Assembly (NCBI GenBank): GCA_964035545.1
Contig: OZ037768.1
Span: 11,130,741-11,194,740 of the forward strand
DNA from: Bugula neritina
Lineage: Eukaryota > Animalia > Bryozoa
Reading direction: 5' to 3'
DNA length: 64,000 nt
Both the position numbers and the translations under genes were made by a program. Shown one piece after another: positions 1 through 64,000 of the stretch (position 1 is the first letter of the stretch; every line of letters begins with the position of its first letter). The notes under the pieces were generated by a model, which searched no databases, was not told where the DNA came from, and worked only from the letters and a program-made list of their open reading frames with translations.

Positions 1-1
1 T

Positions 2-967
2 ATCCTTGCTTTAGCAGCTGTTGATTTGTCTGTATGCAGCATATCAATGCCAATTTGGCTGTTCACAACTTTCACTGAAGATCACGGCTCAGAGCTGCTG
101 TGCAAAGCTGACAAATTTATAAACTTTTTCTCAATTCCGATGTCAGCCGGCATTCTTCTAACCATAGCAATTGACAGATTCTTATTAGTATTCTTTGTGA
201 AAGTGAAAATCATAACAAGATATAAGGCTAAGTTGATAATATTCTTTCTAGCGCTAGGGTGCATTGCTATTGCTATTCCACAGACTCTCTCCTTTACCAC
301 GTTGTACAAACTTGATGAAGAGCTGGTAGCAGCCATATGCCAGGGCACTATAACATGCAACACACTGAAATGTCAGCACACCAGCGAGTACGTGTCCCGG
401 GATGTCTGGTTTTACATGTGGAGAAGTCTGATTATAGCCTTCCTCGTCATGTCGGTTATCTTCACGAGTGTTTACACGTCAATATTTGCCAAAGTCTATA
501 GAATTCACCGTAAAATGAGTCGCTACACAAACTCCGTCCACGAAAAGAGACGGGAGATACCGATGCAGACGGATCATGTGACATTCTCGAGCTCAGAACC
601 TTCCTCCGATAGCAAATCGATATCCAACCGAAACTCCGTCTTAGGAACCAACAACAATCGTCCTAAGAAACAAAACCTGCCTCATTTGCAGACTGCTCGC
701 ATACTGTTCTTGGTGACATTCTGCTTCATTGTAGCCTATGCTCCACTTGTTTTGATGATGTTTCTGGGAAGTTGTGAGAGCAAAGAAGAAGAAGATCTTG
801 AAACTCCGTGTCGCAGAAATGACTACCGAAGATTTCTGTGGCATTTTTATTTTCTGCACCACATAGTAAATCCAATAATTTATTCATTTATGAACCCAAG
901 ATTCAGAGATGCTCTGCGTAAGTGCATGAGTTCCAATGTCTGCTGTAAAGATGGCGGAGGCAGTTGA
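2..967 (+). CDS. Class A (rhodopsin-like) GPCR, peptide-receptor-like, paralog 1; 5'-truncated by the window edge
   Basis: Frame is open from position 2 (ILALAAVDLSVCSISMP = TM2). Shows the TM3 Cys, IAIDRF, TM6 FIVAYAP, TM7 NPIIYSFMNPRFR and helix 8. First stop is TGA 965-967; a probable readthrough extension runs to TGA 1046-1048 (see findings). Confidence 0.93.
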   Translation: MLALAAVDLSVCSISMPIWLFTTFTEDHGSELLCKADKFINFFSIPMSAGILLTIAIDRFLLVFFVKVKIITRYKAKLIIFFLALGCIAIAIPQTLSFTTLYKLDEELVAAICQGTITCNTLKCQHTSEYVSRDVWFYMWRSLIIAFLVMSVIFTSVYTSIFAKVYRIHRKMSRYTNSVHEKRREIPMQTDHVTFSSSEPSSDSKSISNRNSVLGTNNNRPKKQNLPHLQTARILFLVTFCFIVAYAPLVLMMFLGSCESKEEEDLETPCRRNDYRRFLWHFYFLHHIVNPIIYSFMNPRFRDALRKCMSSNVCCKDGGGS

Positions 968-1122
968 CAGATGGCGGGTACTGGAGAGAACCACAGTGGC
1001 AGCAAGACAACATCAACATCCATGCAGATTACCAACACCCCGGTGTGAAGTATTTCATTATAAACTATATACATGCCAATACGTCATGCCCATGTACTTA
1101 TTGTGTTCTTTCCAGTACCTGC
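965..1122 (+). promoter_or_regulatory. Putative stop-codon readthrough signal of GPCR paralog 1 (UGA-CAG plus 3' stem 974-991/1105-1122)
   Basis: GCGGGTACTGGAGAGAAC (974-991) pairs contiguously with GTTCTTTCCAGTACCTGC (1105-1122): 16 Watson-Crick and 2 G-U pairs. The in-frame extension is QMAGTGENHSGSKTTSTSMQITNTPV*. Confidence 0.75.
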
Positions 1123-2059
1123 ATATGTTTCTTTATCTTTTCTTTTTATTTAACAACTTAACACATTAAACAAAATTGACGAGAATGTTGCAATACACAT
1201 CGAAGTAATTATGCATTTCTATTAGAATAAACCAGAGTTAGGCTTATATTAAGTTACATTAGTACAAGTGCTTGGTGCTATAATCCTATTGTAATCACGT
1301 TTAGGTTATATTAGCTTATTTGAAGTAGAATATGTAATATGTAATGTTATATATTATCCATTATATATATTATATATATAGCAATAAGAACTGTTTAGTG
1401 TTCAGTTTTTATTTCACACATCAATATTTCAATATAATTGTCATAAACTTATTTATTATTATGAGCAGAAACTGTAGTGGGAAAATAAAACTTTATTTAA
1501 CAACTCGGAATCTAATTTTGATTTTCTAACATCTTTTGTTGTAAAAACATGCTAATACATATATTTGCAGAATTTTGCTATTAGTCATTCTAACTCATAT
1601 ATATAATATAATTGACTTAATAAGTTTTATAACGGCTAAATTAAAACCTCTTCTGTAAGAGTTTAGATCAGTGCTAAAAAATTTGGTAGAAAGTTTCTAC
1701 TTTATGCTAAAAGTCTGTTTCTGCCTGAAGTAGGGCTTGGTGTCTCTCACCCTACATGTCTAAATCAGATATGTGATGACATGTTTACAGGCTAGTTTAA
1801 AGGAGTTGGTGATAATAATAATGTTATACACTCTTACAGTAAACATGAATAAACTAAAAAATGCATTTTCAACCTTTTTAACTGAAAATCTGTTCAAAAT
1901 TTATACAAACTTGGCAAAATGCAGCTAGCAGAAACAACATAATAACATTATAAATGTGGTTAGCATGCATATAAATCATGATAAATATTACGGTTTGTTT
2001 AAATGATATTAATAATATTATTATTTATTAATAGATTAACATGCATTAATAATTTTACT

Positions 2060-2206
2060 AAAAAGTAATGTTATATATATATGGACAAAACCGTTCAACT
2101 TTTACATATGCAATCCTATACTTGATAAATAATTGCCCCCACCGGGATTCAAACCGCAGACCTCCGGCTTGCAAGCAGGAGCGCTAACCAATCACACCAC
2201 AGGGGC
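2060..2206 (-). mobile_element. tRNA-derived SINE or tRNA pseudogene (Ala-like head)
   Basis: Minus strand 2206-2134 reads GCCCCTGTGGTGTGATTGGTTAGCGCTCCTGCTTGCAAGCCGGAGGTCTGCGGTTTGAATCCCGGTGGGGGCA. It has an A-box and a B-box variant (GGTTTGAATCC) but imperfect stems and a 6-nt anticodon loop. The 3' boundary is approximate. Confidence 0.6.
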
Positions 2207-4963
2207 CACTGGGTAAACTAAACAAGCTGCACTAGTTAATTCATAGTTAGACAGGAGCTGGTGATTGCATGCGTTGTATTTGAAATACATTGATGGCATG
2301 GATATAATCACTAGTTAATAAAACACAAATTAAAAGATGCATTACCTGAATATTTCTGATGAGTTATTCACATAGCTGGGGAGACAATTCTAAAACTTGC
2401 CAACATTTTCAGAGTTTAAACAAAACTAATATCTCAAGTTTTGTATTTTATGAAATTAATATTTAAATATCTGCAATAGCCAAAGTAGATGTCAGATAAA
2501 GTAGTTTATTTTGTGTGTAAATAAGGTAGGCTTACTAACTTTTCGGAGATATGAACAAAAAAGATACCATTGACTACTAGGAGTTGCTTCCTTCTGAATG
2601 TTACGCCCTTCATTTATATCAACATTAGGGGAACTTTAAGTGAATGAAACCCAATTTCTAACACATGCGGCAAATTCAAAGAGTAGATATATTACCTCTG
2701 TAAGCAACCAGCAGCTGAAAAAAAGTGCAGTCAGACTGCATAACTTTGAGAAGTTGTAGTTGTTTTCTCATTTATCCTAATGAATCCTAGTGAATGATAA
2801 GTAAGTTAACTTATATGGTTTGTACGTGAGAATTAAAGCCCCAAAACACTTGTTTTTATATAAAAAAAGACTCAAAACTTTAAATCCTATTTACCTTTTA
2901 AAGCGAAAAAAGAATGTGAATAGATATCTTAAATGCAAAAACACAAAAATAATTTCTAACTTTGGTAACTAATAAATATGCACACATGTGCAAACCAAAA
3001 CTATTTTTTAGTTCGCCCTCATAAAAACTTATATAGACAACAATGGGGTGAGGCTTTATGCCACCAACACGCAAGTTTTTAAAAATATAAGTCAAACAGC
3101 AAATTAAATGATTATCATTGTTTACAATGACTAGTTGTAATTTAAAACATTCACCAAAAGTATAATTTAATTAAATCGCTTGAAAAGCCTTATGCTATGA
3201 TACTATAAGCTGTATAGAAAACTATGAGAAACAACCTTTCACTAGTACTATTCAAGATACCTGTTTGCTAGATTCTACATGAGTAGAGAATAAGCACATA
3301 AACAAATGAATACCTATAATACTAGGTATGCACTAAAATAGATAATACCCTAAGAATATAAACAATGCTCAGTTATTTATAGACATATTAAGATAATCTT
3401 TAGTAATTTGTGGTTATAACATCTGACTTGACTCTTTTGTGAAGCTGGGTACGGTAGGAGATGGAATGGCAGTTTCCTTTGACAGAGAAACTTGTATAAC
3501 AGAAGAAACCTGTATAACAGAATCTTCATTTTATGCAATATATTTTACAGCTTACATAAAAACTGGTTTCTTCAAAAAGCAATAGCAATGCTATTTTGAA
3601 CAAAGTTTTTCATTGGTGAAGAGTATGCTAAGATTTGTATTGGCATGTAAAAGAAGTTAATAGATTCTCATATTAATTAGCACCTTAAAGGGATCATATT
3701 ATAACAAGCCAATCTGCTATTATCACTATGATGTGTCATAGTTTTCAAGTCAGAAAGCTGGTGAGTTATGGAGAGGCAACTTCTAATTATAGTTCAATTA
3801 TACAAAATGTTACTGCTAATATCACTGTAAGCAGCATCTTATGTTGCTGATTCATATGGAGATAAAATCTATAACAGTCCTTTATCATGTGTGCTGCCTT
3901 TTCTTTCTTCTTCCTTTTGTTAAAACCTATAAATATATAATTACTATAAACCTCAAACATTCTTGCAAACTCTAGTAGTAGTTTGTTGTAGTTGAAGATC
4001 AACTCTTTAGATAAACTGGCTGAACAATCGGAGCAATCAGAATAAAGTAAATGGTGCAATAAGAAATCTCAGTACAACTATTCATATGTGTATAATAAAC
4101 TTGGGTACAATCTGGGTACAAATATTATAGGGCTACCATAGACTGTCTATGATTTTTAAGAAAAATCTTCTTAAGGCTACGAATTATTCATAGATAAAAT
4201 GTGTTGCTTAATTTAGCTAACTTGTTTATTTATATATGACATTTTTCTGTCATGTCATGACAGGATAAAAATTATTTCCAGTATATATCACTTGCATATT
4301 TTTCTCACATAAATTTGTCTAGGGTCAATTACCTATTAAGTAGCAACCCTTTTAAAGTACAGCTGGGTTCTGAAACTTGGACTGCCTCCAAGTTAAGATT
4401 GCTATCTTTCATAGAGATAAAAGCTAGCCTAACTTTTGTTGTAGACGCGAAGATTAAATCTTGCCATTTAGATTTTCAGCTATGCATATTTTATCTGATA
4501 TGCTGTATATCAAACAAGACTGACAATTCAAAAGAAAACTAGGATATATTTATAGCAAATGAGCGCCTTTAAACAGATCTCATGTGCACAACTGCATGTA
4601 TTCTTTTAACAATCTGAACAAAAAATAAGTGATAAATTACTCTAAGCATGTGAGACCAAAAAGCACTAAACAAAAAATATAACATCATAAATAAAACTGG
4701 CTACTTGCTTCAAAAACAGAGAGTTTTTTGTAAATTTTGTCACCCCAAAAGATTCCACTTGAACATTATAAGCAGCCTAGTCTATGTCATTATGCAAATT
4801 TTATTACCGTTTAAATGTTGCATAATGTAAATGCTTTGATATGGATAATATAATTGTATTATTTGCTTTCACAATAAACTCAGTAAAGGGTATTATTTTC
4901 AACAAGTATTTCCATAACTGTTACTAGCTATTATATTAGTTTTAGGTTTTGTGCCAGTTTTGA

Positions 4964-5139
<176 letters not shown>

Positions 5140-7049
5140 GTAAAGAAAATAATGTTTTTGTAGCATAAGAATTTTTCGACAATTTGGACTGTATAATAAA
5201 AATTCAAAGAAGCAGGGTTGCTGTATAATATTTGTAGATTTTATTTAATGAGTACCTTCTTGACACTCTCATTAAACATATTGATTTCATAGACAAAACA
5301 AAGTACAGATTGCAGCAACACAACTCAATCATTAAATAATTCACAGACAAGCATGTCATGTGGCACTATAACATGCTTGATAAAGTTCTCAACACATGTG
5401 CTTTTATTCAACACCTTATGTTGGTTATATAAACAGAAATGGCTGTTACATAACATTTAATATATTGCCATAAGCGTTACATATAGCAGCTTATTACTTA
5501 AAATGTTCTAGTTTTAAGCAACCACAAATACTCACAAATATCATATCAGACTTGAAGTTTTTTATTGATTTATATAAAATATGGATTAAATACGAGATTA
5601 AAAATTTGTCCATGCACAAATATTTATAAAGACTACACGGGTATTTAATGCTTAGTCTATGAACTAGCTCATACCGATTCTTTATAGTCCAATCAACAGA
5701 TTAGGACTTTGAGATCAAGAAGTGGCTGTATTAACCATCAGTAGAAGCTAAACATGCTTTTTTAAAACTAGCAGACTTTTTCAAGGTGACTAATTAATAT
5801 TACCATGCTTTCTGATCTTCTGATTTATTATAATTTGATTGTTTGATAAATTATAACAGAAATACAAATATAATTGAAGAGAACTTTTTCTGCTTATAAT
5901 AGAATGATAAATTGCACATATTAAAGAATTTGTAATGTTATGATGTTATTTGAGCCTACTTTTTAGTGTTTCCACAATACTGGGTTGTTTGAAGTGGGAG
6001 TTGTCTACTATATTGAGAAAAAAGCCTGTTGAGAATTCTGATCTCTTTAGCTCCTGATAGTGACCATAGATGTATGAGAATCATTCAGTGCTTATTATGC
6101 ATATGCTAAAAAACAGTTCTTTATCGATATTTTATTTATATATTCATTATAAATATGGTAACTGGTATCTTACATATGACAGTGTATTATCAGTCATTTA
6201 GCTCCAGCTGGTCAGATTTACTGGCCTTATGAAGTGCCACACATAAACACATTTTAACTCAAATAACTTGTTTGAGTCTAAACAACCCAGTGGAATTTAA
6301 AATAGTCTTAAGATGAGTAAAACTGGTAAATACATTTTTTTAAAGCTGTTTTCTAGCATTAACCTCTGAGAGAGAAATAGTAAATCGCATATAAGCCAAT
6401 TAGGTCTAGCTTCAAATGAACACCTTTATAAGTTAATGTAACGGACATAATCTGCTACAAACACAAACCGATACCACAGGCTCCAACTTTGCTGCTGATA
6501 TTATTGAAGGTCAGTTCTAAATTGTTAATGACCACAGTCTATATTTAATAGGTACTACAAAAAATAGAATAAAATGGGCAGATTGCATATTGATGAAAGA
6601 GTATAGGCTATTAATCAACAAACTGACATTGTCTACCAGGTTAAAATTAAGGCATATGCAAAAAAAGCTGTTCAGCAGGTCATACACAATGTGTTATAAA
6701 TAAAACATGGTGTTGGGTAAAAGCAGCTTAAAGCACACATATACTTTGCTTTTGAAATTCCAGAAAAGGTCAACTTTGGAGCTTTACTAATTTATATACA
6801 CTTAGTTGAAATTCCTATCATACCCAAGCTGACATACTATGAGATATGGGGAATATATCTTGATATATAAACTATGGTGGTTGGCTCCACATGCATGCAT
6901 TATTAGTAAGTGCAGCACGTGTAACTACATGTAACTAATAAGAAAACATTGTGATATTCATTTGTAGATTGGAGCTGTAACCAATAAGTTGGTGAGAGTC
7001 ACATGCAGCAAGATAGAAATGTGATTGTTGCTATTTGCTTCTTCCAAAG

Positions 7050-10000
7050 GTAAGAAAAGGCACTTTTATGATTATTAGTATTTTAGTACTTAATATTTAG
7101 TTAAATTTGTAATAGGCATTAATTTTGTAGCTACAGATCTAGTTAATAGTAATAGTGTTTTTATAACAACAAAATAATTTACATATTTTATTAAATGTTT
7201 ACCTGGTTGAGCTACAGGTTCATGGTCTTGGTTTTTATTTAAATGCTAAATTAAAATAATCAGTCATTACGACGGATAAATACTTTTATAAAAAAACATT
7301 AATAAATAATTGTATTAAATTGGCTTTGGTGATTATTTACAGTCTGACTTGCAGCCCAAATTGGAATTTATTATGCCTTGTTTAAAGGTTGATAATTGTT
7401 GCTTAAAATATCTATATTATAGCTCGATGCAAAAAACATGTCCATTAGTAAAATGATATTTTCGAATTCTTTACTATAATTTTGCCAAGTAATTGTTCTA
7501 CTGCTTTACCACCTACACAGTAATACTTTATTGAATTTAATAGATATTTTTTACTGTTGAGAGAGAGTCATGCAATTAGAATTTGGGAACTTGGACAATT
7601 TAGTTACTAAAAACTGTAACACTGATTCAATCACATGCATAATATTGTGTGGGTGTGTTTATGATTTTACCACACATTACTAAAGGTTTAATTAAAATGC
7701 AAATACAATATTTTTTAATGGTAGGTTTGTAACATTAACAAAAACAATGTGTTTCTAAGGGCAGTCGTACTGACTAATTGTACATAGTTTTGGCATCTAA
7801 ACTTTTTTGTTTGGCTCGAGTGTGAACCATCTAATTTATAAGATGTATGCTGGAAAGACTTCCATTAGCTGAATTAAGATTTGTCTACTGGCAAAACTTT
7901 GTCAATGTATGTAAGTGTGCAGCATAATATCCCCTAGCTTATGTAAGGTATTTTATTTAATTAATTAAATAATATAAATATAACTAAGTAGGCAAATACA
8001 TGACAGTATTCGAGTGGGAACATATTTCCAGTCATGCTTGTGCATATCATGTAGGAATCATGCCAGCTATTAGTGTTGCAAAAATATAGTATTGCTGCTA
8101 AATTCATATAAATCTGTAACAGGGGTAATATCGGGTTTGGAATGTTAGCTGCTATGTGAAGGCTTGATCTGGATATTCATGACGCTTATTTTTATGATAC
8201 TTGCATGCCTGCAATAAATGTGACTGGATTTTACTGATGCTAGTAATGCAATAGTGTAAATACTAGGGCCGTGCTATTTACTGTGCAACAATAATACTGG
8301 GTGAATATCTTTCAACCCTCACGCATTAGCAGCTTTTCTCTATCGCAACTCCAAGCTCAGTTTGACTAAATTTATAGTTCCATAATAAATAGGCACAGTA
8401 TGGAAGTCAACTACTCCATAATATCACTATAATATCCAGAATTTTTGAAATGTTGAATACGTTTTTTAGTTTACTGCACACCTCACTGATTTAGGTTTAG
8501 CTAAAACAGCATGCCACTATAATAGAGTTATTTATAACTGCAGTTGAGTACCAACTTATAAAAAATACTTAGCTGTATGCCAAACAAATATTCTTTAACC
8601 TACTTAAAGACTACCTTATAGAAAATTTGCCCAAAAACAACTGCAAGATCATCAGTTGAACAATTCCTTAAATGATGCAATTGACATTCGAATATGAACA
8701 CAACTAGCACGGGTTTTAATATGCTAACCAAAAGCTATACTATATTGTAATGTAATTTTTAAAGTTCAAACCGCTGTTCCTTGAAAATACACCATTGAAT
8801 TTATTAAATATATTTTATTATAAAATAGCAGTCATAAACTGACATTAGCATAGCATATTTCAAAAGTTTTTAAAATCTTTTTAGAAAACAGCCAGTTAAT
8901 CTAGCAACTGTCGAACTAAAAATAGTTAGTCTGGTTAAAAAGGAATTAAAACTGACTGTCCTAGCATAGATTTACTAATTTGATTGACTGTTGTGTACAG
9001 CAGTTACAGCTACAGTGACGGTATTTGTAGCATTTAGCTCAATAGTTCTTGCAGCTCAACACGGTTACAACTTGTATACACCTGTGCCTTTTTGTTGAAC
9101 AAAATTGTTAAAATCATTAGTAAGATTAAAATGTTCCCCAACAATAGCTGTTGAAAGTTTAGGAATTAAAACCAACACTTCTATTATTGCTATATAAAAC
9201 CTGAGTATAATATTTTCGAATTGCTTAGTCATAGTCTCTAAAAAATATATTTGTCTAATGCAACAGTGTTACCGCTATATTCCAAAATTGATATAATAAT
9301 ACAAATACTATTAAAGTATTTTGATTGAGCATTATGTTGAAATTTAATGTAATTTATTAGCATGGCATGGCCATAGAAGGAATTATTATTGATGTGTTAG
9401 TATAATGGTAAAAACAGCAATTTATTGGCAACTATATATAACTCTCTGGACTTAGAACCTAGAAATGTGCCAACAATTTTCCTGGCCTGGGTATAATATT
9501 TAATGCCTGAGTCAACTCTTCGAAAGTAATACAACCTGGATAAATGCTTTGTATGCATTCCTGGCTATTATTTGGATTGGTCATTACGTAGGTTCCCATG
9601 CTGACATGCAATATTATTATCTGACTCAAAAATTTTTTATGGGTTATTGGCTTTTTTTCACATATGTTTAGTTTAATATCTACAGCCAAATAGCCAGATG
9701 TCCGTTCTGCCACTAGCTCATACTTTGGAGGGGGGGGGGGGGAGAGTGCACTAGATGCCCAGTATACTTATAGCGCTGCAATTAAACTAGCCACTTGTTT
9801 CGAGTGAGTGAATGCTATCTTTGATGTGTACCAGTCATATAAGGACTATATTAAAGGTTCAAAACAGAACCTATGACTTTAGTGCTAAAAACTAGTTGGA
9901 CAATGTTGATGGCTTTGAACTTGCAACCCTACAGTTAGGATCTCAAATGCCTCTCTTAACATCAAATTTGATGCCAGGAGAGCAGAGCTGATGTGCTTTC

Positions 10001-10692
10001 CTAAACTTGATATGATTAGTGACTCTTTATTTTGATTTTCATAAGATTGATTGATAAAAACAAGATAGCATTTTGATTTGTAAGAACATGTAGCTCTAGG
10101 AATAATTGCTGTCAAATACAAACTGCAGTATAATGCTTCCCCAAGTAATTAAAGAACCCACAAGATGCATTTTCATATTTAATTACCAGATAATGAGATA
10201 GCTAAACTAATATAGCAAATGTCACCAATATCTATATTATGCTGTTATAGGCTAACATACATCTGCAACAGAATGCAGTACTCCCTATGTATATGCAGCA
10301 ATTTTTGAATAGATATGATTAAAATTACAAAAATATGTACATCTATGTCCCTACTGCTGAATTAATTGATTTGTAAGCATTTAAGACAGTCACAGAGGAC
10401 TTCTTTGCGTATCAATATTAAAGTTCAATGCAACTGTTAGCTAAAAGAGTCCCTGAACTAAGCTGCTCTGTATATAATTATATTCTTGGAATTATTACCA
10501 AATTGAACAAATAAAATTGTACTATCCAGAGTCAATAAGTAAGACAGGGAGTTTGTGGGTTTATTCTGTAAACTAAAATGTCACACCCTTGTACTATTAA
10601 TCTATAAAAATATAGCTACCTATCATTAAAAAGAAATTTCGTTGTCATATTTTATTAATTATCTTATCAGTAATTTATATTTCTCCTTGTAG
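7050..10692 (+). other. Possible 5'-UTR intron of GPCR paralog 2
   Basis: Donor-like AAG|GTAAGA at 7050 and a pyrimidine-rich acceptor TTTCTCCTTGTAG ending at 10692, 68 nt before the ATG. Pairing of these two sites is an inference. Confidence 0.35.
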
Positions 10693-10760
10693 AAATCAAG
10701 AGAATAAGACAGCTGACTGAATAATTTTGGAATTTTTGACACTCAGCTGCTTCATGAGAA

Positions 10761-12068
10761 ATGGAATCAAACTTGACCAACACCGTAAACTATACCTCCT
10801 CGTACAGTGCGCCGATGCTACCTGTTTGCACAGAAAATATTCAGAAAATTATTTGCGACTTCATCTATACTGGTGTACAGAAACCCGTAGACATAAAAGA
10901 TTACAAACAGTCAGTGTGGATATGGGCATCTTTTGGATTCTTTACGCCGTTATGTTTATTTGGAATTATTGGCAACATAATAACAATTATTATGTTTTCC
11001 AAATACATAAAGAAGACAACTACTTCGGTTTTTATTGTTGCTCTAGCCTTTGTTGACTTGCTAGTGTGCAGCATCTCTATGCCAATCCAGTTGTTTGTTA
11101 CTCTCAATGGGTTCCACCAGTTTGACCCTATTTGTCGAATAGAGAAATTTGTCACCTTTCTAGCATGTCCGCTTTCAGCAGGAATCTTGGCTGTAATAGC
11201 AATAGATCGATTTCTACTCATATTTGTTGCTCGTACTGACATAGTGACTAAATTCAGAGCAAAGATTATAATTGCTGTAGTAACATGCATATGCTTGGGA
11301 CTAGCAATTTTTTACACGCTCGCTCATACCACTTTGAGACACATATCTAAAAAAGACCTTGAAAAAGTTTGTGATGGAGAATTTTTTTGCAACATAAAAA
11401 GATGTGATGCCACTAGCTTTCTCTTCGAAAAGCCCCATGAAGTGGCGTTTGACTTGCTGGAAGTTACGCAATACACATTCATTGCAATAGTTGTCATCTT
11501 TATTGTGCTCTACACGTTGATTTTTGTGAGAGTTTATCGAATTCACAAGAAAATGACTTTGTGGAAGTCTACCAGGCATGTTACAAAATCAAGTCAGAAA
11601 GTCTATGAAGATTCGAACACATTCACAACGGAATATCCAGCCACAAATGGAAATGCTACAGAAAATGGTAAAATCGGAGCAAACACTCTAGAAGGAACAA
11701 GCCAGGACAACCACGAAAGAGAAGTTGGTGCAGCTGAAGAGGCTAAACTGATGAACACACCCAAAGAGCCACCAAAGATTAAGAAAGAAAAGATCAAAAA
11801 GAGACGACCACCTCATCTGCAAACAGCCCTCACTCTCTTTCTGGTAACTCTCACGTTCATCATTGCCTATGCTCCAATGATTCTGATCACAATGCTAAGA
11901 GTTTGTGAGGATAACACGATGTGCCCGGATAATGGCTACAAAAAGTTCTTCTACTACTTTTACTTTCTCAACCACGTAACAAACCCTATAATTTACTCAT
12001 TCATGAATCCCAGGTTTAAGGACGCTGTCAAGGTATTCTTCAACAAGTTCTCGTGCGCCAGTAGCTGA
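10761..12068 (+). CDS. Class A (rhodopsin-like) GPCR, peptide-receptor-like, paralog 2 (435 aa)
   Basis: N-terminal NLT/NYT sequons, TM1 GIIGN, TM2 LAFVDLLV, IAIDRF, long ICL3, TM6 FIIAYAP and NPIIYSFMNPRFK; clearly paralogous to 2-967. First stop is TGA 12066-12068; a probable readthrough extension runs to TAA 12141-12143. Confidence 0.95.
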   Translation: MESNLTNTVNYTSSYSAPMLPVCTENIQKIICDFIYTGVQKPVDIKDYKQSVWIWASFGFFTPLCLFGIIGNIITIIMFSKYIKKTTTSVFIVALAFVDLLVCSISMPIQLFVTLNGFHQFDPICRIEKFVTFLACPLSAGILAVIAIDRFLLIFVARTDIVTKFRAKIIIAVVTCICLGLAIFYTLAHTTLRHISKKDLEKVCDGEFFCNIKRCDATSFLFEKPHEVAFDLLEVTQYTFIAIVVIFIVLYTLIFVRVYRIHKKMTLWKSTRHVTKSSQKVYEDSNTFTTEYPATNGNATENGKIGANTLEGTSQDNHEREVGAAEEAKLMNTPKEPPKIKKEKIKKRRPPHLQTALTLFLVTLTFIIAYAPMILITMLRVCEDNTMCPDNGYKKFFYYFYFLNHVTNPIIYSFMNPRFKDAVKVFFNKFSCASS

Positions 12069-12204
12069 CGTGAGGCAGGGACAGCATCTGGAGGTTATAC
12101 TACTACAATTACATCAGTGCAAATAGTGAGCACTCAGCTGTAAATATGCTATCATTACCCAGTAAATTGATACCAGTAGTTGCCTAGATGTTGTACCCTG
12201 TCTT
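12066..12204 (+). promoter_or_regulatory. Putative stop-codon readthrough signal of GPCR paralog 2 (UGA-CGU plus 3' stem 12072-12091/12184-12204)
   Basis: GAGGCAGGGACAGCATCTGG pairs with CTAGATGTTGTACCCTGTCTT: 20 bp including 4 G-U pairs, with one bulged A at 12195. The in-frame extension is REAGTASGGYTTTITSVQIVSTQL*. Confidence 0.75.
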
Positions 12205-13149
12205 CTTGCTCCTTTTTTTCTATTTTCTTCATGTTTTACTTTGTTCTTTTAATGTTTATTGGTTTAGGACATTTCTCAGCATTTAAACCTACATGTATGT
12301 ACATCTAACAGTTTTCTAAACATATTTTCCATAAATATATAAACTTATTGCTAATATATTAAGACAAAGGTGTGGAGGTTAATAATAACAGCTTTATACT
12401 CAACCACAATTATATATATAATATATTGCTCCTTGCTACGTTGTGCTAATAATGGGATTTGATTAGCTCTGATTATTTTTATGTATTCCTAGATTATGTT
12501 ATGTTACAACATTGTCATTTATGTTATAATATAATTATTTTTATAATTTTTGCTTCTGAACAAAACAATAAATTGGGAAACTAATTATCATTTGAAGTAT
12601 CACTAAAAAAATCAATTTCACATAAAACTGTTACATGAAATGACTCAATAGTGAATATACTGCAGCAGGCCAAGATATGCAGCGCCATGTTATGTACATA
12701 CCAGCAATTGATAAAATGAAATTAGAATAGAGAGAAAACCTTATTTGCATTTTAATTTTTCTAAGAAGTTTAAAATTTGACATTTTATAATTTTCAGACA
12801 CAATATTATAAATACTGATAGAGAAATAGTAACAGGCATTTCATATAAAAATATAACACCGAATTATGAAAATAATGACTGGAGTCTGTATAATTTAGAC
12901 AGGGTAGTTAAAAGTGAGCAAGAAAATGTCTTTAATAAAGAAGATACAAGACAAAATTTTATCAACAGCCTAAATAATAGCTTTGTCATTGAATGGTCTC
13001 ACCCATGAATTATCGTAATGCACAAATGCAATCAAAATCAAATGATCAAATTAAACTTTAGATAAATAATATCAACACTGTCTTATGGGAGCTGTATTAT
13101 ATCGCCCCCTACTCAACTACCATTGCGTGTATAGAAACTGTGCTGTGGA

Positions 13150-16100
13150 TTATTGTATGACGCACGAGGCAGCTTTAGTCAACTCAGTGTTGAATTCCTC
13201 ATCTAAACCAGAGTCGTCCCTCTTACGTCCTTTAATATCCGGCATTAGCCTATCATAATGGAGATCTTGGCGCTCGTAAAAAAGAATGTAACAATTCCTT
13301 TGATTGGTGTGCGTTATTGATGCTTCAGGCAGCTCCTACAAATATCACAGCAACAAGATTAAAGTACAATGGAAGAGTGTATACTGAGCCAGCTACTGCT
13401 AGGTGTAGAGACCATGTATAGTTTTGCTAAGTTTGCATTTTATAAATTTTGCCTTGACTTTTTGAGCAATGGACAACTTCACTGGCTGCAAAGACTTGCA
13501 ACTATACATCTTTACAACAGAGCGCATAATGGGACAACTTAGAGAGAGGGGGGGGGGGGAGAGGGGACAACTGATTAAAACTAGGAGATGGTAAATCTGT
13601 TTGAATCCCCAAGAGATTTATTAACACAAAGTTTGTAGACTTAAAACTCTGAGAAAACAACACATAAATTACTGAAAAAACTACAAATACAAACTACAAA
13701 TACAGAGTACAACTGTGAATACAGTGCACAGTTGTGAATACAGTGCACAGTTGTGAATACAGTGTACAGTTGTAAATACAGTGTACAGTTGTGAATACAG
13801 TGTACAGTTGTAAATACAGTGTACAGTGCACAGTTGTGAATACAGAGCACAGTTGTGAATAGAGTATGACTTTGCCTTGTTCACGAAGTTGTCATACACA
13901 GGAGTATGTAAAGCCTAAACTGATGCAGTGTGTTGCAGTTAGTTGAAAGTAGATGGAGAAGATAGGGAAGTGAGTCATAGGATATGATAAGTGTTGAGAT
14001 TGTTATCTGCAGAGTAAAATGGCTGCTGTAGCAGCAGAAACAACAATCAGTGTTTACAGATTCTACTGCAGGGTGAACTATGAGTTACATTGTATCCCAG
14101 TTTAACTATATTACAAACAGCACAAGCATACACAGCACAATCCAATCCAGAGCTCCACTTTACTAAAATTAGAACGTAGTGTAGTGAATAGGAAAATAAA
14201 GAAAGTGATCGAATAGAAGGCAGCGATTTGCTGACCTGTTTTGCTTGTTACTGGCCAATAAAATTCGAATAATCATTTGAATCAACTGTTTACTGACACT
14301 TGTAAAATGATATTTTCAAGAAAGCAAAACACATTTTGTTACGAAATAAATATTTACATTTAATAAACATAGAAACAAGCTACACTGTTTATAGCAGCAG
14401 CTGGAATTATGTTTTAGTTGTTTATTAACCCCACTTGGCGGAGTAGTAAACCATAGCTTAGAACGTAAACAACCAATGTTCATTTCTGAAAACAATCCAC
14501 GATTTTTATTGAGCCAAACAAAAGTTAAAATATTCACTGATCGATTAAAAAACAAAAATAAATTGTTTTAAAGTAACTGTCAAATACCCGTAAACTTGGC
14601 ATTTTAGTATAAGTTGTAAACATGGCTATAAATTACAGTTAGCAGAAGGTAAATTTTAGAAAACTTTTTAAACAGTTGAGAACTGTAGCACTAGCGTAGC
14701 TATCAGTTTTTAATCAATTGTTTCCATCAGTGAGATAAACACTTTATATACAGCTCTGTGAGATAGTCATGCTCTAGTGGTAACGAACTTTATACTAGAC
14801 ACTAGGTCGCTCATGTCAAATACATTAAACTGTATTCAAAATTTTTGAAACTTTGTGCCAGAAAATATACCTTGAGTAAAAAATCTACAAGAAATTTAAC
14901 ATAATCACTGTTTTAAAATTTAAACTTGAAATTCGCACAGCCAAAGCCAATTGCTAGAAAACTTCAGTGTTTCACAAAAAATGACCAAGACATCAATGGG
15001 ATCTAGGGATCAATTAAAAATTACAATACATTGTCTTAATTTAAACAGAATAGAAATGTGGACAAAAAGAAATAAAAATCTTTTTACCTCAAATTTCAAG
15101 TTGCGTATTAGCTAAGCCAGAAGTTTCATTATGCTAAAAATTGATAATTTCGAATAAAGATGGCTGCCAAGCTAAAGTGAGAGCGTGATGAAAGATGATG
15201 ATAACCAGTAGTTCGGAGCAGGCTGGGGAAGAGATAAAAAGAAAGTCAAATAGATATAATGAGGGCTAAAATATTAGTATATAAGAAGGACTCTGTACTA
15301 TGACTGCAAGTTATATGTGGGTATTTGAGTAATATTATACAATACATACCTTAACCATACTGTCGTTATATTCATACCATTTACCATTAGGATTCTTAGT
15401 GTATGCCACATAGTGACCCCCTCCCAGGTTCCCCCTGTGGCACTGCAAAGGTGAAAGTAGGATATTAGTCAAATCAAGGCACAGCAAGCTTTAGCCAAGT
15501 ATTTGGCAGCATCAATGCTATTACATATAGATACATATAGTGTGTGTGTGTGTGCGCGCGCGTTTTGTGTGTGGTGTGTGTGTGTGTGTGTGTGTGTCTT
15601 TTGTGTGTGTTTGTGTGTGAAAGAGATGGAGTTTTTTGAAAAAAAAACTGGCCAAGTTAAAGAAAAGGAATAAGTGGGAGAGTTAACTCATAATGTGTAA
15701 ATATTTGTGGAGTTTCCTCTACCAACAGTTAACTAAACATGCCAGCTATAAGTATGAGGAAACTCACAACTATGTTGACAAGTTAGTTATCAAATAAATT
15801 GTTAGTGAACTACCCTAATTATTGGAAGAAAGCATGTCACTTTATCTTAGAAATAGAACAATGGAGAACAAGTAGTAGCAGGTTATTGTGTTGAAAACAC
15901 CCTGTGTCTTGTGACATTAGTGTGACCTCACCTGTTGCCAGACTTCATCTATTTACTTAAAACTAGAAATGCTAAGACAACTCCCAAAAGTCACTCAAGA
16001 AATACTGAACTTTAGCATACAGTATTGAATAAATTATGATTGGCTTTGAATATTGGAAACAGAACTTTCCCAGATCCTAAAGTCAACCTGAAGGCTTTGA

Positions 16101-19100
16101 CAAAACTTGGCAAGTCCTGAAGCTAAGGTTGAGTGGAACTTTCCATTTAGTACATGTTTAACATAATAAATGAAATCAGCATGTTGTGTTTAGTTCACAT
16201 TTGGTTAAAAATAGGCAGTTCAATTCCATATCTTTTTCCCATGGATTTTTCAAGTGTTGCAAAACAAAAACACGCTGCTGAACATTGCACGAAAAGCAAA
16301 AGATTTCGTACATATCAGTTAGGGCCTGGGAGCTGAGTTTAGCAGTTATAAATTTTTGCATAATAAGCTTATGCAAATTTAAATTTTCAACTCTAAACTA
16401 ATGTGAAAATATCAAGTATGAAATTATTTCTAAATTTCGTTTGAAAACTCTAATCTGACAGTCTTGCTGCAAAATTTAAATTTGACTAATATTACGTGTA
16501 TGTTAACAACTCAGTGTTGAAGGTTGTATATCTAACATCTCTATAAAGTTTCCATAGTCCAACTAACAGGTTTTTGTGTCTTACCATATAGTCAAGTGAC
16601 AGTTGGAACAGGTACTTGTGTCCTAATACCATGTAGTCAAGTGACAGTTGGAACAGGTACTTGTGTCCTTCTACCATGTAGTCAAGTGACAGTTGGAACA
16701 GGTACTTGTGTCCTAATACCATGTAGTCAAGTGACAGTTGGAACAGGTACTTGTGTCCTAATACCATGTAGTCAAGTGACAGTTGAAACAGGTACTTGTG
16801 TCCTAATACCATGTAGTCAAGTGACAGTTGTAGCAAGTACTTGTGTCCTTTTACCATGTAGTCAAAAGTCAGTAAAACATTGTAGTTTAATTATGATGCA
16901 TTATAATATATATATTGTATATATATATATTGTACCGCACGTTCTAGTTTATAATGTAAGGAACAGCCTAATCAAATATCAACAACACAATATGCCCAAA
17001 CAGGTGATCCGGGAATTAATAATTTGGATCTATTTCAAGAAACATTTGGAATGCATAAATTTACTTTTGACTCAGCTATAGTTTGAATGTTTTACATTGA
17101 AACAGCCAAAAACCAAATATATTTGCATATTATGCAAAACATTTGACACCAGGTAGCATGTACTCAGTGTTGACATAGAGAAGATATCATGTTATTTATT
17201 CTTATTGACAGGTCATGACAAATATATGAGAATCGCCTTGGAGATGCTGGTGGCAAATCTGGAGTGATTTATGGCAGAGCTGATTCGTAGAATGACATGC
17301 ACACACCACATGCAGCTGACTTACTGATAGAGCACACAAGTCGTATTTAGTTTGACTGTAATCTAAGCTGTCGCAGGAAGTGGTAGACTGAGTTTTGGGT
17401 CTCTTTGGTTTATCATTGGAATGTGGAGAGTACGCTTGCTCGTCCTGAAATATTCCAGTCCTGGGATTACAAGCGTACAAACCAAACACATGATAACTAA
17501 ACACTAAAACTTTCTAGTTTCACATGTTCCGATTTACTCAAGCAAGCAGAAGATATTGCAAAATAACTCAGTCAAAAACCAGAATTTAAAAATGAAGTTA
17601 ATTCAATCTTAGCGAGTACATGAAAAGTGTTTAAACAGCTCTTACTAGAGGAGAGATATCAGGGGCACACTCAGCCCCCTCCTCACTAGAGATATGACTG
17701 TGATCTGAAGCTAAGGATCTCGGTACCAAGTACGACTCGGGGTCAAAGTCCTTGAGAGGAAAGTCGACGCACTTCTGTGACTTGATCCAGCGATTGCTGA
17801 GGAACTGGAACCTCTTCAGGTGTATTATCTGCATACAGATGCAACACATCACACTTAGTTTCTAATTTACAATAAAATATAATATATTTGAGAAAGATAA
17901 CGTCATAAATCATGCATCTAGTGAGTTGTTGTTGAGAAAGAAACATGCCCGAAATCCAGAGAAAAATTAAAAAGTAACGTATAATAAAATATTACCAGTC
18001 CCCATCATCCAAATTAAAATATTAATTAAATTGGGAATAGTTTATTGGAAAAGAATTTTATAGAATGGTGCATAAATTAATTTCATTATATCTATATTAG
18101 GAGCTGCTGCGACTAACATGCTCTCTAAACAAACACATTGATGGAGGATAACAATAGCAACAGTGATTCAGTAGCCATGTAGTCTTCATAAGAAAAACAT
18201 GAGTTGCAGCCAAAATAACTGAAATTTAGTTATCACACATAAAAGCTATTTTCTAGCACTTTCCATCATCTTGAAATGTTGTATCTGGCATGTGGAATGA
18301 TGCTTGTACAACTCATCACACACGGAGAATGATGCTGGTAGGACTGACTCAGTCACATCATACAACACGTGACCTACCAAAACTGGAGGCAGGCGCCAGA
18401 TCTCTAGCTTCTTAGAGGCTCTCCTGTGCTCCTTACACTTGGAGCAGTAGTAGAGCTCATCTTCCGACAGCTCTTCCTCTTTGGTAAACGACTCTAGACA
18501 TTTCTGTATGTTGACCGGCTCATCAGAATTGTACACGTCAGACACACTGCAGTGAATCTGCAATATACTTTTCTAATATAACTGAGCATTCATGCTGAAG
18601 ATGTGTGAGAGGGGATGAATCCCAACAGCAAGTTACAGTGGAATTGTGGGAGATATTATAATAGGTGTGGCCTTAATATAGAACATCCTGAACGCCTTCA
18701 TAGTGATGTCAGCATTTACTGAAGACTGTCCTAAATGTTATTAGGAGTACTCGCAACTCGCCCAACTCTGATTTAGTGCACAAATCATGATTCATTTTAA
18801 TTCAACAGTGATTTTAAATAGATGCTCCAAACCCAATGTACTGATAAATTCTACGACAACTTGGCTTTAACTTACAAAAAATCCTAACGAACTCAACCTT
18901 TTCAGTTCACATGGTTTTCTGGCAAAGTTATTAATCAATGTTGCTAAGAGCAAGAATAATATGAAGCATAAGCAGCCTTCTGACAGATATAGAAATATTT
19001 TTAGAAAAAACAGATAAAAATAACTTCTCAACAATTATAATCTCAACAACGCTTAATGAGGCTTGACAACAGATATACATAGCAGAGCATACACAGGTCT

Positions 19101-22100
19101 ACTGTCTCTCACTATATGGCAACAAGTTCTTCCACTGTACAGCAATCACAGAGACTAAATCTTGATGTTATCTGTTAAAATATGTTACAATACGGCAGTA
19201 CTCAACATATATCCTGGAAATCACGACTTCCAAGTGCAGGCAGCCTGCTTTGCACTGGTTTCCCTTGCATTATAATGTTTCTGTAGTCATCCCGTGACAA
19301 GACAAAACATGTTGAACTATTTCACTTATTTTACAAGTGCAGTTACTCACACCAACCATGTTATTGTGTTGTTATTAGTAAACAAGAAATTCCTAGGTGT
19401 GAGATGAGTAAACCGAATGTCATTCGCCATCCTATCTGAGATGTAGTAAACACACCCAGCCAAGCCCATCCTGGACAGTCATGTTTTGTAATAATGTGAA
19501 AAACTTCAAGTGATGACTATTGAGATAGGCGCAGTAATGGAGAAATTAAAAGAGCCTGTGTTCTAGATTAGAAATGTAGCAAAAAAACTTAGACCCGCGC
19601 CCCAAAACCAAAATTATTTAAGAAAACAAAGAACTAATACTATCTCAATCTCTCCAATACTGTCCCTGGTGGTCACACAAACTAGATATATTGTACTAAC
19701 AATATCTGAGCAAGCTTGAAATCTCAGGTAATATGACGTGGGGTCCCAGTCTATGGCAATGTAGTCACACAGGCTATTGAACAGCTCATCTGTATAATCT
19801 ATGAGGCAGCCTTTGCAGAATCTACAACAATAATTCAGTAAAATATTCTTGGGTGAAGGAAACATTCGGATTAAAATAATCTGTTAAATAGTAACCCTTC
19901 ACACTGCTCATTGGACTTGAAAGTTACAAGTATAATAACGGATTTTTATTAACTGTTTATTTAGTTTTTGACTTTAACAAATGCTCATCTACAGTTAAAT
20001 TTCAATAAAGTGAATTTATTTTATGTAACAACGTAAAAATTTGGAAAATACTAAGAAATACAGTATCGAGTTTTATTGAGTATTAAAGTTAAAGAACCAC
20101 AATAATTAGTTCGCCAAGTCAATGAGAAAACTATCTAAAAGCAGAATGAACTATAGTTAGAACCAGTACATGTAATTGAGAAGAGTGGAAACTTGCCTGT
20201 AATATGGACATTTTGAGCACACAACTCCACACCGTTTAGTCTGCACAAGTTTGAAGGGATATTCGTTACCCAGGCTACCATCACTGTAACAAGATGACAC
20301 ATCCATAGCTATGCAAAAGGAGGAAATAAAAGAATGATAATTGAAGTTGTAGCCTTTTCTACAGCAGTGACAGGTGTTACAAAAGACATCATGTTTCAGG
20401 ACTAAAACAAGAGATTAACTCCATGCTTCAACAAGGCACGTATCAACACCCTTAGCCAAACTCTGCAGAATTAGCACTTGGTAAATACGCACCAGCTAAT
20501 AGCAATATTAGAATATCAAATCATCTCAATAGATGCACATGTTTACATGGCCTTCATTTGGGATTGTAGTTTAGGACAGCAATATAACAGCAAACTAACC
20601 AATCCTGTGCATGGTTACAATTTTCTGTAACAGGATGACCCGTTACAAATCTTTTAATCATCGTCCATACTTGATGGTAGACATCCTTGTGGGTGGTAGA
20701 GCTTGTAATCTGCACAATCACCGGAATTCCAAATATGTAGGAAACACTTTGTTGGGAGGCCAAGAAGTAATACTCTCTCCTTTCCTGAAAGAAAAATCAA
20801 GAACTGTAACATATAGTATATTATATATACTAATACTGTAGTATATATACTGATACTGTAGTATATATACTGATACTGTAGTATATATACTGATACTGTA
20901 GTATAATACACTGATACTGTAGTATAATATACCGATACTGTAGTATAATATACTGATACTGTAGTATATATACTAATACTGTAGTATATATACTGATACT
21001 GTAGTATATATACCGATACTGTAGTATATATACTGATACTGTAGTATATATACTAATACTGTAGTATATATACTAATACTGTAGTATATATACTGATACT
21101 GTAGCATATATACTGATACTGTAGTATATATACTGATACTGTAGCATATATACTGATACTGTAGTATATATACTGATACTGTAGCATATATACTGATACT
21201 TTAGTATATATACTGATACTGTAGCATATATACTGATACTATAGCATATATACTGATACTATAGCATATATACTGATACTGTAGTATATATACTGATACT
21301 GTAGCATATATACTGATACTATAGCATATATACTGATACTATAGCATATATACTGATACTGTAGTATATATACTGATACTGTAGTATATATACTGATACT
21401 GTAGCATATATACTGATACTATAGCATATATACTGATACTATAGCATATATACTGATACTTTAGTATACACACTAATACATAAAAATGTTGTAAAAATTG
21501 TTTCAAAACATTAAATTTTATATTTTATATACTTGTACAAAGTTGCATTGATAATTCACCCTATTAGAGAATGTTCTGCATAGAGCTAAACAAAATGCAT
21601 AGAAAATTAACTAAAATCCTTTTATAATGAAGGATTTGTATAATCAAAAGGTAAATAGTCATATCTCGAAGAAACTGAAGAAGAGATAAACGCACCATTT
21701 TTCTGTGCATTGCAACGACTAGTCCTTGAGGTTTGGCAGCTTCACTCTGTATGCTGTCGATGCTGGAGGTCATAAGACTGCTGACAGAGGCTGATGTGGA
21801 ATGATTTGCGCTGCCAGCTGACTTACGCGACATTGTACTACTCGGTGAATTGTTTGTTTGCGACTTCCGATTTAATGTATTTCCGGGCGATAAAGTTTTG
21901 TTATTGCTTGATTTCTTTTTCTTCACCGGTTCATTAGAGAGTTGATTTTTACTTTTTGCAGCACTGCCATTCATTTTGGGTGTTTTATTAAAGAGCGGAG
22001 TTTCCGGTTTTGTAGGTAAATGCCCATTAGCCATCTGCTCACTCTCAACACCATTACTCGCCTGCTCCTCATTAGTCTCTTTCGTGGAATCTAAAAATAT

Positions 22101-25100
22101 ATAATAATATATTCAACAACCGCAACATACAGTAATGGTGTAACTACATTCCCAACATCTGTGTATGCAAAATGCTAACAATTATTTATATTACCAAGTC
22201 TGACTAAAAGACATGTAACCATGCCAACAATATTCACTTACCGAGCTGGACATTCTGCTCCACTTGATAGGCGTAAAGAGGCTGCACACTTCCAATTCTT
22301 TGCTTGATTTTCTGAGAATCCATGGGGAATGTCTGGTTAAGAATAAACATGATAAATTACAAGCATTAATTGACCAGGACATGGCGTGAAAGGTGAAAAA
22401 TTAAAAGCATTAATTGGCAACGAGCCAACCTCATGATGTATCGGGACAAAAGGCGGGAAATTTCATTACTACAAAATCTTTTAAAAAATATCAGTATACT
22501 AGCAAATATTTTGTACAAATAGACTAAAGGTGCATTTAAATCTGCATAATTTTTATACAAAAAGTTAATTTGGCCAAAAGGACAATTTCTCGACATATTT
22601 TTCAGTATACAGTCAACCCAAAAAATTAATTCGTTCAGCAATCAATATTTACTAATATGACTCACTCAAAAGGTGTTGAATAAAGCTCACGTGATTCAAG
22701 TAAAAGCCTTAAAAATGTAATCTTATTGGTTACCATTTATATTGTTTATTCTATAAAATTGATTTAGCTGATATATTGCCTTTTCAGAGGGCATAAAGTA
22801 ATAATTAGGTCATTCATTAATTTAATAAAACCCGCCACTCAATCAGGACATGGTAGTGAAAGGTGAACATTAATGCTAAAAAGTGATCAAAGTTAACTAA
22901 ACTAAGGAAGAGTGTCTGACAATGTTGAATTACAAAAAAACTTAGTAATTTTCTCTCTGAAAATGTATTTAAAACCTTATATATTGAATCATCAGATTGG
23001 GAAAATCTTCTAGGACTCCATTGCTGCACAAGGTGCAGTGTTTTGCTAAAGATTGATATTACTAAGATATGTTATACTCACTTTCAAATACGGACCATTG
23101 AGCTCAATAAAAAGGAAATGCCCTTTGGAAATGTTGGCCAGCTTGTGGAGAGGTTCTCGTATATCACAGTACTTATCATCAGCATTTAACCTGATGCCAT
23201 ATCGAACTGGAGTTTTGCCATCCAATGTTATCACTATGCAGAACAAAAGTAATCCTTACTAAAGCTATTAGTAGTATATCCTACGCTACACAGTAACAAC
23301 GAACTAATAGAAGCTGAACAACGCAGCAATTTAATTTTAAAAATTTGATTATATTTGATTAAGTATAGACAATTCTTGTTTCAAATTGAAACGATTTTGC
23401 AAGTTTTGAATATTATTAAAATTATTAAAATAAATTTAGCTGCATATATTTTTATGAGAAGAGAAGAGAATGCAATTCATGTTAAAACAGCCAATTTTTA
23501 AAATATCGAAAAATCAGCATTGAAATAAATTCATATGTTTAAAAATACACACCAACGATCTCTAAGAGAAGGGAATTCTCCATAGAGAGAGGAAGAGAGA
23601 GGTATGTGAAGGGATCAAATCGTACACTAGTGTGTGAGCACGTCTTGCACTTGACTTGAGACTTCAACTGTCCATGGAACAGGTCAACTATAATGGACTG
23701 GTTACGCAGCAAATGGTAGTCCCAGCCCTGTCAAGATTTCCAACAGAAATTTCAGCCAATAAACATTTGTATAAGTTATATTGAAAATATTGACAACAAA
23801 TACTAAAACTCTAACGAAGGCTTGTGCCAACTCCAGTGTGACTCAAAAGGAACGTATAACAGAGCGTAACCCACCTCCTTAGCAACAATATCATCCCTCC
23901 GTCCATCACTGTCCTTCAACTCAATATAAGGCTTCTTTTGAACTCTAAACACAGGATGTTACAGTTTTGTCAACAGCTTAACAACTATAACTCAGTTAGA
24001 CTGATAATCTAGCAGCGTAACAAAAGCATGCAAACAGCAAGTAAGTTTATCTACGACTTCTCGCTGACTCTTAATATACGCTGACGGTACGCATCGCTGA
24101 GCATTGAAACTGTAAGCACTGAGATCTCAATATACCTGTTGAGGTCTTCATGCAGTCCATCTAGCAGAAATGAGAGCAGCTCCTGAGCATCGTGCTGCTG
24201 ATAGCCGGTGAACTGCGGGGCATACTTTGAGAGTGTGTAACGCAGCTCCACAGGTGGAAGGTTCTTACTGGTACCTTCCCACAGACTGTTGACCAACTTG
24301 GCATATAACTGAGCCAGTCTTCCTTTCATGCCAAGGGGGTTGTCGCTATAACAACATTTGGACATGAAGAAATTACTGGTAGTTAATGTTAGTAGAAATA
24401 GGTCAACTATCACCTGTAGACTTGATTATATTTCTTCTATTACATAGTGAGAAAGTAACTCTATGAAATTCGTATAAAAGTAGCAATGGCTGCTTATTTT
24501 ACATGAGAAATGTTAATATTTGAAGACAGGCAAGAGAGTATTTTGTTATAAGTTATTGCAACATATATCTAGGTAAATGATGATCTACTGATCACAAAGG
24601 AAACCGAAAGGTGAGTATGTAGACATGATGAAATGTTACTGGCACATGCCAAACCCATCTCTCTCATTAGCTATGCAGTCTGCTGTATGAGCTAAGAGCT
24701 GCCTACAAGCAGTGCGTCAGGTACGCCTGCACCAACAACACTTCTAGCACCAGATGTTACAATTCAGAGAAAAGGCACAAAGAAGAGACTAAAAGCTAAT
24801 TGGTAGCCATTTTTGATAAAATAAATGTACAACATTACCAACAACTAATTTAGAATTTTCTTTAAATAATAAAATTATGAACGTTATCGATCATTTTATT
24901 ACTAAAAAATTCATCAGATAAAATTCAATGTCATTACATGTATGAACAGGACTGAGGTTTGCTATGATACTCATTAGATACACAATATAGACCCACACAG
25001 GAAGGTCCAGGTGATACGAGACAGCATTCTTACCGGTTCAACTCATAGAGATGGAAGTTATGAAGAAAGTAGAGAGTCAAGGGCTGGCAATTGCTGACAC

Positions 25101-28100
25101 ATTGTATGGCGGAGTTCATGAAGCAAGTATTGCCCAAGTTACTGAGGCCTGTGGTGCCCATCTCCACCCGAGTATCTTGTTTCTTAGCAACACCATTCTG
25201 CTGCCTCTTCATGATTTGCAGCATCTCTTCAGGCCAAGTAAGGTCTAGATTTCGAACTACAAAAACCAAAACACATCTATATATGAAAATTGCTTCAATA
25301 GAAGACGGTGTCGAGTCAGTTGACTGTGAACTCGCCTCCTACAAGCTATTGCAGATCACATAGAGGTTAGGGCTGCTGTACTCTACATCCTGAACATGAC
25401 ATCCTAAAGCTAGCTGAGAATGCATAAACTATACGTACATCTTGCATCATTTGTATTTTCTTGAGTATGACTTTAGCGAAAAGAATTATCTGGTGGAATA
25501 AACTCATCATCAAATAATCGAAAACACAAAGTGGTGATGCAATTAATAAACAACAGATGTTCCAAAAATATATATAGATATATTCATATATCAAAGCCAT
25601 AAACATACTACAAATTATTAACAATTGCTGGTACCACGACAAACTGCACCTTACATAGCATTTAACTAGTGAAAGCGTTGACTGTGCAGTCAATGCAGGT
25701 GTGTAGAAAACATCTTATAAACAAGAGAGCAAGCCAATAGAAAGTAACATAATGGTGATGGGGGAAAGTAACACGTTCCCTAGTCGCAGCTGATGAGTTA
25801 TATAGTGGGAGAAAGTGGTACACTAGAAAAAAACTGGTATAGCAAAAGACAGTGGTATAGTGATATACAGTGGAATAGAGTGGTACAGAGTGGTATAGAG
25901 TGTTACAGTAATATGGTGAAAAAAAGAGGGATAGAATGGTGAAGTTTGTAAGAGTAGCAAAAATTGTTAAAGTGGTATAGAGTGGTAAAGTGGTACAAAA
26001 TGGTACAGTAAGAGACAGTAATATAGAATGGTACAGGGTGGTACAGTGATACAGTGAGAGAAAGTGGTATAGGGTGATACACAGTGGTACAGACAGAGAA
26101 AAAGAGTAATACTAGCACACCAAGCAGGGACATTGTATGAATACATATAAACCACAGGAATTAGGACAGTGAAGACAACAGCTACCTTCCATGAGAATTG
26201 ATTGTCCATCTTCAATGTCCAGTTCCTCCAACACTTTATCATCACCTTCCAATGGCTCCAATTCATTCTACAGCAAACATAATACAACTAATGCTTCTAC
26301 GGCACAATTCCAATAACTTAAACTAACATAAATACAATGAGTGCACATGTTAACAGGAGCAGGCAACTCACATCATTGTGATATTTCCACAAGCGTAGAT
26401 CTTCCTTTGACACTTTGAGCCGTGCTGCGAGGAACTCTGTGATTTGTCTGAGAGAGTGCTGATGACTAAACGCTGCTGTGTTTGTCAGCACCCTTTTTAT
26501 ACTGTTATTCTGAAAGCCCGCCATATCTGAGAGCAGAGAATTCAACCATAAGTGAAACGCGATGGTTAAGTAATAAAATAATAATGTAAATTTACATGGG
26601 TTGCCAAGAAGTCGGCTGAAGATTGTTATTCATGTTGCAGGCCTACCTAGTTTAAGTTGCAGCATGTGACTTTGTTTGGTATATTTATCTTATTCCATAT
26701 TTACTACACACTTTCTATTTAGAATGCTAACAAATGTAGGAAAATATAACTCTCCGGCATATAAAATATAAAAATAGGGTTCGGGGCTACAAACACACAC
26801 ACACAACACACACGCACAACACACACGCACACACACACGCACACACACAACACACGCACACGCACACACACACACACAATTTCTCGCTTACTCATAGCAA
26901 AGTTAGCAATCCCGCCAGTCACACCTGCCACTGTGGTCGCAGGTTGGTGAGAAGTGAACTGTGTTGTCTGGTGTTTATAAAGCTTCACTGTGAGAGAATA
27001 TAACTCCAGCTGAGGAGTTTTCTCTCCTTTAAGAATAATCACCTAAAACATCGATTATATTACGTCTAGCAACATGCAGTTTTGAACATAGATATTGAGC
27101 TGCACAATGCAGATCAAGATACCAAAGAGACCCTCTGTAAATGATGACACAATAATGAAGTAATTAAATGCTCATTGCTGTTGAAAGTAACATCAGCGAT
27201 AACAATAACAGCCAATTTTAATATTGAGAGTTGTTTATTAATTCAATAGAATGGACACCTAGCTAGTTAAAATATGTTTACACTGAAATAATAGTTTTTA
27301 TTATTAGTATAAATGCTACATATTATTATAACATAATAATAAATAATATTATCTTATAATATATAACATTATATAATAATTACATTACTATTTTTTGATC
27401 ATAATAGAAGGAATTACTCACAGGTCGAGGTAATTGGATGGTCCCCTGATACCAGGAATGCAAAGCGGCCCACAATACCTCAGGGACTACTTCAAAGTCT
27501 TTACCTTGTTTTATATGAGGCTTGAGCACACCTCCATCATTTGTCCATGTTGGCACCTACAATCAAACCCCTAGTAGTAGAACACTTCATAGACAAATAC
27601 AAGCACAACACTTTGGTTCTTGGATATAAAACTATAGAGAAGCGTACTTTTTTCAGCCTTGCCCAATCAAACTTATATCAAGCAGGCTTTTCGAAAAAAA
27701 ATGACAAAACGTATAATGTATGTAAAGTAGACTGGTGAAACTTCTCCTTTACATCAACATGAGAAGATGACTCTAAAGTCTAAATAAATAAAATCAAATG
27801 CACTCTGTCAAAAGGCTACAGTCTAAATGTGTAGAGTAAAACAACTCCGTATCCATAGTTACTTCAGTAAACACTTTAGAAGATGGAGAGTTTGCTATGG
27901 GAGTAGTGTAACGTAGACGCACCTTGCTGTGCTGGGCTAGAATCAGGTGGTGGTTGTTGATTGGACCAGGTCTGCGAGGAGGAAGTGATGTAACGGTTTG
28001 AGTGGATGACCGCCTGTCAAGTGAGTCACCATACATACTGACTGACTCATAAGACGTGTCCAAATCTACCGAGTCCAGCATCACCTGAGTAATATAAATA

Positions 28101-29067
28101 TGATTCTAATGCTGTGGGTAGTGACAATGCATTCACAAAACATATTTTCCAACTGATTCAATTAAAATAAACTTGCATGCATGACCGCTGACTGTTGATA
28201 GTGTTTGACAAGACTGGTAAGTATGCTAGCAACAATCGATAGCAAGTCTTAGCGCAGAAACGGTTAAGGCCTGCACCATGACTTACTCCTAGCATAAGAA
28301 AGCAATTAATATAACAGTTTACTTACACCATCAGCTACATAGTTTAACCACTGCTTCCACCACACTTGAGATACCAGAAACCAAGTCTGACCAAGAGCAT
28401 AACCCCTCTTCATTTCTCTACTGAGCCACCCCTTGACTATCCGCCCCTCATCTTGCCGAGTAGCGGGCTTCATACCGAGTATTATGTGGCATACCTGAAA
28501 TATAAGTCATTATAATTCCATGAATAAACACACATGTTAAAACATGCAAAACACTAACAGAAACAGAAGATGCATGTCAGTTTTGATTTCTAGTTGACTA
28601 GGTTTAATACTAAGAACAGATGTAACTATTCTCAAACAGTTTAACAGACAAGTATTTAAAAGCACAAATTAGATATATGAAAATACCTCAAATAAGAGTT
28701 CAGCAAATCCCTGTGTAACTTTACTCTGATTGGCCCACACGAGGTACTCATCTCTGGTCAGGTGATTCTCCTAAAGTAAAACCACAATTGATTGGTCAGC
28801 AGTTTAAACTTAGTTGTCTGAATGCAGATTACCTTGAACTGCATGGGCAATTAGATGATCGGAAATAAAAACAAAATCAGATATAATTTTTAAAAATAAA
28901 AATAATTGGAAATAATGCAATAAAAGTGTATAAAGTAAGAAATGACTAAGAGAGCTGATAACTCCCAACTGTCAAATAGACGCATTACAAATAATGCTCT
29001 AAAAGGTAGCAGCGCTGTGCAGCACACACTAGGCTAAAGCATATATATATACATATATATACTTACT

Positions 29068-29164
<97 letters not shown>

Positions 29165-32100
29165 AGATCATATGCAATGATTTGCAGGAATGCACTTCTT
29201 TCTTACCTTGCAGACGCTATGCGTCTCAACAATCTCATTAGCCATAGTGCCTGCATCCATTTCCAACAGGTCAGCTACTGTCTGAAAAGAAAGTGTCCAC
29301 GCAAATTACATTTACATTAGAGAACAAGCAAGAAGGAAACACACAAATAAAGTAGATTCCAAAAAATGTCTTCACCATATCCCACTTAACTAAACATATG
29401 TTTTGCACTGTGATTGTGTTGAAGTGTAGTTATTGAAGCCAACAATTAGCCAAGTCTTTTAGCACAAAAAACCCATTCACGTGATTAGGACCAGGGAAGC
29501 TCTAATAGGTGCTGCAAGTAAAAAACCAAGCTAAGAGATTTGTAACCACTATTTCATACTAGCACTAAAATACAACAAAATTGGAGGTCTAGGAGGTGTT
29601 ATTGAAACTTATATGGTGCTATTTATGCACCAAGTATTTGTTTAACATAAAATAAAAAGTAAAAAAGAATTAAAATTAGAGCACAACTTTGAATGTAACC
29701 ATCAGACGAGGATGTGGTAATGTTTTAAAAAGAATTCTAAAAACATGAACAGTGAAGAGAGTTAATTAACACAAACAATACTTAAGTAGACAGTGTGAGT
29801 ATGTCTAATAACAGTATATCGTTATATACAGCATATGCATGCATATTATAGGTGGAGCCAGTGTTGAAAGAGTTGTATGGCCCAGCATTAGTTAGAGAAT
29901 TATCATACTAAACAGGGATCATACCTCAAGTAGTCGCTGCTGTAATATTACATCATCACAAGTTCAGTATAAGTTGAATAATGAACTTTATAAAATACAC
30001 AACCAACAGAATTTTTACTAATGTATCTTTACAGAATCACAAAATTTATATTATAACCCATTTCAATGATATAAACATATTAATGACTAGTTTCCAAATA
30101 ATCCCAATTATCGAGTTTGAAGTAATCGACAGAAGATGCAGTTCTTCATTAGTTAACAGATAAAACCAAATATCTTCACATGCATGGACAACTATGCTAT
30201 TATCCAAGTGTGAAATGGTAGTCGGTGAACCTTGTAGCTTCAAATTACTTACACTTTACAACCTGCCTGATACTTCGATTGCTTACAGATAATATATAAA
30301 AAGTGGTTGGCAATGTAGACACACGAGTACATCACTCTGGAGTTCAGACTAATAAATAATATTCATTATTCATTGGCTTATTCAGTATTGCAAATGTGAA
30401 CACTACAACAATGAGCCAAATGTGTGCAACTTGACAGCGAAAAACTCTATGCTGACTCGGGAATCGTGTGGGTTTTCCCTTAAAAGTTTTGAGTCAATAT
30501 TTTAGATGTCATGTTACACTACTTTAATGTACTTTACCGCATGAACAAAACCAGAAGGCATTGCAAAAAGGTAAGAACATAATAAAGTCACGAGATATTA
30601 AACATATTTTACGGACACGGGACAACCTTCACCACCAGTTATACTAAACATTTTTACTTTATATTCGCTGACAACAGGTTAAGTGGGCGGGGCTTACACC
30701 AACATGGCTGAAGCCAAGAGAATACAGCTGAAAATACACCGAGACACTTTGGCCACTGCCTAGCTTATGACTTACCGATAGGTCACTTGACAAGCTACCA
30801 GTCTGCAACCATAAATATATGAGATCTACGCAAAACCCAGATTTATATTTCAGCCATTAAAGAATGTCAAACACACTTGCAGATAAAGCTGCAATTCGTT
30901 CACTCTTAATATACAGAAACAAGCTTTATGGTAAAACACATAAAAAATTGCGAGATTTTATAAAGCATATTATAAAATTAAAAAGAATTAGAGCTCAATT
31001 ATGTGAGAAAATTAAAAATATTAGTAACATAAAATCAACCTGTTGGAGAGTAATAATACCAAAGAACTGACGACTCCAAATTACCACCATGCACAGAACC
31101 TACCAACACCCAAGGCATGTATTACACATAACTGTGATTAGTTACCTCAGAATGTTCATTTTGCTGGAGAACAGTAAAGGAGGCTTCTATTGCACCAATC
31201 AGCTCGGACTTGGACAGGTAACCATCATTGTCAAGGTCAAATACACGGAAACAAACTATAACCAAATGATAACAGTATTTATCCACAATACCATAGCATG
31301 GACAGTGTGATTCCTTACCAAATATGGAAAATGTACTAAAATACTGCTACCTGAAAAGAGGAACAAAACAAATGAACGATGCATGAACATCCATAAAATA
31401 ATGGGAAAACTGTGTAGTATATTTTGCACTTCCAAATTGCATTGAACGAAAATTATCTAGACACAAATTCTTGCCATATTTTCAAAACTCGCTGCTATGT
31501 TTTGTCTATAAGTTGCATGCTGCTGTCCAGCAAGTGTGAATTTATACACGTTGAGAAGCACTTTAAATCCTCCTGACTATGATACAACCGATTAGCAGTT
31601 CCTTCAGCAAGTAGCCGAAAGTTTAGCTCCAAGTCTGTCTAAACTTACATTTCTGTCTCTCCACTTCCGGCCCTTTACAACAAGCTGATAGGCCACATAC
31701 CATTTCCTTAAAGTCTATGTGACCATCCAGGTTCTCATCAAATGCCTTGTATAAACCTAAACAGTTACAAGTGGCAAGTATGAATATAATGACCAGATTG
31801 TAATGTCTCTGTAAAGAGAAGACAACTACTAGAAGATATAGAAAGGGCGACTCCAAATTTAAATAAACTAAAGTATAGAGGTTATTGTAAGATGGCATGA
31901 ATAAGTTGGCACACATGTAACTTGAATGAAAAAATCAAGTAGCTTTGAAGAACATGAGCATTGTAGATTTTCCCTGAACAATGCATGTAGGTTAAATTTG
32001 TGGCAAATTTAGATGAATACAAGCCGTGTTAAGGTCTACACTTAATGTCTCGTAATTTGTGCGCATAGAGCTGAGTGTGAACAAGTTGTGTTGCATCACC

Positions 32101-34547
32101 AAACTTACTTCCTGTCAGCTGCCGAGGCAGAGGTGGAGACACCAATCGCTTGAAGAGTTCAAGGTCAAACCTGCCAGATGGAGATGTACTTTTCAGAGTG
32201 TTATATTTACTCTCCAAGTACACTATTTCATTCTCCTCTACTGTAATATAAGTGCGACATTACACGTGTACTAACAGCATGTACCTAAACATACAGTATA
32301 TACAATATACAGTGGCATAGCAGGGTATAATTATATACCATGTTGCATTACTGCAGCTTCATGTTATTGAGTATTTTTCAAGCAAACTTATTTCCACGTA
32401 GCTAATATTTTTGACTGAAAATGTCGCTTTCAGTGAATTACAAATTATTACAGTTACATTAATTTTAATTTTTTTAAAATATTATTTATATAGGTAAAGT
32501 ATAAATATGCAACCTAAAGTTGCCCTCCATTGGCTATAGACTCTGGATAGAACCAACAACTTTAAATAGTAGCCACAAAAACTTTCTGATAGAAATTGGT
32601 CAGTGATGAATTCGGAATATATCATATTTGAAATTGATATAATATCTTGCTGCATACTGTCATTTATATTATCCTATTTCAAGATTAAAATCATGACGTA
32701 GACTATTAGTTGACGAATATATAGCCATTTTAAATGAGCTATTATTCATTTTTTGTACATAAGTGAGTTTTTGAAGCAAAATTAACAATTAGATTATTTT
32801 TCAAAATTCTTTGGCATACTCATAATCTGTTGTTGATTGTATTAAGTAGCTGTCACACCATATCACAATCCCGTTGGTAAAAGTAAATGAAAAGCAAATT
32901 TGTTTATAATAGTTACTGTAAATTCCCAGGATGACTGACTTTTAAAAGATGGTTAAATTATTTCTAGCAATTAATGTTATTTTTAGCTATACCAAAATAT
33001 CTTTGAATACACATGAGATCTGCACTAGAATATGAGTGATAAAGGTTTCCCTGGCACATAAAACACTAGCAATCGCCAAACACTAATTGCAGCTAATTCC
33101 ACAATCAAAATTCTCAATTCAGTATTGCACTATTAGTTTATAAATTAAATTCCTTAAATCATAGTGTTTGGCATATTTTACTCATGAGAATATAAAGTTA
33201 ATCATATAACAGAATTGATAGCACGTTTTATTAAATCCGTAGTCTAAAGGTTAGAGCGTTGATTTAGTAAACACGACGTCATGGGTTCGAACCCCAATAA
33301 AGGCCATTGGTGATGTTAGGAAGAACATCCAGTCATAATTGCTCCTGTGCCACATATGAATAAGTCCTTAGCCCTCTGTAAAAAACCCTTTTCATCAGGA
33401 TTCTCACAGGGATAGTGACTATAAACTTGTGTGCGTAAGCTTTCAGTATCTCCTACGTATTCTATGTACTATGGTAATTCTATAGAAGTTTAAATATTTA
33501 CAGTTAGCTTGAGGACCAGCACACTGTACATTGAAAAACTCACAGTGTGTAACCCCAGCCAGCGTTTGGAAGAAAGAAGGAAGCTCGCTGTCCACTGTGA
33601 GGGTATTCTTACAAGGTTCAAGAAGCAGCCAACATGAGAGGGAAGAAAACTCCGGAAATGCTAAAAGCCACTGCCTGAAGGTTTGATAGTCTATTTTCTC
33701 ATCCTGCAACGTTATACAATTGAGATTACAAATAAGTGAAAACAGGGAGATGAAAACAAAATATATTTAAATGTCTAGATTATACTGCAGACTAAAAAAC
33801 AATTAATAAGAAAAATGAAATGCCTAAAATTATCTTTAATTAATTTTGTATACCAAAAAACTTTATTAGTAAATCTGAATATGCTGCAAGTGCAATATGG
33901 CTCATTTACCAATCTTACTTGAAGATAATTTTAAACAACAAGGATTCAATAATGTTGTTTTTGGCTCAATCTGTAATCTTTTTAGAAAAATGTTTCAATT
34001 CCATTTTTATTATTATTTATACAAACACACTATTATAATTGACGTTCTTTAGGCCTGCGTAAACAGCATAGACCAGGAGCCAAGTTTGTGATTTCTACTG
34101 AATTTAATAACATATTCACAAACTGCACTTATAATACCTTACTTGTTTTGATGGTAAATTTAAACATAAGAATTGCATTACTAAAGAATTAGAAGTCAGC
34201 ATTTAATAACTGCATGCAACCAAATTTCACCAAATTCTTCCAGAATAAACTCACATATTGAAAGAGTTCACTCAAGGATTCTGGTATCTGTCCATCAGTC
34301 TTTAGAATGATGTCATCAATAACTTCTTTGTGAATGTGTAAACTGTCATCAGCGTAGAGGCCGAATATGACTGCAACACAAGTCACATTTCATGACTGGC
34401 AACATGGGCTTTGCATACAAGCAGCCATTTTAGCTCTTTCCACACAATTCAATGACACATCAGATTAAGTTGCTGTATACATGAAGAACCATCAAAATTG
34501 AATTGTGCCTAGTCAGTCAGCCAGTCAGCCAGTCAGTCAGTCAGTCA

Positions 34548-34636
<89 letters not shown>

Positions 34637-37600
34637 TCAGCCAGTCAGCCAGTCAGTCAGGTAGTTACTGTTGAGTGACTACTGGCTCAAATACCATAAT
34701 ATAATGGTATTTCTTAACATTATGATTATTGCAAAAGATTGATCTTGTTCACATTGATAACCTAAACTTTCATTAGTATACGTTTTTCAAAATGAAATTT
34801 CAACTGCATTAATAAGAATAAACGAATAAAGTCAAGAAAAGCATAACTTCTTATGCTACAATTTCTATCTGGAACAGTGAATTTTCTCAATTACTACTTC
34901 ATTACTTCAGAGAAGTTGCTTAATTAGGTCGATTACAAATTCTCAAGAAGAATACAAAACATAGTAAACACATTTTTCATTCCATTAGTTAGGATTTACA
35001 TCTACGAAGACATAGTTCAATTATTCTAACTAAAGATGAAAATTTAGACCCATCTCAATGGACTTATTCAATGGATTTGTTGAATTTTAATATATTAAAA
35101 AGTACACGACGAAGGGTTGAGTTTACAAGGCTCTAAGTTACACAAACGTGCAGAAACAGTGTCATTGATTTCTTGAAAATTTATGACTTGATAAATGTTG
35201 AGTTTGGTCTAATGAGTGGAGGAAGGCAAGAGACAGGTCGTCAATAATCATAAATTAGCAACTGCTAGAATTAGTATATTTCTAGACAATATAAGAATAA
35301 ATAACCTACAGCCCTGAATACTGCTAGTGTTACAGAGCACACAATCAATAACCTCCATCCTGCAACTTACTCTACAGCCAACAGCACAGCTTCAGGCCAT
35401 AAAGGCATTTCTGTTTCCATTTTTAAAAAGCCTGGGCTATCTAGAGAGCAGCAACTTAAAGAACATCAGTAGTCTAGGGGTTATCTAGAAGTCATGGGTT
35501 CAATTCCCAGTAAAGGCCATTGGTGATGATCCAGTCATGATTTCTCCTGTGCCACGTATGAATAAGTCCTTAGTCAGATTTTAAAAAACCCTTCCATTAG
35601 GGGTTTCTCACAGGAATGGTTCTAGAAGCAGCTTTGAGCTGGGGGTGAATGAGTTTGGAGTTTATTAAAACCCTTAACTTAAAACTCAAGAACTGCAAAC
35701 TTGGAGCTGCTTATAAAGCCATTCTTCTCACAGAGATAGTGACTGTAAACTTGTGTGAGTAACAGGATAGTTTAGGGCCATAAAATCATTTCTGATTCCA
35801 TTTTCAAAGAACCTGGGCTATCTAGACAGCGGCAACCAAAGAGATCACAAAAACACAGCATGGAGTGAAGTAACTTGTAACATCTGAGTTGTAGTGATGC
35901 AAGTTAAGAGTAGAAATTACTACCAGCAACTAAGTAGTGTGCTGGCACTTAACAACTAAAGTGAATAAAATGCAAGGTAACGGGCTTGGGTAATGGTGAA
36001 TAGATCGACTGGCTTGATGATGAATGAGATGAGGACAAACTTTCCAAGCACCAAAAATACACCAACCCTGGGCTAACCGACCCTCTATTACCAGCATGTG
36101 GAGTGTCCAGTAGCTCGGCTAACAGAATTTAAAAAAGCTCTCTTTTACACCAGAGAGGCCTACATTTAAGACAAGCTGCTATGGGTATTTCAGTAAGTGT
36201 GACAATAAATGGCAAGTCTAAGGCAGCCATCACTTTGTGAAGTGCAAATTACCAGCCCTAAAGGGACAACTTATCAATATTCAAAGATTGCTATAATTCA
36301 CACCAAGACAGTAAAAGGTTCACTGCACTCAGCAAGGCTCAGACTTAGCCGGAGTAGCTTACACTATTAGTTATTCTTCCGTAGAGTCTGGGGTCACAAC
36401 GCCCCAACTTTGACAGGTGAAATGTAAGTCTACTACTAAGAACTTACATTTGATTCTTTCTTCATTAGAATGCTTGGCGCGAGTGAACAGTACCAGTCCA
36501 CAGAGCAAATCCTTGAATGACAAGTTCTTGCTGTTTCCACTGAAAGCCAGGAAGACTTGCTGTAAAAGAATTAAGATGTCATGAACATGAAAACCAGTTA
36601 CTGTTTAGAGGCCTTCTACATTACACGGCGTTTTTGAATACATATACACATAATATTTCATTATACACTATTTCTACACCAGAATATACTGCCATGACAT
36701 TAGCCAAAATCTTTGTGTAATACAACATTCCCCAAAGTCAATTACAGTAGAGCTTTGCTTTGTAGAGATAATTAGACAATTGGTAACCATGGAAACATGC
36801 TGTCATGAAATAAATCTACAAATATATGAAGGTTACCTGAAACCAAGACACACCCTCACCTCAGTTGGTGATCTTTTGAAAAATTTGGGAAGAGAAGGCT
36901 TTTGTTCAGAAAGCATTTCAAGTATATAATAATACTATTTTGACAGTAATTATTGTAGAATGAAACACCTGGCAGTTAGTATATCTACACCGAGTGTTGT
37001 AACTGGCACAGCTGTAGTTTATAGACATATTATTTATCATCTATATATTACAATAAAGTTAATAGTGGGTGCACCCCAATAGAATGAAAAGAATGACCAT
37101 CTTAGATGAAATTATTGGAATAATTTCTATAATTAACTCTTACAAATAAATTTAAATAATTTCCTCTTTGACAGGTATTTCTATTTAAATATCCATGGGT
37201 GTATATTCCCTCTACTGAACAACATAGGCTGATTGTAGCAGTGTGCAGCTACAAGCAAAACCTTAATGTTGTTGGAATTTAAACTCTATTGTAGACTAAG
37301 CGTAGGGCCACACACACTTTTTTTATTTCAATTTATGTTTTAGCTTTTAGCGAACTGAATTAATATAGTTTCATATAATTTGCATTTCCGCTTTTATAAT
37401 ATCTAAAGTCACTTTGCCGATGACGTAGTTTTATAAACAAACGTCTGTAGGTGAGCAGTAAAGTTTAACGCTAACATCATTAGCTAATAAATTTCCTCAC
37501 TCGCAACACACGCATTGTGTGTGGCATGTTTGAACGGGTTTTCTCGCACGTCACGAACGTGTAAAAACGCGTCGTGTGGCCCTACGCTAACTCAAACTGT

Positions 37601-39946
37601 TAACTCTATACCTAAGTAATGCAACTTTTATGCCCAGGGTTTTAATGTGTTCCAAAACGGCTGAATAAAGTCAGTTAAAAATAATGTTTGGAGTCAATTT
37701 TACAACAAAAGAACCCATCATACAAATCTGTATGTCTTCAAAGGAGGAGGAAATAAGTAGCAAGGGAACAATCTACATTTTCCGACAAATAAGAAAACCT
37801 TACACCTATGTGCATACTTCCTCTTGTGTATCATATTTTTACAATGACTTCATTGCAGTTCAGTAAGCTTTGTGCAAGTCTACTATAAAACATGACTGAT
37901 GGGACAGCTTAATCTCAGACCAATGCAATAGTTGCACAACTAGTAACAGAAATTCTACTACATCGCTATCTCTCTTAGTCAATACTCAGTTGCTCAATTG
38001 ATTATTTCATATTCTTAAAACCCAGCATAGATAAGTCTGCAGTTAAATCACCCAACTGTACTCAGTGAAGTTTGGTGCAAGTTCTTTTTAGTGAAAAACA
38101 AATCACTGCACAGTACCATCAGCTCATGGGATAAGAGACTGTTCTGAACTTAGATAACAATTCTAAAACACAATTTATGTCAAAAACACTGTTGCTACTT
38201 CTTTGACAAAATAGAGGTCACAGCGAGCAATTGTACTATAAACTAAGTGATCTGAGAGAGAGAGAGACCATTATTGTAGACTGTGCTAGGCTTAAAAAAC
38301 AGCAACGTGGCAGAATACAAACATACTACCCTTTCATGTATTTGATAATGCACTGTCACCTTTAGGCTACTGGTTTTGAGCGTCTTAGCAAGTCTGTTGA
38401 TGCAGAAACAAGCATAAAGTTGCCATTGTCTTATAAGTTATCACTCAGTGGCAATTCCCATATCAGTCAAAGGCAGATTTTGATGAAGACTAATCAGAAG
38501 AGTCATTCAACTGTTGGTATTTATTAGCAGGTCAGCCGAGGTTGAAAATCATCTTACATAAAATTATGTAAGATGATTTTCATGCTTAAACTGACTTGAA
38601 AGAGTGAAATATTGAAATTTAAATTTAAAGAGAACTGGGATAACTTGCATACTCAAAATTATAGCCCAAACAGATGACCTTGATGGATATTTCAGCATCG
38701 AGTTGAAAAATTATATGTGCCCTATGGTTGACTACAACTATTGCATGTGCAGTAAAAATTTCATTAATACTGTTGACAAATTTGACTAAACAATAGTAGA
38801 CTAGTATTTCTTGCCAGTACAGTTATAATTTATCATCATATCCAATACAAATGTTGACAGGTTGAAATACTGTTATTAAAATTCTCATCATACTTGCAAA
38901 CTAACCTAGCAAGTCTTTTTAGAATACCATGAACAGTTGTCATAGCTCTTCTAGATAAAAAATAAACCACAGTAACCAGTGCGAAATATAGTACTAACTT
39001 ATGGAACCTAGCGATGGAGAAAAATCAAACCTTACTAATAGTCTGAGTGTAGGAAATGAGGCTACCTTTTAGTGAATAATACTTGGAATAAAACCATAAT
39101 AAACTAGTTATTTGTTGTATATTTTATAAATTACATTATGTTTACCTGCCCAACACCTTGGAGTTATATGACCTTACTTCTATCAACACTAACCTCAGCA
39201 ACAGCCCTCGGCACGTAATCTCCAAACACTTCCTTAGCAAACACGTCCACGCTAATACAATTTCCAAGAGATACTTTTCTAAAAGCTTCTCTTAGACGAT
39301 TAAGTTCCACAACTGAAACTGTTAACAACAAAAGTCATATCATGACATCACAGTATGATGGTATATAAACCAGGTGAGGTTAAACTGTTCAAAGTTAACA
39401 TTGACAGCTTGAAATTTATAGAGATAGAAATAATTTTAATTAACATAAACCCTATGAAATATATAGATCAATTTGTGAGTAGCAGTTACTAGCTACCAAA
39501 GGTAATCTACATAACATAAATTTCAAAGTGTCTAAAACACCCAAACCTACAGCTAACACATTTAAAAACTAATGCTGTTTATTAACAATAAACCTCTATC
39601 ATTATGATAAAAAATAATTTCTTATTTTCTTATTATATTAGACTACACAGTAGCTGACTACAAAAAGAATAAAAACTAGGCAAGTTTAGCCAGTCTAAAA
39701 TATAATACTGCACTGATCATTGATGTTGTTTGTTAAAAGCAGTAGATGTTGACGAACCTTTTCAAAGCTGATAGATATTTTGTTAATTTAAAATATAAAG
39801 AAGATATTTTGTAAAAACACACCAATTAGGCTTACAAAAAATAGAAAAAAGACATGAGCAAAATAACACTAATAACATTGTTACATACCTCTTTTAATAG
39901 CTTCCTCATATGTGACGCTAACTGGTTTCACTTCTTTATTTCCCAT
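13150..39946 (-). CDS. USP32: Ubiquitin carboxyl-terminal hydrolase 32 (EF-hands, DUSP, UBL-like, USP catalytic domain, C-terminal CaaX), ~1467 aa, 31 coding exons
   Basis: Hand-spliced exons with consistent phases: 39946-39889, 39318-39194, 36559-36448, 34370-34255, 33703-33544, 32240-32109, 31756-31649, 31255-31146, 29281-29207, 28770-28687, 28494-28327, 28084-27923, 27556-27422, 27042-26892, 26526-26372, 26267-26186, 25256-25034, 24345-24136, 23944-23875, 23727-23553, 23233-23082, 22332-22242, 22090-21696, 20784-20600, 20283-20197, 19821-19701, 18557(or 18572)-18378, 17828-17646, 17444-17325, 15442-15350, 13335-13150. Motifs: N-terminus [21 protein letters not shown]-hands [12 protein letters not shown] and [12 protein letters not shown], Cys box [20 protein letters not shown], His box [13 protein letters not shown]...YNDS, C-terminus CVIQ*. 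Confidence 0.95.
13708..13862. repeat. 19-bp minisatellite (TGTGAATACAGTGCACAGT), ~8 copies
   Basis: Directly visible tandem array in the last USP32 intron. Confidence 0.9.
15540..15619. repeat. Interrupted (TG)n microsatellite
   Basis: Directly visible. Confidence 0.9.
16583..16865. repeat. 45-bp minisatellite, ~6 copies
   Basis: Unit GTCAAGTGACAGTTGGAACAGGTACTTGTGTCCTAATACCATGTA starts at 16591, 16636, 16681, 16726, 16771 and 16816. Confidence 0.95.
20828..21480. repeat. 20-bp minisatellite (TACTGATACTGTAGTATATA), ~32 copies
   Basis: Directly visible head-to-tail array with no spacers; intronic in USP32. Confidence 0.97.
25850..26095. repeat. Degenerate ~10-bp AGTGGTA(T/C)AG tandem repeat
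   Basis: Recurrent AGTGGTATAG and AGTGGTACAG units. Confidence 0.7.
26792..26878. repeat. Interrupted (CA)n microsatellite
   Basis: Directly visible. Confidence 0.9.
29041..29163. repeat. (AT)n microsatellite
   Basis: Directly visible. Confidence 0.95.
33237..33439 (+). mobile_element. tRNA-derived SINE, copy 1
   Basis: A-box TAGTCTAAAGG and B-box GGTTCGAACCC, then the body GGCCATTGGTGATGTTAGGAAGAACATCCAGTCAT...TAAACTTGTGTGCGTAA; a second copy lies at ~35491-35762. Confidence 0.8.
34511..34660. repeat. (AGTC)n/(AGCC)n tetranucleotide microsatellite
   Basis: Directly visible. Confidence 0.95.
35491..35762 (+). mobile_element. tRNA-derived SINE, copy 2 (5'-decayed, interrupted by a MITE)
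   Basis: Colinear with 33278-33439 apart from a short deletion and the 35614-35724 insertion. Confidence 0.8.
35614..35724. mobile_element. 111-bp Mutator-like MITE with 9-bp TSD
   Basis: Imperfect TIRs GAATGGTTCTAGAAGCAGCT / AGCTGCTTATAAAGCCATTC. TSD TTCTCACAG at 35605-35613 and 35725-35733; the empty site is visible in SINE copy 1. Confidence 0.8.
36783..36796. promoter_or_regulatory. RFX X-box consensus match GTAACCATGGAAAC
   Basis: Fits GTHNYY-AT-RRNAAC exactly; lies in a USP32 intron; function untested. Confidence 0.4.
37300..37587. mobile_element. PIF/Harbinger (Tourist-like) MITE
   Basis: Perfect 14-bp TIRs GCGTAGGGCCACAC / GTGTGGCCCTACGC flanked by a TAA TSD (37297-37299, 37588-37590). 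Confidence 0.85.
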
Positions 39947-41566
39947 AATCCTGTGACTAGATACTACAGAAAATACTGCAACTAAGTCACACCAACATAA
40001 TAGTATGTTCACAAAAATAATGCCTAGTTTTAGTTATCTACACTAAAAGACAGAGTTAGTCGATGTAGGACGTTAATCATATACAAACCTATGAAAATCT
40101 ACTCATTAACTATTTAAGTTAGCTATACAATTAACTTAAAGTAAATTGTGAAAAACTTTTGTCTTCATAGTTTTGTTTACAAATTAATTCAGTGATTAAT
40201 TATATATAAAATAAAAGCAAATCTGAATTATGTACATGTATATACATATAGCTCTTACCATTTAACACACAATGTATCCAAGATTAAGATAGGCATCAGA
40301 GATGAAGATTATATTTAATTGGAATTCATTAAAATATGATTTCATTATTAAACAGGTTGATGATGAGTGGTAGCAGTGAATATTCAAAACATCATAAAAC
40401 AATATTAGCTTTATATTTCAAACTTCAAAAGTCAAAAGTTTTTGAAAAAAAAGTAAAGTGTTCTGTGACTTGGGACTTTATATCAGAAGTTTAGCTTGCA
40501 TAGTAGTTTCAATTGGCAAGTATGATCTGCACTACACACTATAAATATATTTAATATAAGGAGTCAAATTCACTATCAGTCCTCTTAATCATAATACTGG
40601 ATGTAGTAGAGTGAACTAGTAGATAATCAGTGAGTCGCATAAATAGCTGGTAACAGCAAGCTAATTAATAAATATGAATGTCACAGGCACAATGACTAAT
40701 AAATGATTGATCAATGATATTATCAATGAATGTGTAAAAAGTGTTTAGCATGACACATATTTGCAGTCATTGGAACTTGTATATCCTGAATTTGTTACCG
40801 TGGCTGGTGTCACAAACATACTAGAAAAAATGCCTGTTGTGAAAGTGAGAGTTGTGCAAGAAGCTAATTGTGTAAATAGCCCTCAGTGAGTGACTTGTGT
40901 TTGTACTCAACTCACTGATCATTGAGAGTGACTCTCTAAATGTCACTATGATCATCAGCCAAAAACAATGGGAATTATTTTCCAGCAAACTTCTTTTTGC
41001 TAACTTTAGTTAGTTATAATAATGAAAAGCTACTGTGAAGGTTTGTGTTGCTACTACTGGCACATATTTTACATCAAAATTTCCTTATTCATGAGCAACT
41101 AAGCTTAGTGAGTAAAAGACTTAATGTCCAAAACCAAGTCATGCTCAGTCATGTTAATGCAAGACTGCAACACCCAATTAGCTGTAGTTATCTAATGCCA
41201 TTTAACTGTCTACATTTATGTCTCATACGCTATTAGGAATGAGTTAAATGATTTTAATTACACACTAGATCTAGTATTAATTCAAAGTACTACGGTACAA
41301 CTAAGGGGAATATTAATATATTAGTAGCACTAAAAGCAAATACACTTGTATTCTAAGGAACTGCTATTGGTATAAATATGGAGTAAGAGTGATGCACATC
41401 TTTATCTTAAGATTATTTAAATAGGATATAGTCATCAATGCAGCTATATCAACTTGCAGCTATTGCAATGGTGAGCTTAATTTTGTTTATATTTAAATGC
41501 ATGCTACATACTGGTGGTGTTTGTCACACTCATAGTGATGAGCATGATTATATGATTAATACTTAC

Positions 41567-41662
41567 ATGGTCTGAATTTCTGCTTGTGTTAAAATTTCAG
41601 CTTTATCTTCAAATTGAAGATTTCATACTTGTTCCATTTTGTGGCGACGTATCTTTTTATGC
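41567..41662 (-). other. Candidate USP32 5'-UTR exon containing short uORFs
   Basis: Bounded by CACCAG| and |GTAAGT on the minus strand; contains overlapping MEQV* and MKSSI* uORFs. Confidence 0.35.
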
Positions 41663-42949
41663 CTGGTGATATAAATACAACCACAGTAATAATCAACAAG
41701 AAAATATCTTAGTCATACACTTAATATGCGTACATTTAGCTACTGACTTAAGTTCTGATCACCACACAGACACACTGACTTAACCGTTCAAGTTTATTGA
41801 CTATCAGACTGAGTTCAAGTTAAATTTTACAGTCAGTTAATGTTATTGTGGTACTTGTTCAGTTAGTATCACTAGCCCTCCAAGCTTTTTTTGCTTTGGT
41901 TACTTTATTTGCAGTTAATGTTGTATTAACCAATTGTTGAGCCTTAGCCTTGGGCTAATACTAATACAGTTATACAGTAATACTAATACTAAAAGTGATT
42001 AGACACCCAACTGAGTCTAACTAATTAACTAAAAGTAAATGCTACTAGAGTTTATGCAGTAAATGGAAATGGCTTAGGCAAGAGCAACAGCAAAGGCAAC
42101 TGCAATGCATAAGTGATCTTATTAGTAAAAGTATCAGTATTTCTATCACTAGGACTATCACTTATATTTATTAATTACTAATAACTGTCTAAGAAGTAAT
42201 AGTTATAACTAATATAGGTCATGAAAAATGTTTAAATTAACTATTCAATTATACAATAGTCATAGAATTATGAAAATTATGACTATTGTATTAGATTTAG
42301 TGCATTAGTATTACTAACTATAACTATAAGTATAAGTATAAGCATAACTATAAGTTAAAGTATTATTATTAGTATTATTATCAGACTAATTAGTTATTAC
42401 TATTAGTATCACCACAAATAGTGAAATACTACAAGTATAAATCTACGAATAATAAACTTAAAGTATTGCCTATTGGCATAAAATTCAATTTCAATAAATA
42501 TAACACAATGACTCAATGAGTGAATGACAATAATAATAATATCAATATTAATATTATTACAATTATATACCAGTTATCCATTGGCATTACTGATAGTGAT
42601 TACACATTATTGACATTAGACTCACTCTTACTCTTAGTATTCAATATCGGTATCACTAGTGAGTAGTGACTATGACTATGAGTATGAGTGTGATTATCGT
42701 TATCATAACAATTATTATTATAAATATATCGATTTGAATTTGAAAAGAAAATTGCGTATCAATATAAATTTAATGAAAATCGCTCAATATCAATATGAAT
42801 ATGGCATTTTAATTTAGTTATCAACATGATTTTAATATATGTTATTAAATTAAATATTTCATTATTTGCATTATTATAACTATAAGTGACAGGCGCACAT
42901 GACAATTGACATTGACAATGATTGACAAAGTGATAGTCATACACTTACA

Positions 42950-43400
42950 CTTACAGTTACAGAGCTATGAAATTAGCTAATATAAATAATAATACCACAG
43001 CGGTGAATGGTGACACTGACCAATAGTATTCTTAAAATAATTATAATTATTCCAGCTGTGGCGACGAATCCAACTTATAGTTATACTAATATGAATACAT
43101 AATGTATTTAATATGTAATTAATATGTACTTGTAATCGGTAATGCAAGTTCAAGTTGAAGTTGTAATAGTCATAGGTCAAAGCTTAGCTAGTTGCGTAAA
43201 AGTCACATTCGTGCTTTTAATGATTTTTAATACCAAGAGCACGCAGAAAACTAGGAAGATGTTAAGCCAATCCCAATACTATATGCAGCTTTTTGACTAA
43301 TCAAAATGAGTTCCTGTGGTCTTGCTCGCCGGATGTGAATATCACCCAGTTAACAACACAAGCGAAGCGGATGTTTTGAATTCAGAAATCACTGAAAGTA
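42950..43400. promoter_or_regulatory. Probable bidirectional promoter of USP32 and KIAA0753
   Basis: Relatively GC/CpG-richer patch between the head-to-head genes. CCAAT box AGCCAATC at 43265-43272; ETS-like CCGGATGT at 43329-43336 and GCGGATGT at 43367-43374; outward-facing donor-like sites near 42954 (-) and 43398 (+). Confidence 0.45.
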
Positions 43401-45266
43401 AATTAGTTCACACAAGTTTTTAAAAGTCAAAATTAAAGAGACAATTTAAATTACGTTTGCAGCGTGATAGTCATGGTATTATTGGCAAATATAATATATA
43501 AAACTAACTATAGCTGCATAACAGCATAAGTATAATTAAAACTAATGATATTGATATTATAAATTTTTATTTTAATTGATAATTCGGTTATTCCCTGACC
43601 ACTATGACTATGTCATTGTGAATGTCTATAGCAATGCTATTATCTATATTATTTCATGTATTTATAATAGTAATACTAATAGTAATGTAATAGTAATAGT
43701 TATACTTATTTACTATCTTAGCATTTATTAAATTTATGATTTATCATTTTAATTTATGGTGTAATCCTTTTAGTTTTATTTACCATTTGGCTTACAGTAT
43801 CAATACTCAATAGGAATAGTAAGGCTGAATCAGTAAATGTGATAATAAGTATAAATGATTGACTCGGAACAAATATATTGAAATTAAAATGTAGAAATAT
43901 TAATATTATTATTGATATTTTTAATTTTAGTTATGCTTATGCAGTTAATGTTATCAGTTATGAGTTACAACTTATAAGTATTTTCATTTTGATATATCAA
44001 AAATAACTTTGAAATGTAAGAGTTTAGTATATCATAATCTTGATGCTTAAGATTAACTGTTAATGAATTTAAACTTAAAGCTAATAGCATAGTGATAGAG
44101 TAAAATGATAACGAATAATGATTTATTCAATTTGAATTACAATATCAATATGAATATGATACTGAAAATCACTATTAGTATTACTATTGGATATTATATT
44201 GTTGTTTACCGCTTAGTAATAGTCGTAAAAGTTGCTATATTTTTAGAGTGATTTTTCATAGCAGTATTTATTCAATAAGTGTAACCAATTCAGTAATTGT
44301 AGTTCTTCGCTAACTTGCTAATGCTATAGTTATAGTTAATTTTACATTAAGATACGTTAATTTTGATCATGGTATAATTGCACAGCCTGCACTTATTATA
44401 TTTAAAAGTCATAGTGACACTCACCACAGTATTATAGTGTAAGGCTGAAAGTAAAAAAATAACATTAATAGTAATGTTGATAGTAATAGGCTACCACTGC
44501 TACTACCACTGCACTATAGATGGCTATTGCCATGCGAATATTTACTGCTAGATTAAAATAGGTGATCCCCTTAGCTTAGTTGAAGACACAGTGGCTGTAA
44601 GTCAAATGAATGACTCATTAAGTTGATTAAACTAAGTTGATTCAGTCAAAAAGAACTATACAAGCTCTGCAAGTATTTGGTTAATACAATATATAGAATT
44701 AGATTATACATAATTATGCCTATCTGAAGGATTCAATTTATATTTATTTAGAAAATTTTGGTAGATAGTTACAAGCATTTAGCAGCCTAAACAAAACAGT
44801 AGGATTTTCGAATTTCAATAGTTCGTTTTAAAAAAACCAATACTTTTTACTATTATCAACCATTTAAAATTAAATTGGCTTTCTATTTCAATAAATGCAT
44901 ATTGTTGATGCAAAGCCTGTTGTTATAAAGCATACTTGGTGATAATTTTGTTGCCACTAAAAAATTGAAAAAAAGTATCTGATTAGCTCAACAACATATT
45001 TTAATTTTGATACAGCTATCCACCCATTATTTTTTATCAAACCTACTTTCACAACACAAAATCTTTTCCTTGTTATTTCTACTATTTTGGAGACTGTATT
45101 CTTGTAATTCCACTTGAATAATTGTAAATTTCTGTTTCCAAATGGAAAAGCAATGCCTCATAAACACTAGAAAGAAGTAGGCCTATTATTTTTTAGAATT
45201 GGCATAATAATATGTAGTTTATTGCATTTATAGAGAGCGATTGTAGTAAAGCTGCTGTGATTTTCG

Positions 45267-48200
45267 ATGGAGACTTCTCAACTTTACAATCAGCTAAGAT
45301 TTCACATTGAACAACCATATAACATTAACAAACTCTCTACAAGGCACAAGCATCCCCAACCTATTGTTATTGAAAAGCATGGGGGTGCCAGTGTCCTTCG
45401 TGGTGACAAAGATGAGCCTATAGACAAAGAATACAAGCCTCAGTTTACAATGGTGTCCATGGAAAAACTGGAAGAAGCTCAGTTCCTAGTGAAACGAAAT
45501 TTAAAAAAACAAAAAGCTCCATTGGTAAGTTTATGAATATGAATATTGATGCTAAATAAGCTTTTTTTATTTTGAGTTGCAAATTATGTGTCTGCAAAAT
45601 TTATCTTATGTAAGTGCACTTAGTATATGGTTCTATGATTGTAGTCTAAAGTTCTGTAGGTATTGTGTACTGGAACTGTGAATTAGAATTGCACTCGAAA
45701 ATTGTAACAGCGTCATGTTTGAATTTTCGTGCTGTGAAGAAGAAGGTAGAATGGTCAAGAAAGCAGTACTTAGTTTTTATAATATTCTTTATACAGTCTC
45801 CAAAGGGTGATAAAGGAGGTGTAAAGCAGGCAAAGAAAGTTCCTTCTCAAAGGCTTATTAACAAACAACCTTTGAAAGTCACTCCTACAAAAAAGCTGAG
45901 CCATTTACCAGGTAAAGGTAAATTTGTAGGTGTTTTTCGCTTTTCCCCTTCTTTTTTTCAATATTTTTACATTAAAGCTATATATCACTCCAGCATTGTG
46001 GCAGGTTTAACATATCAATTACTTAAGCTATACTATACCTATAATAAACGTATTTTGATTTCTAGCCGTTGGTGATTCTCCACCTGTGAAAGATTTAACT
46101 AACAACAAGTCTAGTGCTAAGCCAGTTCGAACTAAAAGACCTACTTACAGGCAGTCACCCACCCGCCTTCAAAAACAGTCACCCACTCGCCTTCAAAAAC
46201 AGTCACCCACCCGCCTTCAAAAACAGTCACCCACTCGCTTTCAAAAACAGTCACCCACCCGCATTCAAAAACAGTCACCCACCCGACTTCAAAAGCAATC
46301 ACCTACTCGATTTCGGCAACAGTCACCTGCCCGTCAAGGTAGATTAGCTTTAGATCTCAATGGTAATGTATAGAATAATGATATCCATGATCAGCTACTT
46401 ATTTAAATTTATTTTGTAGGCAATGGCAAGAGCCAAAGCGATGAAAGTTTCAAACCATTCTTTCGAAATGGTGTTTGGCAAGAAAAATTGAACGAGATAG
46501 ATTCTGCGCACAGTATGCCAGTACGTTGCTCTCTTGCATCTTTTGTGATTTTAGACAGGTTTTCTTTTCTTAAGGCAATTTGCTAGTTAAGGCAATTTGC
46601 TAGTGGGTTGGTTCTACTTGAGGAAGGAATGAATAATTTCACTAATTATAATACTCCGTTAAATATAGGTATCATGCATATATTCATCTAAGTATTTTTT
46701 GAACAATAATTGAGTGCACTAGTTTTCTCCACTTTGCAATTAATTTTGTTTTCAATTTAAATTTTAAAATTCCATTTACATTTTCTAGAATCTGCACAAG
46801 ATGGCGATGGATCAGCTGCTGAATGTACAGGCAGGCAGACAAGTAAACTATTCAAAACCCAAACCGACGCAAACGAAAAAGAAAATGAGAACTGCAAATA
46901 AAAGTGAGGACTTCAAACAATTACTTTTAATTTATACATATTTTTATTTATATTTCAATCATGTATTAAAAGTGGTAATCATATGCTATGTTTATATAAA
47001 AAGGTTGTTTATATGCAGTCAGGGAGAACCTTTTTAAATTACCACCTAATTTTTACTCAGGTCTAATTTTTATGAGGTTAAATTGATTAAAAACAAGTCG
47101 TACCATGCAATCATGTAAGTTGAGTTTTACAAAAATTGTGTATGGTAAGAAAATACTTTTATCATTAAATTACAGTAGTACTATATTTTTATAAATAGGA
47201 AAACACAAGCACTTTTAAATGAATATTATTCAAAGTTTGCTGTGCATGAACAGAATATTGACATAAAAATAAATTACAACTTGAGCTTCAAAAAATTGAG
47301 ATTGTTATTACTTTTGGAAGTCAGAATTTAATAATTTGGTTTTGTGCAAGTTTGCCTTGTAAATGGCTTTTAATATGAATGTAAAGTTATATAATTATAA
47401 TAAAAAAACATTCCTTTTATTGTGAATTTATAAGAAAATATTCAAGTAGATGTGTCCCCTTTTACTTATAAAAATGTAGTTGGGCGAAATTTTTGTGTCT
47501 TCATGTTTTTTTATATATTTAGTGCAAATTATTGCATTATTTTTCTAGAAGTAAAGAATTCAAAGTTTGCTAATAGAAGCTCTCTGTCTCCTTATTACAC
47601 TCCTGCCAGTTCTGCTCAAAAGCTCCGAGAGAAAATCTACCGAGAGCCACTACCACGCCCTCAATCCTACAGACCTGCTTCCTCATATATCTCGCCTAAG
47701 AATCCCAGGAAGGCGAAAAGGCGAGGCCAAGTGTTACAACGCCATCACACTGCAGCTCAGTACGACCCTGACTACAACTATATCAACCCAGATGAGATTC
47801 TTGCAAGCACGAGGCAGCATGTGCTGTCAAATCAAGTAAGCAGACGGACATTTGTCAATTTAATAAGAAAATTAAAGCAACTAATACTCTAACTCTATGC
47901 AATCATTGACTGATTTTCGGTCATTATTGATTATTGAATGTGTTGTAAGGCCATAGCTTGCTTTAATGTACCTGAGTTACTCCTTGTTATAAATTGCGTA
48001 TTTTTGGGCTTTATCTGTTTTTTGGTTGAATTATATGTGAAGACACAAACGTCAGCTCCTAGAGAACTTCCTAATGCTGAAGAGTTTATAAAAAGAGTCA
48101 TGGAAGCAAGACTGGCAAAGTAAGTCATATATTCTAGACTTCTTACAAACTACATTGTGCTAAATGTTTCTGTAAGAACACAGTTGCCGGTTGGCAGCTA

Positions 48201-51200
48201 GGCGTTTCTCGAATGTTGGGCCATGTTTGTGATTTTTAGTATAATATGCTGTAAGAGCATTATAATGTGTTTAAGTTAGTGAAGTATTGTACTCGGTGTA
48301 GGGCTGAGTGTTAATATATCATATTGAATTCAATATTTTATTCACTAAAGAAAGACAATATGTATGTCTCATACTCTTTTGATTTTGTCGCTGAAGTGTT
48401 GGTGAAAGAATGAATGCATTTGAAATTAGTAGCTCAGATTATTTTGTGAGTTGTTTGATTCGTAAAGGATTTGACTAAAGTTCAAATTGATCCAACGTAT
48501 GCCGTTCCAAGTATACTGCTTGGCTAAAACTGAGCAACTGTGAATGTCCAAAGTACACATTATATTTTATTCCAACCCTAATGAGCTGCCCTGTGAATTC
48601 ATGGCTGTTTCAACTTGCTATAACTGAGTAATTCAGAGTTCAGCATAAATGTATACATTGTTTGTGTAAAGCAGTGAAAGCAAGCAGCAATACGAAGCTC
48701 AATTAAATTCCAAAAAGCTAGTAGATGCCATTGAAAGAGAAGCTAGAGAGCGTTTAGAGCCGATGATTGAGCGAGCTGAGGTATGGATTTATTTTTTATT
48801 ACTTACCAGACTTTTAGAATATTCTTGAACATTTTATTATTTTAGTAACTCATGTTTTAGAGCTAGAATATAATATATCATGTTTACTTGTATCCCGTGT
48901 ATCTATGCATGTTGTATGGGGCTTTATTTTCTATGTTAGAGGCTGTCCGAAGATGTAAAAAAAGCATTGAAAGCTGCACCAAAATCTAGTCGATTGTACA
49001 CAACCAATCCTCAGGTAATTCCTTTATTATTTGTTACTTCTAAAACAAAGCCTGTCGAAGCTTATATGTAAATCGACAAATATACGATCACAAAATAAAC
49101 TTGGTGGAGGAAATAAAAGAAGAAATGTCTTTGAAAGCGCTTAAAATAACTAATTCTGCTTTTCCTGTGCATTATGCAATATGTTGCAAATTGATGAATT
49201 ATTAAGCATTTTAAAATCCTTGATATATACAAATTAATCAAACAGATATATGTAAGTTTAGACTACAGGCACGGTAACATTGCATTATGTGAACACTTCA
49301 ACCTGGCGAAAATGAAGAAATCCTTGTAGAATTATTTCATATGTAGAGTGAGGAAAATATGGGCTGTTCTAACAATTATGTATGATAAATCTTTAATGAA
49401 AATAATTCAGCCCAAGCTATCAGCTGTGTTATGCTTTTGATGACAGTATGATGGAGGTCATGAAGGTGAAAATGTCAGTGCGGATGATTTGCTGCAGCAT
49501 CCTGTTGATTCCCGTCTGTGTGGTAAACCTCAACATGGCCACCTGAACCATTCTTCAGTGTTGCACTTTAAGGATGACCTATTTGAGAATCAGCCTGCTG
49601 TAGATTCAGGCTCAGCATCTCTTTCCAATGGAGATTTAGACCAGCTGGAAACTATGATGGACCGTTTGGATATGATGCATGTAAGTGATTCAGCCAATTC
49701 ACGCTCTTCACTTCACTCAACTTTGTGCAACAAGAATTAACTGAAAATCATGTAACATCAAATATTTTGCTAATTGTTTTTTTTATATTTTACTGACGTT
49801 TTATAAATAACTACTATTTTGTTATAGACGAATTTTAGTCTGTGCGAAAAGGTAAAATTGGTGCTGTTGTTTTTGATAGACTGAGCACTTGGAAATAAGA
49901 CGAAGGTGGCTCACCTCATCTAATTATAACAGTACTTCTGGTCTAATGACTTTAAATGAACCGGCATTTGGTAAGTTCTTTTGGGGACATACAGGTGTGG
50001 TTGTGTTGTGGTATCGCCAACAGCATAATTTCTATTTCTGCTAAACCACATATTTTTAAGCCCAATTTTCAAACTGCTTGAATAGATGAAACTTGGTGCT
50101 TGTTTACATTCAAACTTATTTTTTAGATGATAATTGTTGATGCCATGACAAGTGTTTCAATTCTCACTCTGCTTATTAATAGAAAGTCTATAATTTAATG
50201 GAAAACTTTAGTTAACATTGAGAATACATATTCTCATAAGATTGTTTAGTGTAAACTGTGATTGTTTTGTGTATGCACTCTATATGTGTTGTAGATTGTA
50301 GAATGTAGAATGTAGATTATAATTTATATTTGTAACTTGTAAAGTATCAATGTGTTGGCATGGTGGATTGTATGTGATAAAATATACATGTATTATAAAG
50401 TACTGGTGGTGATATACACATTGCTTATAATGTATCTTCTCCTTTTCTATATATAAATTCTAATAACTTGAAAATATTTTCCAGGTTTAAGGTTTTAATA
50501 GCACTGCATTCTATTTGATGGCATTTTTTAAATGTCAGGTAGCTAGCTGTATAGTACAGAAATGCAGACATGTGGTCACAATATATTATATTAATGAGTG
50601 GACCAGCGATTGTCAGATCACTTATGAAGTTAAAATTTCAAATTTTACCAATTATGTGAGTTTTTATGTGGACTTGGCTAGCAAAAAAAAGAGTTTTCAA
50701 TTTCCAAGCATGATACCAAACTTGTAGAATTTGCATGTTTACATTTACTATGTTTATGCTTCTAACTTATGTGTTGTCTGTTCACCCTGAAACTAATTGT
50801 GATTTGATATTATAATGTATTATATTGTAGGAGCTGCAGTAAATGAGAGCAACATGGTAAACCCACAGCCGCCCGATTTACTGTTGTTAAAAAAGTCGAA
50901 CCCATGTAATGTTGCAGGACATCATTCAACAAATAAAGGCACTTATGCTGGTCAGCAGAGGCATCTTTTCTCAGAAAGCATATCAAATTCCACTGCAAAG
51001 TTTGTAAGTTCTACATGCACTGATTTTTTCATAGTGCATATTATTATATTCTATGCACGTTTGGACAAATTCTGATGGTGCCAAACTGTCCAACGTAATG
51101 CAAAAAACCTTTTCTTGAATCCCTTCTTCAATACAGTGCTCCCTCAATATTTCATAGCTCTATATCTCATAAAATTCCATAGGTCATGAGAAGGGCTTGG

Positions 51201-52304
51201 ACCCCTTTTTGTGGCTTATGTATATGTATAGAGACAAAATATTCGAATTTAACAAATCCGTGAGTTAAATATGATATTCTACTCTGTCACGAATTGAGGT
51301 TTTGGGACCCGCAGCTTAGTGAAATATGGAGGGAGCACTGTATAATATCCAACCCTAATTTTTCACAAACTTTGTTCACTCACTTTTTATGCAGTTGTAG
51401 ATATTGTGGACAGCTTTGGTCTCCTGTCTCGTAGGAGCTTTACTTAATCTTGGAAGAATTTGTTCTAACCTATACAACTGAACATTATTATTTCACATTC
51501 TATAATGCACAAACAGGGTGCATTTATTGTTGAGCTTATTTATGCTAGATGTAGTTGGTTCATCTCAAGCTTTCTAGTAATTTTATATTTGACTTTAGGA
51601 GACTCCTAATACTAGCCTCTGGTAATATTGTTGTATTGTAATGCATACCCATGTTTACTGCTCAGGTTCCTACCCCAAAAGAACTTCCAGCTAGTAAAAT
51701 CAAATCAATAGAGGAAGGGAAACAGAAATACGAGAAGTACCTTCGCAATATAGGTCACACCACGTCGGCAGGATTCGATCCATGGAAATTTGCAGATCAG
51801 TGAGTAGTTCATTCAGCTGTATACAAGTACTTTACAATCAATATGAATATGGTTACAACCTACCTGAATACTGTAATTTGTCTATTTACTGTATTTTTAT
51901 TTTGCTTGTGCCGGCGGTGACAACTAATGGTAAATCATTTGTTTATTACTATATTAAAATTTTAATTACTCATTCATACTTATACTTAAGTGGCATATTT
52001 TCATAATAACCTTAATGTGCTGCTACAGGCGCATATAAAAATTAGGCAAACATACAAGTTAATGTCTCGAACCAGCAAAGGGTACTAACTCAAATGGTTG
52101 TATCATTTTTAAGTAATTTCTGCTAAATACTTGAGAGGTCATATGGTGAAACTAATTTGTTGTAGAACAGCGGATGAGATGGTGAACAGATGTCTAAATG
52201 ATGTACTCAATGAATACATAGAAGCTGGTGATAGTCTTATTCAAGGACTTTATGCCGATGAGTTTGTAGCTACTCAAACTTCTCCACCAACTTTTCCTGG
52301 CTAG
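45267..52304 (+). CDS. KIAA0753: Protein moonraker (OFIP; centriole/centriolar satellite protein), ~725 aa, 14 coding exons
   Basis: Exons 45267-45524, 45797-45911(or 45917), 46066-46338, 46420-46520, 46789-46903, 47549-47835, 48043-48119, 48675-48780, 48940-49014, 49447-49680, 49880-49970, 50831-51003, 51666-51799, 52166-52304 join in frame. The N-terminal block (NQLRF...PQPIVIEK...FTMVSMEKLEEAQFLVKRNLK) and C-terminal block (YEKYLRNIGHTTSAGFDPWKFAD...LYADEF) match the conserved moonraker termini as I recall them. Confidence 0.85.
46152..46336 (+). repeat. Coding 24-bp tandem repeat (QSPTR[L/F/I]QK), ~8 units, in KIAA0753 exon 3
   Basis: Unit CAGTCACCCACCCGCCTTCAAAAA, in frame within the exon. 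Confidence 0.9.
51134..51340. mobile_element. Tc1/mariner-type MITE
   Basis: TIRs CAGTGCTCCCTCAATATTTCA / TGAAATATGGAGGGAGCACTG (1 mismatch) with a TA TSD on both sides. Confidence 0.88.
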
Positions 52305-53769
52305 TAATTGAATATGACTAGTTTTACTATAGATTAGGTTAAAATTTGTTTTGTAGTTTTCTGTGATAATAAACAGTGAATATTCAGAAAGATATTTTTG
52401 GCAAATGATTTTCGGAAATATAGTATATTTCTGTTTGAAAATATAATGAGTATGATGCAAGTACAGCTATTCTTTTCAATACATATATATTTTCAGCACC
52501 TAATTTAATGGTAAATAATTAAATTAAAAGCTATATATTTGTAGCTGAAAATTTTTTCTTAAACCATTAAAACATGTTGAAACTAACTATTTTAATATAT
52601 TTTATGAGTTGAACAAAATATTTCAACCTCAAAAATGAAGCTTCCAATCTACTTCTTTATCACAAATTTAAAGGAAGATATAAATAAATTGACAGGTAGA
52701 TAAAAGGACTACAAGTTTGACACTAGGCGGGTAGTTTTATCTTTTGCAAAAAAATTCCGTTCTCAGTAGTTAATAAATCGCATTCTCATTAAGGAGCAAC
52801 TTTTCATGCAAATGGTGTAACACTGGGTAACATCTTAAAAAAATAGAAATTTTAAGCTATAAAAATGGTATGAAATTAAGATCAGGATTACAGATATTCG
52901 AAATAAAAATTCCTAGATGCGTACAAACCATAGAATATGCCTACACTATGTGATATTGCTAAGTAGTAGTCTGGACTATGAATCAAGCAGGGGAATGTAT
53001 TCAGTTTTAGCCTTCTTCCTTTTTCTTCGATGCTTTGACGATTTATTTATCTTAACCCTCAGTTTCCTGATACTAGATAATACTTCTGTAAAACGTTGAT
53101 AAACATAGTGTTGGTCAGGCCTTAAATTATACTGGTAGTGGTTGAACCGTAGTTAAAATTCCTAAGCATCTTTAAGCCATATGATTTCTCTATAGGCCAA
53201 GGTAATACAGGGCAGAAAGTAAAGTAACAGCTATTTTAATTTCTCAGATTTTTACAACTTCAGCATAATATATTTAAGCTAAATTAGTGCTTGAAATTAG
53301 CAAATATTAAGCTCCATGGGCTGTTGTGTCTAATGAGCTAAATTTAACAATAACAAATGCAAAGTAATTGGAAAGACAATGAATACAGAGTTAACTAATT
53401 TTTGTTTATATTCAAGTAGTGACATCAGGTAGAACGATTTGAGGGCATAGCTGAAGAGCACGTTAAGTTGGAGTTGTCTCTATTTGTGAGAAAACAATTT
53501 TAAATAGAATGCAGTCATTCGAACAATGAAAATGTATAGCGAATGAGAATGAATTAAAACTAGGTAGTGTTTTAGATGTTCAAAGACTAAACAGAATTAC
53601 TGAGCATGTTATGTTTAACAATTCCAGCTATTACGTTATATTAAACATTAAACATGTAACATGGTTTCAAATCATTAATTAAAGTGATGAATGGATGTAG
53701 TGTTACTAAAGTGACGAAAATGTAACTACAACTCTAAAGGTTAATGTGTGATTTCGAACTATTTCCACA

Positions 53770-55960
53770 TTACAAATTCCCACAGGCTATAAGATGTTGA
53801 GCAGCTGCTTCATCTAAATTAACAATGATACCCTCACCTGACACTGTAGATTTAAACAAAGGGTTTTCGTCATCTATGTGCTCTGGTAGATGAGAATGTT
53901 TCTTCCACATTTGAGTACAGAGTACAGAGCCTACTAATAGCACCAATATGAATGTCAGAGCAGTGCTTGCCTGTCTCACATCTCTAGCCAACTTTCTTCA
54001 AATAGATATTTGCACCAATGTGTTTATACGAACAACTAATTTATTACAATCATTAATGAATAATTACCAATTTAATGAAGAATCCAACAAGTCATAACAT
54101 GCTTCTTGAAAAAGATGTACATAGAATAAAACTTCCCCAGGTTAGAGGTAAAACAACATTAAACAAGGTACATGGTGAGAATTTGTGTTTAAAAATAATT
54201 GGCGATCACCGACTGTGTCTCCATCGTAAATTGGAATGAATGCTGGTCATTTTACTTAATTTAGCACACACTATATATCGCTAGTTTTTGGCTATTTTCC
54301 ACAGTTTAGCTGCTAATGTATATAATTTTTTTTGCAATAAACTGATAAAATATTAACAAATACAGCTGAATAAGCAAGGCTTCTTCTAACTTTGCTTGAT
54401 TTCGTAATTTTATCCTAATCCTTTTAGTAAATTTGGATGTGTGGCGTGATGAAAAAAGCATCACACCTGCACACCTAAATTTACTAGAAAAATTAGTATA
54501 AAACATAGAAAATCAAGCAAAGTTGGAAGAAACCTTGCTTATTCAGCTGTATTTGTTAATATTTTATCAGTTTAATGTAAAAAACTTTATATATTAACAG
54601 CTAAACTGTGAAAAATAGCCAAAAACTAGAGATATATAGTGTGTACTAAATTACGTAAAATGATGTGCTATGAACTTATGGCCGTGGTTTCATTTGATGC
54701 CACTGTTTCCAAGCATCAAATGAAAAATATATTCACGAAGCTTGCAGTATATAAAGAATATATTATTTGAAATATAGAGTGTGGATAAATAGCCATAATG
54801 AAATGATAAAACTATAATCTCATCAATATACTTACATCTCTTTCTCAAGTTTGAGCAACTGTTTCTGTTTCAGGTCTTCTTCTGTCAGAGTTTTATTTGG
54901 ACATACACAACACTGATTTATAGTCTGTGATACAGAGTAATTTACAGCAACCGAGTTATTAGCAGTTCCGTTTCTCACTTCTAATGAATTGGCTACATTA
55001 ACTTGTACACTACAGAGCTGCAAAACATCAAGTAAATGCACACTATGTTATAAGCATCTAGCACACGAAATCATAATCCGTTCTCCAAAACTACAAATTT
55101 CTGTCAACACCTGAGCCCATATGCTTTACTAAAACAAAGATATAAACACAGTTGCCATGTGTTTCGTTGCCAGTATTGGGATAAGTTATAGTTTTTGCTG
55201 GCCAACTCAGTTACTTTAGAGAAAAAGTAAAAATGGTGAAATATCTTGCGATTGCGTTTATACTCACATATAGAAATTAGTGTGTGTGGCTAACTTCAAG
55301 GAAATCTCCGTATAGAAATACAACCATAATTTTAATCCAGTAACAGGGTTGGAGTAATTGCAATTTGTAATTGATTGTAATTAATTACATTTTTTAATTA
55401 ATACAACTTTTTCAAGTAATTGAATGTAATTTGTAACTGATGTATAAACATGTAATTGATCTTTACAATTACGTTATAATTACATATCAACTACTTCAAA
55501 ATTTTAAATGTTAAAATATTTTTATACTTTCTTTACCATGCTTACTGTTTAACAAAAAAATTCGTATTCATTCAATATAGTATTGTATCACCCTATCAAT
55601 CACTGTTGAGAACAAATTGAGCAAGTTATGAAAATATATTGCTATTCTCTCTGGTTTGGTGTCAAATTGTAATTGCAATTAACTACATTAATTGCTAACT
55701 ATAATTATAATTATAATTATAATTGGCAAATTTTCATGCAATTTTGTAATTAATTACATTCCTATGCGACAAATGCTCTTTAAAATCCAAAATTAATGCA
55801 AAGATGATAAGTAGTAGAATCAATAAAAACTAAAACACATTATTAACTGACTTTTGTAAGTGTTTATACTCACCAATATAAAGAATACTATGGGAAGTGG
55901 AACGCTGATTACAGTATGCCAACAGTGTCTTTCGAAAAGTCCAATGCAAAATATTTTCAT
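53770..55960 (-). CDS. Uncharacterised small type I membrane glycoprotein, 164 aa, 3 exons
   Basis: Exons 55960-55874, 55017-54836 and 53995-53770 have GT-AG introns and join in frame (495 nt). The product has a hydrophobic signal-like segment, 4 N-glycosylation sequons, CCVCP, a charged helix, TM ALTFILVLLVGSVLC and a cytosolic tail containing ENPLFKS. Confidence 0.72.
54247..54663. mobile_element. Foldback-type MITE / long inverted repeat
   Basis: Arms ~54247-54402 and ~54509-54663 are near-complete reverse complements around a ~105-bp spacer; no clear TSD seen. Confidence 0.85.
55345..55760. repeat. GTAATT/AATTAC-rich repeat starting CAGGGTTGG; probable non-autonomous DNA transposon remnant
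   Basis: Dense subterminal-type GTAATT(G) motifs in both orientations; only one end is recognisable. Confidence 0.45.
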
Positions 55961-56619
55961 TTTAATACGGCCATCACTAAAGACATCACATCAATCGTAA
56001 TTGTGGTCTTTAAGTTTTAAGAACTTGTGCTATAAAAATAAATGAATCAACTTAGCATCTATCGACTGTAATATTGCTTACAAAGCATTTGTGACTTCCT
56101 AAGTTAATATGGCTGAGCTGCAAGCCAAGTTTCAGCCATAAATACAACAGAAAGGTAAAAAGTGTTAACGTTTTTCATAAAAAAATCATCTAATCAAGAA
56201 TCTGTAAAAGAGTGACATAGACATGTTGTATCTTTCACCAAGTTTGCTGAAGAATTTTATTGCTTCAACTCATTTAATAATGGAATAATACATACCAACA
56301 ACCTTTTATAGACATACAGAGTAGGCATTAAAACCTAACTAATAATTATTGATCTTAATAATTTCAATCTTTATGCCAGCTTTGTACAGTACAATGATGT
56401 CTTTTCCACTACATATTAGTTTAGATTTGTTTTTTCCGGTCATTCTGTTTTAAAGGATTGCTCTATCTTAGTTTATTACAATCACATTATAATTATGAAC
56501 TATAATCTAATGTGTATGCAAACAATTGTGACTTTGCAAAGGGATAGATGCCTAGAAAAAGGCTTTTCAAAATTCCAATTTTGAGGGAGGTAAAATTTTC
56601 AGCCATGAAAAAGAATAGC

Positions 56620-57050
56620 CTAATACGTGACGTGTGAACGCCAGTAACTATGCTGCACGTGCTAACTATAACGCTAGTATTCAAGGTTGCTGAGCGCAAC
56701 ATCAACCAATAACGCTCAAGCAGTTACAGTGCGCTATATAGGTCAGCTTTGGTGCGCCCGTAATATTGCACAATCTGACCTAGTTTAGATCGATCGCAAG
56801 CATTCATCCTAAAGAATGCATGTTTTTGCAATGCTTTTTTCTATGCTTACAAGCAAAATATGGCCTAATGTTATCACATACATGTTATTTAACATGTCAA
56901 AAAACTATAGATTGAGATAATTCACATTTGCACTTCTATAAATATACAAATTACGAGCTGAAAGATCACATCTCACAGTCATATTTCTATAGTTATTCAT
57001 TTGTATAGTCACGTGACCAGCAGGAATGCTGGCGCTGTTACGTCACAGTT
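56620..57050. promoter_or_regulatory. Candidate promoter/enhancer upstream of the orphan membrane gene
   Basis: CpG-richer patch with a palindromic GTCACGTGAC (57008-57017), CRE-like TTACGTCA (~57038), TGACGTG (~56628) and CCAAT (~56706). Confidence 0.4.
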
Positions 57051-58334
57051 CCCAGCTCATTTCAAAATCGGCGTTTTGGCTGTTACCAATCTACACCCTC
57101 AACTTCAACTAACTTTTTCTACCTTTGGTCAAATGCTTTTTGTCAATGCATGCTTAGAAAAACACAATATTATGTGTGTTTGACCTAAATGGCCATTTAT
57201 TAGACAAGATAGAGCAATCCTTTAACAAGCAAATTATTATGAATACTAAACTAGTTTTCAAATTAGCAAAGCTGTAATTTTCTAATGCCATCAAAATCAC
57301 CTAATGGAATATTCAAAACTATATTAATCCAACTGTAAAATAGCTTTCAATGCTAATTTCAAATGAACTAAGAATTTAGATTAGTATTTCAGACATTACT
57401 ACTGCCCTGCAATTTGAAAAACGAGTGGTAGAACTAATTAGGCCTTAGTAATTCCAACTAGCAAAGTCTGTTAATATTTCATAAAGTTTGTTGCCATTAA
57501 GCAGGTTAGCTGTTTAAAGATAAAACTCAAAAAGTAGATGAGATTTAGCAAGGAATAGAGAGAAGAAGAAGAAAAGATAAAACCTATCTATGGTTGATGA
57601 AGACAGAGAGGGATAATCTAAAGAGACAAGGCTAACTAGAAGCAACAAAACATTATGTTCAAAATCTACTGTTACTAAATTTACTAGTCACGCCCCTATT
57701 TTTTTAAAGTAAGAGCAGAGATCATCGTTCAGACAATATTGAAATATCCAATCCCAGTCAAGAGTATTAGAAACAATACAATAAAATCCATTTACTACAA
57801 TAATGCAGTAGAGCCTGCAAAAGTGAAACTAAAAATCACCAAGTTTAAAAGATATAAAAATGAGATCAAAAGTCTTTTTATAGATCTAATATATTGCTTG
57901 ATAAGATAGCTGAGGTAATTGACTGAATACTATCTGGGAAAATTAAAACAAGCCTGAATTATATTATCCTCAACAGCTTTAGGTGATGATAGTGTAGAGA
58001 AAATTAAGAAAAAGATTAAATAATCGTGAGCTGATTCATAAATGTGATCCAGGTATTTTATCAGCAGCAAAAGAGTTTTTTTTAATCATTGCAAAGCTGA
58101 ACAAAATTGCAATTTTAAAAAAAACTATAAAAACTGGAGAAAACCTATTCCTACGCTGGACACAAACTTATCTAAACATCAAAAGAGGTGCAAACTTAAA
58201 ACAGAATAGTTGGCCACAACAAGAATGATGAAAATAATTACAATGGTGATAATGATTATTTTTATATTTATGCTGGTGGTGATATCAGGAGATGACACAA
58301 AATAAATTTTAATGATAAAACTTACAATACCTAT

Positions 58335-58720
58335 ATATTATTATTGGTATTATAATTAAATTATTGATGGCATCACAGCTATTTGCTGGTGTAATCTTCA
58401 ACCATTTGCCTAGTTCCACTAGGCTGGAATGAAAAGGAATTTTTCAAGATATGTGCTGATCCTAGTAAGGCTGTGTATTTGTTTTTAGCTTCTCCAAATA
58501 GTATGTTCTAATCTACAGTCTTGTATGTAGCTCCAAGGACTCCACATTTCTAAAGGCAAGTGAGTTAAAGTACCAAATCCTGATATTTTATTATCTTCGC
58601 TGATCCTTTTTCTTTCACTCAGTAGTCATCAGGGACAGTGAGATTGATTATAATTATTTCTGCATTACACTTGTGGACTACTACAATGACAGGCCTCCTA
58701 GCTCCGACAGTTATAAAATG
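58335..58720 (-). mobile_element. 3' fragment of an RLE-type (R2/R4/NeSL-like) non-LTR retrotransposon, degenerate
   Basis: Minus-strand translation gives RRPVIVVVHK...IIINLTVPDD*VKEKGSAKIIKYQDL and then TALLGSAHILK, the decayed PD-(D/E)xK endonuclease C-terminus, followed by an AAT-rich tail. Confidence 0.75.
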
Positions 58721-59279
58721 CTTTTAGCCTATGCGTTTTTTAAAACGAGGTTAAGTACTATAAATATTGACAACTTCTATACTAAGTTATCTGCCAGAAA
58801 TGTTTCTTCTTAGCAAAATGTTCCAGAGCATTCAAACAACGATTTCAAAGTATATCCCCTCAAAAGAAAAACTTCAGCAGTTTGAAAACAAATCGCTATC
58901 AATCACTATCAATTCTCACTTCCTTGTTGGAACTGCAGAATATTAAATAAAAATAGTAAATAAATTCAAATTGTAACAAAATCGCTACTCTATTTTATGC
59001 TTGTTTTGTAATTTTATGAAAGAAGCGTTTTGAAACTTTTACTGTTGCTAAAATGCTTTGAATCTTGGTTGTATTCAAAGAACTGAAAAGGAGCGGAGCC
59101 AAAGAAAGGCATAATTACGGAGTTCACAGCCTGCTGGTTTGAGCTTTTTGTAGTCCAGAGATTGTTTTGGGTTATAGGGATCTTCCCCCCCCCCATCTGA
59201 GAATTTTTGATCTCTGCGGTTGTTTCTGGCTGTGAGTAGTTGGGAGTGTTGGGGGAGTGGGCTCATTTGGTAGGCTATA

Positions 59280-62200
59280 TCATTGTAATCATATTAACCA
59301 ACGTAACAGTTAACTAAGTGATTGACTAACTCTGTCTGTCTTTATCTAGTAATACTATTTATTTATTTACTTCCTACTCCTTAAAATTAATATTTACTGA
59401 AAATTCTCTGTAAAAAAACCTAACGCTGTCTTTGGCCATTTTCGAAAATATAAAATGATGATACCTAAAAGGTCAGACTCAACCTCAAGTACTAGCTCAT
59501 CAATCGCTAAATGCACCCAGAGGCAAAGTGGTATACCTAATTCTACCCCGGGATCTACCGTGATTCAGGCGGTGTGTGAAAAATACACTAAAAAAATAGA
59601 TGATGATGAAGGCACCCTGTCAATTGAGTGTGAAACTTGTCCTAATTGGTTTCATTTAGACTGAACTGATCTTATAAAGCAAGACCTAAACACCATTATG
59701 AAAAATGGTATTCATTGGTTTCGTGACCAATGTGAAGCTGCGGCATCCCCAAATTTCATAACCAGACTTAAAACCATTGAATCCCAGGTTGAAAAAATTA
59801 TGATCAAGTAATGGGATCATTTAATAATCGTATGAGTGCTGTGGAATCTCAACTAACTAGCTTATTTGGGAATCATGTTTCCAAAAATGAGAATACCTTT
59901 GCTTAGGTAGTTGCAAAACTGGAAGACTCTACTACAACAATAAATAGGAAACTAAAAAACCAAGAAGTTCAAATTAAATCTATCAAAACAGAAATTTTTA
60001 GTGAAAGCAGACCTAAATATCATAGTTTTTGGAATTCCCGAGGTACATAACACTACTCTAGATGAATCCATAGGTAAACACTCAGAAGTTTTGGATTCAT
60101 GTAGTCTCAGAGTTGATGCATCAAGAGATAGTGCCACAAGATTAGGACCAAAAAAAGTTGACAAGATTAGATCTATGAGACTAACCCTAGCTTCAGAAGT
60201 TCAAAAATAGGAATTTCTAAAATGCACTAATATTCAGAAAATAAAAGGAGTCTTTGCGTGTCTTGACCTGAATAAAGAGAAGCAAGAGAAGGATTTTCCG
60301 CTGAGAAGCAAGCTGAGGAAAGTGAGGCAGAAAGATCCAGAAAACAAATACAAGAGAACAAATGGGAAGTTAATAAAGGTAAGACAGTAACACGTGATAA
60401 TCGGAGAGTATTAACTGTGAATGCGACATCAGTAAGAGGGAACATTTAGGAGATCCAATTCTTCTCTGTTGAATATGATAGTATTTGTATTACTGAAACA
60501 CACCTAGATAATGCATTCTTGAATTCTCAATTGTTTCTCCCAAAGACAAAGAAGAAATCGTGACTCGCATGGGGTGGTGTATTGATTGCCATAAATGTAG
60601 AAATTCCCCATAAGCTAACCTGATGTCAAACAGAAGCAGAAGTAATTACAGTATGTTTTAGATTGGATAGCAATGAATGTTGCAATCTTACTTATCATAG
60701 ACCCTTTACTTCACATGATATAAACTCATTCTTTGCTTACATGAAAAACATTCACACTAAATACTCAACAAATAGAAAACTCATAACCGGTGATTTCAAT
60801 CTTCCAGGAATCAATTCGGAAGACACTGGTCTTTCAACTTGTTGGAGGACATACTATACTGATTTTTGTAGTTTTCTAACTGATAATCATTTGGAACAAC
60901 TTGTTCCATGAATCTACGCACATTGCAGGCAATACATTAGATCTCATCTGTACTGACTTGTCATATTAAGTGCAAAGCACCAATGTAATAACACCGTGTA
61001 TTAATGACCATTTCATGATACTAACGGTCTTGACTGGTAAAGGTGAATAGAAGAAGCCATCAATGCCCCCATTAAACTATTTCATAAAGTTGAACTTGAT
61101 GGGTTTATAACTGGTCTAGACGAGTTGTTTTATACTATTAAAAATAAAGTGATGTTGAAATGTGATATTAATGTTATTTGGAACACATTTAGGACTGAAT
61201 TACATAGACTTGTTGATTCTCATGTCCCAACTAAACAACGTAAGCCTAGAAATCTACATGAGCTTCTCTGGTTTAATGATGAAGCTAGAGGTGCATGTAA
61301 TAAGCAGCGAAAATTCTAAAACTGTTTTCGAAAGTCTGGTGATACTGAGCACTTGGCTAAATATAAAGAATTGTCGTCATAAAAAAATTAATTAGGAAAC
61401 TAAAAGCATCTTTTTTGGTGAATAGTCTATACCAACCTCTTTCCAGTGGCTATACAAAACCGTTTTACAAATATGTTGAAGATCTAAAAGGAAATAATGA
61501 GATTACTTCCATAGTAAACAACGATGGTATCTTGACACAGGATAAAACTGAGATATCTAACACTCTGAATTGTTTTCTTCTACAATGTACTTATCACTCC
61601 ATCACCTCTACCAGAATTACCACTAGTCACTGAGAAACATAACATATTGATAACTAAAGAGGGAGTTATGAACCTACTGAGACAACTAGTACATTGTAAA
61701 GCTCCTGCAGTAGATGGATTCACAAAAAACTATCTTACAGTAGACTTCGATCAGACAGCAGAAATACTGGTGTGTATTTTCAATCATTCACTCAATACAG
61801 GAATACTGCCGGATGACTGGAAAATCGCAAATGTAACACCTGTGTTTAAACAGGGTAGCCGCACTTTAGTTTCCAACTATCGCCCAGTATCGTTAACGTG
61901 CATTTATTGTAAACATTTTGAACATGTGATTTTGCACCATTTAAATATACAATTGGAAAATGTGATACATGTGAAAACCAACATGGTTTTCACCGCAACC
62001 TTTCATGTGTTACTAAGCTTGCTACTGTCAACCACGATATATTAAGGCATATAGATAAAGGACATTTTCTAGATGCAGTTGTGCTGAACTTTTTTAAAGC
62101 ATTTGATGTAATTGACCATCACATTTTTGTAAATAAATTGATATTGCTAAAAATAAATCCCTCTATTATTCAATCGGTATCATCAACTGAACGCTCACAA

Positions 62201-63190
62201 CAAGTGGTCATTGATGGGGTGTCTTCGGATTTAGCACCAGTGACTTCTGGGGTTACACAAAGAAATGTACTGGGTCCAACATTATTCGTTTTGTTTATTA
62301 ATGACATTGTATCTGCATTACACACAGTACAATTAGGCTTTCTGCTGATGACACTCTTGTTTATCTGCCCATTACTGATCCAAATGACCATCATAAATTA
62401 CAGGGAGATCTTTCTAGACTTTATAGGTAGGCAAAAGAAAACAATATGAAGTTTACCTCGAGGAAAAGTAATGCTATCACCTTTGATATAAAAACAGGAA
62501 ATATAGAAAATGTCTTTACTTATAAATTAGGAGATGATTCCCTGAATAGAGTTGGAATAGTAAAATATCTTGAAATATTGTTATCAGCAGGATTTGAAAT
62601 GGAATGAGCATATCAAAAATTTAATCTCATAGGCATACGGAGTGTTAGGATCAATCAAGTTCACACTAGGAAGTGCTACAGTAAATGTTAAAATTCTAGC
62701 ATATAAAACTCTGTGTAGACCTCTCCTGAAATATGCTGCTAAGGTATGGGACCCGAGCAATAAGAATTTGATAACAAAATTAAAAGGTACTCAAAATAGG
62801 GCTGTATGGTTCATTAAAAATTTAAAGGGTAGAGAAGTATCAGTAACAGAAGCCAAATTTGAGTTAGGGCTAGAAGCCTTAAGAAAGCGTAGACAGTCAC
62901 AGAGAATTTCTTTGTTGTGCCGTATTACTGCTAATAAGGACTTGTTTCCAACTCTAAATAACACCATTCAATCGATGAAATCCTTCACCATAACATGAAT
63001 ACCCGTATTAACACCTTCAATGCTATAGCCTGCGATTCCAGCCTGTACCTGCAGGGTTTCCTGGTGTGCACTGTCCGGGAGTTCCGTACGGGGGAGATAG
63101 TGGCAGATTTCTGAGCCTAGATAGATCCGAAGGTCCCACAATTACTCTCTCCGAGAGGTCTTGGGACTTGACCCAATCAAGATCAATAGT
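59280..63190 (+). mobile_element. Degenerate near-full-length CR1-group LINE (PHD-containing ORF1; APE and RT ORF2)
   Basis: ORF1 remnant IECETCPNWFH and NIIVFGIPE. APE motifs CITETHL, GDFNLPGI and GNTLDLI. RT motifs LPDDWKIANVTPVFKQG, NYRPVSLT, FFKAFD, SGVTQRNVLGPTLF, ADD and YKTLCRPLLKYA. Many stops and frameshifts; ATCAAG-like tail near 63176-63188; 5' boundary approximate. Confidence 0.92.
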
Positions 63191-63569
63191 CACCTAATAA
63201 AAAGTAACGAAACCAATACTGTATGTAAATTATATAATGATAGGCATACAATTAAGAACCATGTATGTACGAGCCAAAAGCAGTAAAGTCCAAGCACCTA
63301 GCAACATTAGGATATGGACTCCCGGATATTTAGCCAGACTGATTAACAATCGTAATGGGCAAAAACTTTTAATGCAGTTTTTAGCAGCAGCTATAAATGA
63401 CAAACGTTCAACATTAATAGCACATCAAACATGTCTCACTGCAAGTAAAACCAAAAGAAGTTGGCGGACATTCTTGTAACAGAGGCAGTAATGCATGCAC
63501 TCAGTGAATAAAATAAATAACTGAAATAACAATGAGTAAATTAGGGATTAACTTCAAAACCTCTGACAG

Positions 63570-64000
63570 AAGACCAAGGAAATAGAGCTGCACAGTCAGT
63601 CTGGTGGCCAAAATGTCCCAGCATAATTACAGGGATAGTTGGAGATTTGAATCTTGAAGAAAGGAGTCAAACGTTCAGCAATCTCCACTCCTCCGCTTTA
63701 AGTTTCCTAGCCGTCCTTGGGAAAAACCAGGCAGTGACTTGCTTGACTTTGACAGTAAGTAATTCTTGTTAGTAGTTGATGATTATTCTTGGTTCATTGA
63801 AGTTGCATTGTTAGAGGTTCTCACCAGTTCTAAAGTTATCTCCCTTGAATAACATATTTGCTCAACATGATGTTCCTAAGGTCCTAATTTCTGCTAACAG
63901 TGTGCAATATGCTTCAGAGGATTTCAAGTATTTTTCCCGAAATTTCAGTTTTACACATGTTAACAGTTCTAAACATCTCTTAGGGAAATGGCGCAGCTTA
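63570..64000 (+). mobile_element. Degenerate Ty3/Gypsy integrase fragment
   Basis: Translation gives RAAQSVWWP...FPSRPWEKPGSDLLDF...LLVVDDYSWFIEV...IFAQHDVPKVLISANSVQYASEDF, with stops and frameshifts; runs off the window. Confidence 0.85.

Follow-up and report, generated by a model that had tools for sequence, protein, structure and literature searches.

Two neighbouring genes in the 64,000-nucleotide stretch of Bugula neritina DNA analysed here (the window) encode receptors that end at a UGA stop codon, beyond which the reading frame stays open. This raises the question of whether the UGA simply closes the receptor or is occasionally passed by the ribosome, in which case each gene would make two proteins.

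Two receptor genes and their shared stop context

Both genes match Pfam 7tm_1 (PF00001) over the seven helices (E = 1e-29 and 7e-27), as expected of rhodopsin-like (class A) GPCRs. They are intronless, 45% identical and lie on the same strand with about 10 kb between them, which bears out the tandem GPCR paralogs of the earlier note. The start ATG of gene 1 is located 278 nt upstream of the window (L002:1501). Within the 216-Mb assembly, the family has no close members other than genes 1 and 2, and comparison with solved receptors gave no close match to the bryozoan receptor family. A third genomic match (L003) proved to be a distant multi-exon GPCR, and L032, at 23% identity, is a receptor with TAA as its stop and no cassette; both were placed outside the family. 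A weak tRNA match in L002, returned by the Rfam scan, was unconfirmed by ARAGORN. At the splice acceptor of gene 2, the loose ends of transcript contigs X1, X2 and X6 are unlike the genome, and X17 agrees with it.

Coordinates of the features of genes 1 and 2 (positions within the window)
Feature	Position	Strand	Basis
Gene 1, class A (7tm_1) GPCR CDS, 3' part	1..964	+	Pfam match
Gene 1 first stop, UGA after Ser AGT, then C	965..967	+	sequence and homologues
Gene 1 extension, 26 codons, Thr/Ser-rich, ending T-P-V	968..1045	+	sequence and homologues
Gene 1 stem 5' arm, consensus core 976-988, overlapping the A-G-T codons	974..991	+	folding and homologues
Gene 1 second stop TGA, within loop of long-range stem	1046..1048	+	sequence
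Gene 1 stem 3' arm, 3' UTR, beyond second stop	1105..1122	+	folding and homologues
Gene 2 5'-UTR intron, splice acceptor	10690..10703	+	upstream exon from ~10703 differs in transcript contigs
Gene 2, whole intronless class A GPCR CDS, 435 aa	10761..12065	+	Pfam match
Gene 2 first stop, UGA after Ser AGC, then C	12066..12068	+	sequence and homologues
Gene 2 extension, 24 codons, ending T-Q-L	12069..12140	+	sequence and homologues
Gene 2 stem 5' arm, consensus core 12077-12089	12072..12091	+	folding and homologues
Gene 2 second stop TAA	12141..12143	+	sequence
Gene 2 stem 3' arm, 3' UTR, covered by transcript contigs	12184..12204	+	folding and transcripts

The family set comprised 13 distinct genes, the two of the window and 11 from other bryozoan assemblies and transcriptomes, the independence of the homologue sequences being judged by divergence alone. 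The first stop is TGA in all 13 genes, whereas TGA makes up two of the 12 second stops (Fisher p = 2e-5). The first stop is followed by C in 10 of the 13, the context being CTAG three times, CAA-TYA three times and CGG once, and by U in the remaining three; UGA-CUAG, UGA-CAA-UYA and UGA-CGG are known leaky or readthrough contexts. A leaky stop and its context are thus conserved among relatives. The Ser-UGA-C ends reported for the window genes (AGT TGA CAG in gene 1 and AGC TGA CGT in gene 2) were both verified, and the codon before the first stop is Ser AGY in 11 of 13 genes. The annotation of the family is affected as well: gene prediction cuts every one of these receptors short at the UGA, and because of this 11 of the 13 predicted proteins ending there finish in Ser.

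Conservation of the extension and of the downstream stem

The open frames after the UGA, 26 codons to a TGA and 24 codons to a TAA, are as the earlier note had described them, and so are the 10 identities between the two extensions (A-G-T, then T-T-x-T-S-x-Q-I-x-x-T), the A-G-T codons that vary at third positions only (GCG GGT ACT vs GCA GGG ACA) and the poor conservation of the pre-stop residues relative to the extension. Across the homologues, frame 0 is open for 19-31 codons, with near-constant length, in 12 of the 12 genes whose contig extends past the stop (the thirteenth contig stops 9 nt past the UGA), and indels between compared extension pairs consist of whole codons. In five pairs taken as independent, the third codon position accounts for 43 of 66 differences (p = 1.3e-7). 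The dN/dS-type comparison that the earlier note had proposed for the post-UGA frame gave pN/pS values of 0.07-0.41, at or below the value of the CDS in five of eight pairs and slightly above it in gene 1-L007, L015-L021 and L008-L012. L011 and L013 show only 58% identity in the receptor body and 92% in the extension (extension pS 0.56, pN 0.04); the gene 1 extension differs from its L007 copy by three synonymous and two non-synonymous changes. The GC content of the extension (0.45-0.61) also sets it apart from the 3' UTR (0.26-0.43). Judged by this protein-coding signature, the extension is evolving as protein, under purifying selection.

The C terminus of the extension also follows a pattern. 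S/T-x-hydrophobic-COOH, the class I PDZ-ligand pattern, ends 8 of 14 distinct tails, with TQM as a borderline addition, and both window genes fit it (TPV and TQL). Two relatives carry the tail constitutively, with no stop before it: P0009, which ends S-T-R-L, and P0012, which ends V-Q-L; the motif SATKSTS is common to the P0009 tail and the post-stop extension of another member. The exceptions are the L018 type, which has no shared tail motif, and L017, whose tail is shortened.

The long stem that had been noticed 3' of the UGA in both genes is substantiated by folding. In gene 1, positions 974-991 pair with 1105-1122 over 18 nt at 89% complementarity, and the fold z-scores are -4.2 (gene 1) and -2.9 (gene 2), none of 200 shuffles being as stable for either gene. 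Duplex energies range from -25 to -43 kcal/mol, compared with shuffle means of -19 to -26. RNAalifold returned a single consensus helix starting 8 nt past the UGA, with compensatory changes on both sides in 7 of 13 pairs, from an alignment in which every row finishes at the 3' arm; the consensus core measures 13 bp, individual genes reaching up to about 25 bp, and the 3' arm sits past the second stop. When arms were swapped, cognate pairs averaged -26.7 kcal/mol and non-cognate pairs -17.7, and the arms of gene 1 did not pair with those of gene 2. A stem is lacking in the L018 type and weak in L017. These folding and covariation patterns indicate that the stem is clearly under selection.

The A-G-T motif overlaps the 5' arm of the stem, and its conservation may therefore reflect constraint on RNA rather than protein. 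Alternatively, the whole segment could be untranslated and conserved as a 3'-UTR RNA element acting in stability, localisation or miRNA binding, the open frame being incidental. A selected stem whose 5' arm explains the A-G-T motif would fit such an element, but we regard it as very improbable, since (i) the third-position excess (p = 1e-7), the always-open frame 0 and the whole-codon indels are at odds with it, (ii) conservation at the amino acid level is also seen in the loop portion of the extension, clear of both stem arms, and (iii) two relatives bear a constitutive tail.

Probable readthrough of the UGA and its alternatives

The earlier note had asked for a check of editing and splicing at the UGA, and for gene 2 the answer comes from assembled contigs of a relative that is about 96% identical, which would not reveal minor forms arising by editing or splicing. 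Spliced contigs cover 10703 to 12494-12696 in one piece, passing the UGA, the extension and the stem without joints, and the transcript contigs L004-L006 retain TGA. The mRNA of gene 2 is therefore contiguous over the stop and the extension in the contigs of this relative.

A long double-stranded stem adjoining a stop codon is also what one would look for in an ADAR substrate, and A-to-I editing could turn the UGA into UGG (Trp) in part of the transcripts; about half of the MFE folds indeed pull the G-A-C of the stop region into the helix. On the other hand, the UGA is unpaired in the consensus structure, whose helix starts 8 nt downstream of it. The stop codon keeps its A in the L004-L006 contigs, at a resolution beyond which low-level editing would lie, and the differences between contigs and window genome (A>G 14, T>C 14) show no excess of A>G. 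Moreover, the 5' neighbour of the A is G, the least favoured ADAR context, and the leaky-stop hexamers after the UGA would be superfluous for editing. Overall, we find editing very hard to credit.

A further explanation, in which the UGA encodes selenocysteine in a new selenoprotein family and the stem serves as a Sec redefinition element, accounts for some of the same observations, since a UGA conserved in frame across deep paralogs and followed by conserved coding sequence is a signature of selenoprotein genes too, and some selenoprotein mRNAs carry a stem about 6 nt 3' of the UGA (PMC3159437). Nevertheless, 12 loci (42 kb, 3' UTRs included) scanned against Rfam at E<=10 yielded no SECIS element, and the surroundings of the UGA contain no redox motif. 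The CUAG, CAA-UYA and CGG contexts are motifs of readthrough, and P0009 and P0012, the only two sequences without the UGA, have no Cys at the site, the segment being absent or unalignable. Selenocysteine is accordingly an extremely unlikely reading. Least likely of all is a rare micro-intron splice that removes the UGA and joins receptor to tail: GT-AG-like dinucleotides do occur near both stops (e.g., in gene 2, AAG/GTATTC upstream and GAG/GCA just after), but no transcript contig has a joint, the candidate introns would by eye be 30-55 nt long, with phases differing between genes 1 and 2 and in other frames, and splicing leaves three features unexplained: the strictly kept UGA, its leaky context and the fixed in-frame distance to the tail.

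We therefore favour structure-stimulated programmed UGA readthrough of alphavirus-like architecture that adds a Thr/Ser-rich tail, and give this reading a probability of about 0.8. The layout of a leaky UGA, a stem and a tail conserved as protein recurs across the relatives with DNA past the first stop, more than chance would give, and it is thus most likely that each receptor is made in a short and a long version by occasional readthrough of the stop. The structure-dependent recoding module put forward in the earlier note is supported by the conserved UGA (13/13), the purifying selection on the post-stop frame, the compensatory changes in a stem about 8 nt 3' of the stop and the contiguous mRNA. 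Its companion proposal, an ancestral module kept through the duplication, is likewise supported and was too modest about age, since the module predates the split of members that are 40-45% identical.

Actual readthrough is an inference from these features, and so are the identity of the inserted amino acid, how efficient the process is and what the tail does. On reaching the UGA, the ribosome would have a Ser codon (AGY) in its P site and, in 10 of 13 genes, C as the next base, a context in which termination is weak, while the stem 8 nt downstream would at that moment be positioned at the mRNA entry channel. Decoding of the UGA by a near-cognate tRNA may then be favoured over the release factor, as happens with the signals of alphaviruses and type II plant viruses; the ribosome would melt the stem, translate 19-31 codons and halt at the second stop inside the loop. 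With readthrough and a second stop, each gene would yield two proteins: (i) a short receptor ending a few residues after helix 8, and (ii) a long receptor with a Thr/Ser-rich tail that mostly ends in a class I PDZ-ligand-like T-x-V/L/F. Candidate roles of this tail are PDZ scaffolding or a site of phosphorylation and arrestin docking.

A bolder version, which we consider possible but rather doubtful, holds that recoding alone supplies the only cytoplasmic tail of this orphan receptor family, with its cluster of Thr/Ser phospho-acceptors and its PDZ ligand, and that the stem-controlled UGA is an ancient translational switch. If so, a switch older than the split of 40-45%-identical members would set the fraction of receptors that can be scaffolded or desensitised, and, the animal being a sessile ectotherm, temperature or the supply of tRNA might tune this switch; comparable tuning has recently been argued for the alphavirus opal codon (PMC13105319).

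Relation to known readthrough systems

The family offers a functional hypothesis, namely, a receptor tail with a PDZ ligand that is present only in the readthrough isoform, and its natural covariation in effect supplies a set of stem mutants, 13 in number, that covers several stop contexts and loop lengths of about 70-280 nt. A search of the accessible literature found no paper on readthrough in bryozoans. To our knowledge, structure-stimulated readthrough is well supported in only a few cellular genes, nearly all of them from insects and mammals, to which the genes described here would add a lophotrochozoan example.

Drosophila headcase is a readthrough gene with stop UAA, in which coding sequence is conserved beyond the stop and a 3' stem-loop is stimulatory. 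Drosophila kelch, which is named in PMC3159437, shares with the bryozoan genes their cellular origin, the conserved coding signature after the stop and a stem-loop 3' of it. However, headcase and kelch are single orthologous genes, whereas the bryozoan cassette spans a family of 40-45%-identical paralogs. The mammalian receptors OPRK1 and OPRL1 (Loughran et al. 2014, PMC4132726) are, like the bryozoan ones, paralogous class A GPCRs, with UGA readthrough and a C-terminal extension that the bryozoan genes would have in common with them. Their UGA-CUAG is found in three bryozoan members; the two families are nevertheless unrelated, most bryozoan members have contexts other than CUAG, and the conserved long-range stem of the bryozoan genes has not been described as a signal for OPRK1 and OPRL1. 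In peroxisomal LDHB and MDH1 (PMC4359377, PMC4207609), similarly, a short extension carries a C-terminal short linear motif, which is PTS1 in those enzymes and, putatively, a Thr/Ser cluster with a PDZ-ligand-like T-x-V/L/F-COOH in the bryozoan receptors.

The closest likeness in architecture is to the signals of alphaviruses and type II plant viruses (Firth et al. 2011, PMC3159437), in which UGA is followed by C(GG/UA) and an extended 3' stem-loop. In Venezuelan equine encephalitis virus (VEEV), UGA-C is separated by a spacer of 8-9 nt from a stem of 11-12 bp with a 101-nt loop, and readthrough is about 10-fold higher with the stem (PMC3159437). C after the UGA, an 8-nt spacer, a stem of at least 12 bp, a loop of about 100 nt or more and compensatory substitutions are common to the viral and the bryozoan signals, the bryozoan loops covering about 70-280 nt. 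The bryozoan signals differ from the viral ones in belonging to a cellular gene family, in a readthrough ORF of only 19-31 codons, and in a second stop that lies inside the loop and leaves the 3' arm untranslated.

The receptor family and its first stop codon

The ends of both tandem genes and the open frames that follow, as described in the earlier note, were confirmed by translation in the frame it gave. The two products, 45% identical to each other, match Pfam 7tm_1; the 216-Mb assembly contains no other close member of their family. Since the best-matching solved receptors (aminergic, orexin and NPY receptors) are matched only at E of about 1e-12 and over partial stretches, the family is treated, on sequence grounds, as an orphan class A lineage. 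In assembly GCA_010799875.2, which we take to be Bugula neritina, a copy of gene 1 shows 98% protein identity and a pS of about 0.17 (compared with window positions 1-1130); a pS of this size exceeds within-species expectation and suggests that the two genomes represent sibling or cryptic species, which places the window in a Bugula-like lineage near to, but separate from, that of the public assembly.

Coordinates of features in and around the two receptor genes (window positions unless prefixed; L002 is the locus containing gene 1)
Feature	Position	Detail
Gene 1 start	L002:1501	278 nt upstream of window
Gene 1 first stop	TGA 965-967	end AGT-TGA-CAG; extension 26 codons
Gene 1 second stop	TGA 1046-1048	
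Gene 2 coding region	10761-12065	
Gene 2 first stop	TGA 12066-12068	end AGC-TGA-CGT; extension 24 codons
Gene 2 second stop	TAA 12141-12143	
Gene 2 5'-UTR intron, splice acceptor	10690-10703	different upstream exon in transcript contigs
tRNA candidate (rejected)	L002:3912-3984 (-), about 2134-2206	weak Rfam match, 29.4 bits vs gathering score 29; unconfirmed by ARAGORN on window

A protein search retrieved 15 members of the family, with identities of 37-95%; the two that are named come from the bryozoan Watersipora subatra. A second GPCR family (P0016-P0022), 23-25% identical, ends abruptly right after helix 8 (...LFCGR or ...LFCRR).

The first stop is TGA in all 13 distinct genes, and C follows it in 10; the preceding codon is Ser AGY in 11 genes and His in the other two. 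A C-terminal Ser is found in 11 of the 13 predicted proteins stopping at UGA. The contexts include TGA-CTAG (three genes), TGA-CAA-TYA (three) and TGA-CGG (one), and CTAG, CAA-TYA and CGG after TGA are recognised as leaky (PMC3159437, PMC4132726). Frame 0 stays open for 19-31 codons in 12 of 12 genes, the thirteenth (L019) being left out because its contig stops 9 nt past the TGA. The second stops of these 12 genes comprise 2 TGA, 6 TAA and 4 TAG, and the difference in TGA usage from the first stops (13/13 vs 2/12) is significant (Fisher p = 2e-5). The extensions share a common plan, with two variable codons, A-G-T/A and a Thr/Ser-rich middle, followed in most members by a T-x-L/V/F end. The P0015 type (L018, L029 and L031), with Ser-UGA-CUAG and an open extension of 19 codons, lacks both the conserved stem and the shared tail motif, and may represent either a cassette in decay or a variant with CUAG alone.

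The RNA stem and the transcripts

Minimum free energy folds and duplex searches revealed a long-range stem in 11 of the 13 genes; L018 has no stem, and that of L017 is weak. Its 5' arm, (G)CGGGUAC..., overlaps the A-G-T codons, and its 3' arm, ...YUGUUGUACCC, lies 94-316 nt past the UGA, downstream of the second stop. Duplex energies range from -25 to -43 kcal/mol, whereas shuffled sequences average -19 to -26. Using an alignment in which every row ends flush with the 3' arm, RNAalifold returned a single 13-bp consensus helix starting exactly 8 nt after the UGA, with both-side compensatory changes in 7 of its 13 pairs. Pairing was weaker when arms were swapped between genes (mean -17.7 kcal/mol, compared with -26.7 for cognate arms); those of genes 1 and 2 did not cross-pair (-12.8 and -15.9 kcal/mol vs -35.2 and -27.1 with their own arms). 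Folds, duplex energies and arm swaps thus uphold the long stem 3' of the UGA that had been proposed for both window genes.

Three runs belonging to three studies yielded gene 2-type contigs whose 5' leader is spliced on at about 10703, which identifies them as RNA; upstream of the junction of ...ccttgtag with AAATCAAG these contigs show another exon, whereas a DNA-like run retains the genomic sequence there. The contigs run without joints through the UGA, extension and 3' arm, as far as 12494-12696. This speaks against splicing of the receptor to the tail, which would also leave the conserved leaky UGA unexplained, and we disfavour it. Conversion of the UGA by A-to-I editing is likewise disfavoured: the assemblies (L004-L006) have TGA at the stop site, retaining its A, the consensus structure does not pair the UGA, and G-A-C is a poor editing context. 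Contigs and genome differ as often by A>G (14) as by T>C (14), with no hyper-editing signature in the assembled gene 2 contigs. The editing and splicing check suggested earlier thus found the mRNA contiguous with the UGA, in assembled contigs of a ~96%-identical relative of gene 2, in which minor variants are invisible. Decoding of the UGA as selenocysteine is disfavoured, as no SECIS was found at E<=10 in the 42 kb searched, nor any Cys homologs among the two relatives that lack the UGA.

Evolution of the extension

Codon-aligned Nei-Gojobori comparisons gave pN/pS of 0.07-0.41 in the tabulated pairs, in line with the coding-type evolution for which the earlier note had proposed a dN/dS check.

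Pairwise comparison of receptor bodies and extensions
Pair	Body aa identity	Extension aa identity	Extension differences, positions 1/2/3	pN/pS
L011-L013	58%	92%	1/1/11	0.07 (pS 0.56, pN 0.04)
L013-L030	73%	96%	1/0/5	0.07
L015-L021	76%	75%	6/3/14	0.25
L008-L012	50%	61%	6/4/14	0.41

In five independent pairs taken together, the third codon position carries 43 of 66 extension differences (p = 1.3e-7). Extension lengths in compared pairs differ by whole codons (26 vs 24, 24 vs 23, 28 vs 31), and GC content is 0.45-0.61 in the extension vs 0.26-0.43 in the following UTR. Two relatives encode a similar tail without any stop before it: P0012, ending in V-Q-L, and the Watersipora ortholog P0009, a single unbroken ORF ending in S-T-R-L, whose tail segment SATKSTS is identical to part of the L014 post-stop extension. 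At the P0009 locus, UGA and stem have both been lost, making the tail constitutive. At the same locus (L020:2740-3100), the last ~105 nt of coding sequence, including the tail, are tandemly repeated at least two more times past the stop.

At the level of sequence comparison, the position-3 bias, whole-codon indels, GC contrast and stop-free tails show that selection acts on the encoded extension peptide, and not on the RNA alone; a purely RNA-level 3'-UTR element is contradicted by the codon-position bias and the constitutive tails.

Proposed mechanism and known systems

Most likely, UGA-C together with the stem at the ribosome entry channel would allow a near-cognate tRNA to outcompete the release factor, yielding a short receptor that stops shortly past helix 8 alongside a long one bearing the Thr/Ser-rich tail. 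An S/T-x-hydrophobic end occurs in eight of 14 distinct tails, among them the window's TPV and TQL, with TQM a further, borderline case; given these ends, binding to PDZ scaffolds, or phosphorylation for arrestin docking, may be confined to the readthrough isoform.

Our literature search found no paper on readthrough in bryozoans or Bugula. The phenomenon is already well known, and the bryozoan case is distinctive for its family-wide age and clean covariation. In spacing and layout, the bryozoan UGA and stem match the VEEV signal, which consists of UGA-C, an 8-9 nt spacer and an 11-12 bp stem with a 101-nt loop, and in which stem mutation lowers readthrough about 10-fold (PMC3159437). Among receptors, the precedent is mammalian: OPRK1 and OPRL1 are paralogous GPCRs with readthrough, as is proposed here for the bryozoan receptors.

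Follow-up and report, generated by a model that had tools for sequence, protein, structure and literature searches.

Probable programmed readthrough of a UGA stop, with a stimulatory long-range stem, in an orphan class A GPCR of a Bugula-type bryozoan

The analyzed window is a stretch of 64,000 nucleotides (G000:C4:11130741-11194740) taken from a genome of 216 Mb. It carries two tandem GPCR genes, named here paralog 1 and paralog 2. Paralog 1 is an intronless ORF of 433 codons whose start lies upstream of the window (the full ORF corresponds to L003:1444-2745). It matches the Pfam profile 7tm_1 (PF00001) over its whole length (positions 1-260, E 8.7e-27) and, according to this full-length match, is a rhodopsin-class (class A) GPCR. 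Its closest protein is P0001 (98% identity), encoded at locus L011 of the assembly GCA_010799875.2. The ORF ends with GGC AGU UGA C, i.e. a UGA-CAG context, and the same UGA is present in the B. neritina assembly (L011). Paralog 2 is located on the same strand, 9.8 kb downstream (10761-12068); it also covers the whole PF00001 profile (E 1.3e-29) and its closest protein is KAF6040109.1 from Bugula neritina. According to these closest proteins, the source of the window is a Bugula closely related to B. neritina. The features of the two genes and of their 3′ regions are the following:

1-964, + strand: coding sequence of paralog 1, 3′ two thirds (ORF listings and Pfam 7tm_1 match)
965-967, + strand: first stop codon, UGA, candidate readthrough codon, with Ser AGU before it and C968 after it
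968-1045, + strand: in-frame extension of 26 codons, Ser/Thr-rich, with a T-P-V end, which aligns with the extensions of other lineages
974-991, + strand: 5′ arm of the 18-bp stem, GCGGGUACUGGAGAGAAC, extension codons 3-8
993-999, + strand: inner continuation of the stem, 5′ arm, past the bulged C992
1046-1048, + strand: second in-frame stop codon, UGA followed by A, within the loop of the stem
1098-1104, + strand: inner continuation of the stem, 3′ arm
1105-1122, + strand: 3′ arm of the 18-bp stem, GUUCUUUCCAGUACCUGC, in the 3′ UTR
1165-1170, + strand: hexamer ATTAAA resembling a poly(A) signal, the first past the stop and downstream of the 3′ arm (consensus match only)
1226-1231, + strand: hexamer AATAAA, second candidate poly(A) signal (consensus match only)
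10761-12065, + strand: paralog 2, the tandem GPCR copy, coding sequence of 435 codons (45% identity with paralog 1)
12066-12068, + strand: UGA of paralog 2, with Ser AGC before it and C after it, also found in four independent Logan contigs (L007-L010)
12069-12140, + strand: extension of paralog 2, 24 codons, with a T-Q-L end; the next stop is UAA at 12141-12143
12072-12089, + strand: 5′ arm of the paralog 2 stem, two 9-bp helices
12186-12204, + strand: 3′ arm of the paralog 2 stem, with one bulged A

At paralog 1, the segment 974-991 pairs with 1105-1122 over 18 uninterrupted bp, 16 of which are Watson-Crick pairs and two of which are G-U pairs (G976-U1120 and G986-U1110). Past the bulged C992, 7 further bp (993-999 with 1098-1104) bring the stem to 25 bp in all. 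The spacer between the UGA and the stem (968-973) is 6 nt long, the stem thus starting at nt 7, and the loop comprises 113 nt. The original prediction had described this 18-bp pairing 6 nt past the UGA, its inward extension through ACAGT/ATTGT after a 1-nt bulge and the location of the second stop within the 113-nt loop. All these points were re-derived as described, the inward extension being included in the 7-bp continuation. The region proposed for folding, 960-1135, has a predicted energy of -52.6 kcal/mol with RNAfold compared to -37.6 ± 3.6 kcal/mol for 200 dinucleotide shuffles (z -4.1, none of the 200 being as good). The two G-U pairs had been considered to favor a structure at the mRNA level over a DNA palindrome; in agreement with this, the arms reach -45.3 kcal/mol as sense strand and -35.4 kcal/mol as antisense, i.e. 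the antisense structure is predicted to be weaker by ~10 kcal/mol. Furthermore, the first 45 nt past the UGA show a pairing with the downstream UTR that none of the 45-nt windows taken from the last 600 nt of coding sequence comes close to (z -6.1).

Such a stem is uncommon in the window. A scan of the + strand for uninterrupted stems of at least 18 bp, with no more than two G-U pairs and arms 20-300 nt apart, retrieved only three loci with a comparable stem: the GPCR stem, an (AT)n tract and a foldback. The possibility that the GPCR stem belongs to a dispersed foldback or MITE-type repeat was considered and ruled out, since the region 850-1250 around the stem has one match in the 216-Mb genome, i.e. 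is single-copy, compared to 82 matches for the foldback used as a control. The 3′ arm is presumably part of the mature mRNA: in each of the six lineages carrying a stem (see below), the sequence that separates the stop from the 3′ arm is free of AAUAAA and AUUAAA. The Logan contigs carry no poly(A) tails and are therefore uninformative about mRNA ends.

Word-based protein searches, in which the ORF and the extension were used as separate queries, retrieved about 20 members of the receptor family from bryozoan-associated metagenomes, Logan assemblies and the genome of Watersipora subatra. In a maximum-likelihood tree, 20 members form a single clade (99/99 support) that includes several well-supported subclades. 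The names automatically attributed by NCBI vary from one member to another (adrenergic-like, npr-1-like or nociceptin-like) and the family is treated here as orphan class A receptors. DNA sequences are available for eight lineages: paralog 1 (with L011), paralog 2 (with L007-L010), L005, L006/L012/L013, L015, L016-L018, L019 and L020. These lineages come from Bugula and from other bryozoans, and protein identity across them is only ~40-55%. All eight have a UGA stop, and each of these UGA codons was found in two to six independent assemblies and is therefore not a sequencing error. The UGA is directly followed by C in seven lineages (CAG, CGU, CGG and CAA in one lineage each, CUAG in L016, L019 and L020), the sequence of L006 being UGA-UGG. 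A Ser AGC or AGU codon directly precedes the UGA in seven of the eight lineages. In six further homologs for which no DNA is available, the protein terminates at the corresponding position, and Ser is the last residue of four of them (P0004, P0040, P0044 and P0048). This conserved Ser codon (962-964 in paralog 1 and 12063-12065 in paralog 2) may contribute to the recoding signal, through a P-site tRNA or nascent-peptide effect, or may encode a conserved residue.

In all eight lineages, the UGA is followed by an in-frame, Ser/Thr-rich extension of 19-31 codons. In six of them, the extension in frame 0 comprises 23-26 codons, whereas the two other frames remain open over anything between 0 and 66 codons. 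The peptides encoded by the extensions can be aligned with one another and share x-A-G-T near their start, a run of Ser/Thr and, for most of them, a T-x-V/L/F end. More precisely, six of the nine tails compared have a T-x-hydrophobic end, i.e. those of five of the eight UGA lineages and that of the Watersipora protein P0043; this end is absent from L016, L019 and L020. The extensions also align with the uninterrupted coding tail of P0043 (...SATKSTS...STRL) and are therefore homologous to a real coding sequence. Altogether, the conserved stop is followed by a conserved in-frame coding extension in eight lineages, to which the tail of P0043 corresponds.

Three further points concern the UGA. 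First, two metagenome gene calls of 489 aa, P0024 (L012:1501-2970) and P0031 (L013:1501-2970), show W at the position of the stop. A Trp codon was rejected, as the underlying DNA has TGA in both cases; these contigs were evidently called with a code in which TGA is Trp. Second, a general reassignment of UGA is unlikely because UGA also serves as the stop of the extension in paralog 1 and L020, at the homologous end point where the others have UAA or UAG. Third, splicing around the UGA does not need to be invoked since the in-frame peptide similarity reaches both sides of the UGA, so that no intron is necessary.

The long-range stem is not restricted to paralog 1. The same architecture was found in paralog 2, L005, L015, L016 and L019: a 5′ segment located a few nt past the UGA pairs with the 3′ UTR 90-190 nt further, enclosing the second stop and the remainder of the extension. 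With paralog 1, the stem is thus present in six lineages, which belong to four or more subclades of the tree. From -6 to +45 relative to the UGA, the sequences align without any gap and the helix is therefore at a fixed distance from the UGA. The conserved helix, whose consensus is GGGUACAACAGAA with UUCUGUUGUACCC, starts at nt 9 past the UGA (8-nt spacer) and is continuous in the six lineages. Additional outward pairs are lineage-specific, so that the helix of paralog 1 begins at nt 7 and that of paralog 2 at nt 4. Across the family, the stems comprise 13-35 bp and span ~125-220 nt. Since the same cassette recurs in related lineages, the stem is not a chance hairpin.

The pairing was scored by script on an ungapped register anchored at the invariant C-G pair of nt 14 because MAFFT placed the 3′ arm of paralog 1 out of register. 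Over nt 9-23 of the helix, 83 of the 90 cells (15 columns in six lineages) are standard pairs, compared to 68 of 90 on average and 73 at most when the 5′ arms are combined with the 3′ arms of other lineages, and to 39-50 for slid registers. Both-sided (compensatory) changes affect eight of the 15 columns. They stem from paralogs 1 and 2, L015 and L016 and lie mostly in the inner helix. Three adjacent compensatory pairs are unique to paralog 1, which has UGG/CCA versus AAC/GUU elsewhere: its U-A, G-C and G-C pairs correspond in the other lineages to A-U, A-U (G-U in paralog 2 and an A·C mismatch in L016) and C-G, respectively. The duplex energy of each 5′ arm is minimal with its own 3′ UTR in the six lineages, and the sum of these energies is the best of the 720 permutations. 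The pairing of the segment that follows the UGA with the UTR far exceeds that of any window of the coding sequence across the stem lineages (z -4 to -6). The sense strand is more stable than the antisense strand by 10-22 kcal/mol in paralog 1, paralog 2 and L005; in the three other lineages, the two strands are about equal. With four lineages alone, all the changes identified by RNAalifold in the 10-bp core are one-sided, the sequence of this core being conserved among them. An earlier table of pairs was built from the predicted duplex of each sequence itself; it is therefore biased towards pairing and is only descriptive. It should also be emphasized that the 5′ arm encodes residues of the extension, so that constraints on the peptide could explain some of its conservation. 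Overall, these comparisons indicate that the stem is a real and conserved RNA structure, within what appears from its sequence to be a programmed-readthrough cassette.

If there were no recoding, the receptor would end at the UGA, and the downstream ORF and the stem would be relics or would occur by chance. In paralog 1, the two alternative frames past the UGA likewise contain >60 open codons, and the openness of the frame by itself is therefore weak evidence for this gene. Paralog 1 and its B. neritina orthologue differ by 53 of 402 codons (43 synonymous and 10 non-synonymous differences). Their extensions differ by five substitutions (three at third codon positions; three synonymous and two non-synonymous) without any indel; these counts between close orthologues are small. 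By comparison, the 56 nt of UTR located just past the extension show three deletions and six substitutions. Within the 18-bp stem, two substitutions were found, both positions remaining paired through G-U. The 3′ arm is changed at only one of its 18 positions (G-C to G-U, with the pair kept), whereas the flanking UTR is rich in substitutions and indels. The lack of indels in the extension, contrasting with the several indels of the adjoining UTR, the compensatory changes in the stem and the persistence of the UGA, of a homologous extension of similar length and of the stem across lineages that are only 40-55% identical make the lack of recoding highly improbable. Judging from these comparisons, it is thus very likely that translation continues into the extension through recoding of the UGA.

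Recoding could also consist in the insertion of selenocysteine, as some selenoprotein mRNAs have a stem-loop a few nt past their Sec UGA (mentioned in PMC4132726). However, a search with Rfam (E up to 1) did not detect any SECIS in positions 1-4000 of the window, i.e. up to 3 kb past paralog 1, nor in eight loci of the family. Moreover, we know of no precedent for a single Sec in a disordered receptor tail, and a selenocysteine codon appears exceedingly improbable.

No specific stem was found in L006/L012 and L020 (z -0.9 and -1.9, respectively) although both lineages have retained the UGA and the extension, which indicates that the stem is not indispensable. A third exception is the Watersipora gene encoding P0043, which has no UGA: its tail is seven residues shorter at the place where the others have Ser-UGA-x-A-G-T, i.e. 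in the region of the 5′ arm, and no equivalent stem was predicted at this locus. The loss of the UGA therein goes with that of the stem, as far as can be judged from one gene only. At the same locus of Watersipora subatra (L014), the ~75 final coding nt of P0043, which correspond to the tail region, occur a second time almost unchanged in the 3′ UTR, ~100 nt downstream (~2776-2850 and ~2900-2975), forming a small tandem duplication.

The two lineages devoid of a convincing stem raise the question of whether the UGA-C context could drive readthrough alone, as UGA-CUAG does efficiently by itself in mammalian GPCR genes (PMC4132726). In this case, the stem would serve another purpose, such as mRNA stability, localization or the masking of sites in the 3′ UTR, or would slow ribosomes after readthrough. 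This explanation accounts poorly for the position of the helix, which starts at nt 9 from the UGA in six lineages without any indel, and for the lack of stem in the sole gene that lacks the UGA. Furthermore, the geometry of the bryozoan stem equals that of experimentally proven stimulators (PMC3159437). A role of the context alone therefore seems unlikely, and the stem probably stimulates readthrough.

The stem could also guide an ADAR that would edit the A of the UGA to inosine, giving UGG (Trp), the long isoform being then produced from edited mRNA. A duplex of 18-35 bp beside the stop is indeed a plausible ADAR substrate, several differences between lineages at stem positions are A/G differences and, in the minimum free energy fold of paralog 1, A967 belongs to a 4-bp helix (966-969 with 1126-1129) that adjoins the main stem. 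However, 6-8 nt separate the target A from the conserved helix, and the local pairings of this A differ from one lineage to another, so that it is not included in any conserved duplex. Its 5′ neighbor is G, the least favored 5′ neighbor for ADARs. In addition, the C conserved at position +4, like the contexts CUAG and CGG, is a signal for readthrough and has no role in editing. Editing is thus a quite improbable explanation compared to stimulation of readthrough by the stem.

RNA viruses and a few fly genes provide well-documented examples of readthrough stimulated by an RNA structure. To our knowledge, few cellular readthrough structures are supported by covariation. The bryozoan cassette exhibits all the sequence-testable defining features of UGA-C stops associated with an extended 3′ stem-loop: (i) a leaky stop (UGA-C, often followed as CGG or CUA), (ii) a stem of about 12 bp or more that starts ~7-9 nt past the stop and closes over ~100-200 nt, (iii) compensatory substitutions (eight of 15 columns, the scores of cross-lineage and slid registers being all lower), and (iv) a conserved coding extension in frame with a conserved stop. 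The original prediction had likened the stem to an mRNA structure placed as in known readthrough stimulators, a proposal that gains support from the recurrence of the UGA, of the extension and of the stem at a fixed distance, from the compensatory changes and from the match of each arm with its own partner.

The closest known systems are viral. In alphaviruses, extended stem-loops increase UGA readthrough 3- to 14-fold (Firth et al. 2011, PMC3159437). The nsP3/nsP4 junction of VEEV and SINV resembles the bryozoan cassette by its UGA-C (followed as CUA or CGG in many viruses) and by an extended stem-loop that is supported by covariation and formed by two separated segments within ~150 nt of the stop (PMC3159437). 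However, the alphavirus element lies wholly in coding sequence, whereas the 3′ arm of the bryozoan stem lies in the 3′ UTR and its loop holds the remainder of the extension and the stop. Furthermore, the alphavirus element is viral and its stimulation has been measured, whereas the bryozoan one belongs to a cellular gene family and is known from sequence alone. In tobraviruses, pecluviruses and furoviruses, the stop is UGA-CGG (UGA-UGG in one divergent virus), the spacer is 7-8 nt long and the stem comprises at least 12 bp; these signals span 96-138 nt and show many compensatory substitutions, and the design inferred for them is that of the alphavirus stimulators (PMC3159437). The bryozoan family has comparable values (8-nt spacer, 13-35 bp and ~125-220 nt) with more diverse contexts (CGG, CUAG, CAG, CGU, CAA and UGG). 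The likeness concerns the architecture, since these plant RNA viruses are compared here with an animal nuclear gene. The pseudoknot of MuLV also has an 8-nt spacer from the stop and, like the alphavirus stem-loops, occupies the position predicted for the bryozoan helix, at the mRNA entrance of the small subunit (PMC3159437).

Among cellular genes, the mammalian OPRL1 and OPRK1 also encode class A GPCRs with a conserved UGA-CUAG, as in L016, L019 and L020, and a conserved C-terminal extension, giving short and long receptor tails (Loughran et al. 2014, PMC4132726). UGA-C, and especially UGA-CUAG, is the leakiest known context and drives readthrough of these two genes (PMC4132726). Unlike in the bryozoan family, the 12 nt that follow the stop are sufficient in these genes and no conserved structure is involved (PMC4132726). 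An independent origin of mammalian and bryozoan GPCR readthrough is assumed here, the family tree having been built without mammalian receptors. Drosophila hdc, kelch and other insect genes share with the bryozoan family a conserved UGA-C, an extension and an RNA structure within ~100 nt; these structures can vanish in some lineages while readthrough persists, a situation comparable to that of L006 and L020 (PMC5100048; PMC3159437). However, they belong to another phylum and to other genes, and the bryozoan structure is common to the paralogs of a whole family. Lastly, the peroxisomal signals of LDHB and MDH1 are also carried by a short extension with a terminal targeting or binding motif exclusive to the readthrough isoform (PMC4359377). 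The bryozoan motif differs from them: it would be a putative PDZ-type T-x-hydrophobic end accompanied by a Ser/Thr cluster and is not found in all lineages.

Full-text literature searches did not retrieve any report of readthrough in bryozoans or in Bugula, nor of a GPCR readthrough extension ending with a PDZ motif. This work reveals a single cassette (Ser codon, UGA-C, 8-nt spacer, stem and Ser/Thr tail) across a receptor family of a lophotrochozoan phylum. The family offers a natural series of variants, with different stems and +4 contexts, two stemless lineages and one gene without the stop. The receptors of this family are probably annotated ~25 residues too short. Moreover, the parallel with the mammalian opioid-receptor cases suggests that the tails of GPCRs are repeatedly targeted by readthrough.

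The most probable interpretation of these sequence comparisons is that an orphan class A GPCR of a Bugula-type bryozoan undergoes programmed readthrough of its UGA stop, and that the extended 3′ stem stimulates this readthrough. In paralog 1, most ribosomes would stop at the UGA 965-967 and produce the receptor of 433 residues that ends just past helix 8 and a Cys-Cys pair. A fraction of them would decode the weak UGA-C with a near-cognate tRNA. Since the helix begins 6-8 nt past the UGA held in the A site, the base of the stem would be located at the mRNA entrance of the ribosome, and decoding would be favored over termination. Readthrough would add 26 residues, including the Ser/Thr cluster and the T-P-V C-terminus, before termination at the UGA 1046-1048. 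Two forms of receptor would thus coexist, a short one ending past helix 8 and the cysteines and a long one with the Ser/Thr cluster and, in many lineages, a PDZ-like end.

The T-x-hydrophobic end looks like a class I PDZ ligand, and the tail may play a role in control by phosphorylation and arrestin or in anchoring by PDZ proteins. More tentatively, the cassette might be an ancient translational switch common to the whole family, in which the stem would set the share of long tails and could regulate it in response to temperature, helicases or RNA-binding proteins, a possibility that we consider rather doubtful. If it were true, the desensitization and anchoring of the receptor would be tuned at the stop codon and not by splicing.

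Several other features were found in the window. A tRNA-like sequence is located on the - strand at 2134-2206, ~1 kb past the GPCR gene. Its Rfam score (29.4 bits) is just above the gathering score (29), it was not called by ARAGORN and its anticodon loop, examined by eye, reads GCA (Cys). This sequence could correspond to a degenerate tRNA gene or to a repeat of tRNA origin. A 45-nt tandem repeat (6.3 copies, 95% matches) extends from 16582 to 16865. It creates a repetitive ORF of 161 residues (16596-17081), which is probably not a gene. The (AT)n microsatellite found at 29079-29157 is the source of most of the long-stem hits obtained in the scan of the window. Finally, nested inverted repeats with arms of 93 and 85 nt (89-91% complementary) lie at 54247-54663. 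The foldback that they include (stem at 54338-54574, query 54330-54580) belongs to a dispersed MITE-like family, its 82 genome matches being distributed on both strands.

Follow-up and report, generated by a model that had tools for sequence, protein, structure and literature searches.

Viruses account for most of the well-defined RNA structures known to promote the readthrough of stop codons; in cellular genes, solid comparative support for such a structure is rare. Among the cellular examples are hdc and kelch of Drosophila, both of which have conserved extensions and stem-loops after a leaky stop codon. In viruses, extended 3' stem-loops acting as readthrough stimulators are found in alphaviruses, in tobra-, peclu-, furo- and pomoviruses and in coltiviruses (Firth et al. 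2011, PMC3159437). In their common element the UGA has C as its next nucleotide (as CGG or CUA; one furovirus has UGA-UGG), and a 7-12-nt spacer separates it from a stem of 10-12 or more bp, which shows compensatory substitutions and closes a poorly conserved loop of about 100-150 nt (PMC3159437). In reporter assays the extended stem-loop of alphaviruses raised readthrough 3- to 14-fold (PMC3159437). Murine leukaemia virus gag-pol carries an RNA structure 8 nt after the stop codon, which is believed to work where the mRNA enters the ribosome (PMC3159437). Moreover, the vertebrate genes OPRK1 and OPRL1 undergo readthrough at UGA-CUAG, for which the 12 nt after the stop codon are enough, without the help of a structure further downstream (Loughran et al. 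2014, PMC4132726).

Full-text literature searches for readthrough in Bugula and in bryozoans at large retrieved no paper on the subject. In this study, we describe a long-range stem behind the stop codon of two G protein-coupled receptor (GPCR) genes of Bugula neritina and compare it with its counterparts in related genes. From this analysis the stem is probably a new cellular case of a known type of recoding signal. It concerns a whole animal GPCR family with an invariant UGA, a hidden conserved tail, a long-range stem and many independent compensatory changes. The family offers a natural series of diverged arm pairs, well suited for testing what a helix at the mRNA entrance does to termination. 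It further points to two forms of the receptor, set apart by a tail that probably controls phosphorylation and the binding of scaffolds. Annotation pipelines cut such proteins at the first stop codon.

Two tandem receptor genes and the stem behind their stop codons

The window analysed here is a stretch of 64,000 nt of B. neritina DNA (assembly GCA_964035545.1, contig OZ037768.1, positions 11,130,741 to 11,194,740 of the forward strand). Two tandem intronless genes for rhodopsin-type GPCRs (Pfam 7tm_1), paralog 1 and paralog 2, lie in surroundings which according to the window composition are AT-rich animal DNA. Paralog 1 terminates at a TGA at 965-967. By protein search, these two genes are the only members of their family in this genome. 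A protein search of public sequences gave 15 family members with 37-95% protein identity, all of them apparently bryozoan. Among public sequences, the nearest relatives belong to the B. neritina draft GCA_010799875 (PMC7576161) and to Watersipora subatra; paralog 2 has a 95% identical ortholog, P0001, in B. neritina runs. The family DNA set consists of 11 loci, the two paralogs plus nine fetched loci; the DNA-level comparison leaves out P0002, P0006, P0013, P0009, P0012 and P0014. The features of the two genes, all on the + strand, are as follows.

10761 to 12065, +: paralog 2 ORF with TGA at 12066-12068; 435 aa, intronless, rhodopsin-type 7TM receptor (ORF list, translation, Pfam 7tm_1 E = 1.3e-29)
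12066 to 12069, +: stop context UGA-C, preceded by the Ser codon AGC (sequence)
12069 to 12140, +: in-frame extension of paralog 2; 24 codons, Ser/Thr-rich, ending in S-T-Q-L (peptide comparison across lineages)
12072 to 12091, +: 5' arm of the stem; its conserved core, 12077-12091, corresponds to +9 to +23 after the stop codon and encodes A-G-T-A-S-G
12092 to 12183, +: loop of 92 nt, made up of the remainder of the extension, the second stop codon and 40 nt of 3' UTR; its internal folds are weakly conserved
12141 to 12143, +: second stop codon, UAA, inside the loop of the stem (sequence)
12184 to 12204, +: 3' arm of the stem, in the 3' UTR; bulged A at 12195, conserved block TGTTGTACCC at 12189-12198
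965 to 1122, +: paralog 1 cassette, with TGA-C at 965-968, a 26-codon extension at 968-1045, TGA at 1046-1048 and arms 974-991 x 1105-1122; matched by covariance model R1 (see below) at 972-1124

Several other elements were seen in the surrounding sequence. Between the two GPCR genes, a borderline Rfam tRNA match (29.4 bits, gathering score 29) is located at 2134-2206 on the minus strand, and also at L002:3912-3984; it has no ARAGORN call and may be a tRNA-derived repeat or pseudogene. A sub-threshold cluster of Rfam matches on both strands at 4918-5148 (mir-297, mir-3149, mir-1277, IRES_L-myc, sno_ZL1) resembles a tract of simple repeats or one rich in hairpins. The contigs that carry the paralog 2 ortholog also contain an ORF of 97 aa some 650 nt further downstream (L007:2102-2395), for which no Pfam hit is recorded. 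Null sampling elsewhere in the window met a few very strong local inverted repeats, with duplex energies to -56.7 and -60 kcal/mol.

The first-pass annotation had described the paralog 2 stem as a 20-bp helix with four G-U pairs, one bulged A and a 92-nt loop, and this description holds in all its parts. As read from the sequence, 12072-12091 and 12184-12204 pair in antiparallel orientation; the G-U pairs occupy stem positions 1, 4, 13 and 19, and 12195 is the single bulge. RNAfold returns exactly this helix in the minimum free energy (MFE) structure as well as in the centroid (-45.5 kcal/mol, z = -3.0, 3 of 200 shuffles as good). The helix of paralog 1 (974-991 x 1105-1122) comprises 18 bp with two G-U pairs and is matched by none of 200 shuffles (z = -4.4). 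The core conserved in the family is 15 bp long; paralog 2 alone has the 5 further pairs at the bottom of its 20-bp helix. Since the paralog 2 helix reaches down to +4, these bottom pairs must be open during decoding of the UGA. In a check against chance, duplexes were computed between a 36-nt segment and the 275 nt that follow it; the value for paralog 2, -37.9 kcal/mol, was reached at 4 of 2935 random window positions (a tail of 0.14%) and by 16 of 1102 GC-matched 36-mers.

Compensatory changes between the two paralogs had been proposed as well. Their 5' arms indeed differ at 9 of 17 positions (+9, 12, 15, 17, 19, 20, 21, 22 and 23), and all 17 positions are paired in both genes. The exchanges given as examples are correct, namely U-A to A-U at +15, G-C to C-G at +17 and A-U to C-G at +20. 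Of the 17 aligned pairs, six are identical, four differ in one base and seven in both. Cognate arms have duplex energies of -34.4 and -31.9 kcal/mol, as compared to -13.5 and -15.6 kcal/mol when the arms are swapped between paralogs 1 and 2. The two 3' arms share the GTACC..TG core that had been reported for them. As to the U-rich tract said to follow the 3' arm, the Bugula copies have it (57-70% U) and the other lineages do not (27-50% U).

With two paralogs only, however, any two stable hairpins look compensatory. The picture might then come about without structural selection, from two chance hairpins in AT-rich 3' regions or from inverted-repeat remnants inherited by both paralogs, and the window does contain strong inverted repeats at other places (down to -56.7 kcal/mol). 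Judged from the alignments, covariation between the two paralogs alone is not separable from two independently stable hairpins, and it is the orthologs that separate them.

Covariation of the stem across the family

The stem is found in the same register in 10 of the 11 loci, where +9 to +23 pairs with a UGUUGUACCC-like block of the 3' UTR located 82-269 nt downstream. Because the 5' arm is coding, it can be aligned from the stop codon without gaps; the 3' side was anchored on the conserved GUAYCC. In the 10 sequences, 141 of 150 cells of the core are paired (94%), as compared to 20-60% at the flanking positions. After collapsing to eight independent lineages, 93% of the cells are paired in this register versus 43-58% when it is slid by 1-6 nt. 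Double-sided changes are present in 11 of the 15 core pairs, and none of 5000 column shuffles reaches the observed pairing percentage, double-sided count or covariation score (scripted ungapped register alignment of the eight lineages). RNAalifold, applied to an alignment without paralog 1, gives this stem as the only consensus structure.

The covariance model R1 was built from four sequences (paralog 2, L013, L016 and L017), and paralog 1, L018 and L011 were held out. It recovers held-out sequences at exactly the predicted ends: L018 with E ~1e-5, the B. neritina ortholog of paralog 1 with E ~0.003 and the paralog 1 of the window with a borderline E ~0.07. L012 and L020, which have loops of about 265 nt, are missed by R1. 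In a scan of the genome, paralog 2 alone was found, a lower bound given that 150 of 24,303 candidates were scored. On the R1-fitted alignment, the share of paired cells (92.9%) and the covariation score (0.381) are each reached by one of 500 shuffles, but the double-sided count of 4 of 13 pairs is not significant (135 of 500 shuffles). This count understates the covariation between paralogs 1 and 2, because the divergent upper 3' arm of paralog 2 is gapped out and the bulge is ignored; most of the compensation between the two paralogs lies in the upper arm and bulge region which the R1 alignment drops.

Selection on the structure, on top of the coding constraint on the 5' arm, had been suggested from the two copies. 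The larger set supports this suggestion, and does so more strongly, through the eight lineages, the double-sided pairs, the shuffles, RNAalifold and R1. Third-codon-position conservation is 0.51 in the 5' arm versus 0.43 in TM7 and is not clearly elevated. Chance hairpins are hard to reconcile with a register that is kept in eight lineages at about 40% protein identity while most pairs change on both sides, with the agreement between RNAalifold and the detection of held-out sequences by R1, or with the low pairing of slid registers. Because of these comparative data, we regard an origin without structural selection as excluded for practical purposes.

Within the core, all 18 wobble pairs have G on the 5' and U on the 3' side, and the sense duplex is more stable than the antisense duplex in 7 of 10 sequences. 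The wobble orientation and the stability of the sense duplex indicate that the folded strand is the sense RNA and that the stem is not a DNA palindrome. In the protein tree, the stem-bearing genes are spread over five clades, with paralog 1 in one group with L017 and Watersipora and paralog 2 alone on a long branch. The cassette is therefore older than the radiation of the family, and its compensatory changes have arisen many times. About five double changes fall in the paralog 2 lineage, where they accompany the replacement of the peptide T-E-x by A-S-G. In L018 the stem is weaker and interrupted. In L020 (1669-1976) the 5' region pairs with the conserved 3' block in two overlapping registers, the homologous one of 10 bp and a shifted longer one which is favoured by duplexfold.

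Stop codon context, hidden extension and transcripts

All 11 family ORFs terminate with UGA. The +4 nucleotide is C in nine of them, and two have UGA-UGG; the nine UGA-C loci include three with UGA-CUAG and one with UGA-CGG, as well as paralog 1 with UGA-CAG and paralog 2 with UGA-CGU. The last sense codon is a Ser codon, AGC or AGU, in 10 of 11 loci, and it is possible that the conserved AGC-UGA-C exerts a 5' context effect on readthrough. Behind the UGA, all 11 loci contain an in-frame extension of 19-31 codons. These extensions begin alike with A-G-[T/A]-x, are rich in Thr/Ser in the middle and mostly close with [S/T]-x-[L/V/F]; the 26-codon extension of paralog 1 ends in T-P-V. The uninterrupted tails of P0009 (W. 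subatra) and P0012 align with the family extensions, and the P0009 tail shares S-A-T-K-S-T-S with the extension of L017 (E = 0.004). One pairwise BLAST of two extensions was not significant (E = 66). Because it aligns with uninterrupted tails of homologs, the extension can be taken as a real and conserved part of the receptor tail that lies behind a stop codon. P0009 itself (residues 395-447) seems to be about 5-6 codons short around the position of the stop codon and the 5' arm. The locus L019 (2788-3700) has kept AGC-UGA-CUAG, has no detectable long-range stem, and its 19-codon extension does not close with [S/T]-x-[L/V/F]; stem and tail motif may here have been lost together on a long branch, a single instance.

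A UGA that is invariant in 11 of 11 loci would also be expected if it encoded selenocysteine, with the stem as part of a SECIS or of an SRE-like insertion signal. SREs are stem-loops situated shortly after the Sec UGA. A search for SECIS and other Rfam families relevant to the stem gave no match at E <= 1 in window positions 1-14000 or in the nine related loci, and the stem is a plain Watson-Crick/G-U helix without the AUGA...GA kink-turn core, which together make selenocysteine insertion highly improbable. We know of no precedent for a lone Sec in a cytoplasmic receptor tail. In the uninterrupted homologs P0009 and P0012 the stop position falls in a gapped stretch of the alignment, in which no Cys is seen. 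A tRNA-like or other Rfam identity of the stem was also considered and was rejected, as there were no matches.

Transcript data were taken from Logan contigs of four runs, which drop minority variants. These contigs span the region without a splice joint, and the TGA at 12066-12068 is unchanged. Two contigs have a word depth of 403 in a 260-Mb run and of 80 in a 42-Mb run. The published B. neritina assembly comprises 216.0 Mb (PMC11480708), and since genomic DNA of this size could not yield such depth, the two contigs most likely derive from RNA. Another line of data is a contig from an oligo-dT RNA library, which covers 11817-12079. The RNA-type contigs carry the TGA, the extension and both arms unspliced. 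The only variant in the arms is T>C at 12089, present in the X1 and X4 contigs and in the B. neritina contig L007; it is synonymous for Ser (UCU to UCC) and opens one pair near the top of the helix. No variant of the 3' arm was found in the contigs of the four runs. The RNA-type contig X4 ends at 12522, and an AATAAA is located at 12567-12572.

Editing is a further way to pass a stop codon. If ADAR turned the A of this codon into inosine, the UGA would be read as UGG (Trp) and the extension would be made from edited mRNA, similar to the amber/W site of hepatitis delta virus. Here, too, a conserved duplex adjoins a stop codon whose recoding gives a short functional extension, and A-to-I recoding is widespread in some invertebrates. 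We nevertheless consider editing very unlikely, because the A is mostly unpaired (in five of eight predicted folds), because it follows a G, the least favoured 5' neighbour for ADAR, and because UGA is invariant. The consensus of the RNA-type contigs, from which minority variants are dropped, reads A at 12068. UAG would serve editing as well or better, yet the family keeps UGA in 11 of 11 loci and a +4 C in nine of 11. In addition, a duplex of 15-20 bp is short for ADAR.

Candidate mechanism and comparison with known recoding elements

The anatomy of the locus makes it likely that the helix 12072-12091/12184-12204 acts as a cis-acting mRNA structure which stimulates programmed readthrough of UGA-C. 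We interpret it as a readthrough stimulator because its anatomy fits the element described by Firth et al. and because its conserved core begins 8 nt after the stop codon. With the UGA in the A site, the conserved helix would begin about at the ribosomal mRNA entrance. A stable helix at this place, together with the poorly recognised UGA-C, might tip the balance from release factor to near-cognate tRNA, so that a fraction of the ribosomes would insert an amino acid and melt the 5' arm. These ribosomes would add 24 codons and stop at the UAA within the loop. Two receptor forms would result, one with a short tail and a minor one with a Ser/Thr-rich tail ending in the PDZ-ligand-like S-T-Q-L. We infer from the conserved anatomy that readthrough takes place and that the stem raises it. 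With loops of up to 269 nt (L012, L020), formation of the helix is kinetically less certain. Since L019 keeps UGA-CUAG without the stem, context alone may suffice for some readthrough.

Covariation proves selection for pairing, not for a particular function. The same helix could be selected for a job other than recoding, as a long-range 3'-UTR duplex bound by a Staufen-type dsRNA-binding protein in localisation, stability or translation, any readthrough then being due to the UGA-C context alone. The location of the 3' arm in the 3' UTR would suit this role. It would also agree with L019, where UGA-CUAG persists and the stem does not, and with the vertebrate UGA-CUAG genes, for which 12 nt after the stop codon suffice (PMC4132726). 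Such a role does not, however, account for the 5' edge of the core, which is fixed at +9 in all 10 sequences although the loops vary from 82 to 269 nt. This edge matches the 7-12-nt spacing of known stimulators and would let a terminating ribosome abut the helix. Furthermore, L019 has lost the end motif of the extension together with the stem. On balance, we think a purely non-recoding role unlikely and prefer stimulation of readthrough.

If the stem does stimulate readthrough, it might do so as a regulated switch and not as a fixed stimulator, since its 3' arm belongs to the 3' UTR, past the stop codon that ends the extension. Readthrough would fall if alternative polyadenylation took place between the second stop codon and the 3' arm, or if the UGUUGUACCC block were masked by a protein or a small RNA. 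We consider regulation of this kind doubtful. If true, it would set, cell by cell, the share of receptors with the Ser/Thr-rich, PDZ-ligand-like tail, and at least five paralog clades would have retained the switch from an early ancestor within the cheilostomes.

Several known systems resemble the candidate bryozoan readthrough signal to different degrees. SECIS and SRE elements and the amber/W site of hepatitis delta virus are likewise RNA structures which redefine a stop codon and lengthen a protein, and their defining features are absent from the bryozoan stem. In contrast to murine leukaemia virus, which has a UAG followed by a compact pseudoknot, the bryozoan genes have a UGA and a simple helix closing a loop of 82-269 nt. 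From hdc and kelch of Drosophila they differ in phylum, gene and stop context.

The resemblance to OPRK1 and OPRL1 is closer. Both cases concern rhodopsin-type GPCRs with an invariant UGA and a conserved following context, UGA-CUAG being present in three bryozoan lineages, and both have an extension of roughly 30 residues which is conserved mainly near the C-terminus. As in OPRK1 and OPRL1, the trait is common to paralogs, which makes it older than the gene duplication. Unlike in the vertebrate genes, a long-range stem is conserved in the bryozoans and the context from +4 to +9 varies by lineage; the receptors are not orthologous.

The element of Firth et al. comes closest in anatomy. The candidate bryozoan signal shares with it the UGA-C context, a spacer of 8 nt, a long stem (a core of 15 bp) with compensatory changes, a long loop (82-269 nt) and a downstream in-frame ORF encoding a conserved peptide, in bryozoans of 19-31 codons. 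It differs from the viral elements in belonging to an animal cellular gene family. It also differs in the position of the second arm: in the viruses both arms are coding, whereas the bryozoan 3' arm lies in the 3' UTR past the second stop codon, since the extension is only 19-31 codons long.
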